Below are positions 1 through 64,000 of a DNA stretch of 64,000 nucleotides, one piece after another. Under the pieces are notes generated by a model that worked only from the letters and a program-made list of their open reading frames with translations, did no database searches and was not told where the DNA came from. Within the stretch, counting starts at the first letter, position 1. Each line of letters opens with the position of its first letter. A program made the position numbers and the translations under genes. Source of the stretch: an uncultured Nitrososphaerales archaeon. GTDB lineage: Archaea; Thermoproteota; Nitrososphaeria; Nitrososphaerales; Nitrososphaeraceae. The DNA lies in NCBI GenBank assembly GCA_963713605.1, contig CAVQMO010000015.1:32001-96000 (forward strand), written 5' to 3'.

Positions 1-448
1 TACTTCACTCTTCTCAAGTTTTTGTTAGACATCTAAAATAGAAAACGGAGACTGAACCATCGTCTTAATGACTTAGCTTAGGGCACCATACACGATTATT
101 ACTTTCTGAAATTTTGCAGTAGATTTAGAAATTAAGAGACTGAAACTTACGTTATGTAGTAGAAGTTTATGTTATGGCTAATCTAACGGGCTGACTAATG
201 GGATGAATGAACTTAAATGAATATTGATAACAACAAATATTGTGGGGCTCCCATTATAATTCTACTCTAATGCAGATCCTTCCAACTAATAACACAGCTT
301 GAACTCGAAATATGGCCGCATCGACGGTCTCCTTTCAGCAGACTATTACAGTGTAAGTCTTAAATCGTTGTACGATACCATATTTCTTTGATTATGTCAT
401 CATTTTCCATATCCATTTGTACTTTCTCTTCTGCAGAATGAGGGCGTA

Positions 449-1543
449 TCAATCAGTAGTCGTTGTCAATCTATCAAGTTTCAAAATTGTAGCCAAAGTT
501 AATTTAGTTACAGAAGTCAAATATTCATAGTCTAGAATATCAGAAGTATCAGTACTCTTATGATAATTTGGATTCCTTGTTACACCATCATCGTGAAAAC
601 CAATAACTGTGTAACCTAAAGCTTCAAAAGGAAGATAATCACTATTTCCTAATACGCCTAGGGTTGCGTTTAGATTAATATATTTTTCAGCTACACCTTT
701 GACGAAATTTGCAACAGCTCGTGAATATTTGTCATTATTTTGCACAACATTCCCATTATCATATTCTATTAGAAAATCATTAGTTTCTTCTGGAGAGAAA
801 CCTATCATGTCTAGATTAATTAATAGATCAAGGTCTACATCTGTTTCATCAATATAGTCTGCATAATGTGTTGAACCCCATTTGCCTTGCTCTTCACCAG
901 AGAATAGCACAAAGATGATGCTATGGTTCAGACTTACATTGGAAAGGATTCGTGCCACCTCCAATAATGCAGAAACACCACTAGCATTATCGTCAGCTCC
1001 TGGAGCTCTAGCAGTACTATTGTTAATGTCTTCCATTCTACTATCGTAATGGGCAGAAATTATTATCGTGCTATTTGTTGAACCTAATTTTTCACATGCT
1101 ATATTTTTTAGGTAATAGGTAGGCATCTTTTCTTGCTGGTGATCTTGTAGGCCGCCGACGTCATCTTCTTCGTTAGGAATATGCGTAAAATTATGGACGT
1201 ATACTTCTCTACTACAAATATTCTGAAGTTTCTCTGTTAACCAAGAAGCAACATCATCTATGAATTCGGATTCTGTATGTCGAGTATGAAATGAAGATAG
1301 ATCACGAACAGTTTTATTGAGATTATCTGGATGTACTTCATCTAATGCACCATTAGAAATGATGCTATCATAAATATCTGACTTCGCAGTAATTTTTGGA
1401 AAGGGGAAGGTTATAATAAAATCGTAATCATCTTCATCCATTAAGTGAAATGGGATTGGAAAATTAGTCAATGCGAACAAGTATAGCAATATGAAAATGA
1501 TCGGAAAATGCATAAGACTATAATGCAAACTTCTTTTATTCAT
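449..1543 (-). CDS. M28 family Zn-dependent aminopeptidase, N-terminal signal/TM
   Basis: Motifs SAHYDS, GADDNASG, GEEQG, NLDMIG, SDYLPF, YH; hydrophobic N-terminus. Confidence 0.9.
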   Translation of the reverse strand: MNKRSLHYSLMHFPIIFILLYLFALTNFPIPFHLMDEDDYDFIITFPFPKITAKSDIYDSIISNGALDEVHPDNLNKTVRDLSSFHTRHTESEFIDDVASWLTEKLQNICSREVYVHNFTHIPNEEDDVGGLQDHQQEKMPTYYLKNIACEKLGSTNSTIIISAHYDSRMEDINNSTARAPGADDNASGVSALLEVARILSNVSLNHSIIFVLFSGEEQGKWGSTHYADYIDETDVDLDLLINLDMIGFSPEETNDFLIEYDNGNVVQNNDKYSRAVANFVKGVAEKYINLNATLGVLGNSDYLPFEALGYTVIGFHDDGVTRNPNYHKSTDTSDILDYEYLTSVTKLTLATILKLDRLTTTTD

Positions 1544-1556
1544 ATCACGATCTATT

Positions 1557-2347
1557 TTAGAGAAAATCAGAGAGATTTGCCTGCTTTGTTTTTATTAAAC
1601 TTGCATTATGATCATCATTTCCTTTCCCTGCTGGATTATCAACCTTCATAACATATTCTTCTCCCCATTTCACTTCTTCAAGACCTACCAGCCGTCTAAA
1701 GATATTAACCGTACCAGGTCCAAAGCCTGCATAATGATTATTTGCAGCAACAATTGCAAATTTGACTGGAGTTATATTTCCTTGATCAATTCCGGTTCTA
1801 AAATTGCGTTGCAATTTTTTTCATCTCTTTTATCCTATCAATCTGAATATGACCAAAATCTTTCTCTTGGATATTTCTATCTCCAATAAACCTCACGTAT
1901 ACAAAATCTGTAACTATAGGCGGAGTATGTATTTCTGCAAGCTGACCCCAGACCAGGCACATGTTATTGTTAGAAAGGAAATTGTAAGCCAGATCTTGAA
2001 ACCAAGATCTATGTCTTACTTCTACTGCGTATCTGAATCTATGATCTAGATATGGAATAATATTTCTTGGAGCATCAAGTCCTTCAACAATTTGAATAGA
2101 AGGTGGCAATTGTATCAAAAGTGCAAGTAGCTTTCCTTCAGTTCAGACATAGAATCTAAAAAGTAACCTAATTGATCCTCGTCAAAATACTTAATCTCTT
2201 ATCATGTGTTATTACTTTGGGGAATTCTGCAGTGAATCGAAAGTACTTCGAAGTCCTGTTGTACCAGTTCTTGACCATGAATTTGTTAGGAATTCTATGG
2301 AAGGAAGAGTCTATTTCTAACTCATTAGGAGTGTAATATTTCAGCCA
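1557..2347 (-). pseudogene. DUF72 (YecE-like) gene, 5'-truncated and frameshifted
   Basis: Consecutive fragments WLKYY..EIDSSFHRIP..FPKVITHDKRL / IQLPPS..AVEVRHRSW..YVRFIG / AANNHYAGFGP in three ORF pieces. Confidence 0.8.
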
Positions 2348-2492
2348 TCTCGAATTGATACAATTGCCACCTAGCGAAAAATTAGTCATGACCAAATGAT
2401 GTTATCACCATTTTTTCTTAGTCTTATTGTCATCAATGTCATTCAACAGTATAGTATAGCATATTATTACTATTATTCATGCAAATCTGTAT

Positions 2493-3146
2493 ATGAAAGG
2501 AGAATGCAGCTTGATCAAGGGGACCATGATTTTGCTAATGTTATTTTTTGTTATGATAGTTGTCACCATTCTAGTAATAGATAAAGGTTTTAACAATGCT
2601 CTACCTGGTACGACGACCTTTGCTCAGACGTCAGGAAATGCGACATCGCCTCTTAATAAGACTCAGGAATGGATAAGTCAAAAAGATGCTGTGAAAATCA
2701 TTTTTACCTATCAACCGGAAAGACCGATCATTGACACATTTACTAAACTAGAATTCAGTGTTATCAATCTAACTAACAATGAAAATCTTAAGGATTTTGA
2801 TGCAAGGGTAGTTGTAACAAATGGTCAACGGTTGTTCAAATTCGAGAACATTACTGTACGAGACGGAGATTTTTCAGTTGAATACCTCTTCCCAGACGAC
2901 GGTACTCACCAGGTATTGACGAGAATAAGCAAGGGTAATGCTGTACAGGTTCTTGCCTCATTTAATGTGTTCGTGCCTCATCAAGCCCCACCAAGCCTTC
3001 TTAATCCCTTTCCCAATACTCCTGCAAGTGAGATAGAGTCTATCACTAGGGTTCTTACAATAATTATTTCATTTTCGATAATAGTAGTCGTTATTCTTAT
3101 GTTAAGAAAAGGGAAGAGCAGGAAGAGGAAAAAAGAGAGCTTCTGA
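2493..3146 (+). CDS. Membrane-anchored secreted protein with Ig/YtkA-like domain; paralog of 52130-52754
   Basis: N-terminal signal, YLFPDDGTHQV motif, C-terminal TM plus basic tail. Confidence 0.7.
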   Translation: MKGECSLIKGTMILLMLFFVMIVVTILVIDKGFNNALPGTTTFAQTSGNATSPLNKTQEWISQKDAVKIIFTYQPERPIIDTFTKLEFSVINLTNNENLKDFDARVVVTNGQRLFKFENITVRDGDFSVEYLFPDDGTHQVLTRISKGNAVQVLASFNVFVPHQAPPSLLNPFPNTPASEIESITRVLTIIISFSIIVVVILMLRKGKSRKRKKESF

Positions 3147-3409
3147 GATTATGAGCACGCTGAGAATATTTGCTTATGTGTGACTGTAACTGACAGTGTG
3201 AGAAGCTCTAATGCCAAACTGCATAGGTTGAGTGAAGCCTTTCCTGGAGTCCGTATTCGAGCATTTGCAGTAATACGATAATAAGCAGAAGTCAAACCTT
3301 CAAGGCGATCTGAGGATCCATGTGTAGGGAACGTCACGCTAGCGGTTCGAGACTTTCAGAGAACCGTAAGTCAATACCAAAACTGGAGAGATAATCTAAA
3401 TGCATCAAA

Positions 3410-3616
3410 CTACCATGCAAAGGAGTACCGTCCATTCTCAACTGCATCCTGAAATTGGCGAGGTGTGAGTTTGTCTACCACTTTTTTCAAGTTTCTCTTC
3501 TCTTTTTCATCCTCTGATTCAACTACTATGTACCATCTCTCCAATTTCTGTTTCCAGATAGCCACAATTCTTACTCCTGTTGTCGTAGTCAACACTACGA
3601 CACTTCTTTGCTCCAA
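3410..3616 (-). CDS. Small hypothetical protein; paralog of 20544-20738
   Basis: Near-identical N-terminus and VVDKLTPRQFQ in both copies; flanking DNA also shared. Confidence 0.6.
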   Translation of the reverse strand: MEQRSVVVLTTTTGVRIVAIWKQKLERWYIVVESEDEKEKRNLKKVVDKLTPRQFQDAVENGRYSFAW

Positions 3617-3705
3617 TATTATTACTGGCGCAATGGATAAGATTAACGCTACTTAACCTAGATTGTGATAAATAATAATGGATAGCTCGCAATAATCAAC
3701 TTAGG

Positions 3706-3926
3706 AGTGTTTAACCCTTATAGGCTTCTCTATATGGCTTAGCTCACATTCTGCCTTGGACAATACTGTAAGCAGGATAGGGAATGTATCTGAAGATACT
3801 GGTATCCTGATACTTCAAGGAGAAAATGATAGCTCGACTCCACTTGAACAAGGGTTACTATTACAACAGAGACTAACAGAAGTAAATCACCCTGATCACC
3901 TGCTTATTACATATCCAGACATGATA
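3706..3926 (+). pseudogene. C-terminal remnant of an alpha/beta hydrolase
   Basis: Translates as ILILQGENDSSTPLEQGLLLQQRLTEVNHPDHLLITYPD with no start or N-terminus. Confidence 0.6.
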
Positions 3927-4079
3927 TAAGGATCACTCTCGTAGAACCTTCATAATAGTAAGACTATTCTGAACTGTGTTTGGGACTGCTTATCTACGGT
4001 AAGCAAATTTGGACGCTCTTCAAATATTTATTCTACCAGAGAATAAGAAATTGTCGGTAACTAGCCCACTTTAGAGAGG

Positions 4080-4286
4080 CTAACGCATCGATTCACACTC
4101 TTCTTTAGACCATCCTCGTTTAACCGGTACTATGTTTCGTGTACGAGGATGTTCTACCCACCAATTCACAAGACCATTGCAATTACCGCATCGTAATTCA
4201 ATTCTTGAACCATTTATCCTGAAATATTGTACTTGCTTCAAACCATTCATGTGTTGATTACAGTTACAATCTTTAATGCTAGACAT
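4080..4286 (-). CDS. Small Cys-rich protein, possible zinc ribbon
   Basis: CNCxxH and CGNC motifs, ATG start. Confidence 0.5.
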   Translation of the reverse strand: MSSIKDCNCNQHMNGLKQVQYFRINGSRIELRCGNCNGLVNWWVEHPRTRNIVPVKRGWSKEECESMR

Positions 4287-4814
4287 TTTGTATTAATTCT
4301 ACAAATCTTCGAAAAACAAGATAATATCAGGTGTGATCAATAAGACTATCAAAAGAGTATATGATGGATATTATCTTACTTCATAGCATTTGCTTCAGCT
4401 AGTCAAATATTATACATCACATGTCCTATTTTTTTTCCATTCACTGTTAAAATTCGGCCTGTTCAACCGCTTACGGCGTTATTTAGTTGATCTACTTCAT
4501 TGCTTCTTCAAAAGTACTTGCAGTGAGAGGTGAGCTACCCTTAAAGTTTCATTATATGTCGGAAGACGAAGGATATTTCGGTTACGGTTCTTGCTGAGCA
4601 AGGTCATTGCCGTGTCTATAGTGTCGACATTATATGACTTCGTAGTGCTCCGATCTGTATAGCGAGTTCGGGGTCATAAGTGGATTATTTCATCCATTCT
4701 ATTCGAAGTTTTAGCTAAGATTTGGCAAGACAAATCTATATGAACATTATATAAGATAATTACTGAGCTTGTATTCGTCTATTTGATATATCTCGAATTA
4801 CTTCTATACCTTAA

Positions 4815-5165
4815 ATGAATAGAAGTATACCGGTAATTTTAGCTGTAGTCGTAATTACAGCAATGATAGGAGTTAATGTATCCTTAGAACAAGCATTTGC
4901 ATCTGCTTCCGCATCTGCTGCAGCAAGTGGCGGATCAGCGGCAGCGGCAGCGGCGGCAGGGGATAGTTCGGCAGCAGCGGCAGCAAGTGGCGGATCAGCG
5001 GCAGCAGCGGCAGCGGCGGCAGGGGATAGTTCGGCAGCAGCGGCAGCAAGTGGCGGATCAGCGGCAGCAGCAGCAGCATCATCAGATGATGATGACGATC
5101 ATCATCGTCATCATCATTATGACTGTGACGATGATGATGACTGTGATGACGAGGACGACGATTAA
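4815..5165 (+). CDS. Secreted poly-Ala/Ser repeat protein with Asp/His/Cys tail
   Basis: Signal peptide ending QAFA; SGGS(A)n/GDSS(A)n repeats; paralog at 63124 shares upstream and downstream DNA. Confidence 0.75.
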   Translation: MNRSIPVILAVVVITAMIGVNVSLEQAFASASASAAASGGSAAAAAAAGDSSAAAAASGGSAAAAAAAAGDSSAAAAASGGSAAAAAASSDDDDDHHRHHHYDCDDDDDCDDEDDD

Positions 5166-5245
5166 GGAGCAAACCGCCCTATCCTTTCTTTTTTAACATA
5201 AATTCCGATCAGTTAAGATGATAGTAAATTAAAATGTGATTTGAG

Positions 5246-5932
5246 ATGAATAATATTATGAAAATAAACAAAATGAAATCATTATCCCTCAACCATTTGC
5301 CGGCTGGTTGTACCTTAATCAGTTTCTCATTGCTATTATTATTGTCATTTTTGGTCTTGCCATTGAATGTTAATGCTGCGGTAGACATTGACACCTCTGG
5401 AGATGGAAGAGCAGCCGCTTTTGATGGCGAAGAAGGAATTGCCACCGAAGGTGATAGCTTCTGCAGCATTACAGATGATATTGCAGGAGGAAAGTTTTCA
5501 ACACTCTTTGAAGGGATAGTGGGAGAGTGTGATGACTCACAATTATCAAACCAATTCTTGGTAGAATACACATTTACAAAGAATCCAGTAAAGGTAGGAG
5601 AAAAATCATATTTCACAGTAACTGTCAAGGATAAGAATTCTGGCAATCCAATTTCCGACGCATTTGTGACACTAGATATCCAGCCTCCATCATCAACTTC
5701 ATTTGAAACTAGTTCAACTGGTGGCGCAGTAGCAGCTGCAGGTATATCTTCAACTCAAGAGATAGGACAAGAAAAAACAGCTCAAGCTACGAATACAGAT
5801 AACAATGGACGTGCAACATTTACTGTAGAAGTAGGACCTAAATCTGATTTAGGTATTTACGATACAGAACTTAAAGTTGCAAAAGATAGCTATCAATCAA
5901 GTTTCGAACAACTAGACTTTCGTGTAGTATAA
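5246..5932 (+). CDS. Secreted protein with C-terminal Ig-like domain
   Basis: Signal peptide (VNA); FTVTVKD..GNPISDAFV and TDNNGRATFTV are Ig-fold-like strings. Confidence 0.7.
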   Translation: MNNIMKINKMKSLSLNHLPAGCTLISFSLLLLLSFLVLPLNVNAAVDIDTSGDGRAAAFDGEEGIATEGDSFCSITDDIAGGKFSTLFEGIVGECDDSQLSNQFLVEYTFTKNPVKVGEKSYFTVTVKDKNSGNPISDAFVTLDIQPPSSTSFETSSTGGAVAAAGISSTQEIGQEKTAQATNTDNNGRATFTVEVGPKSDLGIYDTELKVAKDSYQSSFEQLDFRVV

Positions 5933-6148
5933 AGGCTTCAATCCCTCTTATCTTTTGATCTCATCTATTAGCATTCTTCTCGATAGATCGAGTATTTATT
6001 AATAAATTTGGCATATCATACATTCATGATTAATGATAATGACTAGACTTGGGATAGTTTATTCCATAGATTTTCAAATATATACAGTTGCTACTTTACG
6101 GTTTCAGTTAAATCAACACACTATGTTAGTCATGGCAATGATAGTACA

Positions 6149-7075
6149 TTATTGTTGTTTGATTTCTGATTGAATCCAAAGGTTCTCAAATATAGAAGCA
6201 TAAGAAAAAACGGTTGATTCACTATTTGAGTATGTAGCCAAACCAATTGAATTCTCATCCTCCTTTTCTTCTATTACCAATGATAACTCTCTGTCTGTTA
6301 CTATGGTCGTTAGTCTAGTTTGTATCGACTTGAGCAGATGGCGCAGCTCTATACGTTGATATCCATTCAATAGCTCAATGTCATTCCCTTGTCCTACGAG
6401 TATTCTAACTGCAATCTCATCTGTAGCCTTCTGTTTCAGAAGATTCTATTATTCCTTGATTATGATATTGATGAAGTATATTTGCATGTGAAAATATTAT
6501 CAGAATCTCTTCAGTTGCAGAAGATAGAACTTTGAAATAAGGCTATTTGTTTCTTCAGAATCTTGGATTGTTTCTATGAATTCTCTTTTTATACCCTCTT
6601 CTATCTCCTTTATCCTTTGCTTAGCAAGAATCGCCTTTTTCCATAGCATATCAAAAAAGTACTGTTGCTATTCAACAAAAGCCCTTAAGGTGCTAGTAAT
6701 AAGTAATGGAGGAGGTGAAGATTCAACTGTTTTTGCCCCAGCTGTGTAATATTTTCCGTCAGCTATTCCAAAATTCCCTTTTACTTCATCCAAGTGACGT
6801 AGCTCACATACGCTCATAAGTTCTTTACAATATCTTATGTTATCCTTTGTAATTTCAGCAATAAATCTTAATCGTATTCCTCTCGCTTTAAGTTCTCTAT
6901 AGGCATTAGTAATTGGATGATTAGGAATTACAAACATTGACGGACCATTAGAGTCAATACAATTATTAACAGATTCTCTGAGGATAGAAATTGTGGTAAG
7001 AACATACTTAACTATGTTTTCAGCACCATAGATTACTTCCGTCTTCTCCTCTGTCGTGGAATGTGCTGAATTCAT
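6149..7075 (-). pseudogene. Thaumarchaeal sensor-kinase-type N-terminal domain protein, disrupted, no kinase domain
   Basis: ELRHLDEVKGNFGIADG; in-frame TAG at 6668-6670 in FVE*QQYFFDMLWKKA; later frameshift; tail ATYSNSESTVFSYASIFENLW resembles the kinase at 60828. Confidence 0.75.
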
Positions 7076-7288
7076 CAAATAAGTAATCGTTAATACCATG
7101 AATATATGTTGCATCCAACAGTTCTATGAATAACATGACAGAAAGTTTATAGTACGAATTTGAATCATAAATCGCTTGGCAAGTATAAATTTCACTATCA
7201 ACGGCATTTTAATCTAGTATTTAATACAATCATTCACTCCTTAGATCTATCATTTTTATTCAGTATGTATCATAATGCATAGAGAAAA

Positions 7289-7837
7289 ATGGATTTCGAT
7301 GAAGTGGTTAAGAAAAGAAAGATGATAAGAGAATATCAACAGGATAGACAAATTCCAAATGACATAATAAACAAACTTCTTATAAACGCGCATAGTTCGC
7401 CCAGCGCTGGACATACTCAAGTACAGGAGTTTATTGTTGTATTAGATCCTATTACAAAAAGGAAATTATGTCAGGCATCGCTAGGACAAAGTCAGGTTGA
7501 AGATGCATCAGTTCTAATAGTTGTGTGTTCAAACACATCAAGGTCTGTTGAAAGATATAAAAAAAGAGGTACTGAATTCTATAGTATTATCGATGGTGCG
7601 TTTGCTTCTATGATTATACTGTTAAGTGCAGTTAACGCAGGTATCGGAGCTAGTTTTGTTGGAGCGTTTGAAGATAATGAAGTATCAAGAATTCTTGGAT
7701 TACCAGTATACGTTAAACCAATAGGAATAATTACATTAGGATATCCAGCTGAAAATCCAGAAAGATTCGAAAGGATAGAACTGAATAACCTCGTTCATTA
7801 TGAAAAGTATGATAGAAGAAAACAAGTAGCAGAATGA
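7289..7837 (+). CDS. Nitroreductase family protein
   Basis: RKMIREY, SPSAGHTQ, GIGASFVGAF, ITLGYP motifs. Confidence 0.9.
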   Translation: MDFDEVVKKRKMIREYQQDRQIPNDIINKLLINAHSSPSAGHTQVQEFIVVLDPITKRKLCQASLGQSQVEDASVLIVVCSNTSRSVERYKKRGTEFYSIIDGAFASMIILLSAVNAGIGASFVGAFEDNEVSRILGLPVYVKPIGIITLGYPAENPERFERIELNNLVHYEKYDRRKQVAE

Positions 7838-8033
7838 TGTACAGAATATTTGACAAATGAGAATTTAGTTGGCAGATACCACATATTCAACTAGCATGGC
7901 TGATTATGTTCCATCTGAAGAGCTTTGGCTTTCAATTCAATATTAATTACTATTAGATATTATTTGGGATTAAATGCAAGTTCTGCGCTCTAAGTTACAC
8001 CAAGATAAATAGCACAAGGATAAAGAAAAGTGT

Positions 8034-8648
8034 ATGTTAGAGGAAAGAGGTGAAGAATTCACTTCAACTAAAGAGATGATAAAACAGCCAGGAGAAAGGG
8101 AAGAAGGACCTACTGTAACCGAAGTGTCAGATAGACGGGTTTCGATAGGAGAGGCATCGGCTATAGTACCCCAAGAAGGAAGATAGCAAGAACAAGAACA
8201 AGAACAAGTAAAACAGGAACCCAAAATTAGCAAAAGGAAACAGAAGAGGAGGGTGGTGACTTCTTATCTATCAGACATATCAAAACAAGTAGAGAAGAAT
8301 GGGAATCAGATTAATAGGATAACAATGATGGTTCAATCGATACAGAAGCAGAAACCAACAAGAACAACAACAGTTGCAGCAGAGGGCCAGTCACAAATGC
8401 AACTTGTGAAGCACATCAAATCCCAAATGAGTCAGTTGCAAAAACAGGTGGCACGAATTCACAATGACATTCAAAAGATATGAATAACTTCTGAAACAGC
8501 AATAACTACAAAAGCAAAATTTAAAAAAATAGCCTCTTCCAGTGCTAACATTAAACCTAGATCTAAGAAAAGCAAGTCACTTAAGACTACTAAAGTCAAA
8601 AGAGGTGGATGGGCGGGTGCCAATAAGTTTCATTTGTTGGGGAGGTAG
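8034..8648 (+). pseudogene. Glu/Gln/Lys-rich coiled-coil protein with two in-frame stops
   Basis: One frame from ATG 8034 with TAG 8184-8186 and TGA 8481-8483, ending in a Lys/Ser-rich tail. Confidence 0.55.
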
Positions 8649-8910
8649 TTGATGTAATCACATTCTCGGATTTTTTTTGGATTTAATGTATAACCTAAGT
8701 GAGAACGCCGTAAATTCTTGATCATTATTTCCAGTAGTTATAGTTGGCATTATTTCTTCACTAATATGCTAAATTAGTATATTCAGTGCATCGAGCTTAG
8801 ATACCCCAATGTCTTTAGTTATCTGTCCAGCTGCTCTTTCGATACCCCTTCAGTATCCAACTGTGTTTACCCTTCTTTTGTTTAGGTAGCTTTTATATCG
8901 TTATCTTATT

Positions 8911-8974
8911 CTATTTCACCCTAACAACATCTACTTGACCGCTATGCAGCCAATCTTTGAGTTCTTCGTGAGAT
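8911..8974 (-). pseudogene. 3' remnant paralogous to 41281-41496
   Basis: Encodes SHEELKDWLHSGQVDVVRVK* versus SHEELKDWLRSGQVNVVRVK*. Confidence 0.7.
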
Positions 8975-9526
8975 CCCTCTTAGTTTGTATGTTTAAGAGG
9001 AATGCATTTCCTGGTATTGCCCTATGTGCTAATATTTCTTGGGAGTTTATATTCTCATTTTTTCTACCTTCTTCTCCACCCCAACTATTTGTAAATCATC
9101 TCTGGTTTGGATTGGACTGTGTGATTGTATTTCAGTTCTTCCGATACTACAAATGTTTAAGCAAATAACATATATCTTAACAAGTATCATATTTAGATCA
9201 ATAATTGTTATAGCTACAAAGAGTTAGAGCTAACTCTTGTTTATCATAACTTTCATTAGTATGAAGCTAGTATGCAGTAAGACGATTCAGGCGTTCATAT
9301 TATAACAGTCATACAATCAGAAATAGTGAGAAACTACCACGTCGATAAATATTTCACTATACTTCTTCATGTTCACATATTGCTTGAACTGCATAATCTT
9401 TCTTCGCACGTGACCTTTCATCTACCTCAAGTCAGATGGAGACAACTGCCGATCTAAAATCTCATGCATTTGAACAAATCAAAATGTTATATGCAACAAA
9501 AATTATAATTTGCCTCTTCGCTCTTA

Positions 9527-10117
9527 TCAGCGAATACCATTTTCCCATCTCTTGAATCTGTAATAAATATTTCTTCGTTGCCTTCGCAATTCCCTTGATT
9601 GTGATTTCATGTCGCTAATTGGTTCTAATTGTGTCTCAAATACAGTAGCTATTCTTTCAAACAATGATAGTAAAGGAGGCTTGTTTGAACCTGCGATATT
9701 AATACTTTCATCATGCAAATGCCTTTCATTAACTTCTTGATTACCTGAATAGAGATCGTTATTATGATCAGGTTTAGAGGATTTTTTATTTTCACTCTCA
9801 TCCCTTTTTTTGAAGAGAAACCATTCCTTGAAATCGGCATAGTCATCTTTAACAAGTCCAATGCCTAAGCCAGTAAGTATAGCTGCGGGAACAGACGTAC
9901 TTCTAAAAAATACAGACAACATTAATAATGCACCTATTTGACCATGATGCATCCTTCTATTGAAAAAATACACTTTTTGAGGCGGGGAAAGTGACGATCC
10001 TCCCGGATCCGTTCGATTTCTCTTGTTCCAATAATCTGCTATTACTTCTGCAGCTGTTAGACCAAGAATGATTCCTCCTTCGACCCCTAAACCGCATAAA
10101 AGTCCGTACAATACCAT
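9527..10117 (-). CDS. Hypothetical membrane protein
   Basis: Hydrophobic segments, RMHHGQIG motif, 196-aa ORF. Confidence 0.6.
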   Translation of the reverse strand: MVLYGLLCGLGVEGGIILGLTAAEVIADYWNKRNRTDPGGSSLSPPQKVYFFNRRMHHGQIGALLMLSVFFRSTSVPAAILTGLGIGLVKDDYADFKEWFLFKKRDESENKKSSKPDHNNDLYSGNQEVNERHLHDESINIAGSNKPPLLSLFERIATVFETQLEPISDMKSQSRELRRQRRNIYYRFKRWENGIR

Positions 10118-10328
10118 TACAAATAATATATTTGAGTAGTCATTATAAGTATTACACTACACTGTGAAATCATCACTTCGGCTGCTTGCCTTCGAGTAAT
10201 CATATTGAGACACCATAATATCGGCACGATCATCAGGGCATCAATTAGAATTGGTCAAAGTTGCTCGAGAATATGAATTAGAGCTTGTTTAACTAATTTA
10301 TAAATCTCCAAATGTGGTCGTAACTTTA

Positions 10329-10760
10329 CTAATCTCGCTGTTTAGCAGATGATGATTGAATTAGTTCAGAAATATGTTCAAGGATTTTGATATGGTGATC
10401 TTCGTCTACTACGATGCTTCTTAAAATGGATTTTGATTCAGGATCATCTGTCATTTCAATACAATTGTAAAGGAGATCTCGAGATTCTTTCTCTTCAGAA
10501 ATAGATTTCGCTATTCCCTTGCTTGTCAAGGCTCTACTACTACTTCCACCTTCAATATTTGACATCATTGCTGAAATGTATTGCACATGTTTAAGTCCAT
10601 CGGTAAGTAACGTCTGAAAATATGTTCTTATGAGGTTGTTTTGCATGCTACCCAAAAGTTCCATATAATGTGAGAGTTCACTCAGTTCTGCCTCGTATTG
10701 GGACTTGAGCAGATTATATAATTTTTGCTTTCTTTTAAAATCCTCTAATCCCAATGCCAT
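10329..10760 (-). CDS. Ferritin-like / rubrerythrin-fold protein
   Basis: Paired helices with E..DGLKH and EEKES..DEDHH metal-ligand patterns. Confidence 0.75.
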   Translation of the reverse strand: MALGLEDFKRKQKLYNLLKSQYEAELSELSHYMELLGSMQNNLIRTYFQTLLTDGLKHVQYISAMMSNIEGGSSSRALTSKGIAKSISEEKESRDLLYNCIEMTDDPESKSILRSIVVDEDHHIKILEHISELIQSSSAKQRD

Positions 10761-10907
10761 AATCTATACTATTTCTTTTCTTATCAAGGTTCCTATTTAA
10801 AACAGCCTTAAAATTCTCCAAAATATTCAAAAACTCCAATTTTCTATTTATGTCTTGTAATGCTTTGCTTACTGCTATACATTGAAAAGATGATATTTTA
10901 CACTCCC

Positions 10908-11102
10908 CTATTTTTTCCCTGTATAATTGGCTGGTATCTTGTATTTTTTACCTTCTAGTCTATACAATTTCCAGCAATCTGCGTGTAAGAATCTAAGTGA
11001 ATCTATATCTTTGCTATCCTGATTAGCTCCACAATAATCACATATTCTTCCCTGATTAAATAGGTCGGATCTTGTGATCCTATTTGCCTTCAATAATATC
11101 AC
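10908..11102 (-). CDS. Small CxxC-HxxC zinc-finger-like protein
   Basis: ICDYCG...LHADCW. Confidence 0.5.
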   Translation of the reverse strand: MILLKANRITRSDLFNQGRICDYCGANQDSKDIDSLRFLHADCWKLYRLEGKKYKIPANYTGKK

Positions 11103-11331
11103 CTCCCTCTTCTCCTCCTACATACCAAATTAGCCAAATCTCTGTCAGGTATTTGTTATGTCGGATCAGAATAATTAACTTTTCAAAAATAAACTGTCAT
11201 AGATATCAGATTCGTACCCCCACATTGACGATAAAAGTACACTCGTCTTCGTTACGGATTGAAAAGAAAAGAATTCAATACAGGAGATCATTGTCATCAT
11301 CACATATTCACTGCTTTTAGCTTCCAATATC

Positions 11332-11786
11332 TTAATCAGCTATATCCTTTTCTGCGAGTATTTTTGTAGGTTTTATACGTATAACGACTTCGTCTTCGCC
11401 ACTATTTCTCTTGCCATATGCTTCAGCTTTCTCCTTACCCATATATCGTTCTGCTATTCTGGTAGCCCACTTAAGAAGTTCTTTCTGTTTATAACGAAAT
11501 ATTTTTGCAGTACCATCAATAATTACAAATGAGAACTGGGGTGTCTGATCATCTACACAAATGCTTACTCTACTGTCACGTTCAATATTTCTTGCCTTAA
11601 CCGAGTCCTTATAGGTGGTAAAGGTGATATCTCCTATTTTTCTGGTTGTTCGATCTTTTTCCTCATCTAACACAAACCAAATTGGAACAACGTGAGGACT
11701 CCCATCTTTTTTCCTGTAGTAAGTTTTCCCGTAAAAGTACCTTGCATAAGAAATTTTTTAATTTCTTTATTGGACATTTTTGCCAT
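11332..11786 (-). CDS. PPOX-class F420-dependent oxidoreductase (frameshift near 11715)
   Basis: MAKMSNKEIKKFLMQGTFTGK..DGSPHVVPIWF joined to KARNIERDSRVSICVDD. Confidence 0.8.
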
Positions 11787-12024
11787 TACCGTTAGTTATC
11801 TAGTTAGTTGAATATAATATGTGAGGAGTTTTTGGTAAATAATGCTGCGATTTTACTCAGCTAATGCCGTAACACCTGGGTCATCCTTAAAAGCATAATT
11901 CGATATGCTACAGTATTATTACTTGACGAACCTTAGCAACGTATCTACCTAGACGACATTATTCGCATGAAACCTTAATAACAGTCCAAATATTGAATTT
12001 GAAGATGTGGTTATGCCAGAGACC

Positions 12025-12165
12025 CTAAGTATGGCAAGCAGACAAAGTAGGCAACATCCAGAAAAGTTGGGCCACAAGGAAAAAAATAGTATTATTGATA
12101 TCAAAATTAATAGCATTTGGTACCAGTATCAGGTGCAAAATTCCAGCAATACCAGTACAGGCTGC
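12025..12165 (-). pseudogene. Remnant of a membrane protein
   Basis: AAACTGIAGILHLILVP..IFFLVAQLFW hydrophobic fragment, no clear start. Confidence 0.4.
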
Positions 12166-12251
12166 TGCTCCATATTCTTCACCTGGAGGTATGCGTGCAT
12201 GCTGAATACTACAAAGCATCCCAAACTAATGTATAACAGAATAAGTTGTTG

Positions 12252-12465
12252 TCTGAAACTAAGTTACCATTACCAGTATCAGATGTTAGGCGGCGCTAAT
12301 ATCTATTTGATAGGAGAACACTTCTCTAGAAATCCGGTATTAGATTCTATACAAGGGTCAGCTGAAAACGTAACGAGCGTCAAAGTTCCATTGTCATGAC
12401 ATTTCATTGCGGAAGAGCGGCCAGACTTTCTCATTAAGGAGCTTGTAGAGTTCTTCAATGAATAA
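12252..12465 (+). pseudogene. C-terminal remnant of an epoxide-hydrolase-like alpha/beta hydrolase
   Basis: KLPLPV..LGG..VKVPLS*HFIAEERPDFLIKELVEFF; TGA sits where the Gly of SGH is expected. Confidence 0.65.
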
Positions 12466-13687
12466 CAAAATAACGAAAGACATCTTCTACACAGGTCTCC
12501 ATACTAGTAACTGGTACAACAGACACTATCGGTAGTGAAATCGTAAGACAGGTTTCAGAAAAAGGGATACGGATCTTGTAGATCCGTAAATATCATCGAA
12601 TCAAAATTTATACTGGATTTGATTACGAAATGTCTGAAAGTTGCAATAAACTATCTGGAATAGATTATGATGCTTTTATCTTCCGCCTCCGATCCCAAAT
12701 GGCGGAGTGAGCTTTTGATTATTCCGTTACTCCGATTTGATAAAAGCATAGGAGACGTTCATCTTGGTGACTTGGAGTTTAGTGTATATTATTCCATAGG
12801 ATTTGCGCGCAAAGAGTCTTTCACAAGAAGCTCATTTTGACGGATTGACTTGACAGTTCTTATCATGAGCGCAGAAATAACGATCAAGACTGTCTTGGCG
12901 ATATTCATTCTCGCAACAAACACAAATACGGTGGCGCTTCATAGTTTCCAAATCAATCGTTTTACTTGGCGACCACTATCTAGAATTTCGTATGTACTTA
13001 TCGTGCCGTCGAAGCCACGGCACCGTCATCGTGCCGTTTCGCACACTACGGTAAAGTACAGGTAAGGGTGACATTATTTATATGATGTTCTTCTATACTT
13101 CTAAAAGAATCTTTCACTTGCAGTTCTGGTGTTGACTGAACGACATTCTATTTCTTCAGGACACGATAACTTGTGTTGCAGGCTAGCAAATCTTATGCTT
13201 TCATATTTTTTAATGTCCAATCGATCACCGGTCGACAGACAACATGAGGACCGAGTTAGCTGCTAGAGAAAGAAGGTTACGGAATTTGAGTGAAGCAGTA
13301 GGCACTTGGCTAGAAAAAGAGGTTCAACGATACAACAGTGGCCTAAGCAATACTCTGACTAATGGCTAACTTGACAAATTTAGTTACCAAAAATGGATCC
13401 GTAGAACAAGTAAAGAGTGCAATGACAGGCTAGATCCCCTGTATTGAATGTGAAAGGAATGCACGAGAAATTTAGGCATTATGGCCAAGAAACTTGCAAA
13501 GGCGTAAAGTTAGTATAGAAAGTAACCCAATTACATGGTCGGCCATCTCGCTCAAATCATAAAACGAAATGCAAACTCCCAGCAGCCAGTATGAAAATGG
13601 GTAGAAAACGGAGGTATTGCAATGTACACATTTGCTTTAATAGTGTCTGGTTTATAGAATAGGTAAAGAATACATGGCGATGCACAT

Positions 13688-14845
13688 ATGAATTTAAAAC
13701 CAGGAAAAAATAGAAGGACAACTCCTGAAGGGGAGCCACTTGAAGATGCAAGCGGAGGTGGTGGATTTCCAGGTGGAGGTAGAGGTGGTTTTTTTCGAGG
13801 ACCTGGAATCGGGAAGGGATCAAACTCACTCATAAAAATAGTAATTCCCGCGGTAATTGGTATAATTGTAGTCGCGTTCCTAATCATAAATAGTGTAAAG
13901 ATCGTTGAGGCTGGAAATAGAGGAGTACTGTTAAGTTTTGGTGCCGTTGACGTTAGTAGATCGTTGGAAGAGGGGATCCACTTCGTAGTTCCGGTAAGGG
14001 ATAATGTAGTACAGATGGAAGTAAGAACACAAAGGATAACAGAAGATGCAGCTGCTGCATCCGGGGATCTTCAAGACGTACGAACACAGGTAGCACTGAA
14101 TTACCATCTAGATCCTGATAATTCACAGAATGTTTACAAGAGTCTAGGACTTGATTATGCAAATAGAGTAATTGTACCGGCAATTCAAGAATCAGTCAAA
14201 CAAGTAACCGCCAGATTTAACGCAGAGGAACTCATTACTCAAAGAGAGAGTGTCAAAAATGAGATTGAGCAGCAAATTAGAGCGAGACTTGCTCCATACA
14301 ATATCATTGTAGACGCGGTTTCTATCACAGAGTTTGAGTTTTCAGCCGATTTTGTAAGGGCAGTAGAGGCGAAAGTAGCAGCTCAGCAGAGGGCACTACA
14401 GGCACAGAATGAGCTGCGAAGAATAGAGATAGAAGCTCAACAAGCAGAAGCTAGAGCCGTTGGAGAGCAGCAAGCAAATATTGCAAGAGCTGAAGGAGTT
14501 AGACAAGCTAATGTACTACAGGCACAAGGTGAAGCACAAGCAATAACTACAATAGATGAGCAGCTACGGCAGAGTCCCAGCTATCTAGAATGGCTCAAGT
14601 CCCAGAAGTGGGATGGTCAGTTGCCATTAGTTGTGGGCGGCAGTGGAACAGGAGCAGGCGGTCAATCGGTAACTCCGTTCATAGAAATACCAACAAGTAG
14701 GCATGAAATAGATTTAGCAAGTGGAGAAGGCATCGATGGTACAAATGCTGGAAACGCCACATCAACTTCATCCGGGCTCGCGAGTGGTAGCGCTGGCTTA
14801 CAGAGTGTATTGAATAACACCGTGTTAAATAATTCAACTGGATGA
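13688..14845 (+). CDS. SPFH/prohibitin (band 7) family protein
   Basis: TM then VEAGNRGVLL..EGIHF, FNAEELITQR, AVEAKVAAQQ, KWDGQLP. Confidence 0.92.
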   Translation: MNLKPGKNRRTTPEGEPLEDASGGGGFPGGGRGGFFRGPGIGKGSNSLIKIVIPAVIGIIVVAFLIINSVKIVEAGNRGVLLSFGAVDVSRSLEEGIHFVVPVRDNVVQMEVRTQRITEDAAAASGDLQDVRTQVALNYHLDPDNSQNVYKSLGLDYANRVIVPAIQESVKQVTARFNAEELITQRESVKNEIEQQIRARLAPYNIIVDAVSITEFEFSADFVRAVEAKVAAQQRALQAQNELRRIEIEAQQAEARAVGEQQANIARAEGVRQANVLQAQGEAQAITTIDEQLRQSPSYLEWLKSQKWDGQLPLVVGGSGTGAGGQSVTPFIEIPTSRHEIDLASGEGIDGTNAGNATSTSSGLASGSAGLQSVLNNTVLNNSTG

Positions 14846-15527
14846 ACAAATCGAGCACAATTATCTTTCCTTATCTTATACGTGATGAAATGATGCCATT
14901 CCAACCTGTTTACAGTGCTATCAGTTCGTTACACCCTTCTATCGTTAATATTGAGTAATAAAAAAGGGGGGGAATTTCCTAACACATACTCCCTGATTTT
15001 CATTCGTTTGGATCAAGTGAAGGTGGCCTACTTTGATTCAGGCAGCTGGAAGTTCGTAATCTGGAATCAACGAAGGAGATCTGGGAGCCTTGGTCAAACC
15101 ATGGTCTTGAATGTACTTATCAACTCTCGGATCGGAGCAAAATGACAGACCAATTCCAGCTTCCAGAAAAGGATCAGTCCGGTTCTCCCTCAATAAATCT
15201 GAATATAGCTCTTTGAGTAGCAATATCATGGTCACGTCATCTGAAGAGCATGTTAGAAAAAGCATATACCATGCTGAGTAAGATACAAAGAGAGCTGGGG
15301 GAGAGAGTATGAACCTACTGTATAAACGTACAACTATGATCTCTTTTTTCGTGCCGACGAGCAGTGGAAATCTCATTGTGATAAAAACAACCATCAATAT
15401 ATCTTCTGAAATCATATCCTAAGCCTGCATAGAGATGGTATGGTCATCCCCTTCTTTTTAGGTCCTCTACTATTACTATGAAGTGGAAGAACTGCGGGAA
15501 AGAATGAGCCAATAGATAATGTCTAGT

Positions 15528-16143
15528 TTATCCAATAGTATCGAAATTAGATAATGATTTCCACATGTACCATGTAGCTATGCTTCTATATGGTCTCCAT
15601 GGATTGGCTATCTCTATCATTTTGTCAGGCTTGGGTAGTTCATCAAGTAAATACGTTCTTTTCATTGCATTTCTCAATCCTAAATCAGTTACTGGTAACA
15701 CATCCTCTCTACCAAGACAAAATATCAAAAACATTTCTGCAGTCCATCTACCTATTCCCTTTACCTTTGTAAGTTGGGTGATAACATCCTCGTCTGTCAT
15801 TGCTGGTAAATTATTCAAATCTAACCTTCCATCCGTAACATGGGCTGCTAGAATCTTTTAGGTATGCTATTTTCATTCTTGAGAGACCAACCTTAGCTCT
15901 TAGGTCAACGTCAGAACTTGAGAGGATCTGTAGCGGTTCTGGAATCGTACCACCAAAATACTTCAAGAATCTACTATAAATGGTAATCGCAGCCTTTCCA
16001 GTAAGTTGCTGATAGATTATTGCTTCTATTAATGATAAATATGAATCATTTCGCTTCTTTATGGAATAATTTCCAACATTCTTAATGATTTCAGCAAGAT
16101 GTCGATCTGAACTACATAGATATTTTGAGTAATCGATATTCAA
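15528..16143 (-). CDS. alkA: DNA-3-methyladenine glycosylase, AlkA/HhH-GPD family (frameshift near 15855)
   Basis: IIYQQLTGKAA, HhH VKGIGRWTAEMF, LPVTDLG, WRPYRS. Confidence 0.85.
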
Positions 16144-16241
16144 ACATAATATCGATAATGAGAAATGGTATATATTCCTAGATTAAGGAAAAAACTCTGA
16201 TATCAGCTTTCCCCCTCACGTACCAAAATAGAATTGTCAGA

Positions 16242-17126
16242 TCATTTAAAAGCGTCCGCATAATCTGTTGCAAATTGAGCAAACGTTTTTGTTTTCCTTC
16301 CTGTTACTTCTTCAACTGCAGATGACACTTGCGAGGCATAGCCTTTTCTGAAATAGGCATAGAGTTCCAGTATTGTACTGATAAGCCAATCATCCATGCC
16401 TGTCTCTTTCAACGCTTCTCTAGTCTCTTCCTCTGATATATTCACATAATCTATTTTCTTACCCGTTGAGTTTGAAAGTATTTCTGCGGCTTGATGATAG
16501 GATAGCGCCTCAGGCCCTGTAAGCAGATAGGTTTTATTGTAATGTTTATCTCCATCCATTAGAGCTTTAACTGCTACTGCCGCAATATCACGAGCGTCAA
16601 CGATACTAACTTTTGCATCCTCTGCTGGTATGTAAAAAGCATTATTGCTCTTTATTGTAGGACCTTGGAAATTGATAAAACCCTGCATGAATTCATTTGG
16701 ACGTAGGAACGTGTAGGGGATCCCAGATTCTTCTATCATTTTTTCTGTTTGCCGATGCAAGCGCATAGCTTCTACCTCCGCTCCCAAATCGGCTCCCATT
16801 ATAGATTGCTTAACAATATGCTTAATTCCAGATTTCTTTGCTTCATTGACCAGATTTGATTCATGCTCTGCAGATTTGGAGGAAGGATGAGTAAGCAAGA
16901 AGAGCTTATCCACATCTTTGAAGGCTATTTCAAGTCCTTCCTGTTTGTCGTAATCAATTTGCATTGCTTTAACTCTATCATATTGCTTTACTCTATCTGC
17001 GTTTTCAATTGAATGAACACCTGCCCTGATGTCATTGCTTGGAGCATCTCTAGAAAGCTGCTTTACAACTTCACTTCCTACAGTACCAGTAGCACCTGTT
17101 ACTAGAATCATTTCATTCATATTCAA
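16242..17126 (-). CDS. NmrA-like / atypical SDR oxidoreductase
   Basis: ILVTGATGTVG, TFLRPNEFMQ, VDARDIA, LTGPEALS. Confidence 0.9.
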   Translation of the reverse strand: MNMNEMILVTGATGTVGSEVVKQLSRDAPSNDIRAGVHSIENADRVKQYDRVKAMQIDYDKQEGLEIAFKDVDKLFLLTHPSSKSAEHESNLVNEAKKSGIKHIVKQSIMGADLGAEVEAMRLHRQTEKMIEESGIPYTFLRPNEFMQGFINFQGPTIKSNNAFYIPAEDAKVSIVDARDIAAVAVKALMDGDKHYNKTYLLTGPEALSYHQAAEILSNSTGKKIDYVNISEEETREALKETGMDDWLISTILELYAYFRKGYASQVSSAVEEVTGRKTKTFAQFATDYADAFK

Positions 17127-17221
17127 AATATTGTTCTAGAAGTATTTATTAATGGCGCTGGCGCGCCTGCCATAGATTTAGTCTGATAGTAGACCTTTGG
17201 AAGAAAAGAAAGGATTAGGCT

Positions 17222-17606
17222 CTATATCTTTGCCACACACATGATCTCAATCATGAGGTCAGGAAAGGCAAGACGTTGAATTTGTACTATTGTACTTGCG
17301 ATAAGAGGGTACCAGAAAAGATCTCTCGTCTGCATTTGGCGGCTGCAGCAAAAGCTGCATCCATATCAGTGACGAAGAGTATCTCATCCACCATATTTTC
17401 AATTGTTGCTCCATATTTTGCCAGCAGCTTCTGTATATTCGTGTAAGCCTGTCGCATTTGAACCTCCATCTCCCCACGTCCTACAATATTTCCATTATCG
17501 TCGTGACTCACCTGTCCTGACACATAAATGGTACCTTCTTTTATTGTCTGGCATAGCCATATTCTTTCTCCCAAGGCATACCGAAACTTCTTGTCTCCTT
17601 GTTCAT
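17222..17606 (-). CDS. RidA/YjgF family protein (two frameshifts)
   Basis: MNKETRSFGMPWEKEYGYA / TIYVSGQ..QMRQAYTNI / ASTIVQIQRLAFPDLMIEI. Confidence 0.8.
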
Positions 17607-17612
17607 GTCATT

Positions 17613-17663
17613 CTTCTAGTAAAATAGATACTTCTAAATCACATAGTTATACTTGATGTGATA
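17613..17663. promoter_or_regulatory. Conserved non-coding element, copy 1, with ATCACAT-N11-ATGTGAT inverted repeat
   Basis: Near-identical core at 32811-32861 and 38195-38239 in the opposite orientation; lies between divergent RidA and wHTH genes. Confidence 0.65.
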
Positions 17664-17759
17664 CCTAGACATTATAATTAAATACATACTAACGCAAGTA
17701 TTAGTAGTAATAGTAGGCGTGTATAAATATCTAGTCTACAAGTTCTGATTGATTCTATT

Positions 17760-18062
17760 ATGAAATACAGAAGTAGAACTGAAATTGTTGGCCTCATCCT
17801 TGATGCCGCAAACGGAGGAGGAGCAACCAAGACAAAAATAATGTACAAAGCATTTCTATCATTTGCGCAGCTCCGAGAATATCTTACAATGTTGCAAGAC
17901 AATGGACTCATCGAATATGAAAGTGGAAAGCAGACATATAGAACAGCAGAAAAAGGCATGAAGTTATTGGAAATATATGAAAAGATGCATGAATTAGTGC
18001 CACCACTTGCTCCAACAACAGATAACAGCAGAATTGTTAGCATCGGAGGTTACTATAAATGA
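17760..18062 (+). CDS. Winged-helix transcriptional regulator (archaeal HTH_45-like)
   Basis: YRSRTEIVGLIL..TKIMYKAFLSFAQLREYL..YRTAEKG. Confidence 0.85.
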   Translation: MKYRSRTEIVGLILDAANGGGATKTKIMYKAFLSFAQLREYLTMLQDNGLIEYESGKQTYRTAEKGMKLLEIYEKMHELVPPLAPTTDNSRIVSIGGYYK

Positions 18063-19048
18063 ATCAAATAAATACAACAAGAACGATACTAGCAGTAATA
18101 ATCGCGGTAGCATTAGTAGTATCGGTAGGTAGTTTAACCGCACTGTACACTTTTCCAGCGGATGCAACAAAACCAAAGCACAATGACGATGATGATGATA
18201 ATGGTAGTGGTAACAGTAACGTAGTTAACACGCTCCCACAGCAACCACAATTAGCACCGTTAAGTATGGAAACCGCTGCCTAATACTGGAGGTAACGTTG
18301 AGAGTGATGACATAGCTACATTGCAACAACAAGCCCAACCACAACCACAGCAAACAACCACACACAACAAGCAGCATCAACAAACGCAGCATGTGGACAA
18401 GTGGTAAGCGGAGTAGTAAATCTAACTGCAAATCTTAACTGCAATAGTGGAGATGGTATCATAGTAGGTGGTCCAAACACAGTAATTAACATGAATGGAT
18501 TCTCAATCACAGGACCTGGACAGGACAGCTCTAAAGTTGGGATTATGGTACCAAATGTTGATAATGTAGTAGTAAATGGACCTGGTTCACTCAGCAACTT
18601 CCAAGCAGGAGTACTTCTTACTGGAGCAAATGGATTTACGATTAATTCTGTCATACTATCTAACAACCAGATAGGTACATTTATGACAGGAGCTGAAAAT
18701 GCACAAGTAAAACAAAACATTATACAGGGTAATAGTATAGGTGTAGCATCTCACTCAAGTACAGGTGGTGCTATAGACTCAAACCTTATGAATGGCAACT
18801 TGCTAGCAGGAATAACATTTGTCAACACACAACAGTCCAGTGTAGGAATGAACAATGTAGTTGGAAGTCAGAATGGAGTATTTCTAGATGGACAGAGCAA
18901 ACAGAATACAATATCAGCAAATAACGTACTTGAGAATGTAATTGACCTTAACAATGCAAATGGACTACCAACAAACATCAACGCAAACCAATATGTGGAC
19001 AACAGCTGTCAGACAAGTAATCCAAGTGGTCTGTGTATAGGAAGGTAA
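18059..19048 (+). CDS. Secreted right-handed beta-helix (NosD/CASH-like) protein, frameshifted in linker
   Basis: Signal peptide, GGAGGT upstream of ATG, Gln/Pro linker, Asn-ladder repeats (NNQIG, GNSIG, NNVV). Confidence 0.8.
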
Positions 19049-19136
19049 TAAGGAATAACAGGTAACAGCAAGTAACAATCCAACTCACTTTTTTCTTTTC
19101 CGCCAAATCCATTAAGGATATTTCAATTCTATAATG

Positions 19137-19390
19137 TTAAAGAAAATCAGAGATATTTGTCTGCTTTGTTTTGATTAGAGTTGCATCATGATCATAATCC
19201 TCATCTTCTTTTCCTGCATGACTATCAGCCATTACAATTTCATCTCCCCATTTTACTTCCTCAAGACCTAATAGTTGTCTAAAGATGTTAACCGTGTTAG
19301 GACCAAAAGCTGCGTAATGTTATTTGTGGCGACAATTGAAAATCTAACTCCAGACAAATTACTCTCATCAGAGTCTTTCTTGAAGTTGCG
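19137..19390 (-). pseudogene. DUF72 3' fragment
   Basis: RNFKKDSDESNLSGVRFSIVATN..FRQLLGLEEVKWG..KTKQTNISDFL*. Confidence 0.8.
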
Positions 19391-19645
19391 CGCAACTTCA
19401 CAGATGACACCGATCGAGGAAATATGTCTGGTGTAAAATTTTCAATCGTCGCCGCGAATAATCATTATGCCGGCTTTGGTCCTGGCACAGTAAACTTATT
19501 CAGACAATTAATAGGCATGCAGGAGGTGAAATGGGGGGATGAATTTATCACAACTGATGATCTGGAAAAGGGCAATCACGAAGGTATGAACAAACGCCGC
19601 ACTATTAAGACTAAACAAACGAGTATGTCTGACTTTCTAAACTGA
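19391..19645 (+). pseudogene. DUF72 3' fragment
   Basis: RNFTDDTDRGNMSGVKFSIVAANNHYAGFGPGT..KTKQTSMSDFLN*. Confidence 0.8.
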
Positions 19646-19738
19646 ATATTAAGAGGACACTGTTAACTGTCAAGTGCAACTAATCACGCTGTAGTTATGG
19701 CGTTAGAATGGCGTTCCATCACCAACTGGAGAGGTGCC

Positions 19739-20023
19739 CTATCCGGGACAGTAGGTTCTGCGACCTTCGTCTGTCAGACCAAACCTGTCATCCTCATCCC
19801 TATAGATCTGCCCCTCGCCTAGGAACTGCTCTAAGACAATTCTTAGACACAGATCCTGCTCCGATGCCTCTTCATTCTTCCAGATAGATTTTAACAGAAA
19901 CGTAGTAGGTTGCGCATTTTGACGCGCGACTTTATCAAGTTCGCTCAGACTCGCCATAAAATATGCTCTATTGATACGATTGTCTCTTACTGGATCATCA
20001 ATACTAAACCTATCAGATGACAT
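19739..20023 (-). CDS. Hypothetical protein, possible winged-helix
   Basis: ATG ORF with C-terminal LEQFLGEGQI..FGLTDEG wing-like string. Confidence 0.5.
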   Translation of the reverse strand: MSSDRFSIDDPVRDNRINRAYFMASLSELDKVARQNAQPTTFLLKSIWKNEEASEQDLCLRIVLEQFLGEGQIYRDEDDRFGLTDEGRRTYCPG

Positions 20024-20543
20024 GTGTTTTGATGATGAGCAACTTATTCCTCCGCTATATTACTTTCTTGTCCTCGAGCAGCTAAGATTTTAATTGTCGT
20101 CGTAGTTTTCACGCTTAACATTACAAATCTAGTCTGCAACTAGACGCCAAGCATGGTATTCTACTTTCGCTTTTTGGTTGCTATTCTTGTCGTTATCACT
20201 TTGCTGTATGAACTCTGTAAAGTTTGTATAATCCATTATGCTGTTACAGTAAATGCAAATCCATCTCATAGAGATAAGAACTACTATGAAGACATTGTTT
20301 ATATACAATTTTTCTATAGTTCTGTAACAAAGTTTTATTGTTACGATCACCTCGTTCAGTTTGCTGTCGTGGTTCTGGCACTAATGTGAACACACCATTA
20401 GAATGTTAAGCAGTCTTTCTAATAACTGAATAGTTTCACTCTCCGAAGAATCTCTAACTGTTCAACGTTAAGAGCTATCTATTATTATTTATCACAATCG
20501 AAGTTAATTAGCGTTAATCATAATCACTGCACTAGTAATAGTA

Positions 20544-20738
20544 TTGGAACAAAGGAATGTTGTAGTATTGACTACGACAACAGGGGTAAGACTTGTGGCT
20601 ATCTGGAAGCAGAAGTTGGAGAGATGGTACATGGTGGAGGGCAAAGGAAAGGAGACGAGGGGAAAAGTGGTAGACAAACTCACACCCCGCCAATTTCAGG
20701 AAGCAGTCGAGAATGGACTCATTTGCATGGTAGTTTGA
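20544..20738 (+). CDS. Small hypothetical protein; paralog of 3410-3616 (possible late frameshift)
   Basis: Sequence identity to 3410 copy. Confidence 0.6.
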   Translation: MEQRNVVVLTTTTGVRLVAIWKQKLERWYMVEGKGKETRGKVVDKLTPRQFQEAVENGLICMVV

Positions 20739-21481
20739 TGCGTTTAGGTTGTCACTGCAGTTTTGGCGTAAGTCCGAGCCAAGTATGGCTATACGCTCAC
20801 CATTTCACGTATCAGTCCGTTTTGACTATATTCAGTGCCGTGTTTTTCGCATAGACTGACTGGCCTGTTGGTAGTTTTCACTGTAGCATGCCATTTTATA
20901 CTTGAAGTGCATCCATTTACTTGACATACTTCGTCTCCTGCCGCTGCTCACCTGCATTACCTCCACCGTCTTCGGTACCCATAATCAGTTCATATTTCGT
21001 AATGAATAAAAGGATTACAAGTCAATCCAGCCTTTACGCATTGCCTGATTCTTGACTGGTTGTCTGTGCAGTTTTGGCATTGACAAATGCGGCTCAACAA
21101 AGCTCTAAATAAGTTTATGAATCACCATTCAATCTGATTTTCTCAGGCTTCTTAGGCTTGGACTCTTCAAGTCTCTTCTTTCTTGTTCTATCTTGAAGAG
21201 TTCGTTAGCGAATCACGCCTTATCGACATACGACGACGGCTCCGTCATGTTACTAGTTAGAGGATATCATTTATTCATAAGTGATATCGCTTGCAATATT
21301 CTTCAGATTTGTAAATCTTTCACATATTCTATTATTTCAGCGACAATATTTGGGTTTATATTCTAATATCATTTCCAATTGCAAATCTTCAAAGTCTTTA
21401 TCGCTTTAGAAGTTTTTGCCCCAGCTAAGATAAGGCTATTTCATCTACAATACATTTAACCTATTTCTACTTAGTGAATTT

Positions 21482-21832
21482 ATGCAGGCTAATGGTAGTA
21501 GCAAGGGAGGTCTAAATGAATTACTAGCAGCTTTACTACACAACAAAAATACGTATATTTCAAACAACGAATTTAAACAACTACTACATATAATTGAGAA
21601 TGATGCGACGCAAATATATCATACAAAGTATGGTTCAGAGGACACAAAAATTAAATTTAATATCAATTCTAATGTGAATTCAGATATTGGTCTTGTGGGA
21701 CGGCAGAGTGCTAAATCGCTTGAATGCATTAGGAAATCTATAAAGAAAAATCTACACTTAATGCAAGAAAGTGTGAGGACAGAGTTTGAGGGATATTTGA
21801 TACTATGTGGCGAAGGAATTAATTCTACTTAA
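21482..21832 (+). CDS. Hypothetical protein
   Basis: 116-aa ATG ORF with TATA-like box about 25 nt upstream. Confidence 0.5.
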   Translation: MQANGSSKGGLNELLAALLHNKNTYISNNEFKQLLHIIENDATQIYHTKYGSEDTKIKFNINSNVNSDIGLVGRQSAKSLECIRKSIKKNLHLMQESVRTEFEGYLILCGEGINST

Positions 21833-22269
21833 CATCTTTTAATAAAACTAAGGGATATCTACTCACTATAAAGGACTTGAGAGGCCGTTCTGGACATATC
21901 CAGTTATGCATCCAATTATAGATAGGCTTTATTTTTCCTTTCATCTCCGTCGGTTGTGAATTTTTAAATTGTCTTTTGTGCACACTATTACATGTGTTAC
22001 TCGGTTTTGAAATATGTGGTGAAAAGACGGATAAGTTCAGGTTAAATAAGTGTATTAAGCCAGTATTATAAATGACACATCTGGCAAGCCACGCATTGCA
22101 TCCAGGTGATGTGCGGGATAGGCCTCAATATGTACTCCATTTAGTTCAATAACAGTTTCGGAGGGTATGAATATGAACTTGAATCTGTATCTATCTCTAT
22201 CTATGCGTAGAATCTAATATTAATAAATTCTTGACCTGGCTTAAATGATCGCTCTTCAGATCGTTATCA

Positions 22270-22575
22270 TCATTTGATTTCATGCTTTATAATCAGTAAT
22301 TCTTCCATCTTGTTATATACTTGTAGAGCCTGCATTCCTTTCGGAGTAGTCTTAAAAGTTCTTTCTCCCTCGATGTATTCAATAAGGTCATTCTCAAGCA
22401 AATGGACTAGATATTCTTTCAGTATGTTATAGGATAGATATGTCTTGAATTGTATCTCGGTAACTCTTGCCCTGTTACCATTGGTTACTTCTAGAATAGA
22501 CGAAATTATCTCAGATCTGGATCTATGCTTGAGTTGTTTTGTCATCCTTTTACTCAATTTTATTACAGAAGACAT
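22270..22575 (-). CDS. Winged-helix transcriptional regulator (same family as 17760)
   Basis: HRSRSEIISSIL..YLSYNILKEYL..FKTTPKG. Confidence 0.8.
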   Translation of the reverse strand: MSSVIKLSKRMTKQLKHRSRSEIISSILEVTNGNRARVTEIQFKTYLSYNILKEYLVHLLENDLIEYIEGERTFKTTPKGMQALQVYNKMEELLIIKHEIK

Positions 22576-22724
22576 CCATACTTATTTATGACTAATGTAA
22601 GTACTAGAAGAATCTAGTTCAGTTGTTACCTCTTAATTTCAAGCCAGGAGGTGAGCATAGTATATTTGAATTTTTACATCCAAAATGGTAATCTCTTTAC
22701 ACTTAGTTTTACTAGTAATGACTC

Positions 22725-23618
22725 TTACGATGCTCCCAACAAGCCATCGACTATACTTGAGACAAAATTGTTTGCAATTGAACCGTCCAGATCCAGGCGA
22801 GGGTTGAAAATAGTGATTGTCATACCTACGGCACGATTGGTTGCAAGCAAAACGTTTAAGACCTCCGTGAGGTCAGAGTAGCTTAGTCCATCATCCAGAC
22901 GATAATCAACAGCCGGCATGATTGTATCATCTAAAACATCTGCATCTAGATGAATCCAGAATCCCTCTATATGATTCTTCAGCAAGCTCTTTGTAGCCAA
23001 AGAGACAGCATTTCTAGTCTTTAGTTTTTTAATTTCCAAAAGATCGATTACATGCATGTTCGTATCTCGAACATCTTGACTCCCGTAGGTTGCAGATTGT
23101 TCTGCATCACGATATCCAAATAATACAATGTCCTCATCTCTGACGTATGGTTTTAGTCCATTGATATTTGTAAGTATATCAGGACCTCTGCCAGATATGA
23201 TAGCTAGATCCATGTCAGCAACTTCTCCACTCACAGAGGCTTCAGGTTGGTAAAAATCAGCGTGGCCATCAATAAAGAATAATCCATACCTTCCAGAATG
23301 GTGCCGTAATGCTAAAAGAGGGGCAATAACAATACTGCAGTCACCTCCTATTATTATGGGAAACAATTTTTTACTTAAGACACTTGATACAACGCTACAA
23401 AGTGCTTGTGAAAATTCTCTGATTGCTTTACCGTTTAGTAACAATGTTTTACTATCACGTTCTGAATTGTATGGATACGATGGATTGACACGACCCACGT
23501 ATCGGGCATCTAATTTCTCATGCAAACCTGCTGCTTTGAGTACTTGTGGAAGATCTTCGACTCCTGTTGGTCGCAGTCCCAATATTGAAGGAGCATCAAT
23601 GATTGCAAATTCGTACAT
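22725..23618 (-). CDS. Arginase/ureohydrolase family protein
   Basis: GGDCS, DGHADF, HLDADVLD..MPAVD, IFNPRLD. Confidence 0.88.
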   Translation of the reverse strand: MYEFAIIDAPSILGLRPTGVEDLPQVLKAAGLHEKLDARYVGRVNPSYPYNSERDSKTLLLNGKAIREFSQALCSVVSSVLSKKLFPIIIGGDCSIVIAPLLALRHHSGRYGLFFIDGHADFYQPEASVSGEVADMDLAIISGRGPDILTNINGLKPYVRDEDIVLFGYRDAEQSATYGSQDVRDTNMHVIDLLEIKKLKTRNAVSLATKSLLKNHIEGFWIHLDADVLDDTIMPAVDYRLDDGLSYSDLTEVLNVLLATNRAVGMTITIFNPRLDLDGSIANNFVSSIVDGLLGAS

Positions 23619-24118
23619 TATCTGACTAACTTAACACCCTTTAATGAAGCTCTGCATAATATTATCGTCGGAAGCAAATTTAGTCTATTTGTAGGATGAA
23701 ACACGATTTGTTGTAATACTATTCATGAACTTGGATTGAAAATAACCTAAATATCACTAGCGATTTTTCCTGGGTAAATTACATCGCATAGGAAATAATT
23801 TTAAATGATCAGCCAAGGATTATTGTATCTATTATAAAGATTTCGCGTGCAAAATCTAAAATTATTTAAATGATTTTAGTACAATGTTAGAATACACCTT
23901 TTCTGAAATTGTTGAGCCCCACTAAATTTTAAGTACCTCCACTTCTTAAAGAATAGGAAGTTAGTAACGGTTTGGTTGTAACAAGTGTTTATAAAATAAT
24001 TTCAAGTAAGATAATATCAATTCAGGAATTTCTTTTTTTTTAAAGTTCTATTTTCTCCCATTTTTGTATTATAGAAACCTATTTTATCTATGCCTTCAAA
24101 CAGTAAGAAGAATCGATT

Positions 24119-25522
24119 ATGGAGGTAATAAAAATACGCAGACATGTTGTTCGAATAATATCCTTTGAGGTGGTTGCTGTTGTAATCACTTGCTTAATTT
24201 TCCCGCTTTTAAAGTTCGAACCAAACATTGCATTGGCACAATCAGTTAATGACCCAAATTTGGGTGTTGAGTCATTTGTGGAAGGGTTGAGTTCACCCAC
24301 AAGCATGGCATTCTTGGATAACGAAAATACCCTAGTATTGGAAAAGGAAGGTCAGGTTCGACTAGTTTCAAATGGAGAACTTGTACCTGAACCAGTACTG
24401 CAAATACCCGTTGACGCAGATAACGAACGTGGGCTACTCGGAATAGCAGTTATGAATGGCAGCGGAACTGGTTCTGGTCTGGGTCAAAATTCAAGCGCCC
24501 AGACTGTTTTTCTGTACTACACTGAGTCAGGAGAAGGAGGTGAGTTAAGAAATAGAGTTTACAAATACAGTTGGAGTGGTCAGACGCTTGATAATCCTAC
24601 CCTATTAGTAGATCTTCCGGCAATACCTGGTCCTAACCATGATGGTGGTAAGCTCATGATAGGTCCTGACAACTACCTGTACGGAATTATAGGAGATTTA
24701 AATCATGATGGAAAACTTCAGAATTTTCCTAACGGGCCTGATCCGGATGACACTAGCATAATTTTCAGAGTAAATCCTAACGATGGAACACCTGCTCCAG
24801 ATAATCCTTTATCCACTGATCCAAATAATCCATTAAGTAAATACTATGCGTATGGAATAAGAAACAGTTTTGGACTCACATTTGATCCTGTTACAAAAAA
24901 TGTTTGGGATACTGAAAATGGCCCAGCATCAAATGATGAGATTAATCTGGTAAAGCCGGGATTTAATAGTGGATGGCAAACTATTATGGGCCCAATTTCT
25001 GCATCCGGAAGTACAGAAAATGAATTAGTCAGCTTTCCTGGATCTCATTATGCAGATCCACTTTTGACATGGTTGGACCCAGTTGCTCTAACTGATATAG
25101 AATTCTTAGAATCATCAAGCTTAGGGGAGAGCTATTCTAATAATATATTTGTGGGAGATAACAATAACGGAAATCTCTACTATTTGAGAATGAACCCCGA
25201 TAGAAGTGCCCTCGTTCTTGATAATCTACCTGATTTCGTAGTAGACAATGAGGAGGAGCAATCTTCCATAATCTTTGGCAATGGATTTGGACCTATTACT
25301 GATTTAGAAACTGGACCAGATGGATATCTCTATGTATTGTCACATGATGCTGGGATTATTTATAGAATAGTTCCTTCATCAGTACTATCTTCATCATCGG
25401 GAGCAGGAGCTGCAGAAACAGCAGTACCTGCGTCTCCAATTGATGAACAAGAACAGGAAGAACAAGATGAAGAAGAATCAGCAAGTGACGGCGATGAAAA
25501 TGGTGATGATGAAAATAATTAG
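24119..25522 (+). CDS. Secreted PQQ-dependent sugar dehydrogenase (GSDH family), acidic tail
   Basis: NERGLLG, NHDGG, YYAYGIRNSFG, DTENGP..DEIN, GPDGYLY. Confidence 0.92.
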   Translation: MEVIKIRRHVVRIISFEVVAVVITCLIFPLLKFEPNIALAQSVNDPNLGVESFVEGLSSPTSMAFLDNENTLVLEKEGQVRLVSNGELVPEPVLQIPVDADNERGLLGIAVMNGSGTGSGLGQNSSAQTVFLYYTESGEGGELRNRVYKYSWSGQTLDNPTLLVDLPAIPGPNHDGGKLMIGPDNYLYGIIGDLNHDGKLQNFPNGPDPDDTSIIFRVNPNDGTPAPDNPLSTDPNNPLSKYYAYGIRNSFGLTFDPVTKNVWDTENGPASNDEINLVKPGFNSGWQTIMGPISASGSTENELVSFPGSHYADPLLTWLDPVALTDIEFLESSSLGESYSNNIFVGDNNNGNLYYLRMNPDRSALVLDNLPDFVVDNEEEQSSIIFGNGFGPITDLETGPDGYLYVLSHDAGIIYRIVPSSVLSSSSGAGAAETAVPASPIDEQEQEEQDEEESASDGDENGDDENN

Positions 25523-26330
25523 AACGATGAGGTTAAGGTAAAGTACATGTAGGGCAATAGCGATAAGCATCCATTATTTAAAAAAATCATCAATATGAGG
25601 AATTTATGAGTGCTCAAAGTGATTCAGAAGCATTATCAATATGTGTAGTTATTATTCAATCAGAAATAAACGTAAGACAGAAGACCGATTAGCATTCGAA
25701 GGCGTGGTTCTCCTGCAAGACTACTTTGATAGGCTATATTGTAGTCCTGTGGTTTGCCCATACTATCTTATGCCTATACTTCCATCCTTGTTAAAGGGAC
25801 GGCCACCTACTACATATGACAGCATACATCATTTCTGAAGCACGCACAAGCCTTAGCTTCCACGATCCTCCAGAACGATGTCGACCTACTTTTTCGGCTA
25901 ACCGATCTTCTCTTATTAATACACATTACAAGTAAATAAACCTAATTGTCGAATAAATATACAAATATTCAAGTTAGTGTCACAATATATAATAAACAGG
26001 TTAAATCCATGAAAATTATTCAACCATTCAAATTGAGTAATTCTTAATGTTTTAGATAGATAGATAAATGGTTTGAAACTCAATTTTCTAACGTAGTCAT
26101 TTTATCTATGCAAACAAACCTCAGTAGCTATCAAACAAGTGCTTTTTGCTTATCAGAAACATTACAAATATCTAATAAAGTAAATCACTTGGAGCATTCT
26201 ATTATAGTGTGTGTTTATATCTCCGCAATTGATTAAAAATAAGACGTTCTTCTGCTAATTATTTGCATTTATTGTAATACTTTAAAGCTATTTAACAAAA
26301 TATATTATAAAGGGTGACATCACAAAAAAT

Positions 26331-26376
26331 TGTATTTGTATTTGTATTTGTATTTGTATTTGTATTTGTATTTGTA
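26331..26376. repeat. (TGTATT)7+ microsatellite
   Basis: Seven full units plus TGTA in an ORF-free AT-rich stretch. Confidence 0.95.
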
Positions 26377-26997
26377 ATAAGCAGTTAGAATCAGTTCAAT
26401 GTTTGATACCAGGTTATTTTTATCTAGAACAGAAACTATCTAATTCATGGTTTCTATTAGAGCGAATAGAATAGAAGTTTATTTACAATTCTTATGTAAT
26501 TGTCAACTGTCAACTAACAATTGAGCATAAATTCTGGTCATTTTTTAAACTGCTAACAGGCTAAATACTAGAAGACTAATTTGAAAAACACAAAATGATC
26601 CATTTAAAGGAAACGCAATAACATACAGTTATTCAACGATCATTAGGTCAGAATCTATTCAAATCGTATCATTTCTAACGATCACTAACTGTCAGGTCAG
26701 TGTGCATGCAAAACTTTTTGAACATGAAATACGATTTCTAGAATTGCTTCTAAGAAATATATTTAAATCGAGCTCTAAATCTTAAAGGCCCCAAGAATAA
26801 TGAGAAGAGTTCAGAGGACAAGAATTATCTAAATGACATTAGACTGTGAAAAATATTATAAATACTATTTCCTTACATTTTTGCATTACAGTTTGGCTGT
26901 AAAATACATATAAAATATTATGTCACTTTTACATTCTTTAATAGAAGTAATGGTTATCCTTGTATTGAATATCAATTGCAATTCGAATTAGATAAAT

Positions 26998-27960
26998 ATG
27001 AAAGACAACATCAAACCCAATGAATTAACTTCATCATGTATTGCACTTGTTACTAAATACGTTGACAATGTCAAGTCAATGAATAGCGCTTCTGCTCGCC
27101 TCTATAGAAGTAGGTTGAATAATTTTTCAGATTTCGTTTACGCCACATATGGAAAGAGAGTAGACTGGGTCATAGACGAGATGCTGAATAGTGGCAAAAA
27201 CGAAAAAATGATCCCCAGTCCATATGATATGTTATCGGCATATACAGCTCGATTTAACAGGCAGAGTTGCCGCATATACCATCAAACAGAATATAATTAC
27301 TGTGAAGAACTTCTTAGAATATTGTGATATTGAAATAAGTCCTAAAAAGTTTAAGCTTAAGGTTAAACTTCCCAAATCCGTTAAAAAGGATAAACAGCCA
27401 TTGAGCAAGGAGGATATCGTGGATATCCTTAATGCTTGTTCCAATATACGATTGAAAACTTACGTAATGCTACTTGCTGCCTACTGGAATGAGAGCCAGT
27501 GAAGCGCTATCGGTTAGACTGTGCGATTTTGATGATGATTCAAATCCTCCAAGACTGTTTATAAGGGGTGAGTATACAAAGACTAGAACAGACCGTTTTG
27601 TATTTCTTACCAACGAGATGTCTAGGCAACTCAATAGCTGGTTGGAATACAAGTATCGCACACGAAGAGTTTGTTTTTATGACGACTTCACTGGAAAATC
27701 TGTTTCGGAAAACAGAACCCCCTTAAAAACCGAAGGTGATTTGCTGTTCTCTATGGGTCGTTCTAGTAAAGGGTATCCTTCTGTTTCTATCATGTCGTTA
27801 TACCGAGGATTAATTTCTGCATTTGGTAAGACATTAGAACGCTTGGGGAGAGGACAAAAAGAAGAATCGCCTGGAGCACAACACAGAAAGATCACACTTC
27901 ATTCCCTTAGAAGATTCGTTAAAAGCACTATTTCCGATCTTGGATATTACGATTATAGTG
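26998..27960 (+). pseudogene. Tyrosine recombinase/integrase, two frameshifts, C-terminally truncated
   Basis: TGMRASEA (R), YTKT (K), LHSLRR (HxxR); the segment that should carry the second His/Trp and the catalytic Tyr is replaced by M48 sequence. Confidence 0.85.
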
Positions 27961-28077
27961 ACATCACTACTGGGATTTAGTCTATAGATACATGCCTGAC
28001 TACCGAGATAAGCTCGATTGGCTTAATACTAATGGAAGAATACTAGTTAATTACAATGACACATAGGATAATCATGA
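27961..28077 (+). repeat. M48/YgjP metallopeptidase 3' remnant; direct repeat of 37453-37569
   Basis: HHYWDLVYRYMPDYRDKLDWLNTNGRILVNYNDT*; about 14 mismatches in 117 bp by hand. Confidence 0.85.
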
Positions 28078-28081
28078 TTCT

Positions 28082-28489
28082 ATGAAATGTCTATCTTTAA
28101 GGCAACCATATGCAGAGCTTCTAGTATCTGGAAAAAAGACCATAGAATTGAGAAAATGGAATACTAACTTCAGGGGGAAATTCTTAATTCATGCCTCAAA
28201 AAATGTAAATAAAGAAAGGTGCAAATCTCTAGGCATTGATCATACTAAACTAAACACAGGAGCAATAATAGGAAGAGCAGTTTTGTATGATGTTAAAAAG
28301 TATGATAACAAAGCCCAATTTATGAGAGATAGAAACAGACACTACACGGATGCGAGTATCTTCGATTCTCGTCTGTATGGTTTCATGATAAGAAATGGAC
28401 AACGACTTAGGCAACCAATTCAATATTCAGGTAAGCTGGGGTTCTTTGAAGTTAGTGATTCTGTCTTTAAATTTCACAACGAAAAATAG
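28082..28489 (+). CDS. ASCH domain protein
   Basis: LSLRQPYAELLVSGKKTIELRKWNTNFRG..IHAS; GKLGFF. Confidence 0.92.
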   Translation: MKCLSLRQPYAELLVSGKKTIELRKWNTNFRGKFLIHASKNVNKERCKSLGIDHTKLNTGAIIGRAVLYDVKKYDNKAQFMRDRNRHYTDASIFDSRLYGFMIRNGQRLRQPIQYSGKLGFFEVSDSVFKFHNEK

Positions 28490-28589
28490 TAGAAGCATAG
28501 CCTACTTAAAATTTAACGCCGACTTAGCATCACTAGTATTAGGTACTTTATTGTACATTTTTGAGTGTGCTACACCTATTCTTATAATT

Positions 28590-28979
28590 TTATCTTGTTA
28601 GTTTCTTGACAGCTTGGAAAACGCCTGGTTCGTTATCGATTTTAGTAATACAGATTTTGATTTGATGTGGATATTTCCCGTGAACCCCCGTGTGCGCCAA
28701 ATTTCCTTCATATTCATTACATATCACATAACCATGAATGAATGCGCGTGGTGCAAAGGATCTTATTCCACCAGATCGTCGATCCCAGTGAAGCCCTTGA
28801 ATCTTCGAAAGAGGAATTTTTGCAGTTTGGCCTGCATTATTCCAAGCCCTTCGAATGACAACCACATAATCAGATTCATTTACACTTTCAATAGTCATTA
28901 GAGGTTGTATTATTAGGTCCCTTAAATAAATACTCCTATGTCTTCTAGAAGTAGAACTAAAATGAGATTGACTACTCAT
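28590..28979 (-). CDS. Hypothetical protein
   Basis: 129-aa ATG ORF with His/Cys motifs (LAHTGVHG..PH). Confidence 0.55.
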   Translation of the reverse strand: MSSQSHFSSTSRRHRSIYLRDLIIQPLMTIESVNESDYVVVIRRAWNNAGQTAKIPLSKIQGLHWDRRSGGIRSFAPRAFIHGYVICNEYEGNLAHTGVHGKYPHQIKICITKIDNEPGVFQAVKKLTR

Positions 28980-29550
28980 TACAGGGGAGCAGATTTTTCA
29001 TCAAGAAAAGTAATTTCTCATAACACTCCCAATTCAATACTTTGATAAACTTGGATTCTTTGAATATATCGATTTTACCTTCAAATGATGAAACAATGAA
29101 AAATAATTGATATATTTATCTTCTAGATGTTTCATTTTTTTTAAAAATGCTCAGACGGTAATACTTGCACAATAGAAGATAAAGAATCTATGAACAGCCT
29201 CAATTGTGCAAATATCAATCCTCAGACTCTAGGAGAGATGAACTCGGTGGATGTAAATAATCTTCAGACTTCCACAATGACCGAACAAAGCGGGGAATTG
29301 TGATATTTTCTGTATTCTTGCCTATTCTTCAACTCCAAAAGAATTTTAGAAGGGTAATAAATGAAATCTATAATCGTACAAAGAGATAATATATTCAATC
29401 TTTTTAGTGTATTTAATCATTAAAGCGTTAATTTTTACATAATAGTGATTAGTAATTATTTAATTAACATTGGATTATAGACTAAATAGGTTTTATTATT
29501 GTTGTGCTTCAAATTAAAGTATTATATTTGAGTATATTGCAAATGTTTCA

Positions 29551-29877
29551 ATGTCGTCAAAAAAGGAGTATATTAGTCCTATTACATTAGTTAACAAAAT
29601 GAGGAAACTTGATATCTTTAAGCAACCACAATACGAGGAGGAAAAGTACGATTTGAATAAATTAGAATTTACGGCCGAATTTTATAATGCAATGAATGAA
29701 ACCCTCAATAGGCTTGCGTTAGATCCAAATAATCAGCAGATAAAACTCTGGGAAGGGTTTGAATCAATATTAATGAATTTCATTGGACAAGATGTGATTC
29801 TCACCCCAAATGAACTTGAAGAAATGAAAATGATGACTATTAGCCGCCTTGTTCTGCGGAGCGAGCTACCGAATTAA
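29551..29877 (+). CDS. Hypothetical protein
   Basis: 108-aa ATG ORF after TTATATTT box. Confidence 0.55.
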   Translation: MSSKKEYISPITLVNKMRKLDIFKQPQYEEEKYDLNKLEFTAEFYNAMNETLNRLALDPNNQQIKLWEGFESILMNFIGQDVILTPNELEEMKMMTISRLVLRSELPN

Positions 29878-30059
29878 ACTATAATGATCTGAACTGAATA
29901 TATAATCCCGCACAGATCCGCCCAATTGATGTTGGCATGACCTTAGTGGTCAGGTAAATGTTGTCAGAGTGAAGTAAATTACAAGTACTTATGTAGTATT
30001 TACACGAAGCATTGATGGAGGAATTACATTTGATAACGAGATAATGACTTTAGGTGCTA

Positions 30060-30535
30060 ATACACCTAGAGCTACCCCTGCCATAGGCAGCAAATAGAAA
30101 TAATATTTTTGTAACTTGGGTTGACGGAGTACTGACGGAGGAAATATTTTTGAAGAGGGTAAGGTAATAACTACAGGAAATGCTCCGAGTTCTCCAGAAA
30201 TACGTGCTATTCAAGATAATATCTATGTAACTTGGAATGGTAGGCCTCTAAATACACTTCTGAGAATCTTCTTTACAAGAAGTATTGATGGGGGAAATAC
30301 TTTTGAAGGTGTAAGGAACATAAGCGTTAACCTTGGCTCTTCATCAAATCCATCCCTAGCTCCTCGCTTCTTCCCCGACGCAAGCAAATGTGTATGTAAC
30401 ATAGTATGATAATACGTCAGGAAATTTCGATAATCTTTCAAGAAGAGCAATGATGCCGGAGTTATCTTCGATAATGCCGAGAACCTGAGTAATAACGAAG
30501 GATCTTCAAGTGCTCCTGCGGTGGCCGCAGGCTAG
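30060..30535 (+). pseudogene. BNR/Asp-box (sialidase-like) protein remnant
   Basis: NIYVTW..IFFTRSIDGGNTF..NISVN and FKKSNDAG..AENLSNNEGSS repeats, with stops and frameshifts. Confidence 0.7.
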
Positions 30536-30675
30536 TTTTTAGTGCTGGTCAAGGTATGGTACTGGTCTGAGATACCGATCAATCAAATGCTGGGCTTAGC
30601 TCAGGCTTGAAGTCTAATCATGACATTCATAGTTATTAGGTACTAAACGAGAATTAATTACGATAATAAATAGAT

Positions 30676-30939
30676 ATGGGAAGAACCATACCCTCATTTC
30701 GTATAGCTAGCAAAATAGAATATGTAGAATGGAAGAACTTCCGAAGAGCACTCCCGAAAACTGATAGAAAGATATTTGATGATATGTTTTCTTTATCTGT
30801 TTTATACAATTCTGCATGTGTATGCTGTGCCAATCCTGTACGAATACAACCTATAATTATGGCTATTTTATTTCATCATTACAAGGAACTAGGCAAACTC
30901 AAAGCAAATGAAGAGAACAAGTCTTTTCTTTCAAGCTAG
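30676..30939 (+). CDS. Conserved small archaeal protein (MGRTIPSFR family)
   Basis: MGRTIPSFRI..WKNFRRAL..DRKIFDDMF. Confidence 0.7.
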   Translation: MGRTIPSFRIASKIEYVEWKNFRRALPKTDRKIFDDMFSLSVLYNSACVCCANPVRIQPIIMAILFHHYKELGKLKANEENKSFLSS

Positions 30940-31005
30940 AAGACTATTTATTTTGATGAAATAGAATATAGAGTCCTGGAGGTTTTCAAGAAACTGAGTA
31001 AACAT

Positions 31006-31308
31006 TCATGGACTGGAGAGTTTCCAATTATCTACTAGGTCGTCTAAATTATCCTTGCTAGCATATGAGAATAATGAATACAGAGCCTTCTTCGGTATAG
31101 AAACCTTTTCGGAAGATGCTCAGGGTATAAAAAACTCTGTTTGCGAGTTGATGATAGAGTTAATGTATGCACTAACGCTCAATCCTCTGGCCTTTGCAAA
31201 ATTGTCAACTATCCTAAAATCATTCTCGTTAACCCTTAAAGTTATGACTCTATCTTTTTTCTTAGGCAAATAGGAGCAGCTTACATCGCTTGTATACATT
31301 GTATTCAT
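31006..31308 (-). pseudogene. Ribbon-helix-helix regulator with in-frame stop
   Basis: RVITLRVNE..AKARGLSVSAYINSII; TGA at 31120-31122, frame then continues ASSEKVSIPKK. Confidence 0.55.
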
Positions 31309-31420
31309 TCTTAAGTTTTAGTTTCATTCTATTTTATAAATATGAACACGAACGTAAGTCGAGTTACATAAAAGAAAAAAAGTGAGTCGGATGTTACTTG
31401 CTGTTGCCTGTGATTCCTTA

Positions 31421-32420
31421 TTACCTTCCTATACACAGACCACTTGGATTACTTGTCTGACAACTGTTGTCCACATATTGATTTGCGTTGATGTTTGTTG
31501 GTAGTCCGTTTGCATTGTTAAGGTCAATTACATTCTCAATTAAGTTATTTGCTGATATTGTATTCTGTTTGCTCTGTCCATCTAGAAATACTCCATTCTG
31601 ACTTCCAACTACATTGTTCATTCCTACACTGGACTGTTGTGTGTTGACAAATGTTATACCTGCTAGCAAGTTGCCATTCATAAGGTTTGAGTCTATAGCA
31701 CCACCTGTACTTGAGTGAGATGCTACACCTATACTATTACCCTGTATGATGTTTTGTTTTACTTGTGCATTTTCAGCTCCTGTCATAAATGTACCTATCT
31801 GGTTGTTAGATAGTATGACAGAATTAATCGTAAATCCATTTGCTCCAGTAAGAAGTACTCCTGCTTGGAAGTTGCTGAGTGAACCAGGTCCATTTACTAC
31901 TACATTATCAACATTGGTTACCATAATCCCAACTTTAGAGCTGTCCTGTCCAGGTCCTGTGATTGAGAATCCATTCATGTTAATTACTGTGTTTGGACCA
32001 CCTACAATGATACCATCTCCACATGCAGTTAAGATTTGCAGTTAGATTTACTACTCCGCTTACCACTTGTCCACATGCTGCGTTTGTTGATGCTGCTTGT
32101 TGTGGTTGTGCTTGTTGTGCTTGAGGTTGTTGTGCTTGTTGTTGTGGTTGAGCTTGAGGTTGTGCTTGCTGCGAAGCAGTGTCATCGCCACCAACACTAT
32201 CTCCAGCATTAGGACTGATGCCCATGCCTAGTGGTGCTAATTGTGGTTGCTGTGGGAGCGTATTAACAACATTACTGTTACCACTACCAGATTATCATCA
32301 TCATCATTGTGTTTCGGTTTTGTTGCATCCGCTGGTGCAGTCAAACTACTTACCGATACTACTAATGCTGCCACGATTATTACTGCTAGTATCGTTTTGT
32401 TGTATTTCTTTGATTGATTT
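31421..32420 (-). CDS. Secreted beta-helix protein, copy 2 (frameshifted; ATG changed to ATC)
   Basis: Near-identical to 18059-19048. Confidence 0.75.
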
Positions 32421-32713
32421 ATAGTGACCTCCGATGCTGGCGAACTTGCTTCTACGGTCGGGGCAAGTGGTGGCACTAATTCAGACATATTTTCGTAGAG
32501 TTCCAGCAATTTCATGCCTTTCTCTGTAGTTCTATAGGCGTGTTTTCCTTCCTCGTATTCGATAAGTTCGTTGTCTTGCAACATTGTAAGGTATTCTCGG
32601 AGCTGAGCAAATGATAGAAATGCTTTGTACATTTTTTTTGTCTTAGTTGCTCCTCCTCCATTTGCGGCCTCTAGGATGAGGCCAACAATTTCAGTTCTAC
32701 TTCTGTATTTCAT
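32420..32713 (-). CDS. Winged-helix regulator, copy 2 (reads through into next gene as sequenced)
   Basis: About 10 substitutions in 86 aa versus 17760. Confidence 0.8.
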
Positions 32714-33273
32714 AATAGAATCAAACAGAAAATGTGAACTAGATATTTATGTGAACCTTCTGTTACTACTATTAGTTCCATTAGTATGTGTTTAATTAAA
32801 GTATTCATATATCACATCAAGTATAACTATGTGATCTTAGAAGTATCCATTTTACTAGAAGGATACATCAATATTCAGAGATTATCTTGATTACATTCAA
32901 ATACTGCAATGTTCGTTAACAATTTTACAGTTAATATCGAGGTGTTAGCACAGACATACCCGCCTGAAAACAATGTAATAATAACGTGTTTGATAAGCAG
33001 GATAAATAACCTTCACATAACAATAGTGAAAGCGAAATAGGAACCATTATGAATCAGTTCAAATAGATTCATCTTCGACAAATTAAGGTAACATATATTC
33101 ATGATACTAATGAATATTTATTTGATGAATTCAACACATTCAACGCCAGAAGGCAAGTTTATTTAAACCTTCATCGACCAAACGTTCTAAAAAATAAGAA
33201 TTTAGCGTTGTCTGACCAAGGGATTCTGCAGAAAACCCATATTTTATATTTGTGTCCAATACGCTGGACATAC

Positions 33274-33549
33274 ATGTCCAATGATAAAGAGTTGGAAGAG
33301 ATCATAATTAGCAAAGGTGAAATGGTGTACAAGGAGCTAGAGGAACGGGAAGGGCATGAAAGTACAGCAAGGGATATACCGGTAGAGTCATATGTATACG
33401 CTTACCTAAAAGCGATTGACAGTGGATATAGATATCTTATCGATACTCACCAAGATGATAAAAGAATGGGGCCAAGACTCGACAGTCTACAGAATAGGTT
33501 TAAGATTGTCATGGAAGATTTATGGTCGTATTACAATAAGAAAAAATAG
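33274..33549 (+). CDS. Hypothetical helical protein
   Basis: ATG (MSNDKELE) about 30 nt after TTTTATAT. Confidence 0.55.
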   Translation: MSNDKELEEIIISKGEMVYKELEEREGHESTARDIPVESYVYAYLKAIDSGYRYLIDTHQDDKRMGPRLDSLQNRFKIVMEDLWSYYNKKK

Positions 33550-33808
33550 TTTTGCAAGTAACGAGTAACGAAATCATGGCTCAACTATATATGTATAGTT
33601 CACAAACCAGATTACTACGACATGATAATTCTTGATGTAGAATATTAATTGCTATTATAGACCAATAGCTTTTCTAAATTCTATCAATTTAATTATAGTG
33701 ATTGATAGCAAGTTTTACACATCCACGTCTGGTCCAAATCATCTCTGTATGTACAGGCGTAGTGGTAATAATCTAGGTATATTATCACAACATCAATTGG
33801 ATGACAAA

Positions 33809-34036
33809 TTAATAATAACGATATGTGTTGTGAAATCCCTTCATATTGTTATTAAACTCTGGCAAATTCATCAGTCTTTGTTGAGAGGAATATGCATTTG
33901 CGAATAATATTGTCTTACAGAATTCGCATCGAATCATCAACTTGTCTGTTTTTGTCCATTTCACACCAGCTCCATCACGGCAGAGTGGGCAATGGACGTA
34001 ACGAAAATAACCATATTCAGAGAAGCCGTTTCTCAA
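33809..34036 (-). CDS. Small zinc-ribbon protein
   Basis: CPLC...CEFC. Confidence 0.55.
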   Translation of the reverse strand: MRNGFSEYGYFRYVHCPLCRDGAGVKWTKTDKLMIRCEFCKTILFANAYSSQQRLMNLPEFNNNMKGFHNTYRYY

Positions 34037-34052
34037 ACAATATTGCTACCTA

Positions 34053-34091
34053 TATGATTTCATTTAAGTGTTATGATTTCATTTAAGTGTT
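34053..34091. repeat. 19-bp tandem duplication TATGATTTCATTTAAGTGT x2
   Basis: Direct inspection; lies just upstream of the zinc-ribbon gene. Confidence 0.85.
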
Positions 34092-34227
34092 AAGCTGAAA
34101 AGACTACCAGAGTAGAATCTTTAGCCACTATTGTAAATAAATCGCTATATATATAGCGTCAAAGATCGGTATGCCATAGAAGAAAAAAATAATATAGATT
34201 ATGAGAAATTTAAACGGCCCTAATTGG

Positions 34228-34882
34228 TCAAGACATTATGACATAGAAAACCTTAATCAAACTTAGGTCTAAAGGGGTAATTCGGCTCAATGGATCAGTA
34301 TGATTTTCAACTTCCAATTTTTCACAGGTATACATTATCATTTCCTTTAAAAATTCTGCTGAAACCTTAAGTTTTTCCACATTCTCAATCTTTCTCATAA
34401 TACCACTGAACAAGTTTAGAACTACAGTTTTGCTCGCAGGAACGGTAGCTGATCCAATATGGATAAAACATCTACCGATTTCCTTTTCAAAATAAGGTTT
34501 CTTGCTATTCTCGGCCTCAATCTTAATTATTGGATACCTTGTTATCCTCATATAATGTATTTACAGTTACCCTTGGTGCGGGATCCACGTTAACCATAGC
34601 ATTACTTATTTCAATATTAATAGACTCTAGCTCGTCATCCGGAAATCCTTTCTTCTTGAAACCAATGAGGACTCCATGATTCTTGATTTCTTCTATTCCC
34701 AGTACCATCTGGCCAAAGGAGTTATTGGCGAATGCAGAAAGCTGTGGGGATAATTTTTTATAATCACTTTTGAAGTCGAAAGCATCAGTTTCTATATTCC
34801 TTAGTTTAATTAACTGATTTAATACGGCAATATTCCATTCTGATTTGTTTGTTGGGATATTTGTTAGAATATCATTATTCAT
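34228..34882 (-). CDS. AlbA_2 (Schlafen-like) domain protein, frameshift near 34540
   Basis: ETDAFDFKS, LSAFANNSFGQMVLGI, then IIKIEA..KPYF..CFIHIGSATVP. Confidence 0.75.
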
Positions 34883-34991
34883 TAGTTAACTGATGGACAA
34901 ATTTGACAAATAAGGGTTATAAGTTTAATATCAGTTGCGCCTTCATCTTTTAAGAAGAGGGTTAATAAATTAGTAGAGGTAGTTCACCATA

Positions 34992-35939
34992 GTGGTACTG
35001 CCCCATAGTGAATTCCTTTCCTATAAACAGGGTATGGATTTACCGCGAAGCAGCTATATTCGCCCTTTTCCGTTTGTTAAATGGGCAGGTGGTAAAACAC
35101 AGTTATTAAGTAAGATTCACCAGTTTATCCCAACAGATTTCAAACGTTACTTTGAACCCTTCCTCGGAGGGGCCGCGTTATTCTTTTACCTGAATTCGAA
35201 TAGAAATCATCAGTTTGAAGCATTTTTAACAGATATAAATACAGAATTAATCAATGCCTATCTAGTTGTTAAGACGGATATTGAGCTTCTGATTCAAGTC
35301 CTCTCCTCTTATCAGAAAGAGTTCAAGAAGACACGTTCGGCTTTTTATTATGGTATACGAAATAACGCTGAAAAGTATGTTACGAATAGGACAGAGCAAG
35401 CCGCAAGGTTCATTTTTCTTAATAAAACATGCTATAATGGACTTTATAGGGTCAATTCTCAAGGCAAATTTAATGTTCCAATAGGACGTTATAACAATCC
35501 TCTTATTTGTGACAGCCAAAATCTGCGGAACGTGAGTTTAGCATTGCAGAGATCAAGAGTGCAGTCAAGGCTTGCGATTATAGAGATGTGCTTGAAAATG
35601 CAGAGCGAGGCGATTTTGTGTATCTTGACCCTCCATACAATCCAACGAAGCAGCACAGCAAATTTCACGAGTTATACTAACTCGGGATTTAAATCTGAAG
35701 ACCAACAAAGACTAGCAGAAATTTTCAGAATACTTACCAATAGGAAATGTAAGGTCCTACTCAGCAATTCAGATACTCCTAAAATTAGAAAATTGTATAG
35801 TGATTCCGACTATACGATAGAGAGAGTCGAGGTCTTAAGAAGTATCAATTCAAATGCCTCAAGACGTGTTGGTCATAGAGAATTGTTGATACGTAACTTT
35901 CAGCTAAGCCGGAGTGTGTTGGAAGCGTACGGCCAATAG
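34992..35939 (+). CDS. Dam/D12-class N6-adenine DNA methyltransferase
   Basis: PFVKWAGGK, YFEPFLGGAA, FLNKTCYNGLYRVN..FNVP, LLSNS; VYLDPPY lies in the -1 frame at 35618-35638. Confidence 0.9.
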   Translation: MVLPHSEFLSYKQGMDLPRSSYIRPFPFVKWAGGKTQLLSKIHQFIPTDFKRYFEPFLGGAALFFYLNSNRNHQFEAFLTDINTELINAYLVVKTDIELLIQVLSSYQKEFKKTRSAFYYGIRNNAEKYVTNRTEQAARFIFLNKTCYNGLYRVNSQGKFNVPIGRYNNPLICDSQNLRNVSLALQRSRVQSRLAIIEMCLKMQSEAILCILTLHTIQRSSTANFTSYTNSGFKSEDQQRLAEIFRILTNRKCKVLLSNSDTPKIRKLYSDSDYTIERVEVLRSINSNASRRVGHRELLIRNFQLSRSVLEAYGQ

Positions 35940-37220
35940 CAATTTAAACAGAAGTAGAAATATAGAAAAATGGGATGATATCATTGCCCGCCTATCCATA
36001 GATATAAAACAACCTATGACAAGTATTTCACCTTCTCTTATCCGCCAAATATCAGGAATAGACGCACGATTAATGGCCAAGATGGACACTATTGAGAGTT
36101 TGCCAAAAATATTTAGAGATAATAATCTGTTTCTGATACCCCTAAGCGTTAAAGAGTATGCTATTGTAAAAGGGAACGGATATCACAAGCTAGAACCAAT
36201 AGACAAGAAGCCAATAAGCCATTACACGGATAAACCATTCCCCGTTTCTGCAGAAAATAGTAAAGGAGAAGCAGCTTATTTAGACTACTCATATTCTAGC
36301 GGTCTTCTTGAAAGAGTGATGGGTACAACTAAGCTTGATAGGGGGTTTCATGGGAAACGAAGAACTACAACTTTCAAATTCTATATTGATAGTCTTCCAG
36401 TTACAGTTTTTAATGCTCAAATAGAAGTCGATGAAAGTAATGAAACAGAAACGGAAATAATAATATTTGAAGCCAAGAAGGGAATTCCTATGTTATTTAA
36501 TATACGTCAGCTTTATTATCCATACAGGACGTTTATTAATTTCAAATCTACAAGACTTTTTCTCTTTTCTTTTGATAAAAAAGAAAAAGAGTATCTTTTC
36601 TGGGAATATGTGTTCAATCCATATGATAGGTTTGAGGCTATTACTTTAGTGAATGCTAGTAAATACAAGATTAGATTCAAGAGAAAAAGATGTCAATCAA
36701 GCCATATCTCGATGTGAAACCGGTAAACTCGAAGTTAGATATTCCCCAGGCTGACGATATTAACAAGATTTTATTTTTTCCCCTTAAAGTTTCAGAGGGT
36801 TATGACACTTCGGCAAAAATAGGGGAGCTTTTTGGATTTGTAAGAAGAGAAAGTAACTATTACCGTCAAGCATGTGAAATACTTGGTCTGATATGGAGTT
36901 ATAATGGCATATTTTATCTTACAAACAGAGGAGAAGAATATTTGAAACTTTCGGCAGAAGAGAAATCCCGCTTTATAGGTCAATTATTGCTTGATTTTCC
37001 AATAATGAACGAGATATTCTTAAATGTTATCATGAAACATAATAAGTTTATTTCTATTGAAAATATTATTCAACTAATCAAAAAAAGATCGTATCTCAAG
37101 GGAACCACTTTGGGAAGAAGAGTCAGAACAATAGTGAGCTGGTTCAGATGGATAAGGAATAATTTGGGGCTGATAGAGGTGGATAGGGCAGGAAATATTA
37201 GTTCAAGAGTATCTATCTGA
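35914..37220 (+). CDS. Putative type II restriction endonuclease (PD-(D/E)xK core, C-terminal wHTH; DUF6997-like), frameshift near 36685
   Basis: RLMAKMD, QIEVDE..IFEAKK..FNIRQLYYPYR, IPQADD, TTLGRRVRTIVSW; overlaps the MTase end. Confidence 0.75.
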
Positions 37221-37232
37221 CTTGCGCGTAAT

Positions 37233-37558
37233 ATGAAATGTCTATCTTTAAGGCATGATACAAATTACTCAAATAGACTAGGAGTGCACATACAAAGAAT
37301 TTTAGTAAAGAATAATTTGAAGGGTAGATGGGCTAGCCTAACAAGGAAGGGAGCAATCAATTTCAATATGAATTTGATAAAAAGCTTCCTCAAGATGTGA
37401 TTGACTACATTGTACTTCATGAAATATGTCATTTAAAAATCAAAGGTCATTCACATCACTACTGGGATTTAGTTTATCGAAATATGCCTGATTACCAGGA
37501 TAAAATCGGTTGGCTTAATACTAATGGGAGAATGCTAGTTAACTATAATGACACATAG
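37233..37558 (+). pseudogene. Chimeric remnant: ASCH first 7 codons fused to M48/YgjP C-terminal half
   Basis: MKCLSLR then KGRWASL..INFN..IDYIVLHEICHL..HSHHYW (HExxH). Confidence 0.8.
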
Positions 37559-38140
37559 GATAATCATGAATTCTCAAATGATTACATAAGAGGATTAGAG
37601 TGAATTCGAGGATGGCGGGTAGAGAAACATGGAGCAATATAATTACAAGTAATCATCAAAATTCTATCGAACTGTTAATCGTCACATTCACCACATTATC
37701 ATGCCGATTGGGTCATGACTTAAAGAAAAGATGTCGAAATAGTGTAAAAGTTGTAAATTCATGAGAGGACATAAAAGTTGTAAATCCATGAGAAGTTATT
37801 AAAGCTTACAGAAGCCATAATAATATCTGGGCAGTATGTGTCAGATGGCGCAACAACTTTTTTGGTGTTCTACAGATTCAAGAGTATGAACAGTGAAGAA
37901 GCAAGTAAAGGTCAAATCTGAGTGGAGTGACCTGAGGAATAATTTGCCGTCAGGAATAGAACTGATTGGCGAATACTGATCATGCATGGGGAACTGAGTA
38001 TAATGGGTTTCTGCTGTTTGAGTCAGAATCTAGTGATGCATTTCTTGATTGGTGGTCAAGATTTAAGGACAAAGTTAGATGGTATATAGAACAAGACGCA
38101 TACGATAGCTGCTAAATACGTTAGTTTGTTGAACCATCTA

Positions 38141-38306
38141 TTATTACTATTAGTTATGTTAGTATCTATTAAATTAATGTATCTAGTTATCGCTTCAAGT
38201 ATAACTATGTGATCTTAGAAGTATCCATTTTACTAGAAGAATGAACTCGATATTTGGAGATTTCCTTGATTAAGTTTAGATACTGCAATCCCGTAATGTT
38301 CGTTAA
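38141..38306. repeat. Copy 3 of conserved non-coding element (direct repeat of ~32762-32920)
   Basis: Identical TCAAGTATAACTATGTGATCTTAGAAGTATCCATTTTACTAGAAG core and similar flanks. Confidence 0.8.
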
Positions 38307-38374
38307 GACGCGAGCGTATAGAGAACCTATCCGTAATTAAGCTTCCTTCTATAAATTTCTATATTCTGTCTGCT

Positions 38375-38487
38375 TTTTGACTTAAAGTGAAGTATTCAGC
38401 TCGGCTACAACTTAAAGGGAAGTTGACTTGTTTTGACTTAAAGGGAAGTTGACTTGTTTTGACTTAAAGGAATATTCAGCTGGCTAC
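38375..38487. repeat. Short tandem array: 4 x CTTAAAG, 26-bp unit x2
   Basis: CTTAAAG at 38381, 38411, 38437 and 38463. Confidence 0.85.
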
Positions 38488-38820
38488 TACATTTGACGAT
38501 CCGACACTTCAGAATGTAACAATGAGAGCATTGCTTACTGATGGTCAAAAGAATCTGCCATTATCAGATCCAATTGAAAGGCGAGCATTGGCCTAGGAGA
38601 GATCAAACCAAAAGTAATTTCATCTGCGCTGAAGTAGTAGACGAGGGGAATCACAAAACTTTTGACATTATTTAATTTCTCTTATCATGTTGCTCCTAGT
38701 ATTAAAATACAAGAGCTTCCATGTATTTTACGCTCTGTCAATCTAATGATTAGAAATAAGAAGAGAAAAAGATTTGAGTTCTTGTTATACGTCTATTCAG
38801 ACAGAAGTTGAGCTTTTCTA

Positions 38821-39225
38821 TTACTCACTGGCTTCTCCTCCTCCACCACCTTCACTGCCTGTATCATCTGTACTGGTGGTATCTTCATCGCTGGGAGGAC
38901 TATCAGATGAAGTAGGTGCAGGACCCGTTCCAGTAGCTGTTCCCGTATTATATATTGGAGCAAAGCAATCTCTTATTTGTTGTTCGGAAACGGTTCCATC
39001 CACTTCAGGAGCAGAAAGACAGGATTGAAAATCCTGATAATCCTGACTTGCTGAACTAGTGTCTTCGCCTGCTGAACTAGTGTCTTCGCCTGCTGAACTA
39101 GTGTCTTCGCCTGTTTCATCAGACTGAGCTAGTGATGGAAGAACATAATTCATACTTGCTGGTACCATCAGTACTAATACGATTGTTGCTATTACACTTG
39201 TACCTAGAGTTTTTTTCTTATTCAT
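38821..39225 (-). CDS. Secreted acidic protein with GEDTSSA x3 and a Cys pair
   Basis: Signal peptide; 21-bp tandem repeats at ~39050-39111. Confidence 0.7.
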   Translation of the reverse strand: MNKKKTLGTSVIATIVLVLMVPASMNYVLPSLAQSDETGEDTSSAGEDTSSAGEDTSSASQDYQDFQSCLSAPEVDGTVSEQQIRDCFAPIYNTGTATGTGPAPTSSDSPPSDEDTTSTDDTGSEGGGGGEASE

Positions 39226-39431
39226 TGCTCAATGATTATCCGTAATCTATATAATTGGTGCTGTTCAAAAGCTTGGGAAAGGATATTAGATATTATTGAC
39301 AAGAATCGCCTTTCATGCACACATAAAGGAAATTTTGTTTGAAACTTTTTAATGCCATCATTCTTAATCCCGTCAATTAGAATATTCAAAAAAATATGAA
39401 TTAGGGTTGGCGAAAGAGTAGACTGCAACTG

Positions 39432-39815
39432 CTAGTATTGTTTTGATTGTGTTTGTTGCAGGCTATCTCTGAGTTGTGTAAATGTTTTATTCATCATCAA
39501 ATGTTGCAATATTACTTGCATCGTCCTACAACTACTCCCACCCTCACAGCCATTAGTTTCTTGTTCAATATCTTGGCTTGCATCACTGTTGTCAGAACCG
39601 TCATTAGATGCTTGGTTGTTGCATTGCGTTCCGTCTGCACATTCTTCATTTTTCTGCTCATTAGTCTTTTCCGAGAAACTATCGAACGCACCGAATACAA
39701 ATCCTATGTTTTCAGCTTCATTACTGCATTGTGTTTCATCTTTGCAATCTTTATTATCTTGTCGATTCTCCATATCAAGTCTACTGTTTCCCGTTTGAAC
39801 GTCAGGCTCTAACAT
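39432..39815 (-). pseudogene. Remnant of CxxxxxCxNxA-repeat protein
   Basis: CKDETQCSNEA, CADGTQCNNQA, CEGGSSC; no signal peptide, frameshifted tail. Confidence 0.5.
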
Positions 39816-39930
39816 ATTTCAGAACTGTCTTCGTCACACCATGAGCGTCTGAAAGATATGATCCCGCTGGGCCTCCCAAGATAATTAGAAAAGGTATACG
39901 AATTTACTAGAACCTTTAAGTCTGGATTTA

Positions 39931-40305
39931 CTAGACTATTCCCCAAGGATTATCAATGATAATGCGCCATGTACCGTCGGACTGTTGACGAAGGACGTCT
40001 GTAGCAGTTCCAGTAAGATTAACAGGATTCCCGTCAGTTCCTGTTCCATTGAATGACCATTCACTGATTGCTAGAGCAAGGTTACTTGTCTGAAATACCC
40101 TCTTTACTTTTGATTCTAACTTGCCTTTCATGTTGACAAAACCTTGTAGATTCTGGTGTATGCCTCGTTGACCTTTGACAATTTGACCTGGTTGAGAAGC
40201 GAAACATGCCTCAGGTTCATATAGCATCATTAAAGATTCTATGTTTCCTGTATTCATATTCTCTACAATGGAATGTAGTGCCTCTTCAGGTGTGTGATTA
40301 GACAT
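39931..40305 (-). CDS. NTF2/SnoaL-like (DUF4440/YybH) protein
   Basis: LYEPEA..TDVLRQQSDGTWRIIIDNPW. Confidence 0.88.
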   Translation of the reverse strand: MSNHTPEEALHSIVENMNTGNIESLMMLYEPEACFASQPGQIVKGQRGIHQNLQGFVNMKGKLESKVKRVFQTSNLALAISEWSFNGTGTDGNPVNLTGTATDVLRQQSDGTWRIIIDNPWGIV

Positions 40306-40412
40306 TTAATGGTCCTAGTTTTAACACGCTTTAAGTTCGTTTCTTTGATTACTTATCATAATTTAAGATGGTAATTCAAGATGGTATGCATGAATAAGTT
40401 TTAGCTATCGAA

Positions 40413-40970
40413 TCACTTCATCATCATACCACTTGTTGAATTTGATATTTGTCCACGGATTTCTCCATCTGGATATTGAGTTGTATGAACATTTACATAT
40501 AATCCCATAGAATGCATAGAACTTAGGAGCTCAGAAAGTTGTTTGCCAGCAAGTGGTCCTTGAAGATTATCAGCAGTTATATCCCCTTCAGAGAGGAGGC
40601 CAGAAACCATTTTCGGTGTGGGAATATCAGGTTTAAACAATGTTATTACAATAGGTCCGTTTTGGCCTTGTTTACCACTGTGAATGTGAGCTGCTGTGAC
40701 ATTATCTATATCTGTTACATTCAAAGTATAAGTTACTGTATTCTCATTTAATATTGGTCTAAATTCAGCTAATCCAGTAGCATTCGTTTCTATTGGGGGT
40801 ATTTCCATATTGCCGAAGAGCTTGGCAGTAAATTGCTGTTCAGTTACTCCTGCAGTAGCAAACACAGGAGTTAAGAAATTGGTTATAGCACCAGTTTCTA
40901 CTATCATTATTATCTGTATAATTAGAGCTATTGGTATCACAGTAGAACATCCAAAAATCATATTTACCAT
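40413..40970 (-). CDS. CHRD domain protein
   Basis: AAHIHSG..NGP, YVNVHTTQYPDGEIRGQI. Confidence 0.92.
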   Translation of the reverse strand: MVNMIFGCSTVIPIALIIQIIMIVETGAITNFLTPVFATAGVTEQQFTAKLFGNMEIPPIETNATGLAEFRPILNENTVTYTLNVTDIDNVTAAHIHSGKQGQNGPIVITLFKPDIPTPKMVSGLLSEGDITADNLQGPLAGKQLSELLSSMHSMGLYVNVHTTQYPDGEIRGQISNSTSGMMMK

Positions 40971-41280
40971 CGTGTATGGAATAAGTAAGACAATTCAATA
41001 TTTAAAGGAATTTCACTTAAGCAATATCAATACATTACCGCAATACGATCCATGCTTCGATGTCGTTTCAGCACGGCAGATCTGAGTGGAGGTGATGATG
41101 CCGAGAAATTGTTTGAAGCAAGGATTAAAATGGGTGATTCTGAATTTGAGATATTTCCGAACTACTACAGAACTGAAAGGAATACTTTCAGATTATTTAG
41201 GCTAATTAACGTAGATGCATGTTTCATAGTGGGTCGAATAAATTGAACCTTTAAAATGTTTGTTGTGCTCGTATATACTG

Positions 41281-41496
41281 ATGACGAGAAGTTTCAACGA
41301 TTGGTGGAATGCTATCCCGTCTGACTTAAAAGAGAAAACTCATGAAGGCGGTGAAGGAAATAAACAATCACTTAACCAACTTAATCATACTCTGTTGCAT
41401 CTAGATTTGGCTGGCAGACACGATGCAAAACCATCTCACGAAGAACTCAAAGATTGGCTGCGTAGCGGTCAGGTAAATGTAGTCAGGGTGAAGTAA
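41281..41496 (+). CDS. Small conserved hypothetical protein
   Basis: MTRSFNDWWN..; supported by paralog remnant at 8911. Confidence 0.6.
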   Translation: MTRSFNDWWNAIPSDLKEKTHEGGEGNKQSLNQLNHTLLHLDLAGRHDAKPSHEELKDWLRSGQVNVVRVK

Positions 41497-41512
41497 ATTA
41501 CAACAATAGTAA

Positions 41513-42325
41513 TTACAGAAACACTGTACGCAGGTTCTCATTGAGGGAGTTGAGCAGCTTCATATCTTCTTCTTCAAGCTGAAAGTCAAATACTTGACTA
41601 TTCTCTCTGATTCGATTCTCTTGTTTAGATTTTGGAATTACAACTAGACCATGTTGTAAACTCCATCTAATTAGGATCTGTGCTGGGTTTTTATCATATT
41701 TTTTTGCCAGACCTTTTAGAGCAGGATGATTAAGCCTTTGACCTCTAGTCAATGGACTATATGCCTCTAGCTGAATGTTGCTATTTTTGCAGAATTCTAA
41801 CAACTTCTCTTGGTACAGAAACGGATGAAATTCAACCTGATTTACCGACGGTATAACATCAAAGTTTTGGAATATTTCTTGCAAGTGGGAAATCTCATAA
41901 TTGCTTACTCCAATAGCTCTAGTTTTGCCTTCCCTTAACAATTGAATCATAGCCTTCCAAGTTTCTTTGCTCTGGCCTTCAACTGGCCAGTGGATCAAGT
42001 ATAAGTCAACGTAAGTTAGTCCTAAACGCCTTAAACTTTTTTCACATGCTTTAAGAGTAGAATGATAACCTTGATCACTATTCCACACCTTTGTAGAAAT
42101 AAAGACCTCTTCTCTGTCTATCCCACTTTCTATGACAGCTTTGCCGACATCCCTTTCATTGTCGTATAGCCAAGCGGTATCTATATGTCTATAACCAATA
42201 TTCAGTGCATATCTTACTGCACGCAATGTAGGTTCTCCAGAAGGTGTTTGATAAACTCCTAAGCCTAGACGCGGAATCTCTACTCCAGTATTCAAGGTAA
42301 TACTGGATTGCAAAGTCAATTGCAT
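41513..42325 (-). CDS. Aldo/keto reductase
   Basis: GYRHIDTA.LY, STK, DLYLIHWP, AIGVSN, NQVEFHP, IPKS. Confidence 0.95.
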   Translation of the reverse strand: MQLTLQSSITLNTGVEIPRLGLGVYQTPSGEPTLRAVRYALNIGYRHIDTAWLYDNERDVGKAVIESGIDREEVFISTKVWNSDQGYHSTLKACEKSLRRLGLTYVDLYLIHWPVEGQSKETWKAMIQLLREGKTRAIGVSNYEISHLQEIFQNFDVIPSVNQVEFHPFLYQEKLLEFCKNSNIQLEAYSPLTRGQRLNHPALKGLAKKYDKNPAQILIRWSLQHGLVVIPKSKQENRIRENSQVFDFQLEEEDMKLLNSLNENLRTVFL

Positions 42326-42549
42326 AATGAAATATCGTATTAAGGAATCTACATAACTCTACCGGTCATATAACTATGCTATAGTAAAGTAGAAGACTCT
42401 CTAATGATTACCTTTGTTCCGTCTTTAATCTGGTTCAAAATATCGTCCTTATTAGAAGAATCTACAATCTCAACTTAATGTACAGAAAAAATAAAAAAGG
42501 AAGAAGTCAGTTTCAAGTACGGTCAAAGAATTCTATGTGTTATTAATGC

Positions 42550-42807
42550 TTACTTCCCATTATCGTTGCCGATTGCTGGGAATGTTTGTTGTGCTGTTAA
42601 TGCTACTCCGTTCTCGTCACCTTGAATCTGTGAACCAACATTCTGACATCCAACATTCAACGGTAGTTCACCATTGCCACAAGAATTCGCTTGTGAAGTT
42701 GCTTGGTTCTTATCAGATTGCATATGCACTGTCTGTTGTTGCAAGCGCTGTTGCTCCGACCAGAATAGCCGTTATTGCTCCACGATAACCAAATATTTGG
42801 TATTCAT
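42550..42807 (-). CDS. Small secreted Asn/Gln/Cys protein (frameshifted)
   Basis: MNTKYLVIV signal; KNQATSQANSCGNGELPLNVGCQNVGSQIQGDEN. Confidence 0.65.
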
Positions 42808-43025
42808 ACTTGGTACCAGCACGCGAGTTTTGCTTATTTACATTAGGTAAATTCAGACGCTCTCATAAATCTGATATGTTTTCTATTAGAACGAACAAGA
42901 AGCTAACGCATTGAAGAACTCTCTTCGTCATACCACGAACGTCTAAAAGGCATGATCTTACTTTACTTTTATGCTACAGAATCGAAAGGGGCCTTGATAA
43001 GGTAGCTACCAACTTACTCCATTCG

Positions 43026-43499
43026 TTAATAAGGAGCATAGGATAGATTCGGACGCTCCAATATTGCATTTGGTTCAAACGGAATATTTGAATCTATATT
43101 GATTACAGGCGCTATCAATATACACATTGTCATTGCCCTACCACCATCTCCACCATCTCCACCATCGCCGCCACCCTGAACGCCTTCGGGTAAATCATCT
43201 TTTGTAAGTTCGCGTCCAACATCTTCGCTATCATCACTATGAATGGATCTTGCGCTTTGAATTTCTCTATCATTGGTTTTTTTACTTGTATTATCAGTTG
43301 TGTCATATGGCTCGTCTTTATCCGTGATTTGAATGCCATCCTTACCCGCACTTCCTCCGTTACCCGCACTTCCTCCGTTACCCGCACTTCCTCCTTTACC
43401 ACCGTTACTAATACAATTTTGGTCTGGGAAAGTAGCAGCATTTGTTGTATCTAATATAGAAATTTCTAAAAGACCTAAAGTAGTAACTAATGACACCAT
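43026..43499 (-). CDS. Secreted Gly-rich (GxGG/GGD repeat) protein
   Basis: GGKGGSAGNGGSAGNGGSAG (18-bp repeats) and GGDGGDGGDGG. Confidence 0.65.
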   Translation of the reverse strand: MVSLVTTLGLLEISILDTTNAATFPDQNCISNGGKGGSAGNGGSAGNGGSAGKDGIQITDKDEPYDTTDNTSKKTNDREIQSARSIHSDDSEDVGRELTKDDLPEGVQGGGDGGDGGDGGRAMTMCILIAPVINIDSNIPFEPNAILERPNLSYAPY

Positions 43500-43807
43500 A
43501 ATACTAGAGCCTAATTAGCAGTAATCTCAATTTCATAATTCGGTAATTGAATATATAATAATAATATATTTGGGTTGATTTAGTTTAATCTTAATTTTGT
43601 AAGCGCGAAAATATCAATAGAATTGGTAGCAATCTGAATCGGATACAGGAGGAGAATAGTAAGAAGCAGAGAGTAAGAAAAAGCTGTATAGGACCATAGT
43701 TATAAGCGCCATCTGAAGGTGTATCTGGTCATCTGAGGTCAACCAAGAAAAAGCTCTGAATATACCTATCGTAAAAAAAAAGAAGTTTGTTGAAATTCTA
43801 TTTATGG

Positions 43808-44290
43808 TTATTCTCGCTGATTTCTAGCTTGACAGAAATGACCTAGGCACTTGTCATTTCCATCCCAATGACGGTCACTGCCGATGATGGCGTCACCTCC
43901 ATCGCCACCATCTCCGCCCCTACCACCGTTGCCACTATGATCACCATTACCTGTACGATGTTCATTACTACCTGTATGCCGGCTACAGTCTCGCCCAATG
44001 TTCTTACCTGATTGATCGAATGTTGGTTCGCCTTCTATTCCGCTCGAATCTGTTATTACCGCATAACAATCGCCTGAACGACCAATTACGCCACCAAAAG
44101 CGTCACCGGTATCTCCACCTCTGCCACCATCACCACCTCTGCCACCATCACCACCAGTTGCGATACATATACTTGCATCACCACATACACCTGCGAACGC
44201 AGTTTGTATCCACATTGTAGTCACACTACTACTTACAATCAATACTCCCAAAATTCCTAATGATAGTACGTGTAGATTCTTATTTATCAT
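43808..44290 (-). CDS. Secreted Gly-rich (GGDGGR repeat) protein
   Basis: Signal ending TAFA; GGDGGRGGDGGR repeats; Cys pairs. Confidence 0.7.
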   Translation of the reverse strand: MINKNLHVLSLGILGVLIVSSSVTTMWIQTAFAGVCGDASICIATGGDGGRGGDGGRGGDTGDAFGGVIGRSGDCYAVITDSSGIEGEPTFDQSGKNIGRDCSRHTGSNEHRTGNGDHSGNGGRGGDGGDGGDAIIGSDRHWDGNDKCLGHFCQARNQRE

Positions 44291-44723
44291 TGAAGAGCAA
44301 TAATAATGGGTATTATTTACACATTTTATTAATGTTATATATATAAAAACTACATTAGATATGTATGCACTTTTTATGCTAAGAAATAATCATTTCCTGA
44401 ATCATTTATGAACTTTCCATCTATCGCGATTATGAGGTCAACTGATTTTTGTATTGAAGTCAGACATCTTTGTAGCCCTTTTTCATCATCAAAAAATACA
44501 ATTCCAGCAGCAATTGTCACTGATTTATTATTCATAGACTAAAGGATCTTCTAACATACTGGCAAAAATACTTTCCATCAACGTACGTGTATATCTATTA
44601 TCTATTATTCTTGAATAACAGTAGAGCATTTTGTTTTGTGGAAAATATTTTAAGGTCTATTCTTAAGATATTATTTACTTCCCACTTCATAGTATGTCAG
44701 AACCTTATAGTTAGTCATGTTAA

Positions 44724-45236
44724 ATGAATATGTCAAAAACGCGATTTACATATATTCTATCCATATACAGGCAGATGAATACTAGAACTCTTACATGTTT
44801 TATATCAGGAATAGCAGTACTTTTGATTTTTGCAACAAGTCTTCATCTGCTTTCATCAATGGTACAATCACAAGAGGAGGAGGAAAATGATGGTGAAGAT
44901 GGTGAAGGAGGAGGGGAAACCACACCGTCACCCACTGCTACAATTGTGAATAGCAAGTACCTTACATTATCGGGTGTTTCATTTAATGAAGTAGACGATC
45001 AAGTTACCATATCAGGAAATGTATCTAATATATCCTCAGATCAATCTCTTAATAATATAATAATAGTCGGAGAACTCTATGATGCCGAGAACACGTTAAT
45101 AACTGCGGCTACCGGCACAGGAGGTCTGGCTAACCTTCAACCAGGACAGCAATCTGCATTTACTATGACCACAAATATTCCTTCGGAGGATGAGGTTACT
45201 CGATATACAGTATTACCGGGTGGATCTGTTGGTTAA
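44724..45236 (+). CDS. FxLYD domain secreted protein
   Basis: ISGNVSN..GELYDAEN..LQPGQQSAF. Confidence 0.8.
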   Translation: MNMSKTRFTYILSIYRQMNTRTLTCFISGIAVLLIFATSLHLLSSMVQSQEEEENDGEDGEGGGETTPSPTATIVNSKYLTLSGVSFNEVDDQVTISGNVSNISSDQSLNNIIIVGELYDAENTLITAATGTGGLANLQPGQQSAFTMTTNIPSEDEVTRYTVLPGGSVG

Positions 45237-45878
45237 CTTCATGATCGAAAATTGACTTTTAGTGTGCAAGTTTCGTATTCCAATTTGTTTGTTGGTTGAA
45301 GTTAGAATGGTTATGGCTTAATTCTGGGGTAGTACATAAGAGCGGCTAATTAATACGAACCGTAGCATCATCGCTAATTTCTGATTAAGCGTTTGATCTC
45401 TTTAACCAGCTCTTCATTCTCAATAGGTTTACGAATGAATAATTGCTTGTTCAATGTGCTATACTCTTGACTTCTAAAATTCCTTATAGTAAAGTTCACT
45501 CGCTATGAGAAAACAAGCTCTAACGTTAGGATCTATCCTTTTTATTTCATTGTATAATTCAATGCCAGATATAGATGGCTTTGAATTAGATTCAGATATA
45601 GATTGCTCAAGAATGCTATATTTCAAAGCCAACAACAATGAGAGAATTAAAGGAACACGCAGATCATTTATTGAAAGAATAATGTAATAATGATCCTATG
45701 ACAGACCTGCTTTCACTAATCATCAAGATCACTAATCATAGGTATGTTTTCACAGGATATGTAATTCATTTGTCCTATGTTCTTTTGAACCCCCTTAATA
45801 GAAAATCCCGTTAAAATATGGTCAAATATCTGTCTTTAGATGAGATTATCATCATTGCAAAGCTATTCCGTCAGGGGG

Positions 45879-47030
45879 TCATGGCATACTTATTACCGTA
45901 TTATTGTACACCCCGTTATCTTGTACAGCTATCGCGTCAGAGGGCCTTGCAATATTTATTATAGTGTTGTTATGTATATTATTCTCAAAGGAATCCTTAT
46001 CTATCTCTATCCCTCTGTCACTCTTTGAAACTGTATTATTATAGATCTCATTGTCATGCGATTCACTAATCACTATTCCAATGTCTTCATTACTAACAAA
46101 ATTATTTCTGGCAATAGAATCGTACATGTTTCTGCTAAACATTATACCCATCTTTGTATTATTGTACACTTTATTGCCCTCAATCACTACGCTATAACAA
46201 TTCAAAGAACAGATGATACCTATGGAACCATTATCGTGCACTGTGTTGTTTCTAATTACCATATCGTGTGTTCCTGAATGTGGGTCTATTCCATAATAGA
46301 TATTGTGATGGATGTGATTATTTTCAATTATCATATCGCCGACACCTATTGAATAGAGAGCGAAGTATAGATTATGTATATTATTTCCTTTTACAAGACT
46401 GCCATCACCCCCTTCATACCTCAGTCCGGTACGGCCTCCCCCATATCCTGATTCGTATCCAAGATACGCTATCTCTGAATTCGTGACGTCAGTTGTACCT
46501 GTAGCGTCCTCTTCTACTATGATATAGGGCCTAGGAGTACCAACGCTTAAATCTTGTCCATCTCTATCTGAATCCTGACTTGCAGTATAGTTATTTGAAC
46601 TTGGGTTCCACGAAGTTAACTTGATAGAATCGATCTTAAGACTACCGGATACAAGTACAGGATGTGCCGTATCTCCTCCTCCATCTGCAATTATCTTAAG
46701 CCATGAGGTATCAGTCGAGTTTAAATAAAGAGTAGCATTTTTAGAGATTACGATGCCAGCGTTCAAGACCCATATACTATTATTGTTATCTTCTTTAAGT
46801 AGAATTTTTGGATCCTTCACTTGATTGTTGATATCAGTCAAATTCGCAGATTTACAACTAACTGTTATCATCTTTTCTTTAGGATCGTATGTAATACAGT
46901 TGGAGGATGATGATGAATCTTCTTTCTCTAATGTACTGGCCGTTAAAGCCGATGAAGATTGTGCTGCAAGAATTATGATCATAGTCATAACGAATGCCAA
47001 TATTAATAGTAAGAAGACTATCTTCGTCAA
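45879..47030 (-). CDS. Secreted right-handed beta-helix protein (NosD/AlgG-like)
   Basis: NSEIAYLG, YGIDPHSGT, IRNNTVHDNG, GIICS, parallel beta-helix repeats. Confidence 0.85.
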   Translation of the reverse strand: MTKIVFLLLILAFVMTMIIILAAQSSSALTASTLEKEDSSSSSNCITYDPKEKMITVSCKSANLTDINNQVKDPKILLKEDNNNSIWVLNAGIVISKNATLYLNSTDTSWLKIIADGGGDTAHPVLVSGSLKIDSIKLTSWNPSSNNYTASQDSDRDGQDLSVGTPRPYIIVEEDATGTTDVTNSEIAYLGYESGYGGGRTGLRYEGGDGSLVKGNNIHNLYFALYSIGVGDMIIENNHIHHNIYYGIDPHSGTHDMVIRNNTVHDNGSIGIICSLNCYSVVIEGNKVYNNTKMGIMFSRNMYDSIARNNFVSNEDIGIVISESHDNEIYNNTVSKSDRGIEIDKDSFENNIHNNTIINIARPSDAIAVQDNGVYNNTVISMP

Positions 47031-47465
47031 CGAACTGATTTAAGAACATAGTATAAGGAGGTATCATGTGGAATCATCATGACAAGTTAGAGATTTGTGG
47101 ATATAGGCAGAAAATGCCAAAGATAGGTTATGCCTTGATGCGTTAACGTATTCTTTCTTGTAATTTCACTCAGATTTACTCTCCACCTTCCTATTCCATT
47201 GTTGTTGTCATCGCAGTTGAATGTATCAATGATTCTTGTTAAAAGTATTCTTTTCAGTCCTTCGCGCGCAGTAAACTTTCGAACCATTTATATTTATATT
47301 ATACATTATTCTTAGGCGGTTCATAGTTACATAACATATGACTGTGGCTGCCTATCAAGCGGCATAACACAATAGTATACGCATTTTCCTCTACTTCTGG
47401 TAGTATACATCTACGTCCAATTTATACTTGCCACCTCAGTTACAATATGGTGTAACGTTCTCTAG

Positions 47466-47485
47466 GTACATTTCGACAAATGTAC
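47466..47485. promoter_or_regulatory. Palindromic operator candidate, site 1
   Basis: GTACATTTCGACAAATGTAC. Confidence 0.7.
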
Positions 47486-47541
47486 TATGGTTGCTTGTTT
47501 CTAAACTCATTTTCTAATCAATAATTTCAAATTTGCCCAAA

Positions 47542-47576
47542 CAATGTTCGAAAGATGTACCAATGATCTTAAATAC
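47542..47576 (+). promoter_or_regulatory. Operator site 2 plus TATA-like box
   Basis: CAATGTTCGAAAGATGTAC-8nt-TTAAATAC; ATG 30 nt after TATA start. Confidence 0.65.
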
Positions 47577-47598
47577 TTCATTCCGCCAGAATTGAATC

Positions 47599-48244
47599 AT
47601 GAAAAGCAAAATTCTTGCTGTTACTTCTATAATAAGTATTAGCATGGTATTGATTCTTGCATCTATTGGACTGCATCCTGTATCTGGACACGAAAGAAGA
47701 CTGTATACTATCGGCGATCAAAACTATCTCTTTGTAGTAGGTTCAATGAATGAGCCAGCGTTTGTGGACGACAAATCAGGGGTTGAAGTCTTCACATGGC
47801 TCGCCTGATCCGACCGATCCTATGAATTCCCAAGCAAATGGTACAAAGCCTATTGAAGGATTGACTCTCAAGGCAGATGTATCTGCAGGAGGAAAGAACA
47901 TGACCCTAGATCTGGAACCGGCATTCAGAGATCCAGGACATTACGAGGCAGTATTCTATCCAACAGTACCAACTACATACAACTATACAGTATATGGAGA
48001 TATTAATGGTACTGCATTCCGTGATACGTTCACATGCAGACCTGCTGGTGAATCAGAACCCGCCCAAGACAATTCAACGATAACTGTATCAGATGGTGTT
48101 ACTAGAATAGGTCAATCTGGAGGATTTGGTTGTTTCGAATCAAGAGCTGATGTGTCATTCCCAGAACAGTATGTATCAAATTACGAGCTACAACAGATGT
48201 TAAGCGAACTGCGGGGAACCTCTAACGCAACATCTCTGCCTTGA
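47599..48244 (+). CDS. Secreted protein with predicted mature N-terminal His (frameshift near 47803)
   Basis: VSG|HERRLY..VGSMNEP..PGHY; paralog of 51351. Confidence 0.75.
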
Positions 48245-48341
48245 ATACTGATAGATTCGTATGAGGAAGTCAGAACTAAATTTCTTTCCCTTTCTATTTT
48301 CTTATCATTCTGTTATTTGATAAGAAGGTTATTGAACATCT

Positions 48342-49856
48342 ATGTGGCTAGAACGTAAACATCTAATTATTACCCTATCAATACTATCCATTTTCATTAT
48401 ATCGATCATGCCTTTTACAACATTTATTCTACAAACTTTCTCGCAGGGTGAAGATATGTCTATGGTGATGACTAATTCAAATTCACAAGAAACCATCACC
48501 TCATATAAAGATGCTTTGATAAAAGCTCCGTTATTAGTGTCACAGATTGCAATAGTTGGGATAGTTTTTAATCACATTGTATTTTCAAAAGTGCTTCATA
48601 ACCGCATTCTAATAGAGCCAAATAGACCCAGTCAAATAATGCAAAAAGATATTGGGGCAGCTAGAAGAGTGTTCTTGATATTGATTCTGTCAGTTATAGT
48701 TCTGTTAGCTTCCAGCAGTGGGTTGTTCATCCTGGAGGTATATAATTTATCAGCAGAATTGGGGCTATCTTTCTCCGATACCTTTTCAATTGTATTGGAT
48801 ACTTCTGTTGGCACGGTCTGGCTTCTGAGGATTATCACTTCAATCTTGATTTTCATTCTGTTAATAATATACTATGTGTTAGTAAAGAGAAATATGATGA
48901 GTAGGAGGGAGAAGATAGATAGAGATAGCCGGAACAAGGCAAGTAACATTATCTTGTTATCTATTTTGATCCTAGGTTCAATAAATATCCTTTCGAATAG
49001 TATAGTAAGCCATAATGCTGCTGCGTCATTCTTTCCTGAGGTAGCAATATCTACTGATTGGTTACATGTGATGGCGGTTTCCATTTGGCTTGGAGGATTA
49101 TTCTATATATCAGCAATACTTCTTTATGCAATAAGAACTTCGAGTAAAAGAGAATATGAAACCAGTACAAAAGAAGAGCAAGTAGTAAGAAATTGCTACT
49201 CATTGGCAGTAATGCTTCCATATTTCTCAATTATTGCAATCATATGTTTAGGGGTGATCGGTATAAGTGGATTGTACATGGCTTGGCTTCAACTTCCATC
49301 AATAGGATCCATATTTGATTCATTATATGGAAATATCCTAATACTGAAGCTATGCGTTATCGTGCCAATGATCTTGTTAGGAGGCTACCACCAGATTAAA
49401 TTACATTTTGTCATGGTACAAATTGCACAACGAGGAAACAGGACACAAAAGCAATTTGAGATTTTACCAACCGTTGATCAAAAAAATTCTAGAGAAGTAC
49501 AAGGTGACAAAGGGCATTTCGACCCTTTTAATCGATTTTCTAAAACAATAAAGATCGAATCAATCATTGGAATTTTAGTTCTTGTGGTATCAGCATTTCT
49601 AACAATTACATCTCCTCCATCAATGCCAATGTCGGGCTCTCAGATGCAAATGCAAGGACTAGTTGGCACCAGTCCTAATAATGATGTGGGTGGTGGCGAG
49701 GAGCAACATAATCCTCGGACTTTTGATGGATTTACCATTATGGCATTAATTTTAGCTCTCGTTGTGTTGATTATGAGTCTGTATTACTACCGAAGGAGCA
49801 GGCTGGAATCAAAGATAACGGCAGATCTATTGAAGAAAAACGGATCATTATCTTAG
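48342..49856 (+). CDS. copD: CopD family copper uptake membrane protein
   Basis: SHNAA, DWLHVMAVSIWLGGLF, FS, SGLY, YGNILILK; many TMs. Confidence 0.88.
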   Translation: MWLERKHLIITLSILSIFIISIMPFTTFILQTFSQGEDMSMVMTNSNSQETITSYKDALIKAPLLVSQIAIVGIVFNHIVFSKVLHNRILIEPNRPSQIMQKDIGAARRVFLILILSVIVLLASSSGLFILEVYNLSAELGLSFSDTFSIVLDTSVGTVWLLRIITSILIFILLIIYYVLVKRNMMSRREKIDRDSRNKASNIILLSILILGSINILSNSIVSHNAAASFFPEVAISTDWLHVMAVSIWLGGLFYISAILLYAIRTSSKREYETSTKEEQVVRNCYSLAVMLPYFSIIAIICLGVIGISGLYMAWLQLPSIGSIFDSLYGNILILKLCVIVPMILLGGYHQIKLHFVMVQIAQRGNRTQKQFEILPTVDQKNSREVQGDKGHFDPFNRFSKTIKIESIIGILVLVVSAFLTITSPPSMPMSGSQMQMQGLVGTSPNNDVGGGEEQHNPRTFDGFTIMALILALVVLIMSLYYYRRSRLESKITADLLKKNGSLS

Positions 49857-49985
49857 GTCTAATTCAAGGCCTCTTAAAATCTGAATGCATAGTGATTTTT
49901 TATTTATCCCGTTAGTAGATACTAACTTCTGTCATTTTCTTCATCATATTATTAAATCCAATTAATAGCCTCATCCTGATTCTAT

Positions 49986-50020
49986 AATGTATCGAGAGAA
50001 GTACTATAATGTTTATGAAT
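49986..50020 (+). promoter_or_regulatory. Degenerate operator site 3 plus TATA-like box before copC
   Basis: AATGTATCGAGAGAAGTAC-8nt-TTATGAAT; ATG at 50040. Confidence 0.45.
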
Positions 50021-50039
50021 GTGGAAAGGGAATAAATTC

Positions 50040-50871
50040 ATGCAGAAGCTGATATACTACATGGAAAAACTTCACTATTGTAATAGGAATAGATCAATTA
50101 TGCTATTGACACTTTTGATTTCATTTACCATTCTCACCCTTTTAATTGGCAATATGATTGTTCAATATGCCTATGCACATGCCAACCCTATTTCATTTTT
50201 GCCTAAGTCCAATTCGATTATCTCAGAAACTAAGAACCTACCTCAGAAAGTAGTAATCATTTACTCTGAAAGACCAGAACCAAAAGCTAGCTATATTCAC
50301 GTAACTGATTCCCATAATGAACGAATAGACAAAAACGATTACAAGATTAATGCAGATAATCCTAGAGAGGCTTCAGTTTTTATGGATACCTCAAAATTAA
50401 AACAAGGAGTGTACACAGTTACTTGGCTTGCGTTGTCAAAGGACGATGGTCATATTACAAAGGGTTCATATGTATTTAGTATTGCTAGTGCAGCTAATCC
50501 ACCAAAAACAGGTAATATATCGAGTAATGCTTTTGTCAACAGTACCTATCATAGACAACGTAAATACTACGTATAAAATATCTCCATTCTATTCCGGAAT
50601 AAATAATAATTTTACTGTTTCGTTATCTGACCTAGAAGGTAACGCCCATGCCAATATTAAGGCCGTTTTTCTAATATTCAATAACAAACAGGCAGGATTA
50701 GGACCAATAACTGCTAATTTAACTAAGGTGGGCGAAGGTGAGTATAGCGGATCGGGTGGATATCTTAGTCAACCAGGTAACTGGGAAGTGACGTTTGTGG
50801 CTCAAAGAACCAATAACTACGATCTTAATCATAGATTTACTATCAATGTAAAAAATCCTCCTACAATATGA
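50040..50871 (+). CDS. copC: CopC periplasmic copper-binding domain plus YtkA/FixH-like domain (frameshift near 50548)
   Basis: AYA|HANP..YSERPE..GVYTVTW..SKDDGHITKG; LSQPGNWEV. Confidence 0.85.
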
Positions 50872-51206
50872 CTCCGATGTAGTTCTAATAGGCCTACATG
50901 AGGCTAAACTGATTAGAGTAGTACTGGAGAAGATTTCCTTTGCGTTTGATCTACCTATAAGTGAGATGACCTCGCGCATGCCATTCTCATGAACAGAAGA
51001 CAAGGTCGTCATTTGTTGCCTTTATCAATAGCTAATACGCTTTTTATGGAGATATCATTGAAATCCGAGTGCAATCTAACTAAAAGTATTTTTCAATTAT
51101 GAATGCAAAGACATCATTCGTGATATCATTTTTGATTAAATTCACATCTATTGATATTAAAGTAAGTTATAACAGTTCGCAAGTATATTAATTTGACCAC
51201 AGGAAT

Positions 51207-51229
51207 TAGTACATTCGTCGAATGCACTA
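51207..51229. promoter_or_regulatory. Palindromic operator site 4
   Basis: TAGTACATTCG-T-CGAATGCACTA (1 mismatch). Confidence 0.75.
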
Positions 51230-51350
51230 TGAATAGTCCAAATTATTATGTAAATAAGAGCTAACTATACTATAATGTGACTCTCCAAGTTTAGGAACCC
51301 AGTAATTTGGTTCCGTAAAACATATCTCTATCCTAAACATCTTATGGGCA

Positions 51351-52019
51351 TTGAGAAGTAAATTTACTTCCATTTCCGTTCTGCTAGGAGTAATGACTAT
51401 TGCTGCACTGTTACTTTTTTCAATGTCCAACAAAGGTCTAGTATATGCTCATCAGAAACAACTTTACACAATTGGAAATAATAAGTATCTGTTTGCTGCA
51501 GGATTCCTGAATGAACCTGTCTATTTGGACGACAAATCTGGAGTTGACTTGTACGTGTATACACCTGATCCAAAGGATCCTATGAGTACAGACTCAAATT
51601 CAACAAAGCCTGTAGAGGAGTTACAAGATTCTCTCAAGGCAGAGATATCTGCCGGTCCAAAAACAAAAGTTCTTGACTTGGAACCTGATGAAGAGCAGCC
51701 AGGACATTATACAGCATCCTTTATTCCAGATGTCGAAACGACCTACAAATTCCGGATCTTTGGAAATTTAAGTGGAAGTCCGATTGGCATTGATTTTTCA
51801 TGTAGCCCAGGGGCAGTTTCTGAGGATACCATAATAAGCAATTCTACAGAAAAGATTTCTGACACAGTAACGAGAAATGGAGTAATAGGAGGTTATGAGT
51901 GCCCGGCACCCAGATCTGATGGAGCGTTTCCTGAGCCAATTCTATCAAACGCTGATATAGGCAAGAAGCTTTCTGAATTAGAAAACAGAGTTTCAGCATT
52001 GGAGAATGCAACTAAATAG
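51351..52019 (+). CDS. Secreted protein with predicted mature N-terminal His
   Basis: VYA|HQKQLY..GFLNEP..PGHY; two conserved Cys; C-terminal coiled coil. Confidence 0.8.
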   Translation: MRSKFTSISVLLGVMTIAALLLFSMSNKGLVYAHQKQLYTIGNNKYLFAAGFLNEPVYLDDKSGVDLYVYTPDPKDPMSTDSNSTKPVEELQDSLKAEISAGPKTKVLDLEPDEEQPGHYTASFIPDVETTYKFRIFGNLSGSPIGIDFSCSPGAVSEDTIISNSTEKISDTVTRNGVIGGYECPAPRSDGAFPEPILSNADIGKKLSELENRVSALENATK

Positions 52020-52129
52020 AATAAATGATCTCTACTTTTTTCAGTGCAGGTAGCAATTAAAATACAATTGAAGATCATCGTTTTAAATTTAGTGAATGTA
52101 TTGAAGAATAACATGGATTATTCATCAAG

Positions 52130-52754
52130 ATGTTGCGAAGCCGATCATTTTTTCTAATTCTAACATTTATTATCCTTAGTATTGGTATCGTTAATTCAAG
52201 TAGCAGTAATAATATCTTTAAGTTTGTATCAAATGGATCCATGCTAGCATTTGCACAAACAGTTTCATTAACTAATAATGAGAATAATAACCAAACACAA
52301 CAGCAACAATGGGTAGACAAGGTGAATAACATAAGAATTCTATTCAGCTCTCCTGTTAGCCCAATAATCGATTCAAGGACTCAGTTAAAATTTGATGTAC
52401 AAAATCTGACAACAAACGAAAATATTAAAGATCTAAGCGGCAAGAGTCACAATAGCAACTAATAGCAGTGGTCAGCTAAGAACATTCAAGTATACTAACA
52501 TATCATCTATTAATGGTAGTTTTGCCATAAGTTATATTTTTCCCGATTCAGGGATATATCAAATACTAACTAGAGTAGATTTAAAGGATTTCTCTTCTCT
52601 GGCATCATTCAATGTAGATGTTCCAGTTCAGCCATCTAATGCACTTAATCCGTCAAGCTCAGCTTTTTATCCTATGGTTATTACTATTGTAGTAGTTGCT
52701 GGCATTATTGCAGGTATAGGAATATGGGTAATGCGTAAAAGAAGGAGTAGGTAG
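52130..52754 (+). CDS. Membrane-anchored Ig/YtkA-like protein (frameshift near 52440); paralog of 2493
   Basis: PIIDSRTQLKF.. then YIFPDSGIYQI..ASFNV, C-terminal TM and RKRR. Confidence 0.7.
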
Positions 52755-52915
52755 AAGGAGTATCACAATCTTAGGAATTAAAATACTATGTATCGGATCC
52801 TTTTATGGCTTTGTACAAATGGAAAAGAAAGAGTTTCTAAATTAGAAATTCTTGTTGTAACTAACTTATTATATGAGGTAAAGACTAAACTAAACTAGCC
52901 GAAACTAAAGTTATA

Positions 52916-54044
52916 TTACATTGAACCCATCGAACCAGCAGCCATAGACGAATTCGTTCCTACTTTTACCTCTGAAGGCTGTAATTCAAACTTCATCAGC
53001 CCATTAAATGCTTGTTGTTGTGAAGCCAGTTGCTGCCTGCGGCTGCGAGGATTGCTCTTGTTCCTTATTAGTATTAGTATTATTATTAACTCGTTTTGCC
53101 AAGTTAAGCAGAGTATCCTTTGTCAACATAATATGGATTACATCAGTTTTAGGATCAGTATTATCCAACACAATATCTTTTGTGACATCTAATCCATTTA
53201 CCGTGCCCGAATAAGAACTCGTATTAGTGAAGGCATTTGATTTAGGAACATTTATTTCTTCATGCACAAAAATATTGGCTTTCTTCAATCTGTCAATATT
53301 CCAATCAAAAGGCATACTGAATTGCATCTGCTTATTTTTTTCATTAAAGTTAAACCCATTCAATTTATCATAATATGAAATAATATTAATTGGAACATGT
53401 TTGCTATCTACATTTATCTGTCTATTTAATGTAGATCCTATGCTGAGCCAACTGTCATAGACATGTTGCTGATCAGCCGGAAGCACACAAGTATCACAAT
53501 CGATTGTTCCTATTCTAACTTTAAAATGGTACAATCCACCTTTTAGAAATATTGGTCCAGCCGCCTCCACAGGATTATCTGGTGTTCCAACATATGATCC
53601 TATAAGTGGCTCCTGTTCGCCATCAATTTTTACTATGCCTGTACTGTTATTTGGTGCTATTTCAATTCCCAATATGCCATTATGAGAATGGAACCAATTT
53701 GAAAACAGTTGTTTATTATCTTTATCTAGTATAGAAATATCATAATTCACATGATTAAATGATTTATTCGTCAGTGGATCAAATAATCTGAATTCAATTA
53801 TTGGTTTTTCATGTTTTGTTTGGAGGGTTTCCGTAGTCACAACTGAAGGGTTCATCTTTATCAGCAAATCTGATTGTCTATTACCTAACGATGCTGATGT
53901 CTGTTCCTGTGTCAAGCCATCTGCATAAGCAAGGTTAGTTATAGATGTTCTGTTAATAGCAAATAGCAGAATTAAAGCTATTAAAGAGAAGATACTGCAA
54001 ATTATGATACAAGATACAAACGAAGCAGCTCGTCTAGCAATCAA
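52916..54044 (-). CDS. Secreted thaumarchaeal protein (frameshift near C-terminus)
   Basis: Signal AYA|DG, FHSHNG, GPIFLKGGLYHF, CDTC, SYYD, MPFDW, VHEE. Confidence 0.75.
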
Positions 54045-54152
54045 TACCCGTATTCCTTGTTAGTAAATATTGTGTGTTTAGCTATTTTAGGCTTATGGTA
54101 TGAGCAAGGTATTCTTGTTTCATTGATATATAAATAGTTACTATGCAAGAGA

Positions 54153-54171
54153 GTACATTCGTTAAATGTAC
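54153..54171. promoter_or_regulatory. Palindromic operator site 5
   Basis: GTACATTCGTTAAATGTAC. Confidence 0.7.
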
Positions 54172-54291
54172 CACAAAATCTAATGGTAGGTAAAGCTCGT
54201 TGAGATAGCTTAAGAATTCGTAATAGGTCCAAATTCTTCGTTATTGTATATGGAATCTTTAATACATGCTATCTGTTATACAATCTATCTA

Positions 54292-54326
54292 GAACATTCG
54301 TCGGATGTACCACATTCTTTAATACA
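54292..54326 (+). promoter_or_regulatory. Operator site 6 plus TATA-like box
   Basis: GAACATTCGTCGGATGTAC-8nt-TTAATACA. Confidence 0.65.
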
Positions 54327-54456
54327 TGCCCAGGTAAACTTTCAATTATTGCATTTTGAAAAATAATTAGAATTTCTTTAGCAATCTGAACGTTCTATTG
54401 AACTAGTCAACAGAATCATGTGTGAGTGCCAAGTAGTGGTATATCCAAAATAACAC

Positions 54457-55023
54457 CTATAGCTTGTCAATAATACCCGTATAATTCTCTATAATGCGAT
54501 CTGTGAAGCTTTCTTTGTACTCTAGCAATACCCGATTGATCGTTATCTTATCTGCAACGCTATAAAGAAAATGGTCATTTCCATAGTTCGTGTTGAGTAT
54601 TCCAGCTTCTTTCAGCCTTTTGATATGCCAAGAAACGGTAGATGGAGCCTTGCCAATGTGATCTACAATTTCATTAAATGTACAAAATTCGTTCTTAAGC
54701 ATAAAAAACACAATGCTTCTAACAACATTACTTCTAAAGCAGCCTATAATATCAGAATCTCTTTTTGTTATATTGACAACAAAGTACCTTGTTACCCTAT
54801 TATTGCTCTGTCTTTCTACTCTAATCTCTCCGCTTTTCTCCAGTTTACCTAAATGATAAGATAAAACACCATTAGTCGTTCCAGATAACCTTATCAACTC
54901 CCTGTATCTTATTCCAGGATTTTCACATATGTAACTATAGATATCTTTTAGCAAATCACCTGAGCTGGGCACAAGATATTGTCCTGAAGTTGAATGGATA
55001 CTTTTATTATCTAAACTAGACAT
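54457..55023 (-). CDS. Double winged-helix transcriptional regulator (COG3398-like)
   Basis: NPGIRYRELIR..GVLSYHLGKLEK and TFNEIV..KAPSTVSWHIKRL. Confidence 0.85.
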   Translation of the reverse strand: MSSLDNKSIHSTSGQYLVPSSGDLLKDIYSYICENPGIRYRELIRLSGTTNGVLSYHLGKLEKSGEIRVERQSNNRVTRYFVVNITKRDSDIIGCFRSNVVRSIVFFMLKNEFCTFNEIVDHIGKAPSTVSWHIKRLKEAGILNTNYGNDHFLYSVADKITINRVLLEYKESFTDRIIENYTGIIDKL

Positions 55024-55457
55024 TATCTAGAGTTCACCTTTACAATGCCTATACCAAATAGGGCCAACATGGCAAATAGGATAATATGTGGTAATTCAAT
55101 GTTAACCCCTGGAATCAGTATATCCTGAATACCCCTGGCGGCATAGAAAAGAAATAGAATCTCCACTACGACAAGCGAAACAAACCCTAACGACATAAAC
55201 AACAATCTCGAACCGCCATTTCTAAAGTATGATGATAATGAAACAATACACAAGAAGATCGATAGTATTAGACTTGCAATGTGAAGAATGATATGATAAA
55301 TGTGTTGTGGGTGATTAATGTGTGGAATAATTAGTGGAATAGCCAGGATCGAAATTACAATTACTGAAACAAGAATGAAGAGTGTTGGTTTTTCAGAAAG
55401 AATGTTATTAATAATCATGCGTGATTTTCTGACAGAGTATACATGTTTCCTTTCCAT
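55023..55457 (-). CDS. His-rich 4-TM membrane protein
   Basis: IPHINHPQHIYHIILH, ELPH; TAATG overlap with regulator. Confidence 0.75.
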   Translation of the reverse strand: MERKHVYSVRKSRMIINNILSEKPTLFILVSVIVISILAIPLIIPHINHPQHIYHIILHIASLILSIFLCIVSLSSYFRNGGSRLLFMSLGFVSLVVVEILFLFYAARGIQDILIPGVNIELPHIILFAMLALFGIGIVKVNSR

Positions 55458-55579
55458 TTTCGCTCTTATAATTTTAAGTCTAGATCTATACTATCCGATC
55501 ATATCATAACCTAAAACAAATGACAACAAAAAAGTAAGTTGAAGCAGATAGTCTGACCTCGTCTTCACTATCTATAATT

Positions 55580-56124
55580 TTATGACCCTGTACTATTTGT
55601 TGCCTCCGCACCATCTCCATGTTCTCCTTCCTCTGCTCCAGGAGCAATTTTATTAATGCCTATGACTACTGTACTCCCAGGCGGAAATTCTAAACTATCT
55701 GTACCAGGATTTGCAATAGCTATATCTGTAATTACTTCTTCTTGTGGGGCAATATCAACATGGTAAAGACACATTTCTCCTGGAGCTGATAATTCCGGTA
55801 GATTTTCTAATTCGGCGAGCCGTGAAATTAGGCGCTTGCCCTAGTAGAACTTGAATGCTAGCAGTTGAGTTGTCTTCACATGGAACATTCACTGCAACAT
55901 GTCCATTCATTATCATATATGGTGTGGCATCATACAGATGAATAAACTTCCCAGCGGGAATGCTTGTTCCCTCAAGAAGCTCTGCTACTGAATCACGTAC
56001 TACGGTAGCGGGCCCCCTGGGCAAGCGTCGGTTGGATAATGTTATTCAGTCCATTTGTACTAAATCCCATTAGTCCAGCAATTATAAATCCAAGACAGAG
56101 AAACTTTGCATTTAATTCTCGCAT
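55580..56124 (-). CDS. Secreted His/Met/Cys-containing protein (two frameshifts)
   Basis: MRELNAKFLCLGF signal; FIHLYDATPYMIMNGHVAVNVPC; MCLYHVDI. Confidence 0.7.
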
Positions 56125-56145
56125 AGAATTTTGATCTATTCAACT

Positions 56146-56180
56146 TTAATTAAGCATTGTGGTACATTCGTCGAATGAAT
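56146..56180 (-). promoter_or_regulatory. Operator site 7 plus TATA-like box
   Basis: Minus strand ATTCATTCGACGAATGTAC-8nt-TTAATTAA; ATG 29 nt after TATA start. Confidence 0.7.
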
Positions 56181-56418
56181 GCGCCCCTGATGGGAGTTAT
56201 ATCACTAGCGATGTTTAGCCTCCTCAAGCCTGAATTTGGAGATATACGATCTTTCTATCAGTCGTCTAAACTAGAGGTAAATCAGTATTCACTATCGACT
56301 TCGCGTTATTGGGAATAACGTGGCAAAGTGCAGGGATATATCATGCTTGATGCATCATAAATAGATAAATTAACGTAACGTATTGATACGACGATGATAC
56401 AGTCATCGGCGTTCTAAC

Positions 56419-58431
56419 ATGGATAAAGCACAATCAATAAGTACATTCCAAGTGACAAGGAATTTCCCCTTCTCACAGAAAAGACAAAGACAAGAACATA
56501 TTCTCAAGGAAATTTGTGATGCTTTTAATTCTGGTTATAAACGGATTATTCTTGAAGCACCTACTGGATTTGGGAAAAGTCCTCTAGCCGTCTCTTTCGC
56601 ACTTACTTTGGGATCAAGCTATATATGTACTTCAACGAAGGATTTGCAAAGCCAGTATGCTAACGATTTTTCATACTTAAAGGTAGTCAAGGGCAAACGT
56701 AACTTCCCCTGTTTGGTAAAGGAAGATTTCATAAGAGATGGTAAATATAGATGCAAAATCTGCCTCTCACCTATAGTATCACGTCAAAGTAGATCACTAG
56801 AAAAAGAAGATCTAGTTATTAGTGAGTGCAAACACACCACTGTCGAATACGGACCTTGCATGACTGATGAAACATTTAGAGACAATGGTTGCAAATACAG
56901 AACTTTTTCAAAGGATTATACTGTGGTCAAGAAAGGCACAAGAAACGAATCGGTATTCATTCCTCTAGTAAATATTAAGAATTATCAAAAAGACTATTCA
57001 CATTGGCTTCACCTAAAAAACTTCCAAGGAGATCCTTCAATTACAGACTGGCAAGCATGCCCATATTTTGATCAATTAAACATCGCTTTAAGTGCCAGTC
57101 ATTCCATATTCAACTATTCTAATTTTTTGGCACTACTTCCAAGCAAGAAAAATCTCCTTTCAAGAGAATTACTTGTACTAGATGAAGGACACTTGTTAGA
57201 GACTGAACTTGTAAAGTTTAGAGGATTAACAATTTCAAAGAGGGGATGGAAGAGATATACTTCTGATCTAAAAATCATTGACTTCGGTTTTGATGATATC
57301 AAAAGATGGATAAATTTTTTGATAGAACTTGAAACAAAAATGCTCAATCTACTTGGTAATAGCCCAGTGGCCGAATCCCTGGCCATTGAACGTAAAGTCA
57401 AGTATGGGTGGTCTACTGAAAAGAAAAAGAAATTGAACAAAAATACTAGAATAGTATCTTCATCGGACTTATTTGAAAGTGATGAACAAATTTCTAGACA
57501 ATATGAAGACCTTTCTGTTAGTATAAATAATACATTAACAGATGAGGTTGCTGCTGACGCCATTAGAGATACCGAAAGACTAACACGCACAATAAATAAT
57601 ATCATATCAGATCCGGAAAATTGGATAGTATCGGACATAATAAAAGAGAACTATGAAGTGGTAAAAGTTGAATTCAAACCATTAGATATATCAAAGTACT
57701 GTAAGGCTGTATTTGACAAATGCTCAAAGACTATCATTATGAGTGCTACAATTCTAAATTATGAAACCTTTTGCAGAAACATCGGGATCTCTCCTGATAG
57801 TGATGAAGTAAAATTCATACAGGTTCCATCAGACTTTCCAGTAGAAAATAGACCTATATATCCTATGAACGTAGCTTATCTCAATTACAATAATCTGCAA
57901 TTACAAGAAACTAAATCAGCTATTACAAATGCAGTTGATAATTTAATGACAATACACAATAAACATAAAGGAATAATCCACACTACGTCTTATGAGCAAC
58001 TCAATTTTATCAAAGATAATATTTCTAAGGAGAATGCTAGAAGACTCATTGTCACCGATCCAGAAATACAGAGAGATGAAGTCGTTCAGGAACACTTTTA
58101 CGCAAAAAAGCCTACAGTTCTAATTTCTCCTTCATTACACACTGGTTTAGACTTAAAAGAGGATTTATCGAGATTCCAAATAATAACCAAAGTTCCCTAT
58201 CCTAATAAAAGTGATAGATGGATAAACGCGAAAAGAAATAAAGTTCCCGATTGGTACTATTGGCAGACTGGTTTAAAACTTGTTCAGGCCTATGGTAGAT
58301 CTGTTAGGTCTAAAGACGATTGGGCAAGAACATACATTTTAGATTCAGCGTTCGAATATTTTCTAAGAAAGAACAGAGAAATCTTACCCGGCTGGTTCCT
58401 CAATGCAATCAAAAATCATAATCTGATCTAA
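56419..58431 (+). CDS. DinG/XPD (Rad3)-like SF2 helicase
   Basis: EAPTGFGKS, KGKRNFPC, CPYF, DEGH, MSAT, TGLD, KVPYP, QAYGRSVRSKDD. Confidence 0.9.
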   Translation: MDKAQSISTFQVTRNFPFSQKRQRQEHILKEICDAFNSGYKRIILEAPTGFGKSPLAVSFALTLGSSYICTSTKDLQSQYANDFSYLKVVKGKRNFPCLVKEDFIRDGKYRCKICLSPIVSRQSRSLEKEDLVISECKHTTVEYGPCMTDETFRDNGCKYRTFSKDYTVVKKGTRNESVFIPLVNIKNYQKDYSHWLHLKNFQGDPSITDWQACPYFDQLNIALSASHSIFNYSNFLALLPSKKNLLSRELLVLDEGHLLETELVKFRGLTISKRGWKRYTSDLKIIDFGFDDIKRWINFLIELETKMLNLLGNSPVAESLAIERKVKYGWSTEKKKKLNKNTRIVSSSDLFESDEQISRQYEDLSVSINNTLTDEVAADAIRDTERLTRTINNIISDPENWIVSDIIKENYEVVKVEFKPLDISKYCKAVFDKCSKTIIMSATILNYETFCRNIGISPDSDEVKFIQVPSDFPVENRPIYPMNVAYLNYNNLQLQETKSAITNAVDNLMTIHNKHKGIIHTTSYEQLNFIKDNISKENARRLIVTDPEIQRDEVVQEHFYAKKPTVLISPSLHTGLDLKEDLSRFQIITKVPYPNKSDRWINAKRNKVPDWYYWQTGLKLVQAYGRSVRSKDDWARTYILDSAFEYFLRKNREILPGWFLNAIKNHNLI

Positions 58432-58853
58432 TTTTGCTTTTCAAAGCCGGAAGTTTTGCAACTATATTCTTCCTGAGTGAGATCATCGTTCTGTTACATT
58501 TCAATTTCATAGACACATAACCAAGAGAAGATGATGTGTATGTACAAAATCAAACTATGGATTATGATTGTGATGGGTTATTATTGTTATTATTTTTTAT
58601 GAAGGAAAAATGATCGGACAGTTCAATACATAAAGGATAAAATAAGATGGTTTGATAAGCAGCATTTCCTTTGCACAAGTATTAATCTCGGAATCGAACA
58701 CTTAACAAGTCGAGCTTGTCCTTCGTGTTAACGGTCATATATAACACGCATAGCGACAATAAAGCTCATCAAATACAAATGATTTCTCAATAGATAGGGA
58801 CTTACTACAGATTTAACGCTAAAATAGGCCTTGTATTATTGAACTAATAGGAT

Positions 58854-59547
58854 ATGGCAGCGGCGACAACAACGGCAACAACTACAACTGAAACCACTAC
58901 AGCCTCTATTAAAGGTGAAATTCCAAACTGGAGAGTTACAGGTGATTGGTTTGACGTTTGTAAGTGCAACATACCATGTCCTTGTGAGTTTGCCCAAACT
59001 CCAACGTATGGCGACGGTATTTTAGCTTATAATATCAAAAAAGGCAATTATGGTGAAATTCACCTTGATGGCTTGAGTGTAATAGCCGTGGGTAGCTTCG
59101 AAGGTAATATCTGGGCAGGCGATGGCAAAACAAAAGTGGATCTTGCACTATTTTTTTGACGAGAAAGCAAATGAACAGCAAAGAGAAGCACTGAATATGA
59201 TTTTTAGTGGAAAGGCCGGTGGTTTTATGGCGGAGTTTGTAAAGCTTATTGGAGAAGTTCGGGGAATTGAATACGCTCCTATCAAGTTTGAGTTGGCAGA
59301 TGATTTATTCTATTGGAGTGCAGAGATACCCGGAAAAGTTTTTGCAAAAGCTGAGGCATTAACAGGCCCTACGACGCCGCCTGGTAAACGCGTTCAAACT
59401 ATTAACCCGCCTGGTAGTGAGGTAGGACCTGGAGGAGTTGCAACTTGGGGGATATCTCTTGCTGACGAAGTCGATACAATAGGCTTCAAATGGAAAAGAA
59501 AAGGTAGATCAAGTAAGCATATTCCATTTGATTGGAGCGGACCATGA
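58854..59547 (+). CDS. DUF1326 protein (frameshift in T7 run near 59150)
   Basis: GDWFDVCKCNIPCPC, DEKANEQQREAL..IFSG, FDWSGP. Confidence 0.85.
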
Positions 59548-59605
59548 AATCTACTAACTATATAAATGAACTTGAGTAATCAACTTACTACCCAATATTA
59601 GCATT

Positions 59606-60580
59606 ATGAAAACTTCTTCATCCATAAAAATTATTATTGTAGTTATATCAATCTCTATATTTACTTGGTTCGTATCGATATGGCAGTATGATACTATGAT
59701 GTCTTCTATAATGACATATTACTATAGTCCAGTAGCATTATCATTGTTTGCAATAATATGGACTGCGGGTATGGCTGCTATGATGTTCCCAGCTATAATA
59801 CCAATGATTCTTTTCTACAATAGACTCATTGATAGTAGTAAAGGCAACAAAGGTAATTTCCATTCTTATAATAGTAGTCAGGTGTTATATCATGGACAGA
59901 ATGATACCCACAGTGATACGGATAACAACAATAAAAATTATAATAGGATACCAAGTTCGGTAAATCAAGATCAAAATAAACATAGAAAGATCTACAATCT
60001 AAGCTATGTGTTCAGACCCAAGATTTATTATATGATGATTTTCATATTATCATATCTCGCAATCTGGGCAATAACTGGGATAGTACTGCTCATTGGATGG
60101 TCTTATGCCTTAGACATATTATTAGCACAATTGGGAATAAATGATATTCAACATCAGCAGGTACAACAGCAAAAGGAGCAACTATCGATAAATACTATAT
60201 ATGGAGTCCTGCTGATCATATCTGGGATCTATCAATTTAGCTCGCTAAAAGCCAAATGTCTTGGATATTGTGAATCTCCTCTTAGTTTCTTTATGAGGAG
60301 ATGGCGGAAGGGAGCAGTGGGAGCGGTGAAGATGGGAACATATCATGGCCTATATTGTCTCGGTTGTTGCTGGCCCTACTTTTTACTTATGGTAGCATTA
60401 GGATGGATGAATATTATCTGGATGGGTCTGTTTGCGGCCATCATCTTTGCTGAAAAGATTTGGGCTAAAGGCGGGCTCTGGATCGCTAGAATCACTGGTA
60501 TCTGCCTCATAACTATTGGAATTCTATCTTTGACTGGGATGATACTGCTTCCTTCTGATCCTATGAGTAGGTACTCGTGA
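59606..60580 (+). CDS. DUF2182 predicted metal-binding membrane protein
   Basis: MAAMMFP, YQFSSLKAKCLGYC, YCLGCCW, EK. Confidence 0.9.
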   Translation: MKTSSSIKIIIVVISISIFTWFVSIWQYDTMMSSIMTYYYSPVALSLFAIIWTAGMAAMMFPAIIPMILFYNRLIDSSKGNKGNFHSYNSSQVLYHGQNDTHSDTDNNNKNYNRIPSSVNQDQNKHRKIYNLSYVFRPKIYYMMIFILSYLAIWAITGIVLLIGWSYALDILLAQLGINDIQHQQVQQQKEQLSINTIYGVLLIISGIYQFSSLKAKCLGYCESPLSFFMRRWRKGAVGAVKMGTYHGLYCLGCCWPYFLLMVALGWMNIIWMGLFAAIIFAEKIWAKGGLWIARITGICLITIGILSLTGMILLPSDPMSRYS

Positions 60581-60827
60581 TAGTGGCATGATGTCAATGG
60601 ACAATTCAATGAATATGGATATGTCTTCCTCGCCGCCAGATAATACGTCATTTCATAACAAGACTGATGAAACTAGTTCAACTATGAATATGTAGACACG
60701 AATAATGTTCGTTATGGACGTTCTCTTGATTCTCAATACCAAAGAAGCTGAAATTCTATGTTGTATTGAGGTTCATGAAATTCACCAAAAACACTGTTAG
60801 AAGACAGTTCCACAGATTTTAGCAATA

Positions 60828-62408
60828 CTATTGAGTTTTTAAAGGAAGAGAAAATTGAAAAGTAGCACCTTGTCTGCCTTTGTTATTATATGCCCATATC
60901 TTGCCTTTGTGTGCTTCTATGATACTCTTTGAGATAAACAATCCTAATCCTGTACCCGTCTTGAAACTAGTGGCAAATCTTGTAAACAATCTTGGCATTA
61001 TTTCCAGATCTATTCCTCTTCCAGTATCTGTGATCGAAACAATCGCTACTGCATCAGGTGATATAGGACGACGACCAGTCTTGTAGCACTCATCACTATA
61101 GTTGATATCATTAGAGCCGTTATTATTTTCAATTTGATAATCAAAATATGTAGGATGTTGATAGCTGTGTAAACATCTCATCGATATTATTATCCCACCT
61201 ATTTTTCCACTATCTATTTCTGTTACATCATCAATTGATTTGATCGCATTATTAATTAAATTTGAAATAACCTGATAAATTCTTACCTTGTCAGCCTCGA
61301 TTTCAACTTTATTCTCAGATCCAAGTTTTAATTGTAAAGCATCTATTTCCATCTCATCTTCCTCAGCATTTGCAGCACCGGTTTGGTGAATGTGATATCT
61401 TAACTCTATCTTAGACCTGGCATGTTTTTGGTAATGATAATGATGTGCAAGTTGTTTTTCAAAATCAGAAACTGTATCATGTATTAATTTGTTAAGATCA
61501 AAAATCTCTTTTTTTAGCTTTAAATTATCATTCTCTATATTAGTTAAATCGAGTATGTTTTCTGCGAGCTTGTTGAGCTTTTCAGCATTTCTCATTATCG
61601 TGTCCAATGATTCTTCTTCCTTTCCTCTGAGCGATTCTTTTTCATTTTTTAAGAGATATGATAAACCCATTATGGGTTGGATTGGAGTACGCAATTCATG
61701 AGCAGCTACACTGATAAACTCCTTGTACTTCTTGTCTTGCATTATCAGTTTCTCATTTACTTTTTTTACTTGTTGATGTAGCCCAACTTGGGTCCATAAA
61801 TTCTCAAAAATAGAAATGTAAGGAAAAATCCTAGAGGAATCAGTACAATATGTCGATAAACCAGCCGCTGTTTCACATGACTCTTCGATGTCATCTTTTA
61901 GTTCTGTTACGAGTGAAATATTTTTATCAATTACTAGGATCGTTGCTCTAGTTCCTGAGATCTCTTGAATGAATCTGATCGATTCATCGCTACTATTATT
62001 CTCTTTATTGGTTTTCATTTTGTGAGTTGTCTCTAGAAAAAATGGTTTCTGTTCTACAAACTTCTCGATTAGTGGATGACGAGGTACCAAAACCTTTACT
62101 CTCACATTTCGGTGCCTCGTTACGTCAGTTAATGCCTTAATAGCTCCAATCTTTTCATGCCTAAGAAATGAATTAGCAGTAGGAAAAAAAAGTAAGATTT
62201 CCTCATTAGCTGAGGATATGCTATTCAGGCATAACTGTCGTGTTATAATAGGGTCCTTAATGCCTTCAATTATATTTAGTTTCTTACTGATTTCTATTTC
62301 AATATTTTCTTGTTTTGTCAGAGTTGAATCATCATTTCGAATATTAGGAATCTTTTGAAATTTAACATTATAACCGCTATTTGATGTCAAAGTACTTATC
62401 TTGTTCAT
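60828..62408 (-). CDS. Sensor histidine kinase (HisKA + HATPase)
   Basis: AAHELRTPIQP, NLINNAIK, DTGRGI, GTGLGL, GATFQFSLP. Confidence 0.95.
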   Translation of the reverse strand: MNKISTLTSNSGYNVKFQKIPNIRNDDSTLTKQENIEIEISKKLNIIEGIKDPIITRQLCLNSISSANEEILLFFPTANSFLRHEKIGAIKALTDVTRHRNVRVKVLVPRHPLIEKFVEQKPFFLETTHKMKTNKENNSSDESIRFIQEISGTRATILVIDKNISLVTELKDDIEESCETAAGLSTYCTDSSRIFPYISIFENLWTQVGLHQQVKKVNEKLIMQDKKYKEFISVAAHELRTPIQPIMGLSYLLKNEKESLRGKEEESLDTIMRNAEKLNKLAENILDLTNIENDNLKLKKEIFDLNKLIHDTVSDFEKQLAHHYHYQKHARSKIELRYHIHQTGAANAEEDEMEIDALQLKLGSENKVEIEADKVRIYQVISNLINNAIKSIDDVTEIDSGKIGGIIISMRCLHSYQHPTYFDYQIENNNGSNDINYSDECYKTGRRPISPDAVAIVSITDTGRGIDLEIMPRLFTRFATSFKTGTGLGLFISKSIIEAHKGKIWAYNNKGRQGATFQFSLPLKTQ

Positions 62409-63008
62409 TATGCAAAATATCTATCAAATAGTGCTATTTCGTTATCCAATTCCATTATCGTCGGTTCTTCTGTTTGATTCAGTTGATTAAACCCTTCAAG
62501 TATAAGAACCTGATTTTTTGTGCTCGTACTTGGAGGCGGGAGTTTCATCTGAGCTTGTTTAGCCATAACCATATTTTATTAAAAGTGGCTAATATAGCGC
62601 AGCTGCCCCTAGAGTGAGGGACAGGGGAGATGCTTGGACAATTACCATTTGTACTAAGATCTAGCCAATGCTAAAAAATTACAATATATACCTACAATAC
62701 TAATTAGCGTCCCATCTAAATGTGGAATGACAATCCCTATAGGCTCAAGGAGACCCCCCAACTATTTGATCAAATGTTTTCCCATTCATGATTTGTACAC
62801 AATAAAGTTCAGCCTAAATTTTTAGCAGTGATCTGGAAAAGAGGAAAATAGATATTCTGGAAGTCTGCATTGTTAGAGGTGCTTTGACAGTTCAGCAGGT
62901 AGAAGAGTAATATAAATAGAAGTTAAGAAGAACATGACAAATAATATGGCTAAAATTAGTTAGTTATGTGGATATATCACAATGAGCTGAATATTCCATC
63001 GGATATTT

Positions 63009-63533
63009 TATTCTAAGTATTAGCTAACATTAATAAAGATAAATCTATACGAATATTGTGGAAGATAATTATGATGCCTATCTTCGTCTATTTGATATAT
63101 CTCGAATCACTTCTATACCTTAAATGAATAAAACTGTACCGGTAATTTTAGCTGTAGTCATAATTACAGCAACGATAGGAGTTAGTGTATCCCTTGAACA
63201 AGCTTTTGCATCTTCTGCTGCATCGGCATCAGCAAGTGGCGGATCAGCGGCAGCAGCAGGCAGCGGCAGCAAGTGGCGGATCAGCGGCAGCAGCAGCAGC
63301 AGCGGCAGGCGATAGTTCGGCAGCAGCGGCAGCAAGTGGCGGATCAGCGGCAGCAGCGGCAGCAGCATCATCTGATGATGACGATGACGATCATCATCGA
63401 TACTGTGACTACGACGAAGATGATGATGACTGTGACGACGATGACGACGACTAAGGAGCAAACTGCCCTATCTTTTCTTTTTGGCTAACTTCCAATTAGC
63501 TAATGATGGTAAGTTAAAATATGATTTGAGATG
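63009..63533 (+). repeat. Direct duplicate of ~4700-5248 (promoter, poly-Ala gene, terminator)
   Basis: Shared TTCGTCTATTTGATATATCTCGAA..CTTCTATACCTTAAATG and TAAGGAGCAAAC. Confidence 0.85.
63124..63454 (+). CDS. Secreted poly-Ala/Ser protein with Asp tail, copy 2 (frameshift in GCA repeats)
   Basis: Paralog of 4815-5165. Confidence 0.7.
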
Positions 63534-63699
63534 GATAGGCCATTCTCGACCTGATTAATGCAATAAATTCTAGAAGGAAGTCAAACCTAAGATGTCGCTG
63601 TTTGACTATTTAATTTTAAAAGAACTTTAGTAGGTTTTTTGATAGATATACTTTTGATCCCTTACCAATTTTTATACTTCAAGAAATATTCTACTGGTT

Positions 63700-64000
63700 A
63701 TGAACAAATCTAATTCAACTGACGCAGGTGTTGTTTCACACCTTGTCTATAGAGTACCCAAAAAGAATCATGAGGCAATGTTGCGAATCTGCAAAGAGGC
63801 CTATGATATGTTCAAGCAATACGGTATTCTCCACTATGACGCCTTCAAGCTTAGTAATACAGATGTACCAATGGAAGGATTTGCCAATATTGCAAGTGTC
63901 ATTTCTGCTAATCAAGATGAGGAAGTTTGGATTGAGTCAATTTATTACAGAGATCGCCAACACATGAATGAAGTAATGGCAAAGATGGAAAAGGACGAAA
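63700..64000 (+). CDS. DUF1428 (YbaA-like) protein, runs off window
   Basis: Own translation: YRVPKKNHEAM..DEEVWIESIYYRDRQHMNEVMAKM. Confidence 0.75.
   Translation, partial: MNKSNSTDAGVVSHLVYRVPKKNHEAMLRICKEAYDMFKQYGILHYDAFKLSNTDVPMEGFANIASVISANQDEEVWIESIYYRDRQHMNEVMAKMEKDE

Follow-up and report, generated by a model that had tools for sequence, protein, structure and literature searches.

Organization of the locus

The window, that is, the whole 64-kb stretch of archaeal DNA that was analysed, contains a cluster of copper and exported-protein genes that is interspersed with seven copies of a short sequence, referred to here as the box. On the forward strand, the cluster begins with a gene for an exported protein of family K2 (47599..48244), which has an invariant histidine at its mature N-terminus and carries a 1-nt insertion near 47802 relative to its orthologues. 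It is followed by copD (48342..49856; Pfam PF05425, E 9e-17), copC (50040..50871; PF04234, E 4e-12) and an exported K2 paralogue (51351..52019). The copC gene is split over two frames, whereas relatives and the paralogue on contig C12 have it as one ORF of about 270 aa. The reverse strand encodes an exported protein that recurs in these clusters and has no putative function assigned to it (53004..54044), a tandem winged-helix regulator with an HVO_0163-type N-terminal domain and an ArsR-like HTH (54457..55023), a predicted sensor modelled as a four-helix membrane protein (55023..55457), and an exported protein of family K6 with conserved His/Cys residues, present in pieces (55580..56124), whose gene is the first of the regulator operon. 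The stop codon of the membrane-protein gene overlaps the start of the regulator gene.

The first box (47466..47485, no strand assigned) is a full palindrome with one extra T, and lies distally, 76 bp 5' of the second (47542..47574, +), where the proximal core alone and a TATA at 47569 form the promoter of the exported-protein/copD unit. A decayed box with a TATA at 50013 belongs to the copC promoter (49986..50018, +), and a box with 1 mismatch and no canonical TATA at +8 is found 5' of the second K2 gene (51209..51227, no strand assigned). The box at 54153..54171, likewise unoriented and with 2 mismatches, is a putative promoter element with no target gene or RNA assigned, and that at 54292..54345 (+), with a TATA at 54319, is the promoter of a predicted small RNA directed against nirK. 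Finally, the box at 56162-56180 and its TATA make up the promoter (56147..56180, -) of the K6-membrane protein-regulator operon, which is predicted to be autoregulated.

A bipartite core at a fixed distance from TATA

The original prediction described the box as a 19-bp palindromic operator present at seven sites. At a threshold of up to 2 mismatches to that 19-mer, four of the seven (51209, 54153, 54292 and 56162) match, as against 0.03 sites expected by chance in the window, and four were reached in 0 of 100 shuffles. The other three are off-pattern: the 47466 site is a 20-bp version with one T added, which does not fit the 19-mer as written, and those at 47542 and 49986 have 7 and 10 mismatches, respectively. 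All three keep the promoter-proximal core despite their poor palindrome fit, and the sites at 47467 and 47542 fit the core TTCS-N5-TGWAC-YA exactly. With a scoring matrix built from 65 oriented sites of relatives, from which the genome under study was left out, the 56162-56180 box ranks 2nd genome-wide, 47542 8th, 47466 16th and 49986 1262nd. The positions of the three off-pattern sites are conserved in relatives: the place orthologous to 47466 in genome G033 holds a canonical 19-mer, the 47542 box is kept in 6 of 9 compared loci of the downstream K2 family, and the 49986 position is kept, with a better core, in 6/6 same-genus copC promoters and in the genome's own paralogue. The 51209 box is conserved in G076 and the 54153 box in G070 and G303. 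A scan of the 64-kb window found no copies beyond the seven, as had been claimed.

The conserved unit is a bipartite, non-palindromic core, and the full palindrome, first taken to be the operator, is present at a subset of the sites. From the end of the core, TTCG-N5-TGWAC-YA, it is about 8 nt to TATA and about 37 nt to the start codon. Among 126 strict sites, the commonest positions are +7 to +11 for the TATA-like start and +37 for the ATG, with the box 5' of TATA at a fixed spacing and never overlapping TATA or the start. In the window, the distance from box to TATA-like sequence is 8 nt at 47542, 49986, 54292 and 56162 (-), and an ATG lies 30, 27 and 29 nt past the TATA start at 47542, 49986 and 56162 (-), with none at 54292. 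The predicted geometry (8-nt spacing at four sites, ATG 27-30 nt on at three) is thereby confirmed, and the fixed spacing in relatives agrees with the activator-type position proposed with it. The frequency of A at -3/-2 was 0.26/0.10 (n=39) versus 0.37/0.28 (n=89), in a comparison where the crude genome control itself has little BRE signal and a weak BRE did not stand out clearly.

Distribution of the box

Sites within 2 mismatches number five genome-wide, compared with 0 in three order-4 Markov simulations. The genome has more sites than those in the window. Further boxes at C3:27038, C3:27159, C12:155738, C12:157278 and C12:158704 each adjoin paralogues of genes in the window cluster, and two more are at C10:40774 and C12:122039. 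The box pattern is present in 88 of 121 family genomes, a tally in which the unpublished genome G034 is one row that carries no claim, and a reversed control in about 20. Across the class, boxes were found in 17/18 genomes of the organism's own family, 60/131 of a second family and 2/51 others, and marine relatives also have them.

A rule combining core and TATA matches 66 of 84 membrane genes, 29/59 genes of family K4, 20/37 of K6 and 20/82 of K2, against a background of only 8 among 1085 other ORFs. A looser pattern of core and TATA was too noisy for per-genome counts in AT-rich genomes, and of its output only the listed positions were used. The box precedes the membrane-protein/regulator operon and genes for exported proteins that lie 5' of copC/D; it is directly 5' of 3 of 48 copC/D genes themselves, and a related-locus search with copD returned a single, unrelated locus. 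In the second family, genomes that carry the membrane gene are box-positive in 41 of 86 cases, versus 4 of 45 of those that do not; these counts span related genomes that are not independent, and the regulator could merely travel with the copper island. Three of those 4 matches are inside ORFs, as is a match in at least 2 of the 41, and the co-occurrence drops to 45/86 versus 15/45 (p 0.044) when 15 genomes whose matches are all recurrent in-ORF ones stay in the count. The regulon extends beyond the copCD cluster and the protein genes originally envisaged: boxes occur elsewhere, and the one at 54292 serves as promoter for a predicted small RNA.

The link to copper limitation

The motif, which the original prediction did not recognize, was published in 2020 as a sequence upstream of copper-limitation-induced genes of Nitrososphaera viennensis (Reyes et al.; PMC7785015). 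The published consensus, TTCSGSMTTTGWACYANT, is 18 nt long, one-sided and derived from one species. Compared by eye, it has the same core and spacing as the window box, and the N. viennensis site at NVIE_1457 departs from the window palindrome by 2 mismatches and has a TATA 8 nt on; the consensus differs in being one-sided, and the main text of the paper contains 0 occurrences of 'palindrom'. Genes with the motif are up 2.7- to 46-fold (log2FC 1.4-5.5) under copper limitation (PMC7785015, Dataset S1), and the most induced gene, MCO4_b, is without it. The N. viennensis motif starts 35-70 nt before gene starts, and the ATG peak 37 nt past the end of the box described here accords with that distance. 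The likeness extends to the copC/D cluster, where N. viennensis has a hypothetical gene with the motif and an ArsR-type regulator next to copC/D, both induced (PMC7785015). The published induction supports the proposal of a copper-limitation regulon, with a motif that is neither new nor confined to the cluster, and the box is very probably a copper-limitation promoter box.

There is perhaps one chance in several that the true signal is envelope, redox or cuproprotein-maturation stress sensed by the membrane protein, maybe through heme or another metal, with copper limitation being one trigger of several. Biofilms and nitrification inhibitors (DMPP/ATU) also induce the cluster, in work whose authors saw no evidence of copper limitation, copC/D of N. 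maritimus falls under copper limitation (log2FC -1.7), and marine boxes are also found 5' of MoxR-AAA, CHRD and pentapeptide genes. The invariant histidines of the membrane protein could equally bind heme or zinc. Set against this, members of the regulon include copC/D units as well as exported proteins whose mature N-terminus is an invariant His, and the predicted target of the RNA is a copper enzyme, in two families whose start sequences are unrelated.

The candidate reader and its membrane partner

The 54457 regulator, already named in the original prediction, remains the best candidate for the protein that binds the box. A membrane gene is directly 5' of 65 of 74 regulator genes, and it is these membrane genes that have the box in 66 of 84 cases; the box 5' of the pair is more constant than any other of the regulon, being found in every clade checked, even site-poor ones. 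From this linkage, the regulator is a likely reader of the box. It is not an ArsR/SmtB metalloregulator, as it has two wHTH domains, scores 41.6 with NCBIfam, below the cut-off of 55, and has no invariant Cys/His or metal-ligand cluster in 75 sequences. Unlike CopT/CopR, it showed no TRASH/YHS domain in a Pfam scan. For the second HTH, the NCBIfam family that matches best (E 1e-12, though far under the cut-off) is MsvR of methanogens, a redox-sensing V4R-domain dimer that likewise uses TTCG half-sites, arranged as TTCG-N7-9-CGAA (PMC3729527); the regulator differs in having no V4R hit, and its site in spacing.

The membrane protein has conserved residues at H46, H49, H55, H59, H124, E99 and E121. 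Fold searches with its model yielded nothing specific, with no Foldseek match at E<=0.001 and a best Z of 9.3 to generic helical bundles, and an Atlas search returned unnamed Nitrososphaerota clusters with weak DUF7471/DUF7521 leads under 0.9. That it acts as the copper sensor has a little less than an even chance. Among known copper systems, CopR answers copper excess, and in the cyanobacterial PetRP a soluble regulator is coupled to a copper sensor in the membrane, PetP being a protease and PetR a repressor. The pair described here would resemble CopR/CopT and PetR/PetP in linking copper to transcription, and PetRP also in combining membrane sensor and soluble regulator, but it is without TRASH/YHS and differs from the protease and repressor of PetRP.

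It is unlikely that the same box and regulon are served by another reader, be it CopT/CopR, the response regulator of a two-component system, a protein of the Lrp type or an alternative TFB, with the double-HTH/membrane pair as a mere member. Gene linkage and a box before the operon would be expected of any regulon member, Reyes et al. suggested a pair resembling CopRS and named three CopT genes (PMC7785015), and an Lrp-family SELEX site has a GTTCGA half. However, in N. viennensis CopT is not induced and the ArsR-type gene is (PMC7785015), the box before the pair is the most constant of all, strict boxes fall to nearly background level without the pair, and a bipartite core suits a chain with two HTH domains.

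Boxes without ORFs and a predicted anti-nirK RNA

Strong TATA-bearing boxes lack a downstream ORF in 87 of 190 cases. These often precede hairpin RNAs, 36 of the 87 folding better than shuffles, and six RNA loci gave no Rfam match. The orphan set contains some false orphans, for example frameshifted genes. The predicted small RNAs have their own box-bearing promoter, no ORF and a 3' hairpin. On comparison with G033, the 54292 site is the promoter of such a predicted RNA whose seed is deleted here, about 79 nt, with the seed and the hairpin's 5' arm among them, being missing right after 54324; the C12 copy of the locus is decayed. With the G033 orthologue as query, the nirK-like gene of this genome comes out on top among 8397 start regions, with a score of 45.5 versus 32.5 for the runner-up (mean 12.8, sd 3.2). 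The candidate RNAs from G007, G021, C3:27038, C12:155738, 54153 and the deleted 54292 yielded no outstanding target in this genome.

Because a marine NirK query missed the soil-family genes at E<=1e-20, the genome's own nirK-like gene was used as query; for both target families, the closest PDB matches are copper nitrite reductases. Pairing with a nirK-like start at p<0.01 was found for 10 of 63 candidate RNAs, in 9 of 32 genomes and 7 genera, as against about 0.6 expected under a null that used this genome's start regions for all candidates. Three of the ten are discovery cases, so that seven are left after their removal, and one (L038) looks like chance. The pairings co-vary, each RNA fitting its own genome's differing nirK start in two target families with unrelated start sequences, and against the nirK of other genomes the median scores are the same as the null. 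An anti-nirK RNA is accordingly a probable product of these predicted promoters. The largest marine genus gave no nirK pairing, and targeted searches for a target of the genus g18 RNA found none; amoA as that target found no support, and only the RNA's own locus matched consistently.

That the ORF-less boxes are instead leftover promoters or the reverse face of palindromes, the hairpins terminators and the nirK pairing chance appears quite improbable. Such a reading draws on the 53 of 63 candidates without pairing at p<0.01, including every one from g18, on the false orphans in the set, and on the deleted window copy and decayed C12 copy. It is opposed by ten matches where about 0.6 are expected, across 7 genera and with the own genome's nirK start only, and by the first rank of the nirK-like gene among 8397.

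A model for the regulon

We put at roughly 0.6 the probability of our main reading, in which the box is a copper-limitation promoter element, likely bound by the two-HTH activator, that serves copper capture, the activator's own operon and an anti-NirK RNA. Each of the two HTH domains would read one part of the core, and the palindrome would represent two interleaved cores on opposite strands. The bound regulator may recruit TFB, as TFB-RF1 does. The His-rich membrane partner would bind copper and keep the regulator inactive until copper falls, whereupon the active regulator would switch on the copper-capture genes, its own operon and the predicted small RNA, which could cover the nirK start codon and block NirK translation. 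An RNA in this position would therefore free copper for essential enzymes such as ammonia monooxygenase. The box regulon, together with box-driven RNAs that pair with nirK-like starts, suggests a copper-sparing circuit; that all of this forms one ancient, shared copper-economy circuit, in which the membrane sensor gates an activator of both copper capture and a NirK-silencing sRNA, is a tentative proposal that we rate at less than even.

The closest layout is that of TFB-RF1 (PF1088)/PF1089 of Pyrococcus furiosus, where the gene of an activator follows that of a four-TM protein in an operon under autoregulation (PMC5937170). The likeness lies in the gene order and predicted autoregulation, as seen in the pairing and box counts above, and in the place of the site, which for TFB-RF1 is just 5' of BRE/TATA and here just 5' of TATA. 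TFB-RF1 differs in its 13-nt palindromic site, which is of different sequence, and in its ABC exporter targets, with no inducing signal named (PMC5937170). A search for TFB-RF1 homologues with a published primer gave 0 metagenome matches, and neither protein had a homologue in the 113 loci given by a motif-plus-TATA scan. The reader of the box is probably an activator, and a repressor operator released when copper is low is very unlikely: the ArsR-like HTH fold and the approach of the last two conserved bases to within about 6 nt of TATA, where TFB binds, would favor one, but the box keeps a constant distance 5' of TATA and nowhere covers TATA or the start, no metal-ligand cluster is conserved in the regulator, and the layout matches that of the activator TFB-RF1.

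Small RNAs that repress dispensable metalloproteins under shortage include RyhB in bacteria, for iron, and the SPL7-driven copper microRNAs of plants; IsrR is a further iron-related, metal-sparing RNA of bacteria. The predicted RNA resembles them in that a short RNA would repress a dispensable metalloprotein while uptake genes are on, and differs in being archaeal and copper-linked, with an activator-type position in place of repressor release and the nirK start as predicted target.

Significance for ammonia-oxidizing archaea

Ammonia-oxidizing archaea rely on copper enzymes, and NirK is a copper enzyme with a debated role in archaeal ammonia oxidation. In the 2020 motif study, the binding protein is unnamed and copper regulation is called an open question, and no small RNA is reported in the parts of it examined (PMC7785015). 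Our searches of the literature, which was mostly open-access, found no prior report of a regulator or sRNA for this box, and the term 'copper-sparing' has 0 occurrences in the papers listed by one of them. The present work names one candidate regulator, one candidate sensor and an exact site, in a regulon conserved in soil, marine and other clades. A point against the model is that the nirK mRNA of N. viennensis is nearly flat under copper limitation (-0.31). If the model is true, the anti-nirK RNA would mark NirK as dispensable relative to ammonia monooxygenase, and copper-dependent shifts in NO/N2O output, which mRNA-level surveys can miss, would be expected. It would then constitute a prokaryotic copper-sparing sRNA, one that ties copper supply to NO/N2O-linked chemistry in both soil and marine nitrifiers.

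The published motif and its response to copper

The box, a 19-bp palindrome with the core TTCG-N5-TGWAC-YA, had not been recognised as a described motif, but it and its link to copper are already known: Reyes et al. (2020; PMC7785015) record 12 occurrences of TTCSGSMTTTGWACYANT ahead of genes that copper limitation induces near copC/D in N. viennensis. As printed there, the consensus shares the register TTC-N6-TGWAC-YA with the window box, and the NVIE_1457 site differs by eye from the window palindrome at 2 positions, with a TATA 8 nt later. Adjoining copC/D, the paper's cluster table lists NVIE_014290, hypothetical and motif-bearing (log2FC 2.7), and NVIE_014280, of the ArsR family (log2FC 2.5), which from order and annotation we infer to be the counterparts of the window genes at 55023-55457 (-) and 54457-55023 (-), respectively. 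The authors give no binding protein for the motif. In a 2025 paper, NVIE_014290 is termed a putative cation channel.

Induction by copper limitation, as originally predicted, is published for boxed genes of N. viennensis (PMC7785015). Several observations speak against a simple copper response: in N. maritimus, copC/D transcripts decrease under copper limitation, N. viennensis nirK mRNA is little altered by it, MCO4_b of N. viennensis is without the motif, and the cluster is also described as responsive to biofilm growth and inhibitors. Dataset S1 of PMC7785015 contains a second motif, of copper-repressed genes, adjoining an ArsR-V4R regulator that is a candidate reader, listed but apparently left unassigned by the authors.

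Form and range of the box

Among the seven sites proposed in the window, four match the palindrome at two or fewer mismatches (0.03 expected), while the other three (47466, 47542 and 49986) differ at 6-10 positions and draw support from orthologous promoters. Site 47466 carries an extra T, with a canonical 19-mer at the same place in the compared genome G033; six of 9 loci compared share the 47542 core; and all 6/6 same-genus copC promoters, like this genome's own paralogue, have a box at the 49986 position, and its core is better there (20 regions were fetched, of which 10 had no copC match to the query and 4, from other genera, were mixed). The copD, copC and winged-helix regulator identities were all confirmed by Pfam. 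The 4.09-Mb genome holds five sites at up to two mismatches and eight at up to three, against 0 and 1-3, respectively, in three Markov simulations. Two further box clusters, on contigs C3 and C12, adjoin paralogues of the window-cluster genes, and strong boxes also stand alone, away from copper genes, at C10:40774 and C12:122039.

The palindrome, at two or fewer mismatches, extends to 88 of 121 family genomes (about 20 for a reversed control). Class-wide the tally is 17/18 genomes for the organism's own family, 60/131 for a second one and 2/51 for the others, and in three more families core-only boxes stand ahead of these gene families too. Its placement just upstream of TATA is borne out by 126 distinct strict sites, both directions pooled, in which TATA-like hexamers peak 7-11 nt past the box and ATG at 37.

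The palindromic operator itself stands at some sites only. When sites were chosen by TGWAC-YA plus TATA alone, the TTCG part was retained (TT 80-100%, C 70-90% in four of five families), whereas the distal GTAC and inner CGAA were close to background at membrane-gene boxes, with only partial retention elsewhere, which argues that the conserved, functional unit is a bipartite core. The palindrome would then represent two such cores on opposite strands.

The likely reader

The family of the 54457-55023 regulator, present in 110/121 family genomes and with a predicted structure of two winged helices, is the likely reader of the box. No conserved metal ligands were found in the aligned regulator family. 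Immediately upstream of the regulator in 65 of 74 cases lies the membrane gene, whose product, modeled with four membrane helices and predicted to be a sensor, shows no variation at H59 and H124 and next to none at H46, H49, H55, E99 and E121 (75 sequences). By a matrix-free rule, the box precedes 66/84 membrane genes, 29/59 genes of family K4, 20/37 of K6, 20/82 of K2 and 10/77 of K3, and only 3/48 copC/D genes and 8/1085 other ORFs, many of the latter spurious. In the second family, 41/86 genomes with the membrane gene are box-positive vs 4/45 without it, kin not being independent and 15 genomes having been dropped whose sole matches are recurrent strings, inside ORFs in three inspected loci; with these kept, the figures are 45/86 vs 15/45. 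Matches inside ORFs account for three of the four positives lacking the membrane gene and at least two of the 41 others.

Membership of ArsR, CopT or MsvR was ruled out by the features tested. In G157, a genome from an order outside the ammonia oxidizers and with 8% contamination, a membrane gene and regulator (L327) have five core-only boxes near them and one more on a different contig.

Genes of the regulon

The majority of boxes precede exported proteins without a Pfam family. The predicted mature proteins of both K2 and K4 begin with a His that is invariant or nearly so, as CopC likewise does, and K6 has conserved His and Cys. The copC/D genes mostly lie downstream of K2 and seldom have their own box. 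In the marine genomes of loci L193, L197 and L204 the box is also found upstream of a MoxR AAA-ATPase operon and of CHRD- and pentapeptide-repeat genes. Just beyond the window cluster, a DUF1326 gene and a PpoB2-type 'copper chaperone' gene (58854-60580) have no box.

A predicted anti-nirK small RNA

The box at 54292 is directed towards the 3' end of the regulator gene and has no ORF after it, an arrangement found at 7/88 regulator loci. This orphan box is predicted to be the promoter of an anti-nirK small RNA. No ORF of at least 60 codons follows 87 of 190 strong TATA-bearing boxes, a set that includes false orphans, and for 36 of these 87 a comparison with 8 shuffles apiece gives a hairpin at z<-2. 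The sequence ahead of the hairpin in G283 and G301 is complementary, for about 20 nt, to the beginning of a gene for a 445-aa protein (duplex -33.8 and -30.7 kcal/mol, respectively), the best PDB matches of which are copper nitrite reductases. For the G033 transcript, whose promoter is orthologous to 54292, C10:656288 ranks top among 8397 start regions of the window genome (45.5, next 32.5; mean 12.8, sd 3.2); tblastn with the marine protein likewise puts this gene first, and it too matches copper nitrite reductases. Targets are termed nirK-like because they were called by such matches, not by catalytic residues.

Against a null of 2799 window-genome start regions, 63 orphan transcripts from 32 genomes with a nirK-like start were scored, the other 24 of the 87 lacking such a start or being duplicates. 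Pairing with the genome's own nirK-like start reached p<0.01 in 10/63 (about 0.6 expected) and p<0.02 in 13/63, and the median score against other genomes' nirK equaled the null. The ten are spread over 9 genomes and 7 genera with differing start sequences; discovery cases account for three of them, and another is probably due to chance. Some bulged duplexes (e.g. L147, -34.8) escape the ungapped score.

Within that test, no orphan transcript of g18, the largest marine genus, pairs with a nirK-like start, and its loci L189:7703, L191, L195 and L193 have a conserved, box-driven predicted RNA that forms a hairpin and whose 5' stretch is invariant. In genus g2, where a nirK match is absent in all five genomes searched, box-driven predicted transcripts that fold into strong hairpins (z -3 to -8) lie upstream of the regulator operon (L051, L052, L055). 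On both counts, the predicted RNAs must have targets besides nirK.

State of the island in this genome

Some 79 nt, the seed among them, are missing at 54324, just downstream of the TATA of the 54292 copy. The C12 copy of the locus shows decay (p 0.04), and elsewhere in the window genome the search found no intact anti-nirK seed. Assembly error is possible, because 1-nt indels are frequent in the cluster genes; true decay of paralogous islands is also conceivable. At least four genes within 47599-56124 are frameshift-split (K2, copC, the 52130 gene and K6), as is the DUF1326 gene at 58854-59547. K2 is broken by a 1-nt insertion that five orthologues and this genome's own paralogue lack, which suggests assembly indels or decay of the island. 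The island paralogues have a broken regulator (C3:27038-28979), one apparently absent behind the membrane gene (C12:155738-162214) and a partial one (C13:16977-18151), and the window copy is the sole intact orthologue found.

A putative metal-sparing regulon

Literature searches returned no earlier report of the class-wide range and bipartite reading of the box, the regulator-sensor assignment or the anti-nirK RNA. In layout, the regulator and membrane-gene pair matches TFB-RF1/PF1089. By analogy, the system would behave as a metal-sparing regulon whose activator recruits TFB.

Follow-up and report, generated by a model that had tools for sequence, protein, structure and literature searches.

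Ammonia-oxidising archaea need copper enzymes for nitrification, and a gene pair in the copper-uptake cluster of a soil ammonia oxidiser of the Nitrososphaeraceae raises the question of whether the supply of this metal could be reported to their genes by a small membrane protein and a DNA-binding partner, without a kinase. The pair lies in G000:C15:32001-96000 (the window, by which we mean the whole stretch of 64,000 nucleotides that was analysed). On the minus strand, a membrane protein of 144 amino acids is encoded at 55023-55457 and a tandem winged-helix regulator of 188 amino acids at 54457-55023, the TAA stop of the former gene and the ATG of the latter having base 55023 in common in the sequence TAATG. 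This confirms the stop/start overlap described in the original prediction. The four-TM protein with five His residues and an ELPH motif is also as described there, open reading frame 55023-55457 containing PHINHPQHIYHIILH at residues 45-59 and ELPH at residues 121-124.

The operator upstream of the operon of the pair is at 56162-56180, and between it and the membrane gene sits gene X (55580-56124, minus strand), the first gene after the operator, which encodes an exported protein of about 180 amino acids. The membrane gene and the regulator gene come after gene X on the same strand; since a T-rich tract and 122 nt intervene between gene X and the membrane gene, we only infer that gene X and the pair are co-transcribed in the window. 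Gene X is split over three frames, with single-base shifts near 56010 and 55817, and intact paralogues exist elsewhere in the genome (G000:C3:27216-27833 and C12:156630-157241). Contigs from other runs (≥99% identity) lack one base at 55817 (X1, X2, X20) and at 56010 (X1), and as these losses join the three frames of gene X, the shifts in the window are probably assembly errors or strain variants. Contigs 100% identical to the window over 54649-54935 and 55680-55831 come from two metatranscriptome-labelled libraries, flagged "probably DNA", and were not counted as evidence.

A profile search for the membrane protein was positive in 96 of 201 sampled genomes of the class, that is, in 14/14 genomes of the window's own family (f1), 74/114 of f2, 5/5 of f3 and 1/2 each of f5 and f12, while 63 genomes of nine other families yielded none (0/63). 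Among 1.84 billion representatives only 138 proteins match the membrane family at E≤0.001; since all are ≤175 amino acids long save one (1569 amino acids, 14 stretches), which is not a fusion to a DNA-binding domain, no fused form was encountered. Of 29 loci in other genomes, 26 have the membrane gene followed by the regulator gene on the same strand at a spacing of -47 to +19 nt, with a 4-nt overlap of the two genes in 11 of these 26 ordered loci; of the remaining loci, one has the order reversed and two are without a regulator match, one of them at a contig end. The pair is thus a conserved, tightly coupled module of ammonia-oxidising archaea.

The genome that holds the window has three further copies of the membrane gene, of which the one on C3 is followed by a frameshifted regulator and the one on C12 by a regulator remnant, while the fourth copy of the gene in this genome carries a stop. 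Paralogue operons with the order operator, gene X, membrane gene are found at G000:C3:27966-28982 and C12:155866-156479. The broken regulators of C3 and C12 may be assembly errors too, given the indels seen in gene X. That some membrane genes (L034, L048 and the copies on C3 and C12) have no intact regulator beside them suggests an independent function of the membrane protein. Paralogue pairs with bPH/SHOCT and dUTPase genes as neighbours, and with neither copper genes nor palindromes, retain the full His/Glu set described below; the site therefore need not be copper-specific, and in the window too its copper specificity is putative. Two contigs have near-identical stretches, L008 (G000:C13) and L010 (G000:C2), with a homologue of gene X and a truncated copy of the regulator; duplication or strain variation may account for them, and the stated contamination of the genome is 4.48%.

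Copper-related genes surround the pair in the window. A CopD-domain membrane protein (48342-49856, plus strand; PF05425, 9.1e-17), a CopC-domain protein (50019-50576, plus; PF04234, 4.2e-12) and, by its Pfam match, a PpoB2 copper-chaperone membrane protein (59606-60580, plus) are encoded there. The CopC open reading frame is overlapped by another in a different frame (50428-50871, plus), and 50019-50871 may be a single longer gene with a frameshift; similarly, a DUF1326 domain split across the overlapping frames 58854-59159 and 59122-59547 (plus) precedes the PpoB2 protein. Two kinds of exported protein accompany these genes: one of 346 amino acids without a Pfam family (53004-54044, minus), with two operators upstream, and one of 222 amino acids (51351-52019, plus), whose predicted mature N-terminus begins with His. 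Gene content was compared over 21 loci, the window and L043-L062, which represent several genera and two families and include kin that are not independent. All-against-all BLAST located the 346-amino-acid family near the pair in 9/21 loci (8/20 without the window), marine lineages included, and the exported family of 47750-48244 and 51351-52019 in 13/21. By Pfam, CopC/CopD, cupredoxin, HMA or PpoB2 domains occur near the pair in at least 6/21 loci, such copper-domain counts being minima because 111 of the 185 open reading frames of L052-L062 were scanned. In L043, L044 and L058, fusions of about 1000 amino acids that combine CopC, CopD and a Vgb_lyase/SGL beta-propeller directly adjoin the pair; L048 has CopC, cupredoxin and HMA domains nearby, and in L057 a cupredoxin gene is immediately upstream. 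Linkage to copC/copD, which had been put forward as a check, is therefore found, together with linkage to cupredoxins and to the two exported families, in several genera and two families. As for the claim that the pair works without a kinase, neither protein has a HisKA, HATPase or Response_reg match in Pfam; the claim is not secure, because a histidine kinase (HisKA and HATPase_c; 60828-62408, minus) is encoded at a distance of 5 kb.

The palindrome GTACATTCG-N-CGAATGTAC occurs in the window at 51209, 54153, 54292 and 56162. The site of the pair's own operon, GTACATTCGTCGAATGAAT (56162-56180), lies 7 nt upstream of a TATA-like box (56144-56154), which is followed after about 25 nt by the ATG of gene X (56124), so that the operator occupies -38 to -56. 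Two sites precede the gene of the 346-amino-acid protein: the perfect-arm operator GTACATTCGTTAAATGTAC (54153-54171), about 22 nt upstream of TTTATATA, and a second operator at 54292-54310. The latter is flanked on either side by CTTTAATACATGC (54258-54270 and 54318-54330), which on the minus strand reads GCATGTATTAAAG; the two GCATGTATTAAAG copies may be TATA-like promoter elements. The fourth site (51209-51227) is upstream of the gene of the exported 222-amino-acid protein. Eight strand matches were counted in the window against a shuffle mean of 0.49, and 0/100 shuffles reached eight; the palindrome thus exceeds chance, which upholds the operator-marked cluster of the original prediction. 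That prediction also placed the pair downstream of a "site 7", which cannot be mapped, since only four clear operators were found in the window, not seven or more; a looser scan of the window (≤5 mismatches) added no palindrome site.

Genome-wide, with at most one mismatch in 14 core positions, five sites were found against 0.74 expected from base composition: three in the cluster of the window, one before the C3 paralogue operon and one within an open reading frame of C10. In the complete genome G159, five of six sites are inside the 11 kb that end at the pair, and a reversed-pattern control gave none. In L046 and L058 the palindrome is immediately before the membrane gene, and in L053 it stands at the head of an operon that comprises gene X, the gene of an exported protein and then the pair. 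No palindrome was found in four non-copper paralogue loci (L045, L047, L049 and L051). In two genera, palindrome sites are thus concentrated about the pair.

The membrane protein has no Pfam or NCBIfam family match, and the residues that may matter to its function were sought by conservation in two sets, one of 31 sequences (down to about 27% identity) and one of 67. The original prediction rested on five His residues, and four of these hold, H46 (29/31; 55/67), H49 (31/31; 59/67), H55 (31/31; 61/67) and H59 (31/31; 66/67), which together with E99 (31/31; 63/67), E121 (30/31; 62/67) and H124 (31/31; 63/67) are near-invariant to about 25% identity. The fifth, H52 (11/31; 25/67), is not conserved, nor is H5. 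P45 (31/31; 64/67) and F68 (31/31; 65/67) are also kept. The AlphaFold model (pLDDT 84.9, pTM 0.77) shows four long helices (23-46, 50-80, 83-107 and 121-142) behind an N-terminal helix (4-21). Lys and Arg together average 3.5 residues each for the N-tail and loop 2 and 1.9 for the C-tail, whereas loop 1 averages 0.13 and the acidic loop 3 averages 0.30. By the positive-inside rule both termini are likely cytoplasmic, a predicted topology that would place all conserved His and Glu residues in the outer third of the helix bundle, with H46, H49, H55, H59, E99, E121 and H124 likely facing outward; the topology check proposed with the original prediction thus gives the expected outer position. In the model, H55 and H59 would lie on one helix face, and E121 and H124 likewise on one face. 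The sole conserved cytoplasmic surface is loop 2 (Y77 in 55/67, R/K79 in 62/67 and R/K84 in 67/67), with the basic pattern S-x-x-[AS]-Y-x-[RK]-x(4)-[RK]; the N-tail is variable, and the surface for cytoplasmic docking is small.

Searches with the model and the sequence brought no relative of known structure. Foldseek against the PDB gave no match at E≤0.001, a PDB sequence-profile search gave nothing under E 0.38, and the best Z score of a wide VIA-align search, 8.7, was to unrelated helical bundles, which is the background level of helical models. An identity as an intramembrane protease or a desaturase was considered and rejected, these being absent from the top Pfam matches of the 67 members and the order of the motifs being different from that known for such enzymes. 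Prediction of a complex of the membrane protein with the regulator (alignments A2 and A3) scored 0.00, which speaks neither for nor against binding.

For the regulator, the two helix-turn-helix units of the original prediction correspond to two winged-helix domains, recognised both by Pfam (27-85 and 102-144) and in the model. The N-terminal domain matches PF24266 (HVO_0163-type) with 44.1 bits over residues 27-85 (cut-off 31), a family whose cut-off is also exceeded by the regulators of relatives and of haloarchaea. The C-terminal domain is an ArsR-type winged helix (PF01022, 47.6 bits, cut-off 22, residues 103-144), HTH_24/HTH_5 matches (PF13412, PF01022) spanning 102-144. In the model (pLDDT 80.5) winged-helix domains at 21-82 and 99-156 are followed by two C-terminal helices, and there is no TM helix. 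Taken singly, the domains superpose on CadC, CzrA, SmtB, HlyU and BigR; for the C-terminal domain, Foldseek gave TMt 0.65-0.75 and rmsd 1.5-2.5 over about 80 residues, and sequence profiles gave matches as well. For the two domains in tandem, the only matches were unrelated proteins that also have winged helices in tandem. Among 30 aligned regulators no Cys is conserved, and of the His residues (H57 in 23, otherwise Tyr; H122 in 10; H133 in 9) only H57, in a helix of the first winged helix, is frequent. The regulator is thus without a conserved Cys/His metal-ligand set of the alpha3N or alpha5 type. Its score for the NCBIfam HTH_metalloreg subfamily (41.6 bits) is under the cut-off of 55, that for the SdpR family NF033789 (29.6 bits) is under the cut-off of 100, and neither TRASH nor another metal-binding domain is among its Pfam matches at E≤0.01.

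A comparable operon has been described in Nitrososphaera viennensis. Under copper limitation NVIE_014280 (ArsR) and NVIE_014290 (hypothetical) rise with log2FC values of 2.47 and 2.72, respectively, and in the passages of Reyes et al. 2020 (PMC7785015) that concern them the two are presumed to be co-transcribed and to adjoin copC/D, with the motif TTCSGSMTTTGWACYANT at -35 to -70 of the NVIE_014290 promoter. The supplement of that paper suggests that the ArsR protein may repress transcription and bind copper. The authors also point to a two-component system that is induced elsewhere, and they call the regulation of cop genes in ammonia-oxidising archaea an open question. Dreer et al. 2025 (PMC12448741), in the part that deals with these genes, describe NVIE_014290 as a biofilm-induced putative cation channel and report induction of both genes in biofilm. 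The resemblance to the window lies in the order of a hypothetical (membrane) gene and an ArsR regulator gene, in the position by copC/D and in the promoter motif; the operator of the window is at -38 to -56 of gene X, and gene X intervenes between operator and pair, unlike in the N. viennensis operon. In our own comparison, the other-strand reading of the published motif has TGGTACA...CGAA in common with the palindrome of the window, whereas the centre of its consensus is unlike that of the palindrome. Judged by this alignment of motifs, the palindrome belongs to the motif family published for the copper-limitation genes of N. viennensis. We regard NVIE_014290 and NVIE_014280 as probable orthologues of the pair, on the basis of gene order and of the published descriptions rather than of sequence. 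A homologue search with the L044 protein gave none from N. viennensis among the best 120 of 901 proteins; a protein identical to that of L044 is named Ngar_c02830 by NCBI, and a scan of genome contigs for the membrane family returned only five loci, from Nitrososphaera MAGs.

Relatives of the pair extend to haloarchaea. Eighteen of the 67 members of the membrane family weakly match DUF7471 (PF24283; best E 1.5e-6), the protein of the window itself giving no match to PF24283 at E≤1, and in a protein atlas DUF7471, DUF7521 and DUF8036 clusters lie near the membrane protein at 0.76-0.82 only. Full-length homologues of the regulator were found on 48 haloarchaeal plasmids (26-31% identity over 82-87% of the query), and in 8/8 plasmid loci inspected a small membrane gene adjoins the homologue: in six directly upstream on the same strand (two with a 4-nt overlap), in one upstream across nosL and in one divergently. 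Two of these small membrane proteins match DUF7471 at 1e-27 and 1e-29. The small haloarchaeal proteins are about 90-110 amino acids long, with three helices and a basic loop (AYRR...), and a His/Glu motif, HHLxEHG or LELLEHG, at the start of the last helix, where the protein of the window has ELPH. The DUF7471/PF24266 pairs thus have the regulator architecture and the basic cytoplasmic loop of the window pair, while the haloarchaeal DUF7471 proteins are without the PH..H / H...H cluster of its TM1-TM2; both the DUF7471 and the HVO_0163-type families are functionally uncharacterised. Neighbours in some haloarchaeal loci include NosL/NosD, plastocyanin, multicopper oxidase, a metal transporter and a P-type ATPase. 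In L069 (plasmid pHH406 of Haloarcula hispanica), nosL shares a strand with a DUF7471 gene and the gene of an HVO_0163-type regulator, beside nosD and ABC genes, so that a homologous module lies within a maturation cluster for nitrous-oxide reductase, a copper enzyme. The genome of the window itself has a second type of module in reverse order (L009, G000:C10:915572-916335; L011, G000:C5:334755-335621), in which a PF24266 regulator precedes a small DUF7521-like membrane protein that keeps a SISAYR..G..K loop and is without the His cluster. From these sequences we infer that a common docking loop may be joined to a variable sensing face across the modules.

How the pair would work can be proposed on this basis. 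The reading that we favour, tentatively and as a good possibility rather than a probability, is that the membrane protein binds copper or another metal at its outward His/Glu site and thereby controls the occupancy of the GTACATTCG-N-CGAATGTAC operators by its partner. The regulator would bind the palindrome and control its own operon and the neighbouring genes of exported proteins; the metal state of the membrane protein would be relayed through the basic cytoplasmic loop 2, and the regulator might be held at, or released from, the membrane in the manner of SdpI/SdpR. The published induction of the probable N. viennensis orthologues by copper limitation would agree with an empty outer site that either frees a repressor or leads to activation. 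The pair would then likely be a kinase-free switch that reports the copper supply to genes.

The same observations have to be weighed under other explanations. That the two genes are mere neighbours without functional coupling is very improbable, their order and overlap being retained in 26/29 loci from three families and homologous pairs being present in haloarchaea. A more serious, if somewhat doubtful, alternative is that the membrane protein is a small oligomeric copper channel or transporter, and the regulator an ordinary autoregulated ArsR-like repressor or activator that is co-expressed with the gene of its cargo, in the manner of arsRB or cadCA, and senses its signal by itself in the cytoplasm. 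Genes of ArsR-type repressors commonly adjoin those of their transporters, ion pathways typically have His/Glu pairs within the membrane on single helix faces, such as H55/H59 and E121/H124, some membrane genes have been retained with no intact regulator, and in L043, L044 and L058 the membrane gene directly adjoins the CopC/CopD fusions. The name "putative cation channel" given to NVIE_014290 in the relevant part of Dreer et al. 2025 (PMC12448741) points the same way. However, a regulator that itself sensed a cytoplasmic metal sits poorly with the missing Cys/His ligand set, the same type of regulator is paired across two archaeal phyla and in many contexts, and the haloarchaeal relatives have only about 90-110 amino acids and three helices. 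Fold searches with the membrane model found no transporter fold over background, a result that weighs neither way.

Alternatively, the pair may be a sensor and its regulator whose signal is not copper as such, being another divalent metal, pH through His protonation, or a redox or envelope cue, the copy of the window having been recruited to a copper cluster. We consider this unlikely, although we give it some weight, since the conserved residues are no different in paralogues away from copper genes. It would also agree with the second module type of the same genome, which keeps the basic loop and the regulator type without the His cluster, with the varied contexts of the haloarchaeal pairs, and with the biofilm induction of NVIE_014290 stated in the section on these genes of PMC12448741. 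Against it, the palindrome is tied to the copies in copper contexts and is related to the copper-limitation motif as printed for N. viennensis, and copper genes recur beside the pair in both archaeal phyla.

If the preferred reading of an outward metal site coupled to the regulator is extended beyond the window, it leads to a broader proposal, which we hold more loosely as no more than possible: two-protein modules without a kinase would form a class that is widespread in archaea and so far undescribed. In each, a small membrane protein of a DUF7471 superfamily would read a metal at an outward His/Glu site and use a conserved basic cytoplasmic loop to gate its tandem winged-helix partner, and the four-helix His-rich branch would be the copper-supply sensor of ammonia oxidisers, driving a copper-limitation regulon. 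As a candidate copper sensor the pair is concrete: its operator and regulon are defined, and seven residues are candidate ligands. Homologous pairs exist in genetically tractable haloarchaea, where deletions and point mutations, not yet routine in ammonia oxidisers, are feasible.

Part of this picture is already in print, as Reyes et al. 2020 (PMC7785015, in the passages cited above) report that the N. viennensis genes are induced and describe their motif. In those passages and in the corresponding ones of Dreer et al. 2025 (PMC12448741), NVIE_014290 and NVIE_014280 are treated separately and no sensing pair is proposed. A literature search on the locus tags, DUF7471, DUF7521, PF24283, PF24266 and HVO_0163 found nothing further, save that one preprint names DUF7521 in passing, as an uncharacterised pair of a transmembrane protein and a regulator. 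We did not find in print the recognition of the membrane protein and regulator as a module conserved across ammonia oxidisers, the ligand-like residue set and topology of the former, the missing ligands of the latter, or the kinship with haloarchaeal DUF7471/HVO_0163-type pairs.

Among known regulators, the proposed logic has its nearest counterpart in Bacillus subtilis, where the polytopic membrane protein SdpI holds SdpR, an ArsR-type autorepressor of the same operon, at the membrane without the participation of a kinase, the signal of SdpI being a peptide toxin. SdpI/SdpR thus resembles the window pair in combining a membrane protein with an ArsR-type regulator in a kinase-free scheme. The signal is a peptide and not a metal, SdpI has no homology with the membrane protein of the window, the SdpI family occurs neither among the Pfam matches of this protein nor among the top families that its relatives match, the two genes stand in the opposite order, and the regulator of the window has two winged-helix domains. 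The ArsR/SmtB proteins (CadC, CzrA, SmtB, HlyU and BigR) have the fold of the C-terminal domain of this regulator; they are single-domain homodimers with defined Cys/His/Asp/Glu sites, whereas the regulator of the window combines two different winged-helix domains in each chain. Archaeal copper regulators with a TRASH domain, CopR/CopT, are mentioned in the portion of Reyes et al. (PMC7785015) that deals with cop genes, and like the regulator of the window they are archaeal transcription factors tied to such genes. CopR/CopT respond to cytoplasmic copper excess, and the regulator of the window has no TRASH domain. Finally, membrane-tethered one-component regulators (ToxR-like proteins and ArnR) carry the DNA-binding domain and the TM segment in one chain, whereas in the pair of the window the two are on separate chains.
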